Under the pieces are notes generated by a model that had not been told where the DNA came from, made no database searches, and worked only from the letters and a program-made list of their open reading frames with translations. This document shows positions 1 through 64,000 of a stretch of 64,000 nucleotides of DNA, one piece after another (position 1 is the stretch's first letter; the number at the start of each line of letters is the position of its first letter). The DNA is from Podarcis cretensis. Taxonomy: Eukaryota. Where the stretch lies: NCBI GenBank assembly GCA_951804945.1, contig OX638161.1, forward strand, positions 26,598,001 to 26,662,000. Direction: 5' to 3'. The position numbers and the translations under genes are program-made.

Positions 1-514
1 AAGAACGTCCGAAAACCGGAACACTCACTTCCGGGTTTGCGGCATTCGGGAGCCAGAACATTCGACTCCCAAGGTGTTTGGGAGCTGAGGTAGGCCTGTA
101 CCAAGCAATGGTTTGGTTTGCATCTTACGGCCTAGAAATGGGCTTTCCTTCTGGGGCAGGGGAAGAGGAAAAAAAGAAAGAAAGAATGTTATGCTCTTCA
201 TGAAATACTAATGGAGTGTGATCACATAGCAGAGCCATTATCTGGAACGAAAGTGTCCCCTCTGAGATCATGCAGGCAAATAAAAGGACGGTGAAACCAG
301 AGAAACAACATAAAAAAATAAGTTATAGAAAAAGAGATAATGGCTTGCATACCTATGTGCTCAGAGGAAAGCAATCCCTACAAACGGGGAGTTTTAAAAA
401 ACAGACTTCCATACCCATTAAACTAAAAGCCCCTGAGTCAGCAGCACAGAACTGCCAGGCTGCCATCCAGTGCCAACACTTGAAGTTAAAAAACACATTT
501 GCCACCAACAGTTG

Positions 515-556
<42 letters not shown>

Positions 557-1101
557 TGAAAAGTTCCACTAAGTTCATGCCTGCTGTTCTCATCATGGTG
601 TCAAATGCCAGGATGGTGACGTGGGAAGGAAGGCTCACCACTCTGAGCATCTCATCTGTTCCAGAGGGAAGAAAGGAGCTACTGTATTCAGGGTGCAGAA
701 AAGCACAGGGACAACCTACTATCTCTGCTGGTTTTCTTGGATTCTCCTCCAGGCCATTTGGTGGCACCAGGAAGAGACATGCAGATTTTCAAAACCTTTT
801 TCTTTTCTTTTGCCCTCACCTGTCTAAAACAGCCCTCTCTTTAGCCAATTCTGCCCTCACATTTTTTTTTAATGTATCTCTGCAAATTTTCTGGTGCAAG
901 TTTTTTGTTGGTTTTTTTGTTTTGTTTTGTTTTTTTGAGAGGAAGTTCTAATGAGGTCTGGAAACTGGCTTATTTTTTTAAAAAAGTAAAGTATTAAAAA
1001 CCTAAGTTCTTTCCAATAGTAGTAAACCTGACTTTACAAAGGCCATATACAACCTGGTTTTAAAAAGTCCCATTTGCACCTGCATGGACTTCTTGACAAT
1101 A

Positions 1102-1327
1102 CAGTGGTACCTCGGGTTACATACGCTTCAGGTTACAAACTCCACTAACCCAGAAATAGTGCTTCAGGTTAAGAACTTTGCTTCAGGATGAGAACAGAAA
1201 TCGTGATCTGGCGGCACGGCGGCAGCAGGAGGCCACATAGGCTAAAGTGGTGCTTCAGGTTAAGAACAGTTTCAGGTTAAGAATGGACCTCCGGAATGAA
1301 TTAAGTACTTAACCCGAGGTACCACTG
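1102..1327. mobile_element. Tc1/mariner (pogo/Tigger-like) MITE, family A
   Basis: TIRs CAGTGGTACCTCGGGTTA...TAACCCGAGGTACCACTG, flanked by TA; several copies in the window. Confidence 0.85.
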
Positions 1328-1329
1328 TA

Positions 1330-1570
1330 CAGCCGTACCTTGGTTTTCAAACAGCTTAGTTCTCGAATGTTTTGGCTCCTGAACGCTGCAAACCCGGAAG
1401 TGACTGTTACAGTTCACGAACTAATTTTGGAAGCCGAGTGTCCTACGGGGCTTCCGATTGGCTGTGGGAGCTTCCTGCAGCCAATCAGAAGCCGCGCTTT
1501 GGTTTCCGAACATTCTGGAAGTTGAATGGACTTCTGGAACGGATTCTGTTTGACTTCCAAGGTACGACTG
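1330..1570. mobile_element. Tc1/mariner-type MITE, family B (shares the TA at 1328-1329 with the family A copy)
   Basis: TIRs CAG.CGTACCTTGG...CCAAGGTACGACTG, TA flanks; related partial copy at 1-99. Confidence 0.8.
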
Positions 1571-1949
1571 TACTGGCAATGAGGCCGGGAATACAATGGA
1601 GAAGGGGCCCCACCCACGGGACCCTGCCCTTCCAACAGACCTCTTCCAACGTTTCCTCTCCATGGGGCGTCTGAATACACTTTGCGGGTGGACAGCAGAA
1701 GGGGCTTAATTTGAATCAGAAGGGTCGTGGGTGAAAGGCAGAGCATCAGCTATGCATGTAGGAGGTCCCACCTCGAGATGCCAGAAACGGAACCCAGGAC
1801 CTTCTGCATGCAAATCTCTATCCCTGAGCTACAGTCCTTCCCAAAGGTCAGCAGCAAAAAGGCGAGAGCAGTGCTAGAAACTCAGATATATAAGCTAATG
1901 GCCAAATGGCACCTTAAACCTAGGTTGCGTTCTTTCGAAGGAATTGAAA

Positions 1950-2390
1950 AGACTGTTTATGTATACTACTTAATGCTGCAAGGATGCTGCTTGCCTAGAG
2001 TTGGAAAGATTACAAGATGCCTACGAAGGTGGACTGGCAGATGAAATTAATGGACTATGAAGAGATGGCAAGACTGAAAGCGAAAATCAGAAATCAGGAG
2101 GATCGAAACTTCAACAGAGAATGGGACAAATATAGATTGTATTTAAAAGAACACTGTAAACACTTTAACTCTTTGGCAGGCTTTAAATAACCCTTTCAGT
2201 GTTACAAAGACTATGGGGGACTGTAATTTGGATGAATTTATAATATGCAGTTGACAAAGGTATTGAAAGAACCCATGGAATGGAGGGGGGAAGTCCTAAG
2301 ATTCGGAAGAATCTTGTTTTAATTTTAATATCCGCAAGAATTTCAGTTGTGTGGATGAATTTGTAAAACCAAATAAAAATTATTTAAAAA
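1950..2390 (+). mobile_element. Decayed L1-type LINE 3' fragment
   Basis: Similar to the L1 ORF2 C-terminal segment at about 10170-10600; ends in AATAAA and an A-rich tail. Confidence 0.65.
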
Positions 2391-3497
2391 ATAATTAAAC
2401 CTAAGTTGCGGTCGCCACAGCAAAATGCCTAGGCACCTTTTTTGCATTGTGATGATGATAATGATGATTTTCTATACCACTTTATATAAAAAATATAGTC
2501 TGGCCCCCCACAAGGTCTGAAGGAGAGTGTATCAGCCCCCTGCTGAAAAAGTTTACCGACCCTTGCTCTAGATCATGTGATGTACATTGCAGAGCACACC
2601 TCCAGGCCCCAAAGTACACCAAAATCTGGCATCTTCCCAAAAGTCTAGCCGCTTTCCCAGCATCACTTTGGTACACAGACAAAGGGTTAAACAGCCTGGA
2701 AACTCCACCAAGAGAGACAGGCAAGGAACAAGAAGTCCAGGGAAGATCAGAAGTGAATCTGATCATCTCTCCGCAACGGTGTCCACCTCTTCCAGGAGTC
2801 TGAAAGCTGTGGGACGTGGCATCTGAAATGCCTCTGGTCCAGGAAAGCCAGGGGAGGCTACCTCATTGGTGAAGGAGATTTGCGGGGTGGGGGGAGAAAG
2901 AGAAGGGGAGGAGAGACCAGAAGCTGCTGGCAAAAGGCACGGCTTTGCTCATCTAACGCTCCTCCTGGAGGCCCAGATTTAAAGAGCCAGGCTGTCTGGA
3001 TTAAGCTACTTAAAAGGGAAAGGGGGGGGGGGAGAGAGAAGGAAAAAGAGGCAAAGCAAAGGAGGAAGTGAACAGTTTCCTCACTGGCAATGTAGCACCT
3101 TTCAGAAAGGCAGGGATGGGGAATAAGATGCACGCAGCACACTGTTCAACAGTTCACAAAAATCCCAGCACGGAAAGCGCATAGGAATGAGCACAAACTC
3201 CTCATCAGCAGATTGTCACGTCGGAGGCTGTTGAGAAGCCTCCCAAATGGAAGGCTGTCAGGGGAGGTGACTGTTTCACGCTAATACCAAGTGACGTGGG
3301 CTTTGAACGGGATACATACAAAACTTGAATGAAGGATGACTTGGGAGTGCTGAGAGCAGTGGGGCTGGTTGGGGGGGGGGGGCTTGCTTGAGGCAGGTCT
3401 GTCTCCTGCTCTTGACTTGCTCAAAAGGCCCCAAGCAAAGGAATGTCTTCAGAGGGAAACAGCACACATCTTGAACTTCCATATTAGAAATATTGTA

Positions 3498-3738
3498 CAG
3501 CGGTACCTTGGTTCTCGAACTTAATCTGTTCCAGGAGTCCGTTCGACTCCTGAAACAGTTCGAAAACCAAGGCGCGGCTTCTGATTGGCTGCAGGAGCTT
3601 CCTGCACTCAAGCAGAAGCCGCGTCGGAGGTTTGGCTTCCGAAAAGGTTCATAAACCAGAACACCTACTTCTGGGTTTGCAGCGTTCAGGAGCCGATTTG
3701 TTCAACCACTAAGCCGTTCGGGAACCAAGGTACCACTG
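3498..3738. mobile_element. Tc1/mariner-type MITE, family B
   Basis: TIRs CAGCGGTACCTTGGTTC...GAACCAAGGTACCACTG with TA flanks. Confidence 0.85.
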
Positions 3739-4586
3739 TACTGTGAGCCTGTACTGTTACATTGTAACACATAATGATCATTCGTTAGGCAGTGTGTGAA
3801 CACGTGTTGAGGAATCATAGCCTGCGAAGACCATGAAGTGTGGTGCTCTGGGAGGGGAATCTACATGAAACAAATCACACAAGTGAGTTTTTCATTCAGG
3901 GGACAGGAACTGGCTATAGTTCCTTGACACGGTAACCTTTCCACATGCAGGATTCAGTATCTTTGCAGAGCAGAAAGTACCTTCCCTGAAAGCTGGATAG
4001 CTCAGTTGGTTGGAGCGTGTGAAGGAAGGCCATAATATGAGAAGCAACCCATAGATAAGGTCCCCTGGTGTGCATTGAAGGGGCCAGCAGAAGTAAGACG
4101 CCTTGGATGTTTTCTACTGGTCACTCTGAACCCCAGATCCGAAGAAGCTATGGAAACATTAGCTGAGAAAGAGGCTCCGGTGCAAACCTGGAGGCCGAAC
4201 GGGAGCTTATTTTGCTCTTAGAAATACTGAAGGGGTTCTGGGAACACAAGAGTACTGAGAAGGCCCTTAGATCCTGTGTGGTGGCATCTTTTAATGAAAT
4301 GCATTGTCTCCAGAGGAAGAGATGTGAAAACCCACATCTGGAAAGAACTCCCTTTGTCTAGAAACTTTTTCTGCCTAATATCTGATGGTTGGGAACTCTC
4401 TGTAGCCAACAGGGAAAGAAAGGCGCATTGTTTCATCTCAGGACTATTCCAATCAGTTCTTCTTTTCTATATTTCAGGGGTAAGATCTGCCCACTGAAAA
4501 CAGATGTCCTGCCTCTGCTTTTACTAAAACACACCAGACAGTCAACCACCTCTGGGGACCATCAATATTTCTTACAATGCTTACAA

Positions 4587-4837
4587 CAGGGGTCAGCAAA
4601 CTTTTTCAGCAGGGTGCCGGTCCATTGTCCCTCAAATCTTTTCGGGGGCCAGACTATATTTTTTTTTGGGGGGGGGGATAAATTCCTATGCCCTACAAAT
4701 AACCCAGAGATGCATCTTAAATAAAAGGACACATTCTACTCATGTAAAAACACACTGATTCCTGGACAGTCCATGGGCCGGATTTAGAAGGCGACTGGGC
4801 TGGATCTCTCCCCTGGGCCTTAGTTTGCCTACCCATG
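4587..4837. mobile_element. hAT-type MITE
   Basis: CAGGGGT...ACCCATG termini; 8-bp TSD GCTTACAA; homologous to 60425-60680. Confidence 0.85.
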
Positions 4838-4854
4838 GCTTACAATATTTAGAG

Positions 4855-5003
4855 CATAGAATTGTAGGGCTGGAAGGGATCTTGGGGATCATCTAGTGAG
4901 TTCAATCTTCTGCAGTGCAGCAATATACAGCTGTCCCATACGGGAGGATCGAACCTGAAACCATGGCATTATCAGCCCTGTGCCCAAACCAACTGAGCTA
5001 CCC
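4855..5003 (-). mobile_element. tRNA-headed SINE with CR1-like 3' tail
   Basis: A/B boxes (TAGCTCAGTTGG, GGTTCGATCC) plus a CR1-like end; similar to 9187-9325. Confidence 0.65.
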
Positions 5004-5129
5004 AGACTGTCTACCATATGCTTTGAATATTATTTTTGTATGTCGCTTAGATGTTGTTCTGTTTAGAAGTGATTTTAATTAACTAATATTTTGATTGAAA
5101 CGCAATTAATTGACATGGTTTCCAAGGAA

Positions 5130-6060
5130 GCCTCGAGACGTCCCCCTGCGCGCGCTCCCCATTGGCTCACCTTGAAGAGCGCGTAGTGCAGGTACTGGTA
5201 AGGGGTGCGGCGCTGGAAGTCGCGCAGCGTGTCTGCGGGCGGGTAGCTGAGCTGGAAGGCGGGCAGGCTGCGCTTGCACCTCCGCAGGCACGAGGCGCGC
5301 TGCAGGACGAGCCCGAAAAGCTCCATCTCCCGGCGCCACTCATCCGCCGCGCCCCCGGCCGGCTCTCCAAACTCCGCGCCGGGCCGTGCGCCCTCGCCGA
5401 GCGCAGCGGCGGTGGAGCCTTTCGCGTCTTCTCCATGCGCCGGGGCGCCCTGGACGCCCTCTGCGGGCTCTCCAAAAACGGCACCCTCTCCAAACTTCTC
5501 GCTGGCGGCGCACTCCTTGTGGCAGTGCGCCTCGCTGTCCCGGAGCAGGCGATGGAGGCGCAGGCTCGCCTCCAGGTAGCGGACGCTCTCCCGCCAGTTC
5601 TCGGCCTCGTACTGCTCCAGCGCGTAAGCGTAGGCGCTCTGCAGAGGCATCAGCTCGGCTTCGGGGAAGCCGCGGAAGCTGTACTTCTCATACTGCGCGC
5701 CGCCTTCAGGCGCCGCCGTGGCCAGGAGCACGAAAGCCAGCAGGAGCCCCCGGCTTCGCCGCTCCATGCCGCCCGCGCAGCCGGCGGCTCGGTGCTCGAG
5801 AGCTGCTGCCCAGCCGCTTGGAGGCCCATCGGGAGTCTCCGGGAAGCAGGGGGAAGGAAGGAAGGCGGCGCGGGACGGCCCAGGCGGATTCCGCAGGGTC
5901 TTAGCGCGGCCCGGGATAAGTTGGGGGCTCCGCCCACCAGTTTCTTCCTCTGACTCCATGAGCAGGGCTGGAGTTCTGGAGAAAGTGAGTCCGATCTACA
6001 CTTATACGATCCCGCGCCCTGTACTGAGGCATCCCAGAAGCTAGCGAGTTGACGTTGCTT
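5130..6060. promoter_or_regulatory. CpG island over the P3H4 promoter and exon 1
   Basis: Very high GC and CpG density compared with the CpG-depleted flanks; boundaries approximate. Confidence 0.8.
5171..5767 (-). CDS. P3H4: Prolyl 3-hydroxylase family member 4 (SC65/LEPREL4), coding exon 1; downstream exons not found in the window
   Basis: Signal peptide [24 protein letters not shown], then [11 protein letters not shown]...[14 protein letters not shown]...[12 protein letters not shown]...[11 protein letters not shown], matching the P3H4 N-terminus as I recall it. Strong Kozak ggcggcATGg at 5767; donor AAG|gtgagc at 5170; located in the EIF1-GAST neighbourhood as in human. Confidence 0.93.
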
Positions 6061-7589
6061 GTTGTGGGAGAGACCAAGGTTCTCTTCTCCAAGACCTTAT
6101 CTTGCTGCTGGCATCATTCATGACGGATCGATAGATCATATTTGTACCCCAATGCATTCAGAACAATGTGTATGAATGACAAAAAAGAAATGCAATGCGA
6201 AGTTACCTCACAGCCTAACACAACAAGCAAGCTGAAAACAGCCAGGGAAAAGCAAGTCAACAGCAATGTTGTCAACCCAAAGTCTAAAGGAAGAGGCTTA
6301 CAAACAGATAAAGAACTTTATGACTTTTAGAAGACACCGGTAGGAAGCCCTGTATAGGGAAGTTTTTAATGTTTGATGTTTTATTGTGTTTTTATGTTTT
6401 GCTGGAAGCTGCCCAGAGTGGCTGGGGAAAACCCACTCAGATGGGCGACACACACACACACACACAAAAACAAAACAACACATGATAGCAGCTCTGTGAG
6501 GGGAAAACTACAGTTCCCAGGGTTCTTTGGGGGAGTCGGGCGCACTGAATGCACTTTAAATGTATGGTGTGGATCTGCCCTGGGATTGGTGGGGCAGTGC
6601 CCCTTTTTGCACAATGCACCAGCCTTCACTGCACCCCATAGGCAAGCCAGGCGCTTCCAAACTGACTGTTTTGCAGGTGGGATTCAATCGCAAATCCAGG
6701 CTGCACCATTAAACTGGACCTAGTGCTCTACTGCACCACAGACACAGCAACTAATAAAGGCAGAATGATAATAATAATTTATTTATACCCCTCTGGGCAG
6801 TATACCATTCTGGGCGGCTTCCAACAAAATATTAAAAAATACATTAAATACATTAATATACATCTGTAACTAATGCACTATGATTGATCCATGATGTGTT
6901 GCAGAATGTATCTGCCCCCAAACACCAGTCTGGATATACCTCAAGCAGTCCAGTTTGTGACTATCGCTTGCATATTTATTTTATTTCTAAAAAAAGTATT
7001 ACCGTGGTGCATAACAGCCTGTAAAGAGCTTCCTGGAGAGAAAGAGCACCTTCATTTGGGGCTCATTAGAAAATTGCTCCAAAAGAAAACTGCTGTGTAA
7101 GGGGCAAGTGGCCGTTCCGGCACTAGGACCTGAATGAAATAGGATTCTTCTTGCCAGGAGCTTTTGTGCATTAGAAATCATTTCATTTGCTGTTTTTCAG
7201 ACATATTTCATGCTTTTAAAGTTTTTACAAACTGTAGGCTGTTGTTCCAGCTCAGTGTTTCAGCTTGTTTGCGAGCTCAAAAAGCTGCTGCCGTATTCAA
7301 GATAGACAGCTCCACAGACAACTGCTTGGCGGGGAGATAGGGGAAGTTTGGACAAATTCTAACAAAAGTTTGAGCACCTGGAATACTTTGGGTCAGGGTA
7401 TCTAGTGTGGTGACCACCATGTCTGACCACTGGCTCTCCTGGCTGGGACTTATGGCAGAGTTGGCATCCCAACAATACTGGCACCACATTGTGTTTTTAA
7501 TATTCTGTTGGGAGCCGCCCAGGATGGCTGGGGAAACCCTGTTGGATTTACTAACAAACCCAGCCAGATGGGCAGGGTATAAAACAACA

Positions 7590-7620
<31 letters not shown>

Positions 7621-8519
7621 CTTTCTGCCTCCAGAGATAGTCTGTGAATTGCATCTTCTTTGCTTTCTGCAGCAGCCATCCAAATATGTGGTGTAGCGTT
7701 GCCTTGATCTCGCTTTTTAATAGTTTCTGGATGGGGAAAAAAATGTCAGTTTGAAAAATGCACTGATCCTAAACTCCAGGAAAGAGATGGATGACGTCCT
7801 CTGCTGTACTCTTAATAGGAACTTGAAAACTAGGTCAGAGAGTTTGTATTGTCTGAGGGCAAAGCGTGGTTCCAGTTCCTGGCATGATGTACAGAGCTCC
7901 CATCTGTCCCTTATTTTAAGGTATGGTAGGCAGCACAGGGGTTTTTTTAGCCCCTTCCTGCTTGAAAGCCACAGCCCGGTGGAGCGTATTTCAATAGTCT
8001 CTTATTCTTTCCAATTTACGATCTGGCAGGCAGAATACAAAACAGCTTTCCTTGCAGACACTGCCTCCTCCTGCAGAAATCCTGCATTAAATTGCTTTTA
8101 TCAAGCCCTTCCATTATAGAGGGTTTAAAATCATCCCAACTTCTCTGATTGCCTTTGCTGCAGACGCAGGTCACAGCACTCTTGAGTGCTTGTAACATAT
8201 GCAAATCCAGTTCTACACAGGTTTACTTAGAAGTAAGTCCCACTGACTTGTTTTTGTTTTTCAGAATATTTTAATTAATTTGTTGTGAAATAACATCGAT
8301 CAAGTCCAACAAAACCTGTTGATTGTCATGTGTTTACATCAATCACGTGTAAGGAGATTTGAGTGGGGAGACTGTCAGATAACTGGACTATTGAGCACAT
8401 CATCAAGGCCACAAATGGGTGGGGCCCCTCCTTCGCCTCTTAGATAGTTAGAAGGACAAAGCCTGAATTGAGTTTGCAGTAATGTGACCTGGAAGCAAAG
8501 CAGCAAGCAGGAGAGTTTG

Positions 8520-8940
8520 GTTGAAGAGAGATCTTCATTGGCTCCCAGTACATTTCCGAGCACAATTCAAAGTGTTGGTGCTGACCTTTAAAGCCCTAAA
8601 TGGCCCCAGCCCAGTATACCTGAAGGAGCGTCTCCACCCATATCGTTCTGCCTGGACACTGAGGTCCAGCTCCCAGGGCCTTCTGTCGGTTCCCTCACTG
8701 CGAGAAGTGAGGTTACAGGGAGCCAGGCAGAGGTGCTTCTCAGTAGCGGTGCCCAACCTGTGGAATGCCCTCCCATCAGATTTCAATGAAACAAATAACT
8801 ACCTGACTTTTAGAAGACATCTGAAGGCAGCCCTGTTTAGGGAAGTTTTTAATGTTTGATGTTTTATCACGTTTTTAATATTCTGTTGGGACCCGCCCAG
8901 AGTGGCTGGGGTGGCCTGGCCAGACGGGCAGGGTATAAGT
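8520..8940 (+). mobile_element. L2-clade LINE 3' fragment
   Basis: LHWLPVHFRAQFKVLVLTFKALNG...FSVAVPNLWNALP (L2/CR1 ORF2 C-terminus), followed by a microsatellite tail. Confidence 0.85.
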
Positions 8941-8946
8941 TATTTA

Positions 8947-8992
8947 TTTGTTTGTTTGTTTGTTTGTTTGTTTGTTTGTTTGTTTGTTTGTT
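8947..8992 (+). repeat. (TTTG)n microsatellite at the L2 tail
   Basis: Seen directly. Confidence 0.9.
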
Positions 8993-9186
8993 CGTTCGTT
9001 CGTTCGTTCCTGTTTTCCAGATACAGTTCCTAATTTCTGGCACTGGTACCTCATAAATCACTGCCCACATCTTGCCTTTGTGGAAGGTTTTGGTGGTTGC
9101 CTTTTCAATTATCTTTGTCAAGGTGCACTTCCTGTGCCTGCAAATTATCATTTCTGTTACTCAACCCCCTCCTTAAGTTTCTAGAT

Positions 9187-9325
9187 GGGGTAGCTTAGTT
9201 GGTAAGACACTTACCGTAATCTCAGAGTTGCAGGTTCGAGCCCCACGTTGGGCAAAAGACTCTTGCATTGCAGAGGGTTGGACTAGATGACCACCACGGT
9301 CCCTTCCAACTTGATGGTTCTATGA
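9187..9325 (+). mobile_element. tRNA-headed SINE with CR1-like 3' tail
   Basis: TAGCTTAGTTGG A box, GGTTCGAGCCC B box, tail GGTCCCTTCCAAC...TTCTATGA. Confidence 0.65.
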
Positions 9326-9629
9326 GTCTCTCAGGGGGAGGGTTGGTGTGTCTTGGCTTTAGCCCACCTAGAAGCAAAGAGTGGGCTTATCTGTGGAAGG
9401 CTGCACAAAGACCCTTATGGGATGCCAACGGAACAAACACAGACAAAAAGGTTGTGGTTTTGTGTATGTGGAGTTGAATTTTGTGGGAAACTGAGGGTCA
9501 AGTCATGAAGCAAACAGAGTGAACTTAGGCAACTGGTCAGACTGGGTTTTCCCTCTTCTCATCTCATATATAGAGGGGTACCTAGGCTCCCCTGCATCCT
9601 TGGCAAGGAGATGTATCAGTGCCCCCCCC

Positions 9630-10610
9630 AAGAAAATACCAGTGGTATTTGACTCCTACTAAGCTGACAAACCCCTTCATGGATCACTGCCTTGCCGTGG
9701 CGAAGGGGCTTGAAGAACTCAGAGAAGCTATGAGCTATGCCGAGCAGGGCCACCCAAGATGGACAGGTCATAGTGGAGAGTTTTGACCAAACATGATCCA
9801 CCTGGAGCAGGAACCAGTAAGCCACTCCAGTATCCCCGCCAAGAAAACTCCATGGACAAAGACAGCAGGCAAAAAGTGCCTGGCGTGCTCTGGTCCATGG
9901 AGTCACGAAGAGTCGGACACGACTAAACGACTGAACAACAACAACAAAAAAGCTGGCAAAAATGTATAGCACAAGTAAGAATGTCTGTTGGAAATGTAAA
10001 GAAAAAGAAGGTACTTTTTATCATATGTGGTGGACTTGTTAGGTGGTAAAAGCTTTTTGGGAAACGATATATAATGAAATAAAAAAAAATGTCTAAAATA
10101 CCTTTGTTAAAAAACCAGAAGCTTTCTTATTAGGAATTACAGGTACCAATATCCCAAAGGACCAGAAAAAGACTTTTTATGTATGGAACAACAGCTGTTC
10201 AGATGCTACTAGCCCAGGGATGGAAAGAAGACAAAGTCCCTACCAGAGAAGAATGGCAAACCAAGCTGATGGACCATGCTAAAATGGCAAGGCTGACTAG
10301 AAAACTCAGGAATCAAGAGGATAAAAACTTTACAAGAGAATGGGGAAAATGTATAAGCTATTTAAAAGACCACTGTAAGCACTGGCAGGATTTTGATTTC
10401 ACTTGTAGTGTAACAATTACCATGGAAAATATGGATTGATTACAGTTACAGTTTGGAAGAAGATGCAGTTTTAAATGATTAAAACGGGACTCCAGGGAGG
10501 GGGTGGGGGGAAATCCTGACATTCGGAGGAATCTCTATATACGGTTATATTTTTGAATTTTTTATAATTTTGTATTGTAAAATCAAATAAAAATGATTTC
10601 AAAAAAAGAA
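9630..10610 (+). mobile_element. L1-type LINE 3' fragment, interrupted by a BovB-derived element
   Basis: YQWYLTPTKL/AKMY...[18 protein letters not shown] (ORF2 CCHC knuckle), AATAAA and A-rich tail. Confidence 0.8.
9672..9949 (+). mobile_element. Short BovB-derived element (5' end fused to 3' end)
   Basis: BovB 5'-like sequence, then GAGTCGGACACGACTAAACGAC and an (AAC)n tail; TSD AAGCTG(A/G)CAAA. Confidence 0.8.
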
Positions 10611-10796
10611 AAGGACAAAGTTCAATAACCACCAATGACTCTTAAACTGGGCGTTTAACAGCACCATCCTATAAATGTCTAGTCTAGCCCTCCAGGACTT
10701 CCGACTGGAACATTACCAATTTGCTCCGCTGGTTCTGCCCTCTTCCCCAGTTTGTGGAATCACGAGCCGCTCAGGCAGAGATAGCAGTGGCACAGC

Positions 10797-10802
10797 TTTA
10801 TT
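10797..10802 (-). terminator. GAST polyadenylation signal AATAAA
   Basis: tttatt on the + strand about 117 nt downstream of the GAST stop. Confidence 0.7.
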
Positions 10803-10918
10803 GGCACAGACACGCAAGAGGAATGGGTCTGGACATTTACAAAACGCTCAAAACTTATTTAGAATCTGGATCGCTGCCTCTTCCTTCCCCGTCTGGATTG
10901 GCCTGGGAAACGGGTCAC

Positions 10919-11013
10919 TTAGGCCTCTCCTTCCAAGGCGTCAGAGCTTCGCCGTCCAAAGTCCATCCAGCTGGGGTAATGAGCCTCTGGGTCCTGCACT
11001 CTGCCAGCAAATT
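10919..11013 (-). CDS. GAST: Preprogastrin, last coding exon with the amidated WMDF core
   Basis: Acceptor ctgcag; translation (E)FAGRVQDPEAHYPSWMDFGRRSSDALEGEA*. WMDF-G-RR is the gastrin/CCK amidation signature. Phase matches the upstream exon. Confidence 0.95.
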
Positions 11014-12125
11014 CTGCAGTTGGGGAAGAGACACGGTGCGATTAACTTGAAGGCAGGCAGTGGATTGTCAAAACCTGCCCTCGATCTCAGTCCTGCCAGC
11101 CCACTTTCTGTAGATCATCAAGAGCTGGTGGGGTCTACTGGAGTTTTCCTCCTAGGTCTAATAGCAGCTCCAGGGCAAGGGATTTACATCAAGACCCTGG
11201 CAGGGCGGGGAGATGGCGGGGGGGGGGAACCCCTCCCTGTCTCTGCCTCCAGCATCCCCAGTACTGACTGCCTACCCTCTGCTGTCATTTTAAAACGAAG
11301 CGAGTTAGACACATTCAGTTCATTAATACAATGTACCGTTTTCTCTCTCGCAATTTGGAGGCAATTCCACTACCAATGGAGACCACAAAGTACTTCTTTG
11401 GCACCCCGAGTTTCCAAAAGTTAGAGGTTTTAAATTGTGCTCTCAGAGCAGTATGGAAACACTTGAAAACCACCCAGACAGTTTAAAGATTGAAGCCAGG
11501 GAGTGGTTTGCCTGTGACTCTCCAGATCTTTTTGGAAGTATGGTTCCCATCATCTCCCCTGATCATTAGGCCATGTTGGCTGAGGCTCATGGGAATCCAA
11601 ACAGCCAAGGACCACAGGTCTGTCACTCCTGGTTCAATCAATAAGGAGGCAGGTTTACATTCAGATTGGAGGGTCCCCACTCAGCTCACTTCAAATCTGC
11701 CTTCCCTGTCCAGGGTTGAGGACTGGGGGGGGGGGGGGAATGGCAGTGCAAATTTGAAGCAAAAGCTCGCTCTGCACAGTGATGGGCAGCACCCTCTAAG
11801 ATGTCACTGAGAAACCTCTTCCTTCATCCTGTAGCGGGTTTTGCATTTAACACTTTAAGCCTCCCCCCATTAAAACTAATGAAGGGTGAGTGAATGCATG
11901 AATACATACTTGCATGTATTAAATACCATGCATGTGGGGAGGATGCTTCGCCTGTAGTTTCATTTGCATGGCCAGCTTGGCGGAGAGAGATGCACACCTG
12001 TTAGATCTCTTCACACTTTGGGAGTGCCTCTCTCGCTCTGAAGGAAGGAGCCCAGCCTTCCACTAAGATCATCCGGCAAGGTCTTACTGAGAATGCAAGA
12101 AGCATGTGTGTGCAGTTTCTCCTAC

Positions 12126-12366
12126 CTGTACGTAGGTAAGGCAGGAACTGGGCAACCAAATCCTTCTGGTCCTCAGACAGATGTCCTGGCCACTCCCTGC
12201 GGATGGGACCGCCATTGCTGCTCCTCTGCATCCTCTCCTGTTGTGGTCCAGCCTTGGCTTGCCTGCTGAGCCTGCCACCCCCCTGATAGGATGTGGACAC
12301 AGATCTTAAGAGGCTTGTGGCTATGAAGGTGGTCAGCAGCAGGCTGGTAAGTACCTTGGTGTGCAT
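12126..12366 (-). CDS. GAST: Preprogastrin, first coding exon (join 12126-12366 + 10919-11013 = 111 aa)
   Basis: Signal peptide MHTKVLTSLLLTTFIATSLL; dibasic RR followed by EWPGHLSEDQKDLVAQFLPY, resembling chicken gastrin RRDWPEP...FLPH. Acceptor ttccag 2 nt before the ATG; phase-1 donor G|gtagga; adjacent to EIF1 in the same orientation as human GAST. Confidence 0.92.
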
Positions 12367-13219
12367 GCCTGGAACTTGGAAGATAGTAAGTGGAGGACTT
12401 AGGGGGAGCGTTGCCCAGCATCAAATAAATTATGGAGCTGATTAAGTTCTATTGCATAGCCTGGATTGCTGTTTACCTACCTAATGTACACATTCATCCC
12501 ATCATGCATTTGCTAGCCTTTAAACTAGTGGTTCCCAATTGGTGGTCTGAGGACCCACCAGTTGTACCACCGGCCCACCAGATGCCTACAAGGAATTCAG
12601 GAGTGCAGCAGCGCTCTCTCTACTAGGCAGCCCCAGGAACTGGTGTTAAGAGGCACTGCCTTCAATACCGGAGACAGCAGATCACTGCCATGATTGTAGT
12701 AGCCATTAAAATCATAGAATTGTTGGAAGGGACCCCAAGAGTTATTTAGTCCAAGCCCCTGCAATTGAGGAATCTCAACTAAAGCATCCATGGCAGATAG
12801 CCATCCAACCTCTGCTGAAACACCTCCAAGGAAAGAGAGTCCACAACCTTCTGATGGAGATGGTTCCATCGTCAAACAGTTCTTATTTGCCTTATTTCCA
12901 TGTACAGTAGTTCCTCCAACCCCTTTTTAAAGCCACGTTGATAGCCATCAGAACAGATCTCTCTGTTTCAGTCTGCACTCTGCAGAAGCATGCCCTTTTG
13001 CCTGTCCTGAATCTTTTAGATCTAGCATCGAAAAAACCCTATCTACTCACAAGTAGCCTTTCCCAACTGGACGTCTTCCAGATGTCTTAGACTACAACTC
13101 CCATCAGTCTCAGTGGATAGGTTAACACCTATCCACTGAGACTGATGGGAGTTGTAGTCCCAAACACCTGGATGGCACCTGGTTGGGGAAGGCATGACTC
13201 AAGGATTCCTTCTCCTTAC

Positions 13220-13435
13220 CTGTCGGGAGTCCTCCGTCAGTGCTCTGCTTCTGTCTCAACAGGATTCTCTCTTCTCTAAAGCAGTGAGGTGCCCTCTTAA
13301 AGGCTTGTTGGCTTGCTCCTCCCCTTGATGGAGAGAGCTCCTCCTACTCTCTTTTACATCAGCGGTACAGGATCAATTCCTGCGGCGGGGGGGGGGGGTA
13401 TCTTTCCGCCCATTCCTTTCCTATCTTTTATTGGT
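13220..13435 (-). promoter_or_regulatory. Putative GAST non-coding exon 1 and proximal promoter
   Basis: Donor CAG|gtaagg at 13219; TATA-like TTTAAGAG at about 13294-13301; AGATA and CCAATAAA motifs at about 13399-13434. Gastrin/CCK genes have a non-coding first exon, and the ATG exon here starts at an acceptor. Confidence 0.55.
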
Positions 13436-14002
13436 CACCAGTGAAAGCTGCTTTCCTGCAGCCACTTAAAACTCAGATAAGCCGTTTCAATAAAAGTCCA
13501 GCATTCTGAAGACTGTTCAGCCTTCCCCAACCCAGTGCTCTCCAGATGTTGTTGGACTCCAGCTCCCATCATCCCTTGCTGGCACAGCCAATGGTCAGGG
13601 ATGATGGGAGTTGTATTCCATACCATCTGGAGAGCACTGGGTGGAGAAGGCTGGTGTAAGGCAACTCGACAGGAGCTAGATTTCTTGGGGGTCTGTTTTA
13701 AGGGGACAGTGGGAGGTGGTAGCATAGGTCAAGCCCCTGTCTATCTTCTTAGAGTTATCATCCCCCAAGCCTCCTCAAATCTCAGTTTTTTTCCTTGGGT
13801 AGCTTTAAAAGAGGATATGCCTTTGAATACCAGTTGCTGTGAATCACAGGTCAACACACACCACAATTGCCTCATTACGTAAATCATGTTCAGAATACCA
13901 CAACACAATACATTAAAATAGTGAATCAAACAATCCAGAATAAAACAAATTCAAGCTTCAAGGAAAATATTTCAAACCCTCCAGCTTGCAGGATTTCCAC
14001 AG

Positions 14003-14378
14003 GTAAAAAGGTGAAGTACCCTTGGATGGTTAAGTCCAGTCAAAGGCAACTATGGGGTTGCGGTGCTCATCTTGTTTTCAGCCCGAGGGAGCTGGAATTT
14101 GTCCAGACAGCTTTCCGGGTCATGTGGCCAGCATGACTAAATCGCTTCTGACGCAACAGTACCCTGTGGCGGAAACCAGAGCGCGCAAAAATGCTGTTTA
14201 CCTTCCCGCCACAGTGGTACCTATTAATCTACTTGCACTGGCATGCTTTCGAACTGCTAGGTTGGCAGGAGCTGGGACAGATCAACAGGAGCTCACCCCG
14301 TCACAGGGATTTGAACCGGGGATTGATCGGCAAGTCCAAGAGGGTCAGTGGTTTAGACCACAGTGCCACCTGCATCCC
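14003..14378 (-). mobile_element. Sauria SINE
   Basis: Similar to the other copies; TSD TTTCCACAG. Confidence 0.8.
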
Positions 14379-15184
14379 GTTTCCACAGAAACCTGGCTGG
14401 CCACAGTGAAAACAGGGTGCTAGGCTAGATGGGACCCTGACCTGATCCAGCAGTCTCATGTTATGTCCTTATGTAGAAAAAGTCCTGCAGCTGTATAACC
14501 TTCTGAGCACATACAGATACATATGAACCAGTTTTGACAGAGAGGTAAACCTGACCTAGCAACTGTCTGAACATCACAACGAAGTCTTGGTGTTTGAGGA
14601 GGGAGGGGGACAGAATTTAAATGGAAACCAAGGGTACTTGACAACAAAACATGCATTAAAATAGTTTATTTTAAAAATAGAGCACATCAGCCATCACAAT
14701 GCCACTGGAGGAGGTGGAGAACGATCTAACAGCGACCGAAAAGAAACCACACTCTACTAAAAGCATCTTTGAAGTCTTAAGTGGCAAGGAAGGACCTCAG
14801 CAGCAAATGCTCTCTGTGTAAAGATGAAGTTTGTTTTTCAGATGCAATCCTTTGATCATCTTCTTGCTATTTCCCCTCATCTTCTTTGTGGAGCAAAAAT
14901 ACTTTGATGATGCATAGATAGATCATCTTAAAAAGTGTCAACTTGCTACCATAAGAGCTGTTAAGAAAGTGGGACTGTAAACATAGCCTCATAACATCCA
15001 TCATGTAAGGCAATAAATTTGTATTTTGTTACCTTCTTCCCGCTACCCGCTGCCTGCCATTCTGGTTTCCTGAAATAGCATGTTGAGCTTAAAAGCTCCC
15101 CAGATTGCTGCCACCCCCAAACTCTCATCTTTCAATGCCAGAAAATAAAAAAATAAAAAAGGAAGCTTTAGGCCTAGATAAATG

Positions 15185-15270
15185 CAAACTGCGGGAGGCA
15201 GTGGAAGACAGAAGTGCCTGGTGTGCTCTGGTCCATGGGGTCACAAAGAGTCGGACACGACTAAACAATG
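15185..15270 (+). mobile_element. 5'-truncated BovB 3' end
   Basis: GGAGGCAGTGGAAGACAG...GAGTCGGACACGACTAAAC. Confidence 0.75.
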
Positions 15271-18200
15271 ACAAAATGCATTGAATTCCTACCATAAGAC
15301 ACCAGCCTCATACAAACCAAGGCCATTTTGAAGATCTAGGAGGCTGCCAGTCCAATAAGAAACAACTTCAGGTACGTTGATCAAAATAACACAACGCAAA
15401 GCCATTTTCAAACATGGCAAAAGGCTGATGGGATGCACAACTGACTTGTGGTTCCTTAGCTTGCACTTCTCCATCTTGTCCCAAAACTATCTTTGAATGG
15501 GAAAGAAAAATACATGAGACACAAAACACAATAGCTCCCTCTCTGGTCTTTGTTTACTGCCATGCATCCAGAGCAGGTAAAAAAATTGGTCAAACTAGGA
15601 TATCCATTCAGCTGAAACAGTATAGTTTGCGTGTAATGATGTTGTATTATAAATAAGAATTGCCAATGCTTTAAAAAAACAAAACTGAACAGAATTTACC
15701 CACAGAGCAAACAGGGTCTGGCATCATCTTGGGAGTGAAAATGGCAGGCATCGCGGCAGTGGCAGTATCACTGGCTGAGAATGCTAAGGGCTCCAGCCTG
15801 GCTGAATTAGAGAAATGCCCAGGTGGGGTTCAGCTTAGCTACGAGAAAGACATGTCTCAGGTTTGCAGTCTCTAGGCCAGGGGCAGCAAACACGGTGCCC
15901 CCCCCCAAAGATGCAGACTACATTTCCCATAATCCCTCACCACTGGCTACATTGGCTGGGTCCGATGGGAGTTGTAGGACTACCTGGAGAACACTATTTT
16001 GGCTATGCCTGCTCTTGGTCCACACAGTTAGTAGCCTGCCAGTGTGGAGAGAGGATGCCATGCCTCTTTACCCACTCCTCAAAATAGACCACATGGGCAC
16101 CGGAGTAACTTTACAAGAGGAGGGTTTGGTCTTGCGTTACCAAGCCCTGTGCTGCAGTCATCACAAAGTTGCCTAGATTCACTGGTGATTTCCATCCCCT
16201 CCCGTCTCCTCTGACATCTCTCCTTCCTGTAGCATCTTGCGTAAGATGGATGCATCAGCCCATGAGGCTGTTGTTTAAACAAACCCTTTTCTTGGGAATA
16301 ATAGCAAGGGAAAAGGGCAATTAGATGGGAAAGTAACCGATTCAACACTCCCTTCCGAGAGGAACACAAACAATTTATTCTACCATTACTGGAAGATTAG
16401 GAAGACGTGCTTTCCTGCTAAGACCATGCTACCTATTTGCGCTTGATTTATGACTTTCCAGTTGGACATCCTGTCTAGTTTAAACAGTGTCAGATGTGGA
16501 GGTAGGGCTGCTACTGCTTTCCCTGCCCAGCCGCTCCACTTCTCTGGACTGAGGCTATGACTCTAAAGGGGCAGACTTAACAGGCAGCAATTCTAGTAGG
16601 GAAGCTTTGCATCACAGTGTATTCTACCACGACTGGATTTTTCGCTGAATAAAATGTGGTCAAGTATCAATTTGCACATGCCACAGATGGGGAGAAAGCA
16701 GCCCCGATAGAATTTTTGCATGCTATGCTGCTCAAGTTGGGATCTCACAGAAAAACTATGTGGATCTATGGAACACATTTCATTAGAATTCAAGATTTAA
16801 AAACAAAACAGGAAGGTCAGTGCTCTTTGGAAGATCCACAGCAGCTTACAAAATACCTGGAAATATTTCATGCCAGTATGAACCATTTTGAACTTTAGAG
16901 GCAGGAGGTTCCTGCATTTTGTTGCCCCCCCCCCCAGGATCACAATTAGTTTGATTGCTCTATATGGCCTATATTGGTGGTGTGTGTGTGTATATGTGTG
17001 TGTGTATATATATCCTTCATTTGGAGAGGGTGCTCAAAACATTCCTTATCTTCTTTTCCTATGATCCAAGTCTTCCCATTTGCCTTTATTAATTTCCCTT
17101 GTTCTTTGAAGTTTCTGTTGCCCACACCTGCTCAGACAACTTGCTACTCAGTGAAGTCTCAAAATAGCAGTCTGCCTCTTCACTACATAGTGAAAATTTC
17201 TACTGTTCACCTTTTTCTTACATTATTTTCAGCATGGTCTTTGGGATCACAAGGGAATACTGGTGGTCCCCAGAAAGCAGTCCAAGAAACTTTGCCATAG
17301 TTGAATTCCCTGCAACAGCTAGAATTCAGTGTGATTCAAGCAGTAAGCAAGGAGTTCCCTCTTGTGTTTGACCACTGGCACTGCAATTATTTCATGCGCA
17401 CATCCACATTGTCTTTCCAAAGTGTGCACTGAAAATTGCAAGGCGGCCAAGATTGAACAAACTTCTACACTTCTGAACAAACTTACTAAGCGGGTGTTAG
17501 GAAGTCCACTTCACTAAATAAGATCATTCTATTTTCTCTTATCTGGAAGTAAAGTACTTATGCTGTACATTTTACCTTCCTTGTTCAGTTGTAAGATGGC
17601 TAGAATGTAGACATGTCATTATATATAAAACTATCAACATGAGCAAAATGAACTGTGGGCACACAGTAGCTGCCTGCCTGCCGTCACGTTACTTGACTAT
17701 TTCTCTCTTGAAAGAGTACAATTTTTCAAGTTGATAAATGGGCATGGAAATCCACTCCATCAACCAGTCAGGTTCAAACTCAATAGCCAGGAGCTTATTT
17801 GCCACTAATGTATCAGAACCAAATTGGCTTAACACTCACATAAAAAAAGGAAAGAGACTAATCGACTCTTGACTTTTAATAGATGAGAAAAGGATTGATA
17901 GGAAAGTATTAACAAGGAGTCACTCAGTGGAAAGTCACATCCACAGGATAAAGTGTTGACAAGCCAAGTGCGTGAGACCTAATAAACATTGTGGAATGGA
18001 CAGCCCATTTTAAAAAATCAATTCCATCGCTACACAGTATGCAGTGCCAACTGTTCCAGATTGCATACTGGCTAAATATTTGAGGAACTTAAGGAAAACT
18101 TACATAATCTTTTTAACATTCATGAGACTTGTGTATGCATGCTCAGTATTTTTGTACATAACCATCACCTGAATAAGCACATGTTATTAGTGTTACTGAT

Positions 18201-18360
18201 ATATGTTCTAGTAGACTGGCTTTGCCAATCAGCCTGCAAGATATGTTCATGCACACACTAGATTTTAGCTCCTGCTACACACAAATATATGCCCTATACC
18301 AGCTACTAAGTTTTGGAACTGTGCTTAGTTTTTAAATACTCCCAGCTCTATCTTCCCTTG

Positions 18361-18720
18361 GGGACACAGGTGGCGCTGTGGGTTAAAGCCTCAGCGCCTA
18401 GGGCTTGCCGATCGAAAGGTCGGCGGTTCGAATCCCTGCCGTGGGGTGCGCTCCCGCTGCTCGGTCCCAGCGCCTGCCAACCTAGCAGTTCGAAAGCACC
18501 TCCGGGTGCAAGTAGATAAATAGGGACCGCTTACCGGCGGGAAGGTAAACGGCGTTTCCGTGTGCGGCTCTGGCTCGCCAGAGCAGCGATGTCACGCTGG
18601 CCACGTGACCCGGAAGTGTCTCCGGACAGCGCTGGCCCCTGGCCTCTTAAGTGAGATGGGCGCACAACCCCAGAGTCTGTCAAGACTGGCCCGTACGGGC
18701 AGGGGTACCTTTACCTTTAC
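18361..18720 (+). mobile_element. Sauria SINE
   Basis: tRNA-like head (GGTTCGAATCCC), (ACCTTT)n tail, TSD CTATCTTCCCT. Confidence 0.88.
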
Positions 18721-19670
18721 TATCTTCCCTGCAAATACAGTGACTAGGCTAGAAAACTGGGGCACTTCCTGCAGGTGTCAGTTACATAATTGTTTACCTC
18801 ACCCATTTCTCTATTTGGAATTAAGTTTTAGCACAATAAACGCAACCTTTGGCCCAATAAACGAAACATTTAGAACCACCGCTTATACAGTGGGATAGGC
18901 CCCTTTGTTGTAAGGACTTTTGTCATACCCTGAAAAGAAAAATTCCATGTGGAGCTCAAAACGCCTAAACTTGAAAGAATTTAAGTGTTTGTGTGGAAAC
19001 TGACCCTAGCGGAATCTAAAAGCTCTATCCTGGGCCAGATCTCTTTAGTCTTCTTAGTGTATCAGGGCTGGTCAGGGCTGATAGTATATCAGGACCACCT
19101 CTAGCTATCCTTGTTATTACTATTTCAGGACTGCACCCATGAGCTTCTTCAGCCTACCCATCTTTTACCAATGGCACAAGCAGAACTTCCTATCTGTAAA
19201 GCCCAACTGAAGCACTTCACATATTAAGCTCACTAAACTTGGGTACTCAGAGCCCTCAGTCTCTTTAGGCTGCATTAACACAAACATTCCCAAGTACACT
19301 GCTACACAAAAGGTCTAACCAATATAATGATGCAGTATATTACAGTGATCATCCCTCAGCATTGTGATGCAACTCCAAGGTCAGCAGGCCAATTATGTCG
19401 GGGATACCAGGGCATGGTGTTGCTTTGTACTTTTCCTGCCCCTTCCACCTAAACTCAGAATTTATCTCCTGAACCTCTACTTTGGGCAGTGCTTAAAAGT
19501 CTGTTTATAGTCAGAACATCTTCTTCCTCTGGAGATGCCTACAGCTTTAGGCCAGAGTGGCACAGATCAAATGTAGTTTGTGAACTGCTACTTCAGCTGA
19601 CAAAAAAGCCTATAGGTGTATCCTTTAGCAGGGTACTGAAATAACAAGGAAACGGTTTCTGAAAATCATT

Positions 19671-20167
19671 TTTATTTAAATAAGTGTTTAAATACATTTC
19701 ACAGAACATCAGGACTTGAACCAAGAAAGCTGTTGCTTCACAGGGTCATTAGTTGTTAAAAGCAGCACTCCACAATGACAAACCTATTTTAAAACTGCTC
19801 CCTTAACTTTAAGCCACAGATTGAGTCTGCTATTGATCGGTCTGGGAACGGGGACTTTGGTTTCCACATCCCCCAATACCTTTGAAGGAAGATTCCTTCA
19901 GATGTACAAAGGCAATTCAGACCCCAGCTCTGCACTCTGCCACTTAGTCACAGTTCGTTCCAGACAAGCACCTCTAGTTATTAGCCTCAATTTCTATGAC
20001 ATGGTGGCCTGAAAGTTTTTTAGAAAGTCCCCAACAAAGCCAAAACATTCATGGCCTCTTATCAGAAGTGTCTTGTGTAGAATAAGCTTCTGGCTTTACA
20101 CCATAACTGGGCCTGGTTTAAATGAGGAACAGCAAGACGACACAACGTGGGCTCTTGTCAGTTTATT
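19671..20167 (-). terminator. Two candidate EIF1 poly(A) signals (AATAAA at 20162-20167 and 19671-19676)
   Basis: tttatt hexamers on the + strand downstream of the EIF1 stop; suggests alternative 3' UTR lengths. Confidence 0.55.
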
Positions 20168-20319
20168 ACATTGCTGAGTTACACTAGTCCAGACTAAGGG
20201 GAACCTGATGCGATTACATTATGCAAGCTGGCTTGTTTTTAAACTAGTGATGCGGGGCACAAGGAATTTCTCATCTCAGGGAAGTCTGCCCCCTTGAGAC
20301 TTTGGCGAGCCACAGGCAC

Positions 20320-20364
20320 TTAAAACCCATGGACTTTCAGCTGGTCGTCTTTAGCCAGTCCAAT
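20320..20364 (-). CDS. EIF1: eIF1 exon 4 (last coding exon)
   Basis: IGLAKDDQLKVHGF*; acceptor ttttgcag. Confidence 0.96.
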   Translation of the reverse strand: MGLAKDDQLKVHGF

Positions 20365-20635
20365 CTGCAAAAGGAAAGAGAGAAGTGATTGTGGCTTCAA
20401 ACACCAACTCATGAATGCAGTCTGTACAATAGGGTGTCTTTAAAAACTCACCAGCTTGATAGCCACCACACACACCAACACAAGCTAAAACCAGTTACTT
20501 TACAGGCTGTGCGATTGTCTTAATTCAGTTGCTGCGATCCATCATGAACCTATTCAACCCTATGTCAATCTTAAAGTGCAAGAACAGAAGCAATAAGCCA
20601 AACAGGAGCTTTAAGGACTCCCTTGAAATGCTCAC

Positions 20636-20737
20636 CTCAACGAGGAACTGACATATGTTCTTCCGCTGGTCCCCTTGAAGCTGAATCACCTCTCCATACT
20701 CTGGGTGCTCAATCACAGTACCATTGCAGGCAAATTT
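20636..20737 (-). CDS. EIF1: eIF1 exon 3
   Basis: KFACNGTVIEHPEYGEVIQLQGDQRKNICQFLVE; AG/GT boundaries. Confidence 0.97.
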
Positions 20738-20932
20738 CTACAGACATAAAAATCACGTATTAAATATAAATCTCAGAGCATTTTTTTTTTTGGGGGGGGG
20801 GGGAGAGGAGCTTTGCCACAATATACACTGAGATGTCCAAGAAACAGATCGCCTTCTATCAACCAAAGCACAAGCACACCTCCAAGCACTTTTGAGTTCT
20901 CTCTGGAAAAGATCGAAGCTTCTCCTACTCAC

Positions 20933-21096
20933 CTTCTTGAAGGCCTTCACCAGTTTCTTTTTATCATAATCATCGGCGATGCCCTGGACTGTGGTGAGGG
21001 TTTTTCTGCCGTTTCTCTGCTGGATCCTTATATGGATGTAGTCCTCAGTCCCAGCAGGAAGTAAGTCATCACCCTTACTTGCATCAGCAAAGGGGT
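20933..21096 (-). CDS. EIF1: eIF1 exon 2
   Basis: DPFADASKGDDLLPAGTEDYIHIRIQQRNGRKTLTTVQGIADDYDKKKLVKAFKK; AG/GT boundaries. Confidence 0.97.
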
Positions 21097-22384
21097 CTGG
21101 AAAGAGAAAAAGAAAGTGTTAAAAGCTACACAAAGGACATGGCACCCTTGCTAAAAATGTAAAGGTGCTTATTTTTGTTGCTGGGTAAGCTTAAAATGCC
21201 TCCTTCTCAACACCATCTACACCACTTCATATTCTTGCTCGAAAGCCCAAGAGCTATGAACTATGCACCAAACAAAGTGCCATCGATGAACTGCTCAGCC
21301 ACAAGGAAAGGAGTTGGCATGAGAGCCACAGTGTTACTCCACCATTGATCCGGGCCCCTTCCTTGACACCCGCTTACACAGTACTTTGCTCTCTTCCTCT
21401 TGCAGGCCCTGAAAACAGGGCCTTTCCTCTCGGGCCACGTGACACCCGTCGAGCCGCCTCTCCCTGTCCCGAAGCCCCTCCCTTGTCTCCGGCTGACGCA
21501 ACCCCCAAGAATTAGCAACTGCGTCAGTGAAGCCGGGGGGGGGGTGAGAGAGAAGAGAAGAGAAGGGAAGATGGCAGAGGCTGCTCAGCAAACGCCACAT
21601 CCCGGGGCCTCACCGAGACGCATAGAAAGAAACAAGCATACTGATTCCCCCCCCCAAAAAAAAATCTGCCTTTGCCGCAGCCCCCGTGGCCGATCAATCC
21701 TCTTAACAAACACCCCTCCCCACTAGAAAAAAACACCCATTACTTGCGCTAACCCCCCCCCCAATTCCTACCAAACGCCCTTCCCTCCCCCCCATCGCTT
21801 CCAATACCCCAAAAGCCCCCGCAACTCAGGCTAAGGATATGTGACCCCCGCCCCGCTTTCCACCCTACCGAAAAGTATTTCGCTCTCCCCCCCCGCCATT
21901 ATTCTGGCTTCATGCCAACCTCGATCTAAGTTCTTTAACCTCCATTACGCATCTCTCCGCCCCACAAAAAAGCCTCCAACAACACCGCGGTCAAGCGGCT
22001 CCTCCCCATTTACCCCCCTCTCCCCCATTGTCCCCCCTCCCCACGCGGAAACAGGCTCCGCCCCCTCTACCGCAGCCATGGCTCCGCCCCTAGACTCTTC
22101 GCCCCCCCCCTCGTCCCTTTTCGAAAAATGCCCCCCTCCCTCACCCGCAGTTTCCAGTCAGCGTCTTCTCTCTCGCCCTAGTTCCGGCCCCGCTCAGGCC
22201 TCGCCCTTTGTCCCGACATTAGAGGCCTATTCGCCTCCTCCGAGGCCTTCCCTCGCTTAAGGACCAACCGACGACACCCCCCCCAACGATTTCCCCTCAG
22301 GCTCGTTTTTGCCCCCCCCCCCCCCAGAAACCTGAGGCTTCCTGCCTATTTGGGTCCGTCCCCCCCTCCGGCCAGTGTCCTCAC

Positions 22385-22415
22385 CGAAGGAGTGGAGGTT
22401 CTGGATAGCGGACAT
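22385..22415 (-). CDS. EIF1: Eukaryotic translation initiation factor 1, exon 1 (MSAIQNLHSF); join 22385-22415, 20933-21096, 20636-20737, 20320-20364 = 113 aa
   Basis: ATG TCC GCT ATC CAG AAC CTC CAC TCC TTC G|gtgagg; exons of 31+164+102+45 = 342 nt splice into an intact eIF1. Confidence 0.96.
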
Positions 22416-22559
22416 ACGACGCGCTTCGCTTCGCTTTTTCCCGGGTCGGAGGCAACTGCAGCGACGGCGAAAGGCGGACGCGACGAAGTAAACGGCTCTT
22501 CAACCTCTGTGAGGGGGCACCAAAAAAAGGAAAAGGCAGCAGGAAGGGCGGAGCCACAC

Positions 22560-23040
22560 GGCCGGCCGTTTATATAGTGGGTAGGCTTTTGTGACGTCAG
22601 CGCGCACCGGGAGGCGAGGGAAGGGATTGGCTAGAAAGGGAAACGGGGTGTGTTGTGAGAAGAGGGGGGGACTAACGCGCACAACCCCGCTGGAGGGGGA
22701 TGGGAGGAATCAAGGCTGCGGCTGTGCAGCCGTCACGCTCAGGCCCTTTCCTCCTTCTCCACTCCTGCCCCGCCCGTAGCCGCGTATTTGTGCAGCCCCA
22801 GCACGCTTGCGCAGTGGAGCGAGGGAGGCGACGGGAAACTGGAAACGACTGGATTTACCCCCCCTTGTGACGTCGTCGCGCGCTAGGGCTTGAGGGGGAT
22901 TGGACGACAAAGAACGTAGCGCGGGGAGGGGGCGCTGCGCACTTTCTAAGGGGAGGGGGGGAAAGGCAGGCGGGAAGGGAAAAAGTTGTGGAGGCGGAGG
23001 GAAGCGAATGTTTGGCGCATGCGCGTTGTTGCGTGAGGCC
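22560..23040 (-). promoter_or_regulatory. EIF1 CpG-island promoter
   Basis: TATATAAA (22569-22576, minus strand), perfect CRE TGACGTCA (22592-22599), CCAAT (22626-22630), second CRE-like TGACGTCG (about 22868), NRF1 palindrome GCGCATGCGC (23015-23024). Confidence 0.85.
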
Positions 23041-23749
23041 TTTTTTTTTTCAGGGTGTGAGTTTGTGTGTGCTTTGTTTGCTTGTGATTTGCGTTTGGTA
23101 GTCATGATCATCTCCAGTGTCATCATTTTTTAAAAGAAAAAAAACAAAGAGCATTTTAGGGTCCTGAAATGTGAAGTCTCTCTGAGGGAAGCCTATTCCT
23201 TGGTAGGAGGAAGTGCACTCTGTACATTCCCAGAGGCGCCCCCTTTTTCATTGAAAAGATCACGTTCTGCTACGCAGGAAAAAGATAAGTCATCCACGGA
23301 GTTCAGTAGCTACATCAAATCAAGCCTGTTTTCATTGGGGCTGAGGTGAATAGCGCCCCATTTCAATCGACCCTTCGCAAGATTCAGATTAGTACCAGTA
23401 TGTCCTAAATTATCAAACAAAACAACAGCCAACTTCTCCAAATAAATTTGACCCAGTTCATTGATTACCTTTTCCTGTCCTTACAAGGGCTGCACAACAG
23501 GCAGAAACTTGACAAGTGAAGCAGGGGCAGCGCACCCTTGTACCATAAAAAGGTTGAACTTCTGCCTGCTGTGGAGAAGGGACAACAAGTGATGGTAGCT
23601 CTATCTGAGCTTCACCTCTGGCTCAGTGTCTTTGGACCCTAGCATCTAAGATTTTGTGGTAGTTTAATCATCATCTATGGCAGACAGAACTCCAGAAGAG
23701 CAGCAGCCCTTTTTTATCACTCTTCAGAGTTGGGCAGAGGGGCCTTCTC

Positions 23750-24340
23750 TCTTTTTATATATATGTTTATTAAATTTCCTGTTTTACAATTTAGAATACT
23801 CATTTAAACATCCTTAAAATATCAGTGACTTCCCTTCTTCGCTTTCCATGGTTCATATTGCATATCATAAATCCCTGCATATTTTACATAAAATAAACCA
23901 TTCAGTATTTCATGATTACATCCATCAAAACTTATTTACACTGTTGAATTTATCTTAATGCTGCCGACCTTTTCAAGTGTACACAATTTCCCCCATATAT
24001 TCAATATATTCAATAAACATTTTCCAATCTTCTCTAAACGGATGTTCTTCTTGTTTTCTTATTCTATATGTTAACTCTGCGAGTTGCACATAATCTGTCT
24101 AAGTTGCCATTCTTCTTTAGTTGGGTCCTCTCTTGTTTTCCATTTTGGGGCTAACAAAACACGGGCCGCAGTAGTAGGATACATAAATAACATTTTTTGA
24201 CACCTGGGAATTTCCATCTGAATTATCCCCAACAAAAAGGACTCTTTTTTTTGGGGGGGGGGGAGTACTTTTAAACATTTTTTTCAATTCATTATGGATT
24301 ATTATGGATTGAATGACAATGAATCCATAACCGCAGAGGG
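23750..24340 (-). mobile_element. L1-type LINE 3' fragment
   Basis: Minus strand reads NELKKMFK...YATTAARVLLA..WK...PTKEEWQL, like the 10 kb copy; T-rich tail. Confidence 0.75.
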
Positions 24341-25427
24341 GCCTTCTCAATGCAATTCAGAAATAGAAACACCTAATCCCGTTCCTTCGTCCTTTTAATC
24401 CAGTCAGTTATCTTGGTGATTTGTACTGTCTGTACGTATTAAGCCAATAAAAGTTTTATCCTTAGGTCAAACATTTTGAAAGCCAGATCTACCTCAGCTG
24501 AGGCGATACTTGGGATTTTGCTGTCTCAGTTTCTCAGGAGAGACAAGCAAAACAAAGACAAAAAAACCCAAAACCTTTTATGTGTAGGCTCCTCTATAAA
24601 ATAATAGACCTCCTTAGTCAGCAATTAATTAGCTGGGAGAATGATGCAACATGAATACTGCAGAAATGTCTGGACTTGGCAGTGAATTTTGTGAGTTTCT
24701 GAGCAGTAACTTCAGAACAGATTCCAGACCGTCTGGAATTCATGTGAGGCCCCAAACGTACGGTTTCCTGTTTCCCCCCGCTGCTGCAGCATGCATGCAT
24801 GTGTGGGAGCTTTGATGACTGGACATCTCCCCCTACTCGGGGAAAAAATGCCACAGAGCTGGCTCTCTGCCTCTGCATGAGCTGTTGCCATCACGTGATA
24901 CCAGGGCCTCTCTTTCACATTGCACATATTTCAGATTTCCAAAATACTGCTGATGTCCAGTTTGTCCAAACTACTGAAATGAACCAGTTAATGGGGCAGC
25001 ATGCACCCCATTCTTTCCTCTGTGAATTCCTCCTCTTCAGTTGCAACTCCCTTGACTCCATCGTCCTTGACTTGGGACATGGCACTCCATGTTCTGGTAA
25101 CTTCCAGACTGGATTATTGTAGGGTGCTCAGACCTGGGGCTGCCCTTGAAGATGACCCAGAAACTTCAGCTTATCCAAAATGCAACAGCCAGATTATTGG
25201 CTTTAGAACTCATAATAATCCTTGTTCCAAAACAGCTGCATTGGCTGCTTGTTAGTTGCAGGCCGCATTCAAGGTGTTCACAATAGTGTGCGGCTTTTGA
25301 CGAATGCTGAAGACACACCTCTTTGGCACCTGAGATAGGTGTTTTCAGAATTCACCCTATTATTGTGAATGTAACACGTTTTAACATTTTTCTTGTGATA
25401 ACCATCTGGCACCTGTTGGTTAAGGTG

Positions 25428-25429
<2 letters not shown>

Positions 25430-25473
<44 letters not shown>

Positions 25474-25628
25474 CTCCTGGAGCTTCATGCATACGCTTCA
25501 ACATTTCTCTGATGAAAATAGGGATGTCCTGTTCAATACTAATACTAATACTAATACTAATACTAATACTAATACTAATGCTAATGCTAATGCTAATGCT
25601 AATGCTAATGCTAATGCTAATACTAATA
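25430..25628. repeat. (AAT)n and compound (TACTAA)n/(TGCTAA)n microsatellites
   Basis: Seen directly. Confidence 0.9.
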
Positions 25629-27042
25629 TTTATTCCCAGCCCTTCTGATTGGGTTGCCCCAGCCACTCAGGGGCGGCTTCCAACATATTTAAAAACATAA
25701 TAAAACGTTAAATATTTAAAAGCTTGTCTATACAGGGCTGCCTTCAGATGTCTTCTTAGTATAGTTACTTCTTGGCTCAGGGGTCGCATAACTCCATGCC
25801 CTCCAACATTACTCCAATGAAAACATGGACATCCTGCCCTACCCTCCAACATTTTTCCAATGAAAATAAGAAAATTGGGACATTCTGGAACCAAACCAGA
25901 AACTGGGATGGCTTCTGTAAGTCCGGGACAGTCCCTGGAAAATAGGGACACTTGGAGGGTCTGTTCATGTTTCCTGCTGCTTAACTGGGATGTTCACTCT
26001 TCTTTTTCACCTGCTACTAGGCTGGAAGCTACTTGAACCTTATAACGGCACAACCTGCTTTCTATCGCCAGTTGCCAGTTGCCAGTTGCCTTGAATTGGT
26101 TTTGGCCCTGGGGCTCCTAGGTGCTTGACCCCTATAGTAAAGCAATGCAGAGAAACATCTGGATGTTATTTTCCTATGACTATGACTCCCCAGCTGGAAC
26201 CAGAACATACCTGCCCAAACCTGATTTGTATTTTCTGTGCGGTGCAGAGCACATAAACAGGCTCTCAAACATAGACTCCATTGGATGACCTTGCACCAGA
26301 TTGTCTATAAGCCTTTCCACAGAGGAATGTGGCCCAGTCAGTCAATGCAGGTGAAAGCTTAAGAATGGATTAACTCTTTCTGTTTGTCATGGTTTAAATG
26401 CCTGGTGCCTGTTTTCATCCCCAGTGTCTGATCTGATTATTTTATGCAAAAGGGGAAGTGATGCTTCGCATTGGATCAACTCGTGTATTGCAAGCATATA
26501 CACGCTTGTAGGTTCAACCTTCCCAAATGTTTGGTACTCTCCACGCATTATGATTGCACCTTACATGTGATTAATTTGTGCGACTTCAACCTCATGTACT
26601 TGAAAGCTGGCTGGTTGAAATCCCACAAGTTAATTGCCCACAAGGCAGAGATCTTAAAAGCTCCCTTTGCTCTGAGTTTCCCCAGCTTGGAAATAGCTTT
26701 TAAACTTTCAGAGTTGCTTACCAGGCTCTGGGAGGCTCTCGTGAGATTTTGTGGGGACTCAAACAGAGCCTCCTAGAGACTGGTAAGCAAGGCAAGGTTA
26801 GCCATGTGGGGGCAGTTCCAAGGGGGTGGTACAGGTATACACATTTTTGCCTGCATGCACCACCCTCTGAACACAACCCCAGTGCAAAACATGTTCCTTT
26901 TCTCGTGCATACATTGCATGAGGTCGAAATTTCCCATGTGCAGGGTAGGCAGGAAGAAATGTGTCTGACGATAACAAAATTTGGGTTCACCCTTTGAATG
27001 GCAGCTTTAGCAAAAGTGGTACTAGACTACTTGTCAAGGGTA

Positions 27043-27399
27043 AAGGTAAAGGGTAAAGGGACCCCTGACGATTAGGTCCAGTCGTGACCGACTCTGGGGT
27101 TGCGGCGCTCATCTCGCTTTATTGGCCGAGGGAGCCGGCATACAGCTTCCGGGTCATGTGGCCAGCATGACTAAGCCGCTTCTGGCGAACCAGAGCAGCA
27201 CACGGAAACGCCGTTTACCTTTCCGCTGGAGTGGTACCTATTTATCTACTTGCACTTTGACGTGCTTTTGAACTGCTAGATTGGCAGGAGCAGGGACCGA
27301 GCAACGGGAGCTCACCCCGTCGTGGGGATTCGAACCGCTGACCTTCTGATTGGCAAGTCCTAGGCTCTGTGGTTTAACCCACAGCGTCACCCGCGTCCC
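27043..27399 (-). mobile_element. Sauria SINE
   Basis: Full length; TSD CTTGTCAAGGGTA. Confidence 0.9.
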
Positions 27400-29814
27400 T
27401 GCTTGTCAAGGGTACAGCCATGCAAATAAGCTCCCAGAGAGGGTGCAAAGCAGAGGTGTGTAGGTGAGGTGGGGTGTTGCCTGCGGGGAGTTGAAAGAGC
27501 CAGATAGAGAGGTCTGGAAGGGAGCATTTGGTTCCCCATCCCTGAATCATTATATGTTGTATTCTGGAAATGAGGTTTTCGATCTATTCCCTGATGAGCC
27601 TGGCTTCAAATTAAACCTAATGCAGGGAGGAAAAGAAGGGTGAGTGTGATATACAGCAATCTGTTTCAAATACTTTGAATTTGCCCCCCTCCTCCAATAT
27701 AGCTTATTGGGCCCCCGAGTTCACCCCAATAAGCTGTTCCATACGTCCTTGTGAGATCTTTGCTCCTGCAGCCCATGGCTATGTAAAAGGATCTGTGGCA
27801 CAATAACCCTACGCTGGGGCAACGAGAAGAAGAAGCGGAGCTGTGCATCCCCGATGGCTCTCCTGTCTTGGCCAATGAGACTGGGAGAGAGGCGTATCCC
27901 GTGTCAGGAGGGATCCTATTTTTCCCTGGATTGTTGCGTCATGGCCTGCCAGGGCCCGCCCCACGGTTTGCAAACTACAAAGGAGACTGGAGAGGGAATA
28001 TCCTGGAACGACCTTAAAAGGCAGCTCGCCCCTGTTGTGTCTTGTCCACCTTTCCAGAACTGCCTCCAGGCAAAACATTCCTTCCGACCAGATTTTCTTC
28101 TCTGAGATTCCTCCATTCGCAATCACTGCAATTTGTAGGGGTGGTGGCGGAATATCTTGCAGAAATAAGCTAGAGATGATTGTTGTCAGGTCCGAAGGAT
28201 GAGTTCAGGGTTGCAACACTTGGCTAAGCCGGTCCTGGAAGTCAACATACATTATTTCATCCCATGGCCTTAGCCTTGAGAAGTTGGGCGGGTTGGTGGT
28301 TGGCAATGCTTGCTCCATTGTACTTGGTGGCAGAAAGCTCACTGATTGCAATCTGTGCCCGACTATGCCCTTTGTTTCTCTGGAGCTGAGGGCATGCTTG
28401 GCCCACTTCACACCAAGTTGGTGTGGCCATCCATTAAGAGTAGAGAACCTTTACCTGCCTAAGGGGGGCATTCACTCATGGGAAATGCCAATATTGGATG
28501 GGGCCAGAGGCAACAGCGAAGCAGCAACAGGTGTGAATCTTATCTTTGTACAGGAGTTCACATTCAGTCAGATTACGGTGCTTCTTTTTTCCTCTGGGCC
28601 ACTCAGAATAAAAATTGGTTCGTGGCACACCATTTTTTTTTTATTGATAAGAAATACAATAAACAGAAAGAAACAATTCCTAACAGTGCTTGATTTATAA
28701 CATAGATCACAACTTCCTTATAACAGGACCACGAGACAGCCAGAAAGTATAAAACAATGCAGCTACACAAGAACACGAATCATTCCCAAAATATACACGC
28801 CTCTTACATACCCACCTTAAGTATGTATACAGACTCGTTGGGAGGTGTGAGCTTGCTTTTGGTGGGTAATCTCACTTACACAGGGTTTAATTTGAGACAA
28901 ACAAACTCCAATTTCCTCATCAACGCAAAGAAGGCTTTCTTTTTTCCGATCTTCCATATTTGTCAGAGTTGAACTTACCTCACATGGTTGCTGTGAGAAT
29001 AAAATGGGGAGGTAAAGGAACTGTGTATGCTGCCATGAGTTCTTTGGAGAAAATGGTGAGATATAAATGCAATTATTATTGTTATTGAAGCGCTTGGCCC
29101 CAATCTCTGAGTGATGCAAGACTCCAGGCGCTTACCCAGGGTTTGTGTTTCCTTTTGGAAATGAGGCACAGCGGAGACTGTGGGGTCTATATGATATATG
29201 GTTTATTTACACACATATACAACCTGAGCCTGCAATGGAGGGGTTCACAGCATCAACACCCCCAAAGGGTCTTGTTTCTTCCATAGTTGCAGCCTTGGAT
29301 TCAAACAGACAGAAATCAACATGGCTCTCAAATGTTGCTCTGACTCTCTCTCCAGCTTGCTGCTTTACTTCTAGGTTCCTCTCAACTCTCACCTTTGCCT
29401 TTTTCTCACTACCACACACCCATCTGCCAACACCGAAGCTAGCCTGGCTTATATTTTAACACTTGCTGGGTCCAGGGGTTAGAAGGATCTCTGCATACAG
29501 CCTACTTTCCCCCCACCCCAAACTCATAACATTATTACAGTATTAATCCGGAATGTGGATGGAGACATGCATCAAAATGTGCCTCCAATGAAGGCTTTGC
29601 AGCCACACTTTGATGCACGGTGAGTTATGCATCTGACTTAACACTGGTTCTCAGTTCAGCAATACTCAGAAGCCTCTTTCCACAATGACCTCCTTACTTG
29701 GGGGAAGAGTCTGGTTTAGTAGGACTGGCTGGCTGATAGCTGCTGCAGCCTCTCTCTGCTGGAGATGAAAGGGCTCTGCTTGAATAGGGATGCTGTGGTG
29801 GGTGTCTTATGGCA

Positions 29815-30189
29815 GGGACGTGGGTGGTGCTGTGGTCTAAACCACTGTGCCTTTTGGGCTTGCTGACTGGAAGGCTGGCAGTTCAAATCCCCATGATGGG
29901 GTGAGTTCCTGTTGCTCTGTCCCAGCCCCTGCCAACCTAGCAGCTCAAAAGCACACCAGTGCAAGTAAATAAATAAATACCACTGCAGTGGGAAGGTAAA
30001 TGGCGTTTCTGTGCACTCTGGCTTCCGTCATGGTGTTCCGTTGCGCTAGAAGCGGTTTAGTCATGCTGGCCGCATGACTCAGAAAACTATCTGTGGACAA
30101 ACGCCAGCTCCCTTGGCCTGAAAACGAGATGAGCACCGCAACCCCATAGTCACCTTTGACTGGACTTAACTGTCCAGGGTCCTTTACCC
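29815..30189 (+). mobile_element. Sauria SINE
   Basis: GGGACG head, B box, CCTTTACC tail. Confidence 0.85.
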
Positions 30190-30439
30190 TACGGCAAGGA
30201 AAGGCAGACTTCAGGTTTGCGGAATCTGTACCCTAAGATTCACCATCCAGAACCAGGTGCAAAAGTGGCACGCTTATCATTAAATTCTAAACCCTGGAAT
30301 GGTTTTTGAGCACCAGAACAACAGAGCTCACAGCCCTTCTGCACAGAAATCCAGTCCTAGCTACCCTTCATTCTGCTATAATCTAGTGAATCAGTTGTCA
30401 GTATTAAATAACCGAGAGTCCAAAATATTTGCTGATCTA

Positions 30440-31230
30440 CTTCAAAGAGAGGAGATATGATAGCCATCTTCAAATATCTGAAGAGCTGTCACAAGGAGGA
30501 TGGAGCAAGCTTGTTTTCTCCTGCTCCGGAGGGTAGGACTCCGACCAATGGATTCAAGTTACAACAAAGGAGATTCTGACTTGAACACCATGAAGAACTT
30601 TAAAATAATTTTACATTTTTTGAAACTTTCCAACATAAGGTAAAGGGACCCCTGACCATTAGGTCCAGTCATGGCTGACTCTGGGGTTGCGGCGCTCATC
30701 TCGCTTTATTGGCCAAGGGAGCTGGCGTACAGCTTCCGGGTCATGTGGTCAGCATGACTAAGCTGCTTCTGGCAAACCAGAGCAGCGCACGAAAATGCCA
30801 TTTACCTTTCCGCTGGAGCGGTACCTATTTATCTACTTGCACTTTGACGTGCTTTTGAACTGCTAGGTTGGCAGGAGCAGGGACCGAGCAACGGGAGCTC
30901 ACCCCATTGCGGGGATTCGAACCGCCGACCTTCTGATCGGCAAGTCCTAGGCTTTGTGGTTTAACCCACAGCACCGCCCGCGTCCCTATAACTTTCCAAC
31001 ATACAATACAGTAAAAACCAAACTGATCCAAATAAGAATTTTCTGAGTAAGAGCTTTTTGACAGTGGAACGGACTGCCTTTGGAAGTTGTGGACTCTACT
31101 TCATTGAAGGTATCTAAACAGAGGTTGGATGGCCATCTGTCATGGATGCTTTAGTTGAGATTCCTACATTGAGGGGGGTGGTTTGAACTAGATGACCCTC
31201 AGGGTCCCTTCCAACTCTTCAATTCTATGA
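30440..31230 (+). mobile_element. CR1 LINE 3' fragment with nested insertions
   Basis: RGDMIAIFKYLK.CH segment and GGTCCCTTCCAAC...TTCTATGA terminus. Confidence 0.75.
30638..30986 (-). mobile_element. Sauria SINE nested in the CR1 fragment
   Basis: TSD AACTTTCCAACATA. Confidence 0.9.
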
Positions 31231-31699
31231 GATCACTCAGATTTCTCCCAGTAAATCCTGATTACCTCCCTGATGCATGTGTGTGTAATGGGACACCCTG
31301 ATGACACACCCTGCTTCCTCCTTTAGAACCTCAAAAGAACATTTACCTTCATAGTGGAAAGTCTCCTGAAGTGGTGGTGGTGGGAGCTGGATGCCCTTCT
31401 TTGCTTGCCTCCAGCTCAGTCTCCACTACCAGCATGCTACTTGGAGATGCTCAACAGAATGTGAGAAAATCATTCTGCTCAGCTTTTTGCTTCCTGAAGC
31501 AGTCATTCATCATCTTCCAAATCCTCCAGTTCCATGTGCACAGCCTGGTAATTTCCTCCATTTTTTTACCCCCGTTAATGCAAGAGTAGCAGAATCACAG
31601 CTAAGAAGCTCAAATCATATATCTGACTGGCACCTTTCTTTGGGAATTAAATCAATGTCCAGACATTAACATTCAAAAAATTTACTTGTGGAAACCTAT

Positions 31700-32443
31700 T
31701 TGTTGTTGTTGTTTAGTTGTATCCGACTCTTCGTGACCCCATGGACCAGAGCACACCAGGCACTCCTTTCTTCCACTGCCTCCCATAGCTTGGCAAACAC
31801 ATGTTCGTAGCTTCGAGAACACTGTCCAACCATCTCGTCCTCTGTCGTCCCCTTCTCCTTGTGCCCTCCATCTTTCTCAACATCAGGGTCTTTTCCAGGG
31901 GGTCTTCTCTTCTCATGAGGTGGCCAAAGTATTGGAGCCTCAGCTTCAGGATCTGTCCTTCCAGTGAGCACTCAGGACTGATTTCCTTCAGAATGGAGAG
32001 GTTTGATCTTCTTGCAGTCCATGGGACTCTCAAGAGTCTCCTCCAGCACCATAATTCAAAAGCATCAACTCTTCAGCCTACTTTATGGTCCAGCTCTCAC
32101 TTCCATACATCACTACTGGGAAAACCATAGCTTTAACTTTGTTGGCAAGGTGATGTCTCTGCTTTTTAAGATGCTGTCTAGGTTTGTCATTGCTTTTCTC
32201 CCAAGAAGCAGGCGTCTTTTAATTTCGTGGCTGCTGTCACCATCTGCAGTGATCATGGAGCCCAAGAAAGTAAAATCTCTCACTGCCCCCATTTCTTTCC
32301 CTTCTATTTGCCAGGAGGTGATGGGACCAGTGGCCATGATCTTCATTTTTTTTGATGTTGAGCTTCAGACCATATTTTGCGCTCTCCTCTTTCACCCTCA
32401 ATAAAAGGTTCTTTAATTCCTCCTCACTTTCTGCCATCAAGTG
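31700..32443 (-). mobile_element. BovB (RTE clade) LINE, 5'-truncated
   Basis: MAESEEELKNLL...DFTFLGSMITADGDSSHEIKRRLLLGRKAM...RVPWTARRSN...QYFGHLMRR...RRRGRQRTRWLD; (AAC)n tail; TSD G.GGAAACCTAT. Confidence 0.92.
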
Positions 32444-34231
32444 GCGGAAACCTATAGATGAATTCAAACATAATATTTACAGTTGCATGCTTTTCCAAGC
32501 ATGGGCCTTCGGTCTCTTCTTCTAAAGTCCAAGCAACTTATTTCCCTCCCTTTCCAGAGCTCAGCACACAGCCTTCTGTATCTCAGTTAGGCCATGCCTT
32601 GCAGCTCCTATGAGGGATTTCCACTTTTACCTTCTCCTGCAGCTTTGCTCTCTTTCTTTCAAGTAGAGAAGACGCACTGCAAAACTTTATTCAATTTAGC
32701 AGTGCTCCTAATCGCATGAGAACTAGAGAACGCTCTAGAATTCAGTTACCAACCAACCAAATGTAAAGACATAGTAATGCATACAAGCATTTGCAATTTC
32801 AGTGAATTAAATTACTAAATACCCCTGACCTGTACAGCTTGAGGGTCCCATCTTCACCTCCCTTCATCAGCAGAGACCTACTCCTGCCTTTTCCGCAGGA
32901 AAACCCATTTAATAGGGACAGTGTCATAGTACCATCAAAAGAACCATCAGCGTATATGGCACTTTGCAAAGGAACATCTAAGGAACAAACAGCTTTCTGC
33001 CCCAAAGCACTTACAGTCTCAATTTCTATGGTGGAGGAAATAACAAATGCCAGGGAAGAAAAAGAAAGCACTCCTATGTATTCTTGAACTGCCCCATTGA
33101 AAGCTATTGCTTTGCTTTAGGGCTACTTTGATGTGTGTAGGTTGTGGCTGTTTATTTTGACTAGTGTCTTTAGCGTGTCACAATTACAAAGATGTAGGGT
33201 ATGTTCACATTACCACTAATTCTGCCTCCAGCATTAGCCACGATCCATATCGATTCTGTAGTTTGTTGGCAAACACTGCTGTTTGGTGTGTCCCCCGCAC
33301 CAGTTTCAGTACAGCTAGAAAACCAAATGCAGAGGAAAAAGTGAAGCAAAATTTGAGACAGCTGTTGCACATGTGCAGATGACAAGTTTGTGAATAGGAG
33401 TTTCAGTAGTAGGGGGGTTGTAGGGGCAGGGAAACCAAAATGGTGTTGTGTGCTGGGCAAAGACATTCTTCTGATGTGAACAACACAGTGCTTAAAATGC
33501 AGTTTGTGGGGGAAATGACCTTGGTGTTTTAAGCTTCTAATGTGAGCATACCCGTATTTTGGAATGTGTTGCCGAAACTGCTATGGCCAGGGATTTTTCC
33601 ATATTCTTTCTTCCATATTCAGAACGCCACTTTGTGGAAAAACCCACGGAACATTCCGGGCACTGGAAAATTCCACATACCTGTGCTGATGTTTCCAATA
33701 CCCTGCCTGCCTCTATTCACCAAGCTCTACTATCTTGAAATGTCTGCATTTTTTCTTGTGATCTGTCCTCACTTTCAGCATTCTTCCACTGAGCTCTTAA
33801 CTTGGGTGTGGGCCAAGAATGGCTTTCAGGAAAAATATATATCGTGCATTTGAATTCTGAAGAGAGCAAAATCCTGGAACGTTAACAGTTTGGAGTGGGG
33901 GTGGGGAATCAACTTATTGCAAGAGCTTTCTATCTACTTTTTATGGTTTTAATAAAGCAAGATACATGCTGCCTCAGTCATGAAATCTCTCTCCTTCCTT
34001 ACACCCAGCCACCCTCCCTGACTGGGGAACATTGTGACTTCATGAGTGCGGCGGGGGGTGGGGTGGGCTGGTGGGAGGACAAGGCTTTGCTGTGTGCCAA
34101 TCTTATGGTTCTGAATTCAAACTCAAATATGCTCCATGATCTTGTATGAAAAAGGGATTGGGGCTCCAAGCACCCCCCCGGCAATGTTTTATTGCAGATG
34201 TATTCTGCAACATGTTTTCCCCTTCCAAATA

Positions 34232-34477
34232 CAGCCATACTTTGGTTTTTGAATGCATGCCTTGTGACTCAAATGTCTTGGCTCCCGAATGCCGCAAACC
34301 TGGAAGTGAGTGTTCCGGTTTGCAAATTTTTTTCCGGAAGCCGAACGTCTGAATTGGCTTCTAATTGAGTGCAGGAAGCTCCTGCAGCCTGTCGGAAGCC
34401 GTGCCTTGGTTTTCCAATGTTTTTGGAAGTCGAACGGACTTCTGGAACAGATTTGTTCAAGAACCAAGGTATGACTG
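34232..34477. mobile_element. Tc1/mariner-type MITE, family B
   Basis: Degenerate TIRs, TA flanks, similar to 3498-3738. Confidence 0.75.
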
Positions 34478-35899
34478 TACTTTTTATTGTTTTTTTTCCA
34501 GCTGCATATAAAATGAAGTGCATAAATTTTAAATACTGGAGTGACAGGGCCAAAGAAAAACAAGAAATGGTAAATAAAAGAAAAATGCAAAAAGCATTAA
34601 CATTGATGGAATATGCAAATTCTAACACTTATGACATGATGATGTGTGTGTGTGGGGGGGGAAAGAAATATCAAAACAAGCAGGTTGATTCAGGTGGCAT
34701 TAGATTACGTAACCCTCTCCAAAGTGATAGCTGAGCAATGGTGGGGGAATAATCGTTGAATGTTTGTTTGCATAACCTAGAAACAGGAACCAAACCACAT
34801 CAAAACGATCTGTCTTCAAAGTGCCACAGCCTTACTATATTATTATTAGTATTATTTATTAAATTTCTATACTGCCCTTCCTCTGAGGATCACAGGAAGG
34901 TTTACAATATAAAAACACAAAAATACATAACATACTAATGAACAAACACAATACCCACCCTCCAACTGCAAGAGTAGAGTGTTCAGCTCCTTAGTCTGCA
35001 CTGTGCTATATGCTTATAATAGTCCTATAATAAATGATGCTATAATAAAGGAGTTAGTCTCCTTTAGTAGCAGTTGTGCGAATCTGTCATGGTTTCTCCA
35101 TCCTACCATGTCATTGCTGTCCAGAGAAGGGTACAGCCTGTCCAGGAAACCTTGCCCAGAACATTTGTGGCATGAGAAGTTCCAGGATTTCAGCTGGAAG
35201 TTGCAAGATATGCATAGCTGTCAACTTACAGATTTGAAAATAAGGGATCAGCAGCCTCGAAAATAAGGGATCAACAATTACTTTGATAAAATACATATTT
35301 TGTTGCATGCAAATGGCTTTAGATACCTATTAGGTCCTATAAATTACCATATAGCATATATTCAACACAAAAAAACAGCAACAATTTGTTGTTGACAAAG
35401 CACAGCTGGACATAGAAAGGGCCCCATTACCTTCAGTAGCTTATTTAAGGGACATAATCAATAAAGGACAGCTGCGGGACATGGCCCTGGGATAAGGGAC
35501 TGTCCCGCCAAATAAGGGACGTTTGACAGCTATTACCTGAAAGTTCTCTTTCCAACCAAAGACACCTGACGGTCGGGGACTCTTGCGTGACAAGCTGCTT
35601 CCTCCAGCCTGTTCTTGCAGGACTGAACCTGCCAAGGGTTCCTTTCACATGGACTCCAGAGATTTTTGCACCCACTGTTCATATCTGGTTCTGGGATTGT
35701 AAGGGGCTGTTAGCAGGGAGACGGGAAAGGGACATTGCATCTTGGTTATCTTGGCATCCATCTGGCATTGACAAATTGGCCCGGGTCCAAACCTGATCAA
35801 TGGCTGTTGCAATGGCATTGCAAATCTGCCTCGGGGAGCTAGGACTACAGGGACATTTCCCTTTCCAAAACAAATGCCTTTCTTGTGAAGGACAGCGAG

Positions 35900-36025
35900 A
35901 TGATCCAATGTGGGAACGGCTAAGAGTTAGCCCTGCCCCTCAGCTTGCCTATATAAAGGGAGCTCTCCAGGACTGACCCTGCTGACTCTCCCACTCTGCA
36001 TTGCCTCCTGCGGCCAGAAAGAACC
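35900..36025 (+). promoter_or_regulatory. Keratin proximal promoter
   Basis: CCAAT at about 35905; TATATAAA at 35950-35957, about 70 nt upstream of ATG 36026 (context gaaccATGa). Confidence 0.75.
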
Positions 36026-36265
36026 ATGACTACTTACTCCAGCCGCAGCCAGTCCTTCTCTGGAGGGATCCAGGGTTCCCGAGGGGGGAGCCTGCGTAGC
36101 CTAGGCAGGTCTCCGACAGCATCGAGCATCTATGGGGGCACCCCCGCAAAGAACGGCCTGGCCTGGCGCTACGGGCAGAGCGGTGCGGAGGCGAACATCT
36201 TTGACATGAACGAAAAGGGCACCATGCAGAATCTGAACGACCGCCTGGCTGCCTATCTGGAAAGG
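36026..36265 (+). CDS. Type I (acidic) keratin, exon 1 (head and start of coil 1A); 9 coding exons give 410 aa; terminal, EIF1-adjacent member of the cluster
   Basis: Ser/Gly/Arg-rich head, then NEKGTMQNLNDRLAAYLER (type I helix-initiation motif); donor AGG|gtgagt. Orthology within the type I family cannot be fixed without a phylogeny. Confidence 0.93.
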
Positions 36266-37229
36266 GTGAGTAGCTGGAGTTCCCTAGCAGGGAAAATGGG
36301 TGCTGAGAACTGGCCTCAAGATACATGGGTGGTATAAATGCCCCTCAGGCTTCGCTTTCGGAAGCCAGAGGAAACAGGGGCAGGGCTTGATTTCTAAAGG
36401 GGACCCTGTTGCTCCTTCTGTGTTGGCAGCTGTGCCACAGAGCCGGCCCTGCCGTTGGCAGAGTGAGACATGTGCCTCGGGCAGCTGACTTTAGATGCAC
36501 GAAAGGGCAGGGAATTGCTACTTATTTTATTTAGATCATTACAGCTTCACACCCAGGGAGAAGAGCTCTTGTGGTGCTAAAACAACTTGGCCACTTTGCA
36601 CCTTGACTTAAGCATCATTTGCTGTTCTGCCTCAGGCAATAAAACAGCTTGGCTTGGGCTGGATCTGCTTCGCCATCTTCCCTGGAAGAAAACCCCAAAT
36701 TCACACACTCAGCATTCAGCAACCGTTTCAGAAATGTCAAACGTTTGCAAATGCAGTCCGTTCAACACTGTGAGATTCTTCAATAAATAACGGGGGGGGG
36801 GGGGGCATTATTTTGCCAAATGGAATTGCTTTATAACAAGTTTAGGCTCCCTACCATTCTCTAAATCCAACATAATGCATAACTGGAAAACTTGGGAAAA
36901 TAGGACTTATTCAGTTAGAAAGGCCAAGGACTGAACTGTTAGTGCAAAATGTTATTCCTTTATTGAGATCAGTACATTGCTGGAAGTACTTTTGGGGTTC
37001 TATCTATCAATGTTTAAATTTGTATATTGTCATATCTCCAGGACTCAGAGCAGTTACAACATAAACTGCTTGATTTCTGTGTTAGCTTGTACTTGATTTG
37101 GGGGTAGGATTTCCTGGACCCAGTGCATTCCACGTGGACCCCCCTCCCCAGACTACTGGCAAGAGCTGCTGCTAAATGTGCATATATTAGCTTAGATTAG
37201 CCTACCTTACAAGGCTGTTGTTATTTGTA

Positions 37230-37441
37230 CAATGGTACCTCGGGTTAAGAACTTAATTTGTTCTGGAGGTCCGTTCTTAACCTGAAACTGTTCTTAACTT
37301 GAGGTACCACTTTAGCTAATGGGGCCTCCCGCTGCCGCGCGATTTCTGTTCTCATCCTGAGGTAAAGTTCTTAACCCGAGGTACTATTTCTGGGTTAGCG
37401 GAGTCTGTAACCTGAAGCGTCTGTAACCTGAGGTGCCACTG
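37230..37441. mobile_element. MITE, family A
   Basis: TIRs and TA flanks. Confidence 0.82.
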
Positions 37442-39022
37442 TACTTAACTGATTTCTTACCTACCCTTCACTGTAATGTCTCAGGGCAGGTTGCAGCAAT
37501 ATGAAATAATAATTATTAAAAGCAATTTAACAACAAATCACAGGAGTAGGCAGGATCCTATTGCAAAGATAAAAGTGGAAGGAGGGGGAGGATAACGTAC
37601 ACAATGTTGAGTTCCTGTGTAGAAAAGCAAAATGCAAATATGTAATGTCATTTGCAGCAGCCCCCTTGCTTTAATTGCAATGTTTCGTAGTCCTGACATG
37701 TACAGGAATATATAAATAAGGCTTCCAACCCTGATAAATTGCAACATGCAAAATAAAAATAAAAAATACTCTGAATATGCGCAGTTTCAAACTTTGGCGT
37801 TTGAATTATCGACTCTCAGCCTAGCCTACCTCACAAGGCTGTTGTGAAGCCTTCAGCTCCCGGGAGTGAAATCAATATCCAAATATAGAACAGGAAGGAA
37901 GATATACATGTGATTTCACAACTCTCCGCGAATCACATACACAAACCATTTAGTCATCCTTCACCAACAAAAAAGGATCCTTGTGCTAAAGTACATCCCG
38001 CAGAGATTTTATTTTTCTGCAGCTGCAAGGTGTTTGATTACTTATTTTCTCTTTTCTCTTTTTGCTTATGGTTACTGCATATGAATTAATAACAGCCCAG
38101 TCATGACAAGTGGGCCATTAGTGGCTGGGTGAAGGACATTGCATTAGTGACATTTTTCCTAAGTAGGGAAGAAACACCTGGCTTTTATTTCAAGAGAATT
38201 ACTTTTGAGTAAAACAAACCAAAGCCAGCAAATTCTGTTTATTCTGTAGAGGCAATACATTTTGGGAGTGAACGAAATAATATGGAAATGGGGGAAAGTG
38301 CTTAAGCACAGACACCCCCAGCGTCTTCCTCTGTCCAGCATTTGCCTAGCTGCAGTAGCCTCTGCTAGTTTTTCTGCTGCTCTTGGAGGGTCCCCCCTGA
38401 GTCCCAGGTGGGGATGGTCTGTATCTCTTGCTCTAATAGCTTAGCAACCACTGTTAAGTGTCCTTAATGACGCTGAAGCCTTAGAGCTGCCTCCACATTT
38501 TGTGCTCTAACTTTCTTCAGAGATCTCCAACTGACTTACTTTTTTAAAAAAAATGAAAGTTAAGAATATGGGTCCCCTGTTGGCCCATGGCCTGGTCCCC
38601 ATGTACCTTCTGTAACACCCCACCACCGCTGTTGTCCCTGGGTCAGATGTTGTGAATAACCCTCCATGACATTCACAATTCATTCCCTGCTACTATTCTC
38701 CATGACCGTCACTTACGGATCTTTTTAAAAAGGCAAGGAACTATCCCTCTAATATCAAACTTAGGTGGGTCCTGTGCTGATCAGCTTGCAAGCAAAACAA
38801 GACCATTAAAAAAGTAAGGCGGTTGTCGTTGTTTTGCATCCTTGGAAGGGTTCCTTAGGTTTGTGGAAGTATGTTTGTTAATTGAGTGAAATAGTTTAAA
38901 CAACCGGGGAAGGACTTGTGTTCATTAGCTTCCTGGACCTACAGAAAGTTGAGAGTATCAACTGAGAAAAGGAAGGTAAAGAAGGAAATTCTCTGTTTAC
39001 ACCCCAAAGCTATTGCAAGCTA

Positions 39023-39265
39023 CAGTGGTACCTCTGGTTAAGTACTTAATTCGTTCCGGAGGTCCGTACTTAACCTGAAACTGTTCTTAACCTGAAACAC
39101 CACTTTAGCTAATGAGGACTCCCGCTGCTGCTGCCCCACCGAAGCATGATTTGTGTTCTTATCCTGAAGCAAAGTTCTTAACCTGAAGCACTATTTCTGG
39201 GTTAGCGGAGTCTGTAACCTGAAGCGTATGTAACCTGAAGCGTCTGTAACCCGGAGGTACCACTG
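39023..39265. mobile_element. MITE, family A
   Basis: TIRs and TA flanks. Confidence 0.85.
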
Positions 39266-39395
39266 TACCCTCTAGTGAGTAGACTGAAAAGTCAAAACAG
39301 CTTACAGGAGAGCACAGCTGTCCTTGGTGGGGTTCAGCAACCCCTTTATTCTGATATCCTCACCACCCTGTTTGATTTCCTCTGCCATATGCTAG

Positions 39396-39524
39396 GTGCG
39401 CTCCCTTGAGGAATCTAACAGTCACCTAGAGAACAACATCCGGGAGATATACCTCAAGCGAGCATCAACGGAGGCTCCGGATCTGAGCCCTTATTTCAAC
39501 ACCATCACTGACCTGAAGTCTAAG
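39396..39524 (+). CDS. Type I keratin exon 2 (rest of coil 1A and linker L1)
   Basis: VRSLEESNSHLENNIREIYLKRASTEAPDLSPYFNTITDLKSK; acceptor gctag, donor gtacct; phase 0/0. Confidence 0.9.
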
Positions 39525-39839
39525 GTACCTGGATGATTGCCATTTCTTCTTCTTCCAAAGGGATATAGCTTAGTGGCAAGAGCATCTGTTTTGCATGGAG
39601 GAGTTCCTAGATTTAATCCCTGGCATCTCCAGGGATGTGCAAGATTTTCAGTTGCAAAACAAAACGATTTTGCCTACTGATGGGCTTATTCTTGCACTAA
39701 CAGAAGTCTGTCCGGGTGGTGGAAACTGACTTGTGCATGGTCAGTATCCGGGCTTGGTTCTTTGGTGGCCTGAAGATCCCCATACCAAGATCTAAGATAG
39801 CATTATGGAGACTAACCGACCTCTTTCATCCCTCTGCAG

Positions 39840-39922
39840 ATCCAGCAGGAGACCTTGAACAATGCTGGGCTGCTCTTACAGATCGATAATGCCAAACTCG
39901 CTGCTGATGATTTCAGAGTGAA
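39840..39922 (+). CDS. Type I keratin exon 3
   Basis: [28 protein letters not shown]; the canonical 83-nt type I exon. Confidence 0.95.
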
Positions 39923-40268
39923 GTAAGGACTCTTCATCCTAGCTGCCTCTTTCTGTCCATCATGCATATACAGTAATAGCCAAGGCAACACGATGACCAA
40001 ATAAAATGATACAATATCAATATACACTCTTTATATAATATGAAATATATGAAATCACATAAACAGAAAACTTGCGAATCTCTGAAAGCCACAGAATATG
40101 CACTCTTAATGGATTCTCTTGAAAACATAAAACCAAATAAATGTAAGTCTTCTAAGTCTCTGAAAGTCTTTGTAGACTATGCAAGTCTCTGAAAGAAGCA
40201 ATGTAACATAACTTTATGACCACTGCTCCATAGCAATTGTTGTTATACTTTTTCCCCTTCACCATATA

Positions 40269-40494
40269 CAGTGGTACCTCAGGTTAAGAACTTAATTCGT
40301 TCTGGAGGTCTGTTCTTAACCTGAAACTGTTCTTAACCTGAGGTACCACTTTAGCTAATGGGGCCTCCTGCTGCTGCCGCACCGCTGGAGCACGATTTCT
40401 GTTCTCATCCTGAAGCAAAGTTCTTAACCTGAGGTACTATTTCTGGGTTAGCGGAGTCTGTAACCTGAAGCGTATGTAACCCGAGGTACCACTG
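40269..40494. mobile_element. MITE, family A, nested in the inverted-repeat element
   Basis: TIRs and TA flanks. Confidence 0.87.
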
Positions 40495-40530
40495 TAGATG
40501 GGTTTTTGAAGCATTTCTGTATCCTTCTGC

Positions 40531-40585
40531 TGTGCTGAAGAAGAATTCCACGAAACAGTGGGTATATCCGGAATCACTGTTCACA
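40531..40585 (+). ncRNA. Type I hammerhead-ribozyme-like motif (minimal, possibly degenerate)
   Basis: TGTG-CTGAAGA-AGAATTCCAC-GAAA-CAGTG(loop)CACTG-TT-CACA: core boxes plus paired stems I and III. Confidence 0.55.
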
Positions 40586-41645
40586 ACGTCCATTTGCGAA
40601 CTACTTCGGCTGCGTTGGACACCATAAACAAAGCTTTTCAGCCTGTTTTCACCAGATAAGAATATGTTACATTGCTTCTTTCAGAGACTTGCATAGTCTT
40701 CAAAGACTTAAAGAGACTTATAAGACTTAGGTTTATTTGGTTTTATGTTTTCAAGAGAATCCATTAAGAGTGCATATTTTGTGACTTTCAGAGATCCGTA
40801 AGTTTTCTGTTTATGTGATTTCATGTATTTCATATTATAGAAAGAGTGTATATTGATATTGTATCATTGTATTTGGTCATCGTGTTGCCTTGGCTATTAC
40901 TGACTATTGTTTGCAACACAGGGGTTAAATTGTTTGGTTACAATTGGGGTGCCTTGAATGATGGTCAGGGGTGCTGCAGGCAACAATGGCCTCTGTCCCT
41001 CTTTCCTTCCCTCCCTCCTCTGATGCCCTCTTGCGTCTCTGTCTCCCAAAGGCTTGCACAGCTGTTGGTTGCAGCAGCCCTGGTTACAAGCTCCAAAGGT
41101 CAGGGAGTATGGTCAGGGAGTAGAAATAAAATAAAAAATGAAACAAATTGGCTGCACTGTTTACCCCACATCCCCGTAGGGTCAACCACCCAGCTGATGA
41201 CATGTGTCGGCCCTGGGCCTTGGAAGATGGGAAGGATCTGCTGCCATAAAGGCTACACAGAGGCACAAATTAAAAAGAGGTTTTCCTTCTTAGAATTTTC
41301 CTTATTCTATAGCAATTTATCCAGCTTAATAAAAACTTCAAGATGCTGAAAAGTCACCATCGGGGGAAAAAAGAAAGATGATCCACCTTGCTGTTGGTTA
41401 AGGCTGAACAGCAGATTTAGGGCCCCTCCAGATCTAGGGATTTAGGGAGGTTGTCTGGTTACTTATCACCTTGGCTCAGGGGTCGCATAACTCCATCCCC
41501 TCCAGAATTTCTCCAATGGAAATAGGGACGTCCTAAGGAAAAGCGGGACATTCCAGGATCAAATCAGAAACTGGGACGGTTTCTGAAAATCTGGGACTGT
41601 CCCTGGAAAATAGGGACACTTGGAGGTTCTGAGATTAGGGGCTCT

Positions 41646-41690
41646 CAACAACAACAACAACAACAACAACAACAAAAACAACAACAACAA
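41646..41690 (+). repeat. (AAC)n microsatellite
   Basis: Seen directly. Confidence 0.9.
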
Positions 41691-41872
41691 CTTATTAATA
41701 CCCCGCCCATCTGGCTGGATTTCCCCAGCCACTCTGGGCAGCTTCCAACAAAATATTAAAAAGAGACAGCACAACCAGAACCTCAAGCATTGTCCCAGCA
41801 CACCCTCAGTTATGTGGTTTTTCAGAGCCTTGGCTGGAAAAATGCTGCACAGCCCCTATTTGCCCACTTCAG

Positions 41873-42029
41873 GTTGGAAACGGAGGCGGCCATACGGCAG
41901 TCCGTGGAGGGGGACTTCGGTGGGCTGCGCAAGGCACTGGAGGAACTCAACACCAGCCGGGCTACCTTGCAGGTGCAAGTGGACAACCTCCAAGAGGAAC
42001 TGGCCTACCTCAAGAGGAACCACAAGGAG
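41873..42029 (+). CDS. Type I keratin exon 4
   Basis: [14 protein letters not shown]...[14 protein letters not shown]; the canonical 157-nt exon. Confidence 0.95.
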
Positions 42030-42198
42030 GTGAGAGCTGGGTGGGCGTAGGGACTCAGGAACAGCAGGGCCTGCACACGAGCGGCGGGAAGCTTTTCAAC
42101 CATTCTGAGAGCCGCATGCCAGCTGTGGTTGAAGCCAGAGGCAACAGTGGAGAAAGCAATGGACGCAGATTTCACCTTTGCTCCCACCGAGTCTCTGC

Positions 42199-42261
<63 letters not shown>

Positions 42262-42262
42262 T
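42199..42262 (+). repeat. (TTTC)n microsatellite
   Basis: Seen directly. Confidence 0.9.
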
Positions 42263-42847
42263 ATTTTCTATACCGCTTTATATTTTCAAGAAAAATCTCA
42301 AAGCAGTTTACAGCATATTAAAAGATCAATAAAACAACCCGAAGAAAGTCAAATATAGAGTATACAGTCGAAACAACATAATTAACAGAAGACTAGAATG
42401 TTATCTTAAAGATTTCAAAATAAAACATTACAAAAGGAGGTCAACTACAGAATACGTATTTAGCACAAACAAAGTTAACACAAAAAACTTAAACATTTCA
42501 AAAAACACACACAACGACATTGCTAAGTGAAGCCAAATATAAACTGCACATTTAAAACAGCATACTTAACAAGAGAATAAAATATTATCATAAGCAAGAC
42601 ACGGCTGTTTGGCAGGCACAAAAAGATGGGGCAAAAGAATCCATTAGTTAGGCTTTGTTGTCAGGCATGGCAACGTCCCTCTGGTCTCACCAGGGGCCTC
42701 TTTGGTAGAGCTGGTGAGTGTGGGCCTCGCCCCCTCGGCCAGGGGGAAAGGGCCTTGCAGGGAGCGGCCTTCAAGACCCACAGCCCTTCCTGGCTTCTGG
42801 CTGGTTCCCCACGGATGCGCCTACTCGCCTCTCTTCTCGCCCCACAG

Positions 42848-43009
42848 GAGGTGACCTCTCTCCAGGGGAGGCTGGGGGGCACCGTCAACGTGGAAGTGGA
42901 CTCCATGCCTGGTGCCGACCTGCAGAAAGTGCTGGCTGAGATCCGAGACCAGTATGAGGACGTCACGGAGAAGAACCGCCGGGAAGCCGAGGCGTTGCAC
43001 AAGTCCCAG
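42848..43009 (+). CDS. Type I keratin exon 5
   Basis: EVTSLQGRLGGTVNVEVDSMPGADLQKVLAEIRDQYE...NRREAEALHKSQ; the canonical 162-nt exon. Confidence 0.95.
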
Positions 43010-43219
43010 GTTAGGCGAGGCTCAGCGAGGAGAGATGGTCAAATGGCTCAGGGGCCAAAGGTGGCGGAGGTGGCGGCTTGCTGATGGTATGGATTTGCAC
43101 GCAAATATTCAGCCTATGCCAACCTGGTGCCCTCTGGATGTTGCTGAGCAACAGCTCCTATCATCCTTGACTATTGGCCAAGGAAGGCATGGGTTTAGCA
43201 TCCTTTTTAAGGAAGTGTT

Positions 43220-43580
43220 GGGACGTGGGTGGCGCTGTGGGTTAAACCACAGAGCCTAGGACTTGCCAATCAGAAGGTTGGCGGTTCGAATCCCCTCAAC
43301 GGGGTGAGCTCCCGTTGCTTGGTCCCTGCTCCTGCCAACCTAGCAGTTCGAAAGCACGTCAAAGTGCAAATAGATAAATAGGTACCACTCTGGTGGGAAG
43401 GTAAATGGCGTTTCCGTGTGCTGCTCCGGTTCGCCAGAAGCGGCTTAGTCATGCTGGCCACATGACCCAGAAGATGTATGCCGGCTCCCTCGGCCAATAA
43501 AGCGAGATGAGTGCTGCAACCCCAGAGTCGGCCATGACTGGACTTAATGGTCAGGGGTCCCTTTACCTTTTACCGTTACC
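43220..43580 (+). mobile_element. Sauria SINE in keratin intron 5
   Basis: TSD TTAAGGAAGTGT; (ACCTTT)-type tail. Confidence 0.9.
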
Positions 43581-44332
43581 TTAAGGAAGTGTAGTTCTGT
43601 TCCAAAACAACACGGCATACTTTTCCCTTCCAGAAATCTAGCTGGCAAGAACATCTTATTTTCTTTCTGTGCAGCTTTTAGGGATGAAGTTCAGAGTGGG
43701 CTTTACTGGCAGGAATGGCAAGACCTCGTGATTCCATGACCTTCAGATCTGATTCAGGATCTGTTTCCATTTCTGGAAGACAGAGTAGCAACCTCATGTG
43801 CTGAAGTCTGCTCCAGCTCCAGCTCCAGCTCCAGCTCCAGCTTCCTTTTCTGTGCTTTGACATTTACATATTCGAATGCTGAGCATTCCCCCTCCTTCCT
43901 ACGCCTCCCAAAGTTTCTGGTCCTTATTGAGTTGAAGCTTAAGAATGTTTGGGCAGTGCCCTCTGTTTTGCAAAATCTCAGATGCTGAAGGAAGGAAGGG
44001 CAGACAGAGTTGGTGCATAACATAAGTTTAAGTGCTGTGCATTTGGTTTCCTGCATTGTTCCCTGGGAGCAAAATTAAGAACATCAATACAGAGAAAGAA
44101 ACACATACAAATGCATTTAATTTGCATTGTCTACTGTATTTAGTCCCAGGAAGCTTGGGGAGATGGGTTGGCTTGGAATGCTGAATTACTCTGCCATTTT
44201 TTAAAAATACGCTGAATTAACATTGATGCAGAATTTTGATTTGATTAAAAACAACACCATCCGTCCAGCTGTCCGGCTGGAAGAGGATGCGGGGAGGTCG
44301 CACCAGAAACGAGGACTTCTTCTGTCTTGCAG

Positions 44333-44458
44333 ATGGATGCACTCAACCAGGAGGTTGCTGTCAGCCACGAAGCTCTGCAGGCAGCTCAGCAGAAGATCAC
44401 GGAGCTCAGACGCCTGGCTCAGGCCTTGGAGATTGAGCTGCAGTCTCTCCGCAGCATG
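44333..44458 (+). CDS. Type I keratin exon 6
   Basis: MDALNQEV...ITELRRLAQALEIELQSLRSM; the canonical 126-nt exon. Confidence 0.95.
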
Positions 44459-45580
44459 GTCAGTACCAGCCACTTCCCCATGCTGCCAAGAGGCTGCGCA
44501 TCAGAAAGCATCGCCAGAGTGATGTGGATTCCGTGGTTGCTTATGTTTGCCAACGATTTCGGAAATCTCTGTTTTCGCTTCCTCTTTTTTTTAACTAACG
44601 CAAAATCAAGTTATGGCCCTTAAGTCTGCTACCACAGCCTCAACTGTCTATGTGCAATTTGGGTGTGTGAATGTGTGCATGTGTGCATTGAACAGAGTTC
44701 CCAGTTAGGAGAGAGAGAGAGAGAGACAGAACTCCAGCACACTGCATATCTCTTAGTCTGTGTCAGGCTTGAGGAATCCTCTCCCTCCACGCTGATGGCA
44801 CCAAGAGGCAGGGAGGAAACAAGAAAGTTCTTACGTATGATTTATTCAGTCATCACTCTAAAGACAAATAATTCCAGTCATTCCTCCATAATGGAGTTGC
44901 TCACACTGAGCTCCTTCCCTTTCCCCCTCTAGCAACAACACCTGCTTCTATGGTGTCCATCCGTGGACAATTGTCTCTCACTCTTTGTTCTTGCACCCTT
45001 CATGAACTCTAGGTGTTTTTTTTTGGGGGGGGGGGTCAGTTATGTTGTCCAGAGACGTGTCAGTTAGCTGCTCTGTCTCCTCTCCACCTTCTCCTAACTC
45101 TGCATAACTCTGCTGTTCACCTATCTCTGAGCTGTTATCTCCCTCCAAGCCCTCTTGTAAATCAAGACTGCCTTCCTTCTCTCTGGAAGCTACAGGAGAA
45201 GGGGATGAGGAGACCCCTCACCATTCCTCCTCTTCAGCCCAGTCCCTGACAGCCTGCCCCCCATGGCTAGGGAACACATAATTTAATTCACACAATGTAT
45301 ATGGGTCCCAGAAGGTGCCTTGGCCCAGAATTTAGGCAACTTTGAGGAAGTGATTTGGTTTCAGAGAAGGAGAGTCCTCCATCACATGTTCCCCTGTAAG
45401 CATGGTGGGAGTGAGCAACCATTCATGTGTCCCTACAGCTTTGGACACCAGAGATCGGTTGGAGTTCTGTGGTGCTCTCAAGCCCTGAGTGCCTTGCAGG
45501 AAAGACAGAATATATAATAGAGACAACAAAAGGCCATCTGCTTGGGACTTTCACAAAGCAACTTCCTTCTTTGTTTCCAG

Positions 45581-45789
45581 AAAGTGGCCCTGGAAGGTTC
45601 CCTGGCTGAGACTGAATCCCGTTATGGGATAGAGATCTCGCGCCTGCGTGATCTCGTGAGCGCCAGGGAGGCTGAGCTGTTCCAGCTCAGATCTGATGCC
45701 CAGAACCAAGCGGAGGACTACAAGCGACTGATGGACATCAAGAACAGGCTGGAGCAGGAGATTGCTACCTATCGGCACCTCCTTGAAGG
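45581..45789 (+). CDS. Type I keratin exon 7 (end of coil 2B)
   Basis: KVALEGSLAETESRY...LMDIKNRLEQEIATYRHLLEG (helix-termination motif); phase-2 donor gtatga. Confidence 0.93.
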
Positions 45790-46065
45790 GTATGAGGATA
45801 TGAGGGTGGGGAACACAAACAAGGGTCCGTCTCCCAGGACCTGCTGGTCACCATTCCTTCTATTTCCGAAGTTCAGGGGTGAGGGTGGATTTTTATGTCA
45901 CCAAAACAGGAGCCCCCCCCCACGCAAGAGGGAGGTAGCAGCAGGTTCAGGGGAACTCCTGGGTTGGAAGAAGTGCAAAAGATCTTTAGGGGAAACTAGC
46001 CTTAAGGTGATTCCAAGCCTTTGGGATCTTTTAACTGACCCAGTGTTCTTTTCTGCTCCCTTTAG

Positions 46066-46094
46066 GTCAGAGCCTGAGCCACCGCCTACCCCAG
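46066..46094 (+). CDS. Type I keratin exon 8 (29-nt tail micro-exon, SEPEPPPTP)
   Basis: Polypyrimidine tract plus tttag acceptor and CAG|gtaagc donor; needed to reconcile phase 2 of exon 7 with phase 1 of exon 9. Confidence 0.82.
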
Positions 46095-47109
46095 GTAAGC
46101 AGAAAAACTTGGCTTTTAGGGCTGCCCATTAGGAAAACCTGCATATCTTTGCATACATAGAAACTGCAAACCAGGACTTCATATCTTTCACAAATGAATT
46201 CAGCGGGACTTACTCCTATTTAAACGGGGCTAGGAATGCAGCCCTAGTCTTTGGTCTGGAGTAAAACACACGGCACACCTAAAGCCCATTGATGAAATCA
46301 GTGTATGGTGATTTCCCTGCACAATATAAATAAATCGGCCTGGAATGAATCAGATCATAGTAGTCAGTGTTTTTGCAACACTGTCTGTCCACCAGGGGGC
46401 AGCGTGTCCCCACTCCAAATAGGATGGCAGTGCAATCTCTACCAACCTGGTCTTGCCTATGAGCATCATATGAGCATCATACCTGGAAGATGCGGGAAGA
46501 CCATGTTATACAGCCAACCTTAAAAGGCAGCCGTTTCCTTCTGCCAGCCCCTTGCAGTTACACAGTCTAGGACACAAGCTGAGATCAGGAGTACGGCAGC
46601 ACAACGGCTTGAGCAAGGGAGTCAAGCCACATGTCTGTGGAACGAGAAGAGAAAAACAACAACAAGCCATTAGGCATTGTCTAAGCAGTTTGTCCTGGGG
46701 TTGTGTGTGTGTGTGTTGGGGGGTGGGGAATCTTTCCAGACTCTAAAGACAGCCTGACTTGGAACATGAGCCAAAGGGACAGGTCTCTCAATAGCTTCAG
46801 TGCACACACTTCTCTGGATTTTGCATCACAGTTCTCCAGCCAAGCGATGTGTCAGAAGACGCATCTGCCAGGGTGACGCATGGACAGAAATGCACACTGC
46901 AGTGGAAATAGCACACGCCGATGCACTGATCAGAGGAAACCACTTTGCAATAAATAAATAAATTTGTGCATTAGCCAAAATTGCATACAAATGTGCAGAT
47001 GACTGGAGGAATTCACACTAAAATGCTGATGAGTTTTCATGAGGACTCAAAAAAGAAAAGAAAAATATTCCCCTGCAATTTGACATGGCAATGTGAACAA
47101 CAACAACAA

Positions 47110-47545
47110 CTCATTATTTATACCCTGCCCATCTGACTGGGTTTCTCCAGCCACTCTAGGCAGCTCCCAACAGAATATTTAAAACATGATAAAACATCAA
47201 ACATTAAAAACTTCCCTAAAGAGAGCTGCCTTCAGATGTCTTCTAAAAGTCAGATAGTTGTTTATTTCTTTGATATCTGATGGGAGGGCGTTCCACAGGG
47301 CGGGCGCCACTACTGAGAAGGCTCTCTGCCTGGTTCCCTGTAAACTCACATCTCGCAGTGAGGGAACCACCAGAAGGCCCTTGGTGTTGGACCTCTGTGT
47401 CTGGGCTGAACGATGGGGATGGAGACGCTCCTTCAGGTATACCGGGCCGAGGCCATTTAGGGCTTTGAAGGTCAGCGCCAACACTTTGAATTGTGCCCGG
47501 AAATGTACTGGGAGCCAATGTAGGTCTTTCAGAACTAGACTTAAG
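47110..47545 (-). mobile_element. L2-clade LINE 3' fragment in keratin intron 8
   Basis: Same family as 8520-8940 (FKALNGLGPVYLKERLHP...LWNALP). Confidence 0.85.
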
Positions 47546-47595
47546 GCTGAAAAAATTAGAAAAACTTAACTTGGCTGTTCTTTCCATCCTTACAG

Positions 47596-47693
47596 AGCCC
47601 TGCTCGAGCCGCCGGGTGAAGACTCTCATTGAAGAGCTGGTGGATGGCAAAGTGGTCTCTTCCCGGGTGGAGGAGGTGGAGCACCAGCTCTGA
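47596..47693 (+). CDS. Type I keratin exon 9 (tail)
   Basis: EPCSSRRVKTLIEELVDGKVVSSRVEEVEHQL*; contains the type I tail motif DGKVVS. Confidence 0.92.
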
Positions 47694-47822
47694 ACGAGGC
47701 TGGCTTGGCCACAGAAAGGGCTGGCAGAAGACAGGTGATGGTGGCGGGTGGTGCTGGGGCCACGATTCTGCATGACTTTTCCTGCCGAGCTGATTATATA
47801 CATGCCCAGACTTCTGTCTTCA

Positions 47823-47828
47823 AATAAA
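47823..47828 (+). terminator. Keratin poly(A) signal AATAAA
   Basis: 130 nt after the stop, followed by GT-rich sequence. Confidence 0.75.
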
Positions 47829-47939
47829 ACAAGTCTTTCACTTCTGCTGAAGGACCTGCTTTGCTGTGGTTTCTGAGATGGGGTTTGGGGGAGGACCTTC
47901 AAGTCAACATGTCACATTTTCTCCTTTACCTGCACAGTC

Positions 47940-48215
47940 AGTGTGGTGTAGTGGTTAAGAGTGGTATACTTGTAATCTGGTGAACCGGGTTCACTTCCCC
48001 GCTCCTCCACATGCAGCTGCTGGGTGACCTTGGGCCAGTCACGCTTCTTTGAAGTCTCTCAGCCCCACTCAACTCAAAGAGTGTTTGTTGTGGGAGAGGA
48101 AGCGAAAGGAGATTGTTAGCCACTTTGAGACTCCCTAGGGTAGTGATAAAGCGGGATATCAAATCCAAACTCCTCCTCCTCCTCCTCCTCTTCCTCCTCC
48201 TCTTCTTCTTCTTCC
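47940..48215 (+). mobile_element. tRNA-derived SINE with (CCT/CTT)n tail
   Basis: TGGTGTAGTGGTTAAGAG A box and GGTTCAC B box; second copy at 63470-63722. Confidence 0.8.
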
Positions 48216-48844
48216 TGGGTCACTCTCTGGCCCTTTTGACTTCCCAGCTCTCTGGTCCTGTCTCCTCCATTATATTCCACTGCTATGTTTTTATCTGGGG
48301 GTTGGGGACTGAGCCTTGATGATGGAGCACATGGTCTTTGCAGAGGTTCAATTCCTGACATCTCCAGGTAGGGAGGTGGGAGGGGCTTCTGACTTGAAAC
48401 CCTGCTATCAGTCCGTGTTGACAATACTGAGCTCAATAGGCCACAGGCCTGACTTGGAATGAGGCACCTTCTGGTGTTTTCCACCTGACTACCTTTCTTC
48501 CATCAACATCAGAGGGGAAGGACTGTAGGTCCATTGTCGGGCATCTACTTTGCACCCAGAATGTCCCGGGTTCAATTCCTGACATTTCCAGGTTGGGCTG
48601 GGAGAGACTCCTGCCAGAAGCTGCTGCCAATCAGTGTAAACAATGCTGGGCTGGATGAACTAATGGTCTGACAGGTTTCTATATTCCCTGGGCAAAAATA
48701 ATGTTTGGACTCCACCTCCCATCATCTCTGAGCATTGGTGACGCTGTCTGGGGCTAGTAGGAGTCCAACAATCAGGAGAGAACACCAGACTTGCTGGTCC
48801 TATTCCATGTGGTAACTTGCTTTAAAATCTGATTTAGAGATCGT

Positions 48845-49670
48845 GAGATTGTAGAGTTGAGAGGGTCCCGAGGGTCATCTAGTCCAGCCCCCTGCGTTGC
48901 AGGAATCGCACCTAAAGAATCTCCGCCAGAAGATCATCAAACCTCTGTTTAAAAAACTCCCAGTGAAGGAGAGTCCATCACCTTCTGAGGTAGCCCATTT
49001 CGCCCTTGAACAGCTCTTATCATCAGAAAGTTATTCGTGATGTTCAGTCAAAATATTCTTTCTTGGGATTTGAATCCATTGGAACAGGAGAAACAAACTT
49101 GTTCCATCTTCCACGTGGCAGCCCTTCAGATATTTGAAGATGGCACTCATGTCTCCTCTCAGTTTCCTCGTTCCCAGGCTAAACATACCCAATTCTCTCA
49201 ACTGTTCCTCATAAGGCTTGGTTTCCAGACCCTTGCTCATCTTGGTTGCCCTCCTCTGCACACGTTCCAGCTTGTCAATACAGTGGCAGCTCGGGTTAAG
49301 TACTTAATTTGTTCTGGAGATCTGTTCTTAACCTGAAACCTGTTCTTAACCTGAAGTACCACTTTAGCTAATGGGGCCTCCTGTTGCCGCTGTGCTGCCG
49401 CTGCACAATTTCTGTTCTCATCCTGAAGCAAAGTTCTTAACCCGAGGTACTATTTCTGGGTTAGCGGAGTCTGTAACCTGAAGTGTCTGTAACCTGAAGT
49501 GTGTGTAACCCGAGGTACCACTGTATCCTTCTTAAATTGTGGTGCCCAGAACTGAACACAGCATTTCATGTATGGTCTGACCAAAGCAGAATAGAGTGGT
49601 CTCAGGACATTTCTGTTGATGCAGCCTAGAATAGTATTAGCTGTTTTTGCTGTGGCATCACACGGTTGAC
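48845..49670 (-). mobile_element. CR1 LINE 3' fragment, interrupted by a family A MITE (49281-49523)
   Basis: [27 protein letters not shown]...[15 protein letters not shown]. Confidence 0.85.
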
Positions 49671-51959
49671 AGTGACAGAAAGGTTCTATTACACACTTCC
49701 CATGCCATTCACATATAAAGTTTGTAGTGGATGGACTTACTTTGACAGAGCATGAGGAACCTTCTGTGCAGTGATACCAAATATTACTGTTGGGCAGGCA
49801 CCCTTGCTATAATATTTTAGAGGCCCACAAAAAAGTTTATTTCAGCAAGCCTATCCAGACACATAATTTATATAGCTATTTTAAAGAGTCGCTGATTTTA
49901 TCTGTATTTTTAATTGATATACCACATTGTTGTTTTTGAGTTTTAGATGGAGCTGTTTATGTTTTTTCTCCAACTATACATGAATAAAAATCAGAACTGG
50001 GAAGGGAGAAAGATTCTCCCCTCCCTGCCCCCACTGCTTTATATGTGAATTGGGCAGTCATGTGATTAATAGTCTTGTGGCATCTGGCTTGGCCCTCAGT
50101 TACTGTAGGTCAGGGAGTAGTTGTTGAACTACGATACTCCGCAGACATCTGAGATCAGCACCTCGCTCCCTTGCGTCATAGGCAAACCCCAATGTAATCC
50201 CGACCATCCTTGGCCATATACTCTTCTTGCCACCAGGTGGCAGTAGAAGCTGCAAAATCCACCCCAGGAACACGCTCAATGTCTAGGTAATTGAGAGGGT
50301 CTCTAGCAGGTGCAGGGGGACCTGAACTACAACTCCCGCCAGAAAGATAGTCAAAAGCCAGGGAAGATGGGAGTTGTAGTTCAGCAACATCAGGTCCACC
50401 AAAGATTCTTCACCCACCAACTGGGATATAACAATGGAGTCTGCACTGCACTTTGCTGCTGCACAGACTTGCAAGGGTTAAAGGTAGTTTCTTTGCAACA
50501 AGCTTGGCTTGCAAAAGCTGTTCTTTTAACGGGGTAGGTTGGTTTAAAAAGTTTCTCTTTGGGTGGGGCGGGTGGAAGCAACAAGAGTCCTCTAAAAAGT
50601 TGCACGATTCCTGCAGCATGAGCTATTTATAGGCAATAACATGACCTCCCGCCCCAGTTGGAAGTCACTGCACTGCTAGATGATCCATTCTGAGTCTGTT
50701 CCACGTGTTTTTAAAGCAGCTAGAAGTTAACAAACTCATTCCCGGAGAAAAAAAATAAGTAGAAATACAATCCGCGATAGAGTCGTCATGCTGTTCTATG
50801 TGTGGCCACCAGATGTCAGTGCAGCCTGCATGTTAAGGAGGGTGGGGGATGTGCCTATGGAAACCAGGCTGTACCATGGACAGCTCACCATCTAGGGGTG
50901 CAATAGGACAAGGAATGCATTTAGTAAGCTACACCTACGGGACTCAAGCGAGCAGACTTTCTCAGAGCCAAACAAGACCAGTCAATGGTCTAATAATTCC
51001 GTTTCAAAGCAGCTGTTGGAGGAACTCGCGTTGCATCGCACCCTCTCCCCTAAATCGTACCCTCTTCCCCCCAAAGATTTGCCTTCTGCAACGGAACAGC
51101 ACAGAGAGGGAAGGGAAGATCCAATTTGGGTGGCTACTCCCCCCAGTTGTTTTTTAAATGATAAAAAGTAAGTTAAAACAGACAGGACTTCCGATCCTGA
51201 GTTGCTTTATTGGTGCTTCAGACATCTAAAAAGTCCATGTCCTCTCCCTGAAACCAGCCCAGCCCCTACTGAGACCTGGTTAGTTCTGGCTGGGCAGTTG
51301 CAGGATCCCGGAGGTCCCTGCGAATGATGCACTCTTTGCCTGCAAGGAGTGAAGAATGAAAATGGAATTCTCTTACTCTCTCTCTCATGTACCAGCACTC
51401 GCCACAGCCAGGCAGCTGCAAAGGCACTTTAATTCACCCCCCCAACAAGGTACTCTGAACAGATGAGGTGCCCCTGTCCTTTACACTCTTAGTAGACTCA
51501 GGCAGCTGGGTCCAGGAATCGCAATTTCAATTCCCCACAGTGGCTGCACGGTCACATCACTGCAGGCATTATGGGAAATGAAAATGGCAGCTCCCAGGCC
51601 AGGCTGCCTGCTGCTGATTGGAGCCCCGCTGCCGCTTTGCTGCCTGCCGCTGCCTTGTTAGGCTCAGCCATGTGGGAAGGGGACCAGCAATGTAAGAAGG
51701 GGCTCACTAGAAGACACTTTGCTGAGGGCTCCCTCAAACCCACGGCCGGTTTCTGCTGCCTCCGATCATCTTGACATACCCTCCAACACTTCTCCGATGA
51801 AAATAGGGATGTCCCATTCCATAAGGATAATTTCACTATTTATACCCCACACATCTTACTGGGTTGCCTCCGCCGCTCTGGGCAGCTTGCAACATATATA
51901 AAAACGTGATAAAACATTAAAGAATCAGAAGAATCTTTATTTGCATCAGCCACTAGCCA

Positions 51960-52270
51960 TAGCAATAAAATAAAATAAAATAAAATAAAATGTACTGAAG
52001 ATAAGAGTTAAAAACTTAACTATAGAAAATACATTTGGGGGGGTTTACATCCATAATCAAATAACAAATCTTATTCTAATTGGCCCTGCTAAAAACCTTG
52101 CAGTTTTTGCTGTCACCTGATCATCTTGATCTGCTAAAAGAAAGGAAACAGTAGCAATGGTTGAGCGACCTGGAATGGACAATAACAGGGGGGTAATAAC
52201 CTCACTCCTCAAAACTTTATAAAGACTGCAAACCAGAAGCACATGAGCCACTGACTCAATACTGTATAAA
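51960..52270 (-). mobile_element. Non-LTR retrotransposon 3' fragment (clade unresolved)
   Basis: ESVAHVLLVCSLYKVLR (H/C knuckle-like) plus (TAAAA)n tail. Confidence 0.5.
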
Positions 52271-55200
52271 ACATTAAACATTTTTTTAAAAACTTCCTAA
52301 TATAGCATTGCCTTCAGATGGTTCGGGGGTCAGATAACTCTATCCGCTCCAACTTTTCTCCAATGAAAATAGGGACGTCCTAAGGAAAAGTGGGACATTC
52401 CGGAATCAAATCAGAAACTGGGGCGTCCTCTATAAATCAGGGATGTCCCTGGAAAATAGGGACACTTGGAGGGTCTATCTTGAGTGCTTTGTGCAAAGTA
52501 AGCATGGCAGTGGGTCGTCTTTGGCTACTCTTAAGGCACTTAGAAATGCCTGATGTTGCCCAGAGCTGACCCAAGCTGTGAACATATGAATGTTGGATGC
52601 TGCTTTATAGCAAGTCCAAAGAACATTGGTCTATCTAGATCAGTATTGTCAGCACTGACTGGCAGCAGCTCTCCAGGGTTTCAGACTGGAGGTCTCTCTC
52701 CCAGTCCTACCTGGAGATGCTGGGGAACCAGGAACCTTCTGCATTCAAGGCTGGCGGTCCATCCACCGAGCCACAACCTTCTCCCAGTTTCATATTTGGT
52801 TACAAAGCAGCTTTGGCTGCAAGCCCTGGGGTGTTCCCTGCTCTATACAGCTTTCTGCTAAGGATCCTGGACATAAAGGTCAAGGAGGAGGTTGGAGGCC
52901 ATTGCCAGCAGGAAGGTGATGGTGGCCGTGCTTGCTAATTTGGCACCGGAGACAAGGTTCTTGCACCTGAGATGGGTGACGAAGAGCTGGGGCACTCTCT
53001 GCATCTCTGAGTCAATATTTTAATTGGCAGCTGGTGCCTCTGAGTCAAAGCTTTGGCATTGGACCTATTGCTAGGAAAGCGCCAAGAGTGTTTGCAGAGC
53101 TTGGCCTGGCGCTGCTTGCCCGCCCTCTCAGAGCCAGCCGTTTGCAGAAGCCAGGGAGCCTCCAGTTGCTCAGGTAAACAACGGACAGAGGGCCTAAACT
53201 GCAACTTGGAAACACCATTGAGTAAATCAGAACTGCAGAGAGAGACTGTCATGGGGGCTGAATTTGGGATCTTCTGCATGCAAGGCAGATGGTGTGCCAC
53301 TGAGTCACAGCCCTTCTAGCCTTTTCTATAGATTGTTGCTGCCGTCCCCATTTAGTCCCCATGGAAGCAGAATCCCTAGGATGCCTGCAAGGATCCTGGG
53401 ATGTGTAGTTTACTGCCCACAGTGCCCCCAACAAACTACAATTCCCAGAATTCTATGGAGGAAGCCATGTGCATTAGGTGCAATTTAAATGCGGGGTGTG
53501 GATGTGGCCTCATAGAAAGCTGCCCTATACTGAGTCAGGCTGTGGAGCTGAGAATTGTCTTTATGGTGACTGGCAGTGGTTCTTCAGGTTTCAGGCAGGT
53601 TCAGCATTTTCTGCCCGACCTGGAGATGTTGAGGATTGAACCTGGGACCTTCTGTATTCAAAGCAGATGCTCTTCCACTGAGCTATGGCCCTCCCCAAAT
53701 TTCTGCAGCAAGGAGGCAAGGGAAACACAGCCCAGAACACATATGAAACTTTCAGATGCAAAGCATGCAATCTGGTCACCCTCCTCTCTGGAAGTCCCGG
53801 GAGTCAGCTGCTCCTCAGATGCTGTGGAAATCTCACACTTTACAGCTGGTGCACATGAAGCTCTTGGTCAACCTCGGGCTCTGCGTGCTTCTTCAGGCTG
53901 GCTTCCTGTTGCCCCTCCAAAACCTGGAGAAGCCAGAAATCAGACGGCTGATTGCAGCAGCAGACTGAATGGCAGTATCACGTAGAGGGTTGCCAGGCCT
54001 CTGGGCTTGACCTGAAGTGGATGAGTGGTAGGTGGGTCTCCAGGCCAGAGATAGGGCCTTTAATCATAATGACAAAATTATTAGGAAGGCTCGCAAGCTT
54101 CACCCTGGCAGGAGACGGCTGCAAACTTGGGAGGGTGTGTCTGTTTGTCTGCCCTCCTCTGCTCCCCTCTCAGCCTCCGGGGTCCATCCCATGACATCAC
54201 CAGGGGCTACCCCTAGCTCTCAGGTTTGGACCCTAAGTATCTGGCATGCTGCTGACCTGGCAACCCTAGTTGTGTAGGCCCCAGGAAACACAAAGCAACT
54301 CACCCACCCTGCTTGCTTGCTAACCCCTTGCTGTGTAGTGGGCTGACTCAAAAGCCAATAAAATCACTGCCAGGGGTAGAAAGATAGGGGGGAAAAAGTT
54401 TATTTCAAGCTTAAGCGATAAAGAGGCACAGAGAGTTAACACTCCCAAGATTCTGCGCACCACGCAAAGGCACAAAAGCTCAATTTCGTCTGCAAAAGTT
54501 TCATGAGAACAGCACATGTTATGACTATGCATAAGCAACATGAGGCACCATCAGCACATATGCACATTTCCATTGGTTACAGAAGCATGATCCTATTTGC
54601 ATTTGCAACACCATGGCAGTGTTAAAGCAAAGTTGCAATTTTAGCTTGGTTTGCTGTCCGTATCAGCTAGCTGCGCAGTTGGAGCAGATTATTCCCACAA
54701 TGCGAGGATTGATTTGCGGCCTGAGGCAGTGGTGCTTCTGAACATGAGCAGAGTGTTCTTGCGCTCGGCTCCTGCTTTTGGGTTTTCACTGGTTGGCCAC
54801 GGTGACAACAGGATGTTGGACTAGGCCCAATCTAGCAGGCCCTTTTTGTGTTATTATGCTCTTAGTTTTCGTTTCCAAAATTCCTTAACAAAGCCCACAA
54901 TACCATTTCACACCAGGGACATCAAGTGCTATCTATGAAAAACATGGGGTGGGAGGAAAAAACAGGCTGCAAAGCCTTCTTCAGCAGACTCTTGGTGAGC
55001 TGCGCGCATTTCTCCTCAGACGCCGGGCGGGACTGGTGTTTGCACACACAAGAGCTAGCAAAAAGGGAGTGTCTGGCATGCTGCCACTATTTGCCCCTGA
55101 GGGGGGAAAATGCTGTGTGGGTGGGAGCCAAGTTTTCTTCCCTTCCTCCTCGGCAGCCAGGCCCGGCAGGGATGGTGAAGAACTCAACTCATCTTGCATG

Positions 55201-56292
55201 TTAAGGCAGACACCCTTTGTTTCTGCCTGGATCATGCCAAACTGGAGCAAAGGCGAATCAAAGAGGAGGCCTCTGTGTGAGGCAAAAAAAAGTCCAGTCA
55301 TTTGAACGACCATGTTTTGCTTACTCCAGCCTGTTTGTCCAGAGGGGCCAAAAGAGCTTGGAAAGTCCTTTTGGCCTCGTTCCCCTTTCCCTTCTCCTCA
55401 GAGAGAGAAGGAGGACTAGTTGGTGTTAATGGAGCTATCTGAGCTGTGCCCATTAATTTCAGTGGGTCTCCTCTGAGTAGGGCTTTGCAGGAGACAACCC
55501 CGGCCCTGGCAAAGGGAAGCTGCTGAGAAGCTTCCTCATCAGCAGATGCCGAGGCCAAGATATGGAAAGGGTTCAGCTGACCATTTCATAAATTTAGGAA
55601 TGTGGGAAGTTGGCTTACACTGAGTCAGGCCATTGGCTCTTCTAGTGCAGCGTTTCCTGCACCAGGGCCCTTTGACCCTGGCCTCCTGGTGGTGTTGTCT
55701 CCAGCTCCCATGATCTTCAGCCAGCTCATAGCCAGGGGTTGGAAAGTTGTGGTTGGACAACATCTGGGGACCCTAGGTTGAAGAGCACAGATCTACACTG
55801 ACTGGCAATTGCTCTCCAGGGTTTCAGGCAAGGGACAATCCCAGATCCTGGGGGCTGGACCTGGGACCTCCTGCCTGCAAAACAGATGCTCTACCACTGA
55901 GCTATGACCCTTCTTCTCCTTAGCAGGGCAGCATCTTTAGTTCTTTCTCAATTTTACTCCAAGGAGAGGGTGATTCTGCCTCCTGGAATGGGAGGTAGGA
56001 AGCCCCAGACATAGGGATCAGGGCCAGGCTGATGTATTATAGCCCTTCTGGCAACAAGGTGTGGTGGCCAGGAGTAAAATAAAATAAAATAATTAAAATA
56101 GATGCATCCATCCAAGGTATCTGCAGAGCAGAGGGAGGCAGACCATGGACTGTGAGGATGATCTACGTTGGGTCACTGGGCATTTGGCAGTTGTCCTTTG
56201 TGGGCTAGTGGGAACCAGTCCTCTTTTGCAAAATGGCACCTTGCATCAGATGGTTCCAGAAGAGCCTGCAACTGTCCCAGCTCTATCTACCA

Positions 56293-56361
56293 GCATTGCA
56301 CTGCATTCTGGAATCTGCATTGCACTGCATTCTGGAATCTGTATTGCACTGCATTCTGGAA
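56293..56361 (+). repeat. 24-bp tandem repeat, about 2.9 copies
   Basis: GCATTGCACTGCATTCTGGAATCT units. Confidence 0.85.
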
Positions 56362-58450
56362 GGCAACCCCTGAAAGAGTGTCAACGTTACCCAGAACGAG
56401 TGGGGCAGCGCTGCTCTCTCCCCTCACCACAATCTGCAAGACGCAGAGAAGGAGAGGCAAGCCAGAATCTGAGCTCTTCCTTCTGGAGGGATGGGACAGA
56501 AGGGAGGCACAATTTGGTGGTGGTACAGATTTTCACAGGCACTTGGTAGTGCACCGAGGCACAACTGAGAACGGATTCTAACGAGACTTACAAAAAACAA
56601 GTCAGCATGCTGTTTGGAGATTCAGCAACTATCAGAGAAGAGAGGAGCCACGGGAGATAAGAACAGCTGCAGGAAAGAGGCCTTCTTCTCACGGAGGTGG
56701 TGTTCCTCACTTGATTGCTCCTCCATACAAAAGAACAAATAAAAAACCATTCGATAAATCCACGCACCTAGAAATCTAGCAAGTTAGGGAGGAAGGTCCC
56801 AACATTCCATCCCCAGCAAGCTAGCTTTCTATTTGCAGGGGGAGGGTCTACGGGAGAGAATTCAGTCATGCGAGCTTTCACATGCAGCAGTACAGGCTAG
56901 AAAATGGTAGCTACGCCCCCCCCCCCCCCGTGACCTCCAGGTTTCATGTGGCAAAGCCAGAACTGCAAAGCAAGCCTTTGGTAGCCAAAGCAAGCCAAGG
57001 CAGCCTTTCTCACCAACTGCCAGAGCAGGAGGTCATTTTCCCAAACGAGGGCAGTGCATTTTAGCTGAAAACAGGCAGCCACTGGTTTTCAGCTGACGCT
57101 TCTGTTTTCTTGTTGGCCAACGCCCTGGCCTAGTCACTGATTAATGGGAAGAGCTGGGTGCTCTCTCTGGAGACGATTCTGGGGCTCTGCCCAGGGCGTT
57201 CCTCCCCTTTCAGGCCTTGCCAAGGTGGCTAAGCAGGTGGGGAGGAATGTTTGCATAACCTGAGCTGCCTGCCGCACCCTTCGAGGGAACAGGCCATACT
57301 TTTAACCATATAAGGAAGCAAATTGCAGCGTGCATGTTTTTGCAAGAGCTGTGGGTGGCCTAACTCTGTTGACTGATCATGTTTTGCCAGGGAAATGAGG
57401 CTGGGGTCTGGGGAGGCTGGGTGGGGGGAGATTGCCATGTTTGTGGGCACCTCACCAAGGTGGTTCCCTAGTCAGTATGGTCCCGCAGTTGTGGATTTAC
57501 CTGGAAGCAGCCACTTGGTCTAGGAAGCTGCCCGCCATATTCAATTCCCACAATGTTCTGGTGCAATGCTACTCTGGGGCATTGTGGGAAATTTAAAATG
57601 GCAGGAGGCTTCCCAGATTTTGGCTGCTTTCACCACAGCCATGAGGGTAGGTCGGGATCGATGCTGCTGAGGCCCGAGTGTGCTGGCCACTGTGAAAGCA
57701 CCAGCCTAGTCTGTGCCCCAGGGAACCATGCTTTTGGTAGTGTCCAGAGAAGGCAGGGGAAACATGGACAGCTTGGGCTTCTGAAAGCTGAGACTGGAAT
57801 GGGAAGATGGTGGAGGAAGGTGCAAGAAGTCACTGATGGCATTGCTTGCTTCTGCAACAGCCGAGCTAAGTCTCTCCCTTTTTGCAATCTAAATTAGGTG
57901 CAATCCACTCCGTACGTTCAAAGTGTCCTTATGCATTTTTAGCAGCAGAGGAGAATCTTGGAAACTGTAGTTTGTGAAGGGCACTGACCTCACAGTGCTG
58001 CAATTCTCTATACCTTTGGCAAGCTACAGTTGTTGGGACTGCAAAACCCATCGGCCTCAGCCAGCATGGCCGGTGGTCAGGGATAATGGAAGCTGCAGGA
58101 CAGGAAAATCCGGCGGGGGCAGCACTGGGTTGGTGAAGATTGTTCTACAGCATCTTCTTATTCACTCTCATGATACCTCCGTAAGGATAACAATGACAGT
58201 GAACTGGTGACAGATGAACTATGCTTTGTTTGGAAAAACTGATTTCCAATAAGTGCCCCCCCCCTTATTTCCATAACAAGTCCTTGAGTCTGTACTCTGA
58301 ATAGTGACACCAGGGATCTAGGAGGTGCAGGGCTTGTCAGTCCAACCCCTGCACAGTCTCATCAGGGCTGACCTTAAGACAATTGGAGCAATTGGGCCAA
58401 ATTGGGCCCCGTGGGCTGCTCCTAAGGGGGCCCCTGCACCAGGGCAATTT

Positions 58451-58940
58451 GTTGTTGTTTAGTCGTTTAGTCATGTCCGACTCTTCGTGACCCCATGGAC
58501 CAGGGCACGCCAGGCACTTCTGTCTTCCACTGCCTCCTGCACTTTGGTCAAACTCATGCTGGTAGCTTCGAGAACACTATCCAACCATCTCATCCTCTGT
58601 CGTCCCCTTCTCCTTGTGCTCTCCATCTTTCCCAACATCAGGGTCTTTTCCAGGGAGTCTTCTCTTCTCATGAGGTGGCCAAAGTACTGGAGTCTCAGCT
58701 TCATGATCTGTCCTTCCAGTGAGCACTCAGGGCTGATTTCCTTAAGAATGGATAGATCCCCTTCATGGATCACTGCCTTGCCGTGGCGAAGGGGCTTGAA
58801 TAACTCAGAGAAGCTATGAACTATGCCGAGCAGGGCACCCAAGATGAACAGGTCATAGTGGAGAGTTTTGACCAAACGTGATCCACCTGGAGGAGGAACC
58901 GGCAAGCCACTCCAGTATCCCTGCCAAGAAAACTCCTTGG
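58451..58940 (-). mobile_element. BovB insertion with an inverted 5' segment
   Basis: 3' end on the minus strand (58451-58756), 5' end on the plus strand (58757-58940), perfect 13-bp TSD ACCAGGGCAATTT. Confidence 0.88.
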
Positions 58941-60424
58941 ACCAGGGCAATTTAGATGGATTTTATTTATATCAATAAGATTTTGCAGATTTTGGTTGTG
59001 AACTGGGGCCCTACAAAAAAATAATAATTCAAGTTGCACCCCACTGCTTCAAATTGGGCCCCACTGGCTAGCCCTGAGTCTAATAGTTGCTGGGCCTGAG
59101 TTGCCCTGCCCTTGCATGAAGGCTTGGGTTTGCAATGTTGGGAGAGGGGAGACTGTGGCACCGGGGAGAGGGCAGGCTGGTGAGGCCCCCTGGACTTAGA
59201 GGCTCGAGTTGCCCTGCCCTCACATGAAGTCTTGGGTTTGTAATTTTAGGAGAGGGGAGACTGCCTGCTGGGGAGCGTGAGGGCTGGCGAGGCCCCTAGA
59301 TTTAGAGGCCCTAGGCTTCAGCCTACTTAGCCTATACATAAATCCGGTATTTCCAACACGCCCAGGCCCAAAGAACGAGAGGGAGTTTCCATGGGCTGTT
59401 GCCAAGTTCCCAGGTTTGCAGTGTGAGTCACACAGCTCCTGGCATCTCTCAGCATTGTGGCCCAACAAAAGATTTGGGAAGAGGCCCAGTGAGACCCATG
59501 TATCTTTGGTTTCTCTTGTTATGCATTTGCAGCATTTTCTGGAACCCAAAGAGGGGCTTTCATAAGGCTTGCGTTTCCGACCTCCTCCTGCAATTTTATT
59601 TTTCCTGGGCACGTCCCCTTCTTGGGCAAAACCACCACCATTTTGGGCTTAGATGAATGAGATCTCCCTGTGCTTAGAAACAATAGATTCTCTGTGTCTT
59701 CCTTTCCTCTGCTGGCTACCTCAGTGGAGTGCAATTGAAGTGCTCAGTAATCTTATCTTGAATGTTCCCCACCATTTGACATTAAGCTAACTTAAGCTCC
59801 TTCCTCCCATTCAGTTCCTTTCTCCAAAAGGTCTTCTTCTGGGTCTCCCAGATGATGAAGTGCAACGTTTTGGAAGCTGCAGGGTTTTTTTTGTTTTGTT
59901 TTCCCAGGGCACAATGAAATCTCATCTTAAGGGAGGGCTCTTACAGATGCAGGGAGCTCACCTCCCTTTTCCACCTCACCAGACCAGAGAAGGCCAAAGT
60001 TCTTCTGGCTGGAGATCTGGATTATTCCTGAGCTGAACTGCACAGGGGCTGGAGGCCACCCTGTGAGACTGTCGCCCACCCAGCCCCATTCTTGCACTCC
60101 TCTTAGGCTGCTTCTTCTTAAGCAAAATCTTCAGGGAGCAGCCCCAAGTCCAGGTCAAAAGCAGGACACAAAGTGCTACTTCTCACCTGGAAGAAGGTGC
60201 ACCATGTAGGCTTGCCACACGCCAGGGAAAAACCTGACATGTCCTTGTTTTCGGGGGAAATGGTGTCTGGGGTGGGTGGGGATGTCATGGGGAAAATGGA
60301 TGTACGGCAATGCAATGGAAAAAGTAGTGGAAACTACTCCAGTTTTTTTTTTTTGGTTTGTTCCCCAAAAAGCTCAACAGGAATTTTACTTTTTGAAATA
60401 TGGCAACCCTAGCATGATCTAGGT

Positions 60425-60680
60425 CATGGGTCAGCAATCTTTTTCAGCAGGTGGCTGGTCCGCTGTCTCTCAGACCTTATGGGGGACCAGACTATATTTT
60501 TTTTTTGGGGGGGGGGAAGAATGAATTCCTATGCCCCACAATTAACCCAGAGATGCATTTTAAATAAAAGGACACATTCTACTCATGTAAAAACACGCTG
60601 ATTCCCAGACTGTCTGCAGGCTGAATTGAGAAGGCGATTGGGCCACATCCAGGCCCCAGGCCTTAGTTTGCCTACCCCTG
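60425..60680. mobile_element. hAT-type MITE
   Basis: 8-bp TSD ATCTAGGT; same family as 4587-4837. Confidence 0.87.
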
Positions 60681-62656
60681 ATCTAGGTAACCTCTTGCTT
60701 CCCATGGCTGTCAGGGGAGAAGTGACACCTGGTATGCCCAACTCTATAAACTGCTTAGAAGCCTGTTTTGGCATTAAGTGGTTGGTTGGTTGGTTGGTTG
60801 GTTGTTTAATTAATTAATTAATAACAACATTGTTGGGGGGAGGGGTGGCAAAATGGTAGCAGAGCCCAATCTGGCCTAGAGGCTGCTCATCAACCTTCCT
60901 TGCTTTTGGTTTGGGGCCCCCAAAGTGGCACCTGTGGACACTCTGGTAACTTCAGGCAAGGTCAGACAAGGTTCTCTGCCCGTCCTATTCATAAAAAAAT
61001 AAAATAAAAATGGAGGGGGTGTTGTTAGGTTTCTGTTCTAGTTCTGGGGGATTGTTTGTTTGGAGCATTGTCTGCTCTTTTTTAGGGTTGTTTTTTATTG
61101 CTCTTTTTTGTTTCAGGGTTTATATATATGTTTTGCCCGTTCTTTGGGAGGTAGGGCAGTTATCTGAGCATTGCCATTTCCTCCTTCTGTGAAATGGGTA
61201 TTTCCCCCTCCTCCCCAATGCTCCTTCCCTGCTCCCCTCTGGGGATAAAAAGAAAGGAAGTCAGGGGACCCCTGGCTTAAAGAGAACCATGGGAAGGAGC
61301 TAGAGCCCGTGTGCTTCTGGTTCTCACGCATCTGTGTCCCAGGCTGTGTTTCTCACCCTCGCCCAATAAAAATATAGGCGCGGAAAGGTACGGCACACTC
61401 GTTAAGCAACTGCCGCATTTCTGAGAGTCCAGCTGTGCTGCGGGTGCGGCTTGGTGAGAAGGTATGCAGAAGAAGCTTTGAAATCCTCTCCCATCCCTGC
61501 AATTAGTTCGCTTGCAAGTTTCAGCACAGTTGATCCGGGGCGTCCCCAGCCCTGGGTGAAGTCCAGAGCAAAGAAGTTGCTGAGGCAAACAAAAGATACA
61601 CGCCTCCCCAGAGAGAGAGGGGGGCGGGAAAGGGCATGTTGCTTCCTGACAAAGAAATGAACAACGAATGATTCACAGGTAGTTGGGCCTAATCCTCTGC
61701 AAGGCTGGCAGAGGGACTTCTCAGATCATCTGCATGGAGGACCTAGCAGTGCCCTCAAGGTATTGCTGGACTGCAACCCCCATTGGGCTGTGGTTGCACG
61801 ACTGGCGCAGGTCCCTATTGGACAATGCCGGTGATGTCACTATCATGGCTGGGGGCTGCTGAGAGCTGGAGTCTCACAACATCAGGAGGACCACAGATGT
61901 TCTTCATGCCTAGAGTTCTCATCGTCCCTGACCAGTGGTCCTGCTAGCTAGGAATGATGCAGGTTGTGGTCCAAAAGACCCAAGTTTGGGAACTTGTTTT
62001 AGGGCATGCATGCCCAAAATGCACGCTTGTTCCTCATTGGTTGCATGAACTAGCCTTCCTCAAGGAAAACTGCTAATTTTGGGGGGATTGGGTGGGGTAG
62101 GATATTCTTCTTGCTGGGAAAATGTATTTGCTTAAGATGTTTCTCATTCTTCCTTTCCAAGGCTCAAGGGGAACTAACATCGCAAAAAGTGAAATGTATG
62201 CTGCAATGTGATTCCTCAGCTAGCAGGGCCATTGCAGCTTGCTAGACTGAGGAGCCTCAGCAGAGCACCAGGGGAAGGGCTATAGATTCGTGGTAGAGTC
62301 CCACGTTCAATCCCTGGCATCTCCGGTTAGAGCTGGGAACGTCCACTTCCCAAAACCCTGGAGAGCCAACTGTCAGTCAGGGTAGACTATAATGAGCTTG
62401 TTGGAATAATGCTCTGATTGGGGTATAAGGCAGCTCCCCAGGTTCCTTCCTCAAATTCAACCTTTCCTGTGAAAAATAACCTCAGGTTAACAAATCTTGG
62501 AAAGACGCAGAGAACTGTTGCTACTCAGAAGACACTGCTGGAACTAGATGGACCAACGATTGGCACAGGTCCCTATTGGACAATGCCAGTGATGTCAACT
62601 GGGAATGAGCAAATCCTACTCACCTGCTGTGTGCATGTTATTTTGTGACCCAAATG

Positions 62657-62926
62657 CAGTAGTGCCTCGCAAGACGAAAAGAATCCGTTCCGCGAGTCTC
62701 TTTGTCTAGCGGTTTTTTCGTCTTGCGAAGCAACCCTATTAGCGGCTTAGCGGCTTAGAAAAAGGGAGAAAAAAGCGAAAAAAATCGCAAGACTCGCAAG
62801 ACGTTTTTGTCTTGCGAAGCAAGCCCATAGGGATATTCGTCTTGCGAAGCGCCTCGAAAAACGGAAAACCCTTTCGCCTAGCGGGTTTTTCGTCTTGCGA
62901 GGCATTCGTCTTGCGGGGCACCACTG
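62657..62926. mobile_element. Tc1/mariner-type MITE, family C
   Basis: TIRs CAGTAGTGCCTCGCAAGACGAA...TTCGTCTTGCGGGGCACCACTG, with internal CGTCTTGCG repeats. Confidence 0.8.
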
Positions 62927-63469
62927 TGCTAACATTCAGCCTACAGAAGAAGCCACCTGTGTTTCCAGGTTCTACTTGTTTAGCCACTGTGAGAACTGGA
63001 TACTGAACTAGATGGGTCTTTGGTCTATTATAGCAGAGGCTCTTCTTGTGTGCAAGGGCTGAGATTGACCCCATCTTGTCAGTGCTGCCATAGGTTGCTC
63101 ACCTTCAAGCTTGCGTGAGTTGCCTTTTTAGAGTTTGATTGCTTCCATTTTCAACTGTTGCGTCATCCACTATCTTGGGGGGGGGGAGGGAGCCCTGCTC
63201 CCCACTCTCCCTTGCAGCAAGACCCACCTGTTTATGCATGGACCGGACATCATGTTCCCGCTCCTGTGTCAGGATTGTCAGCCTCTGCTCTGGCTAGGTC
63301 AATGGAGGGAAATGGCTAGTTTGGGGCAGGGAAGAGCAGTGGCCCCTTATTTCAGTTGTGGCCTTTATAGGAAACAGACCTTGCCTACGCTGACCAGTTA
63401 TAGACATATCTGATATACAAGAGGAGGGGGCTGCAGTCCCTTCAACAGTTGCCTTGGAGAGGGAGTCTC

Positions 63470-63722
63470 TGTAGAAGAAGAAGAGAAGAGTTTGGATTTG
63501 ATATCCTGCTTTATCACTACCCAAAGGAGTCTCAGAGCGGCTAACAATCTCCTTTCCCTTCCTCCCCCACAACAAACACTCTGTGAGGTGTGTGGGGCTG
63601 AGAGACTTCAGAGAAGTGTGTCTGGCCCAAGGTCACCCAGCAGCTGCATGTGGAGGAGCGGGGAAGCGAACCCGGTTCACCAGATTACGAGTCCACCGCT
63701 CTTAACCACTACACCACGCTGG
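63470..63722 (-). mobile_element. tRNA-derived SINE (same family as 47940-48215)
   Basis: Reverse-complement similarity; (GAA)n tail. Confidence 0.8.
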
Positions 63723-64000
63723 CTCCAGAAGCTGCACCCAGCCAAAGTTCCCTCTTTGATATACAACTCTTTAAAGCAGTAGTTTCCAGTCTTTTCAGGC
63801 TCACCAGGACCTGTCTTTAATCCCAGACTATATTGAAGACATAATAGTGGAATGGCGGCACACACAAGCCATTCCTTCTCCGCAAGGAATCCTGGGAATT
63901 GCAGTTGAGGGTTCGGAGGTTAAGTTCTCGAAAGCTGCAGTCACCCCATCCACTTAAAGTGCTATGATGCAGCTTTAAGCAGTCATGGGAGAATTCTGGG

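Follow-up and report, generated by a model that had tools for sequence, protein, structure and literature searches.

A hammerhead-like motif in a keratin intron of Podarcis cretensis, very probably the pLTR hammerhead of a truncated, spliced Neptune-type Penelope-like retroelement

In metazoans, the minimal hammerheads (min-HHRs) of Penelope-like retroelements (PLEs) are of type I and lie in the pLTR, mostly as single motifs in truncated copies; they combine CUGANGA and one extra base with G10.1-C11.1, GAAA and an NUH triplet, frequently GUU, as well as a helix I of 2-5 bp and, where helix III lies, a palindrome (Cervera and De la Pena, 2014, PMC4209133). Across the 44 published metazoan rows compared here, GUU occurs in 12/44, helix I counts 2-6 bp and helix II 3-8 bp in 44/44, with a minimal helix III (PMC4209133). 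These hammerheads are reported as inactive as monomers and weak as dimers (PMC4209133), and the variants of Lunse et al. (2017), as cited elsewhere, are 'with a short stem III' and cleave as dimers (PMC5737381, PMC6765202, PMC6466107). As for the triplet, GUC and GUA are cleaved fastest and GUU is cleavable (PMC3138052). In fungi and protists, EN-deficient telomere-associated PLEs carry type I hammerheads with a large helix III, for which a monomer fold is possible and one of which was shown to be active; the available text of that paper describes none with a 1-bp helix II (PMC4209133). Regarding vertebrates, Neptune and Poseidon have been reported (bioRxiv 10.64898/2026.07.22.740005), and a CxxC linker marks Neptune and Nematis (PMC8557442). 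The Poseidon element PAc of Anolis carolinensis, a reptile PLE of the Penelope/Poseidon clade with a pLTR hammerhead, has an ORF starting at stem II and a tail linked to two RT start sites, and its hammerhead needs PLE protein (Frangieh et al., 2024, PMC11167929). In Drosophila virilis Penelope, the end of a spliceosomal intron lies just 5' of the motif and supplies helix I, and spliced and unspliced copies are both found (PMC4209133). Besides these elements, the amniote RECK and C10orf118 hammerheads are intronic, of type I, probably repeat-derived and conserved across species (PMC3088659).

The window considered here, that is the whole 64-kb stretch of DNA that was analysed, holds a motif on the + strand whose letters, as a sequence read-out, agree with the hammerhead-like motif first described there. 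Its spelling, core boxes, stem III, GUU triplet, 4-bp stem I and type I topology are all confirmed on this strand, and so are the vestigial stem II and the palindrome in loop III that the preliminary description had pointed out. The motif comprises the following parts:

40531..40585, + strand: type I hammerhead motif overall, assigned from its core, stems and GUU triplet and from a model built on other subfamilies
40531-34, + strand: 5' strand of stem I, UGUG
40535-41, + strand: core box CUGAAGA
40542, + strand: extra A after CUGAAGA
40543 / 40551, + strand: single pair of stem II, G10.1-C11.1
40552-55, + strand: core box GAAA
40555-61 with 40574-80, + strand: stem III, 7 bp including A15.1-U16.1 and a closing G-U
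40567-72, + strand: UCCGGA palindrome in the 12-nt loop III
40581, + strand: U17 of the GUU triplet, with a predicted cut after 40581
40582-85, + strand: 3' strand of stem I, CACA, giving a 4-bp stem I

All the core requirements of a type I hammerhead, namely CUGANGA, GAAA, A15.1-U16.1 and NUH, are present. Round this core, stems I and III are able to pair and stem II amounts to one G-C, the predicted probability of stem I being at most 0.05. The traits listed above for the min-HHRs, from type I and the pLTR location to the extra base, the frequent GUU, the short helix I and the palindrome, recur here, but the published layout is reversed: helix II has 1 bp and helix III 5-7 bp with a 12-14-nt loop, and in the window motif itself (1 bp and 7 bp) the palindrome sits in the loop, rather than in a minimal helix III beside a long helix II. 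The preliminary description held that PLE hammerheads often have a reduced stem II, whereas it is stem III that is reduced, and stem II that is long, in the published metazoan ones (PMC4209133, PMC5737381). Type I, a large helix III and a possible monomer fold bring the motif close to the fungal and protist hammerheads. No description of a PLE hammerhead with a 1-bp stem II and a long stem III was found in the literature searched, where Lunse et al. (2017) or supplements could contain one; as far as this search shows, the architecture is a mildly new variant of the PLE pLTR hammerhead. Loop II of the motif could pair with loop III (AUUCC/GGAAU), but this pairing was rejected as incompatible with coaxial stacking of stems II and III.

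In the 64-kb window, a motif descriptor fitted to the 40531..40585 motif itself gave 1 match, whereas 100 shuffles averaged 0.01 (1/100 reached 1). A covariance model derived from 13 motifs of other subfamilies matched 40529-40587 with 54.7 bits (E about 1e-13; next best 13.1), which, as a sequence comparison, shows homology and not structure. The Infernal/Rfam check proposed in the preliminary description turned out negative, the 9 weak matches up to E=10 in 40000-41100 including no hammerhead; a genome-wide search with RF00163 gave no match anywhere, its 14 controls also remaining without match, so that this search is uninformative. In folding stability, the 75-nt motif region does not exceed shuffles (z=+0.44). 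The missing Rfam match and this folding score could be taken as signs of a chance look-alike, a reading of vanishingly small probability that is refuted by the family context: genome-wide, the core pattern has 576 matches vs 15 for its reversed control and the long-stem-III pattern 146 vs 1, and the motif occupies a fixed position behind the PLE endonuclease. Descriptor and Rfam searches overlook the form with a long stem III and a 1-bp stem II.

The motif belongs to a truncated PLE copy, 39971-40941, whose body occupies 40206-40941 on the + strand and which lies within a keratin-like gene, as follows:

39923..41872, + strand: intron 3 of the type I keratin-like gene, assigned from splice junctions, Filament matches and keratin 10
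39971..40210, - strand: inverted, 5'-truncated second copy of the 3' part of the element, reverse complement of 40663-40902, with no tail and no hammerhead
40206..40268, + strand: pLTR sequence upstream of the pLTR intron, start point of many spliced copies
40269..40494, unstranded: MITE with terminal inverted repeats, bounded by a TA duplication (40267-68 / 40495-96) and unrelated to the PLE
40497..40502, + strand: end of the pLTR first exon, the junction 40502/40503 marking where a GT..AG intron of about 125 nt was removed
40503..40530, + strand: spacer of 28 nt between splice junction and motif, compared with sister subfamilies
40586..40902, + strand: AT-rich remainder of the pLTR, as far as the first of the two 3' end points of the family
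40903..40941, + strand: 39-nt PLE tail, on one end only, with two discrete 3' end points across copies

An inverted 5'-truncated copy accompanied by a 30-40-bp tail was described for PLEs by Craig et al. (PMC8557442), and these hallmarks of EN+ PLEs, i.e. the inverted 5'-truncated neighbour copy, the 30-40-bp tail and a pLTR intron kept in some copies, are all found at this locus and in its family. The inverted arm is 94.6% identical to 40663-40902 over 240 bp (13/240 differences), and inverted arms of other lengths occur in other family copies. The 3' ends of the family fall at two points about 39 nt apart, inverted pairs usually having one of each. The family is an interspersed repeat, with 88-100% identity in the 40 copies scored of 291 candidates. 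Its removed pLTR intron was identified by comparing the unspliced copy L042, which retains GT..AG, with spliced copies; sorted by pattern, 54 distinct copies divide into 38 spliced, the window copy among them, 13 unspliced and 3 other. The coexistence of intron-retaining and spliced copies shows that the element passed through RNA. The start of the spliced copies within 40206..40268 is likely near the transcription start. Of note, pairing between the two arms (39971-40902) would fold the keratin pre-mRNA into a hairpin of 240 bp, 95% paired and with the motif in the loop, which might serve as an editing substrate.

The MITE at 40269-40494, which we take to be of Tc1/mariner type, is nested inside the PLE copy, uninterrupted PLE copies without it being found. 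PLE copies elsewhere are often interrupted by this same MITE, of which the window holds five copies (1100-1329, 37228-37443, 39021-39238, 40269-40494 and 49278-49500) and which accounts for most of the RNA-read depth in the region.

Unspliced family copies extend further 5', and the family copies L119 and L120 reach into the end of a GIY-YIG endonuclease (EN), with a C-terminus 44% and 55% identical, respectively, to that of the L175 ORF. The latter is 41% identical to the 749-aa ORF of L176, and frameshifted RT pieces are also present in L175. In the 749-aa frame, RVT_1 scores above cut-off and GIY-YIG just below it (22.1 vs 22.6). An ORF with RT and GIY-YIG upstream of the pLTR thus exists for the family and is absent from the truncated window copy. 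The CxxC linker between RT and EN is present in the relatives L130, L134, L175 and L176, window-family copies ending before it; judged by this linker of its relatives, which is common to Neptune and Nematis, the element would be Neptune-type. A hammerhead core follows the end of the EN match in 16/30 EN loci, some of which overlap, mostly 285-530 nt downstream. For the window's own subfamily, no intact ORF was found; among the stop-to-stop frames of at least 150 aa round the first 52 loci, no PLE RT ORF was recognised by eye, and the RT-like frames there are of other retroelement types. At L176:2835-5081 (-), on G000:C12, the 749-aa Neptune-type RT-EN frame runs uninterrupted and is followed by a short-stem-III hammerhead, and close copies of this element in L156-L165 suggest a younger family.

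Delivery by a PLE, as proposed in the preliminary description, is strongly supported by the inverted arm, the tail, the spliced intron, the family and the GIY-YIG link of longer copies, all of which, together with the boundaries of the copy, its family membership and the nested MITE, are matters of observation. Very probably, the motif represents the pLTR hammerhead of a Neptune-type PLE, left in keratin intron 3 within a 5'-truncated spliced copy and, standing alone, likely to cleave little or not at all. Spliced element RNA would have been reverse-transcribed from the two tail-defining start sites, yielding a direct copy with a tail and an inverted copy that is shorter. The window family shares with PAc a reptile host, a hammerhead in the pLTR and a tail with two end points, and differs from it by the CxxC linker, by the absence of an ORF after the motif in the 350-nt 3' part and by the lack of a stem II helix. 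As in D. virilis, spliced and unspliced copies occur with an intron end 5' of the motif; unlike D. virilis, the window family has a 28-nt spacer between the two, so that its stem I is independent of splicing. Compared with sister subfamilies, the opening of this spacer (40503-40517) likely derives from a duplication of the 5' core half that has since decayed, and the spacers of subfamilies A, C and D likely consist of such a decayed version. In L207, the 5' half of the core stands intact as a tandem duplicate just 5' of the core.

The preliminary description read GUU and the short stems as signs of weakening or death, and suggested looking for GUC and a longer stem I in the consensus. Neither is the rule in this family: U17 is present in 52/54 copies, and stem I has 3 bp in most of them vs 4 bp in the window copy, position 40585 being T in 33 and A in 17 of the 54 copies. 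The core is intact in 41/54 copies, and between 40531 and 40585 the window copy deviates from the family majority at 40585 only. GUU, a short stem I and a 1-bp stem II are therefore family traits and not decay, and the window motif is decayed no more than its family. Decay from GUC was accordingly rejected for this family; GUC and GUA do occur in sister subfamilies.

The host gene lies on the + strand with its ATG at 36026, so that the motif is sense to the keratin pre-mRNA; three of the four keratin exons scanned (3/4) match Pfam Filament, and keratin 10 is the closest PDB match of exon 4. The placement of the motif in keratin intron 3 on the sense strand, the numbering of which counts the split first coding exon of the host, agrees with the preliminary description. 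An extra 3.1-kb intron (36266-39395) splits this first coding exon in the coil 1A region, where the usual type I keratin layout has no such intron. RNA reads from 4 raw runs (6-13% of each) give zero depth over keratin exons 2-4, and 1-2 reads over the motif in 2/4 runs, which could derive from any family copy; the runs are thus uninformative on cleavage.

The sense orientation, together with the intact core, the 4-bp stem I and the 7-bp stem III, might suggest an active, perhaps co-opted cis ribozyme by which some of the keratin pre-mRNA is cut and expression lowered or modulated. All motif positions are kept while the arms differ at 13/240, and Xenopus introns are depleted of retrozyme copies, which the authors ascribe to selection against genic insertion (bioRxiv 10.64898/2026.07.22.740005). 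Such a ribozyme is very unlikely, however. Drift since insertion is about 2.7% per arm, which leaves a chance near 0.2 of no change in 55 nt, so that the unchanged 55-mer is unremarkable and no sign of selection. In 34 copies retrieved with flanking queries, changes amount to 6/333 (1.8%) in the core and 134/4002 (3.35%) in the flanks, a core rate that is not clearly lower; the divergence by region over all 54 copies (core 5/534) was set aside because many of these had been found with core-containing queries. Neither these rates nor the divergence of the arms reveals selection on the window copy, and in this respect the motif, which sits in a recognisable repeat copy, departs from the conserved RECK and C10orf118 hammerheads.

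Regarding the fold, the penalty for imposing stems I and III round an open core is +4.9 to +9.5 kcal/mol, varying with the flanks, and the predicted share of the active fold is 1e-4 to 1e-7, under folding models that ignore tertiary contacts. The intact-ORF family's motif incurs a penalty of the same size (+4.9/+7.3 kcal/mol), which hence does not mark the window copy as dead. The length of stem III in the window copy suffices for a monomer. For a dimer that pairs through stem III and UCCGGA, the predicted energy is -29.3 vs 2 x -9.9 kcal/mol, and stem I is missing from this minimum-energy form. Neither the descriptor nor the covariance model detects a second or partner motif in the 64-kb window, and the layout of a non-LTR retrozyme, with tandem hammerhead units, is not seen there either, with one motif and no second direct copy. 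With the active fold predicted to be rare, no partner in the window and no selection seen, the cleavage of the keratin pre-mRNA or domestication envisaged in the preliminary description is unsupported. For the pLTR hammerhead of a Neptune-type PLE, the motif would instead be maintained by selection on active elements, in which RNA trimming would occur only with help, be it from the protein that the element encodes or from another copy of the motif paired via the CCGG palindrome in loop III; inside the keratin intron neither helper would be available, and the motif would drift neutrally.

Variation beyond the family was assessed on 75 motifs from fetched loci, a set of related rows of which about 40 come from the window family. 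N7 is A in 45, U in 25, C in 3 and G in 2, and N17 is U in 54, C in 18 and A in 3, never G; G10.1-C/U11.1 is kept in 72/75 and G2.1-C/U1.1 in 70/75. A free N7, an N17 that is never G, a fixed core and a fixed G10.1-C11.1 form the pattern that catalysis would demand. About eight subfamilies, the window's included, have a stem III of 5-7 bp with CCGG or CpG-decayed forms in a loop of 12-14 nt, and stem II in the long-stem-III subfamilies has 1 bp in most and up to 3 in one. In the intact-ORF sister family, stem III is short, as in the min-HHRs, and contains GGCC, stem II has 2 bp and stem I 5 bp, and the triplet is GUC or GUA.

This pattern runs against the view that the form with a long stem III and a 1-bp stem II had already lost catalysis in the source elements, its survival reflecting another role, such as binding a protein or a splicing-related structure, or mere descent; this view is doubtful and yet deserves real weight. 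In subfamilies B, C, D, E and H, 1-2 bp of stem I are left, and in the predicted folds of subfamilies C and D the CUGA box pairs with the bases after the cleavage site. Covariation among 15 subfamily representatives is not significant, stem III being invariant and 3 stem I pairs changing on both sides, as many as 115/500 shuffles reach; the 3' cells of two misaligned short-stem-III rows were set aside for this test, and both rows were left out of alignment A4. With no covariation above shuffles and a stem I of 1-2 bp in several subfamilies, the long-stem-III variant may have been degenerating in source elements. Besides, mutants of the anole hammerhead were without effect on insertion in vitro (PMC11167929). 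Conversely, one may picture a Neptune lineage with an undescribed hammerhead (1-bp stem II, long stem III and CCGG kissing loop), active with the element protein or as a loop-III dimer, gated by splicing in sister subfamilies and with sense intronic copies, the window's included, able to cut host pre-mRNAs, but this is unlikely.

As the pLTR hammerhead of a Neptune-type PLE, the window copy alone is of little weight, the genome holding some hundreds of such hammerhead relics. The family as a whole has modest use: since about eight subfamilies keep the catalytic core with stem II shrunk to one pair, spliced and unspliced copies standing side by side, it offers a natural series for testing the role of PLE hammerheads and the minimum stem II of a natural hammerhead.

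In several sister subfamilies (L146, L156-L165, L164, L168, L196 and L199), an intron-end-like AG abuts C3 and stem I is made from the intron end, as is helix I in D. virilis Penelope (PMC4209133). In the intact-ORF family, stem I measures 5 bp when unspliced and shrinks to 2 bp in L184, a spliced copy, as though the ribozyme were turned off by splicing. At L209:1842-4160, a rearranged subfamily-D insertion holds one spliced and one unspliced motif on the same strand, 2.26 kb apart, with no RT or EN match between the two. Finally, L186 (G000:C1:16739521-16739547) and G000:C1:117612131 carry cores whose stem II is GC-rich and canonical in length, and represent a different hammerhead family.
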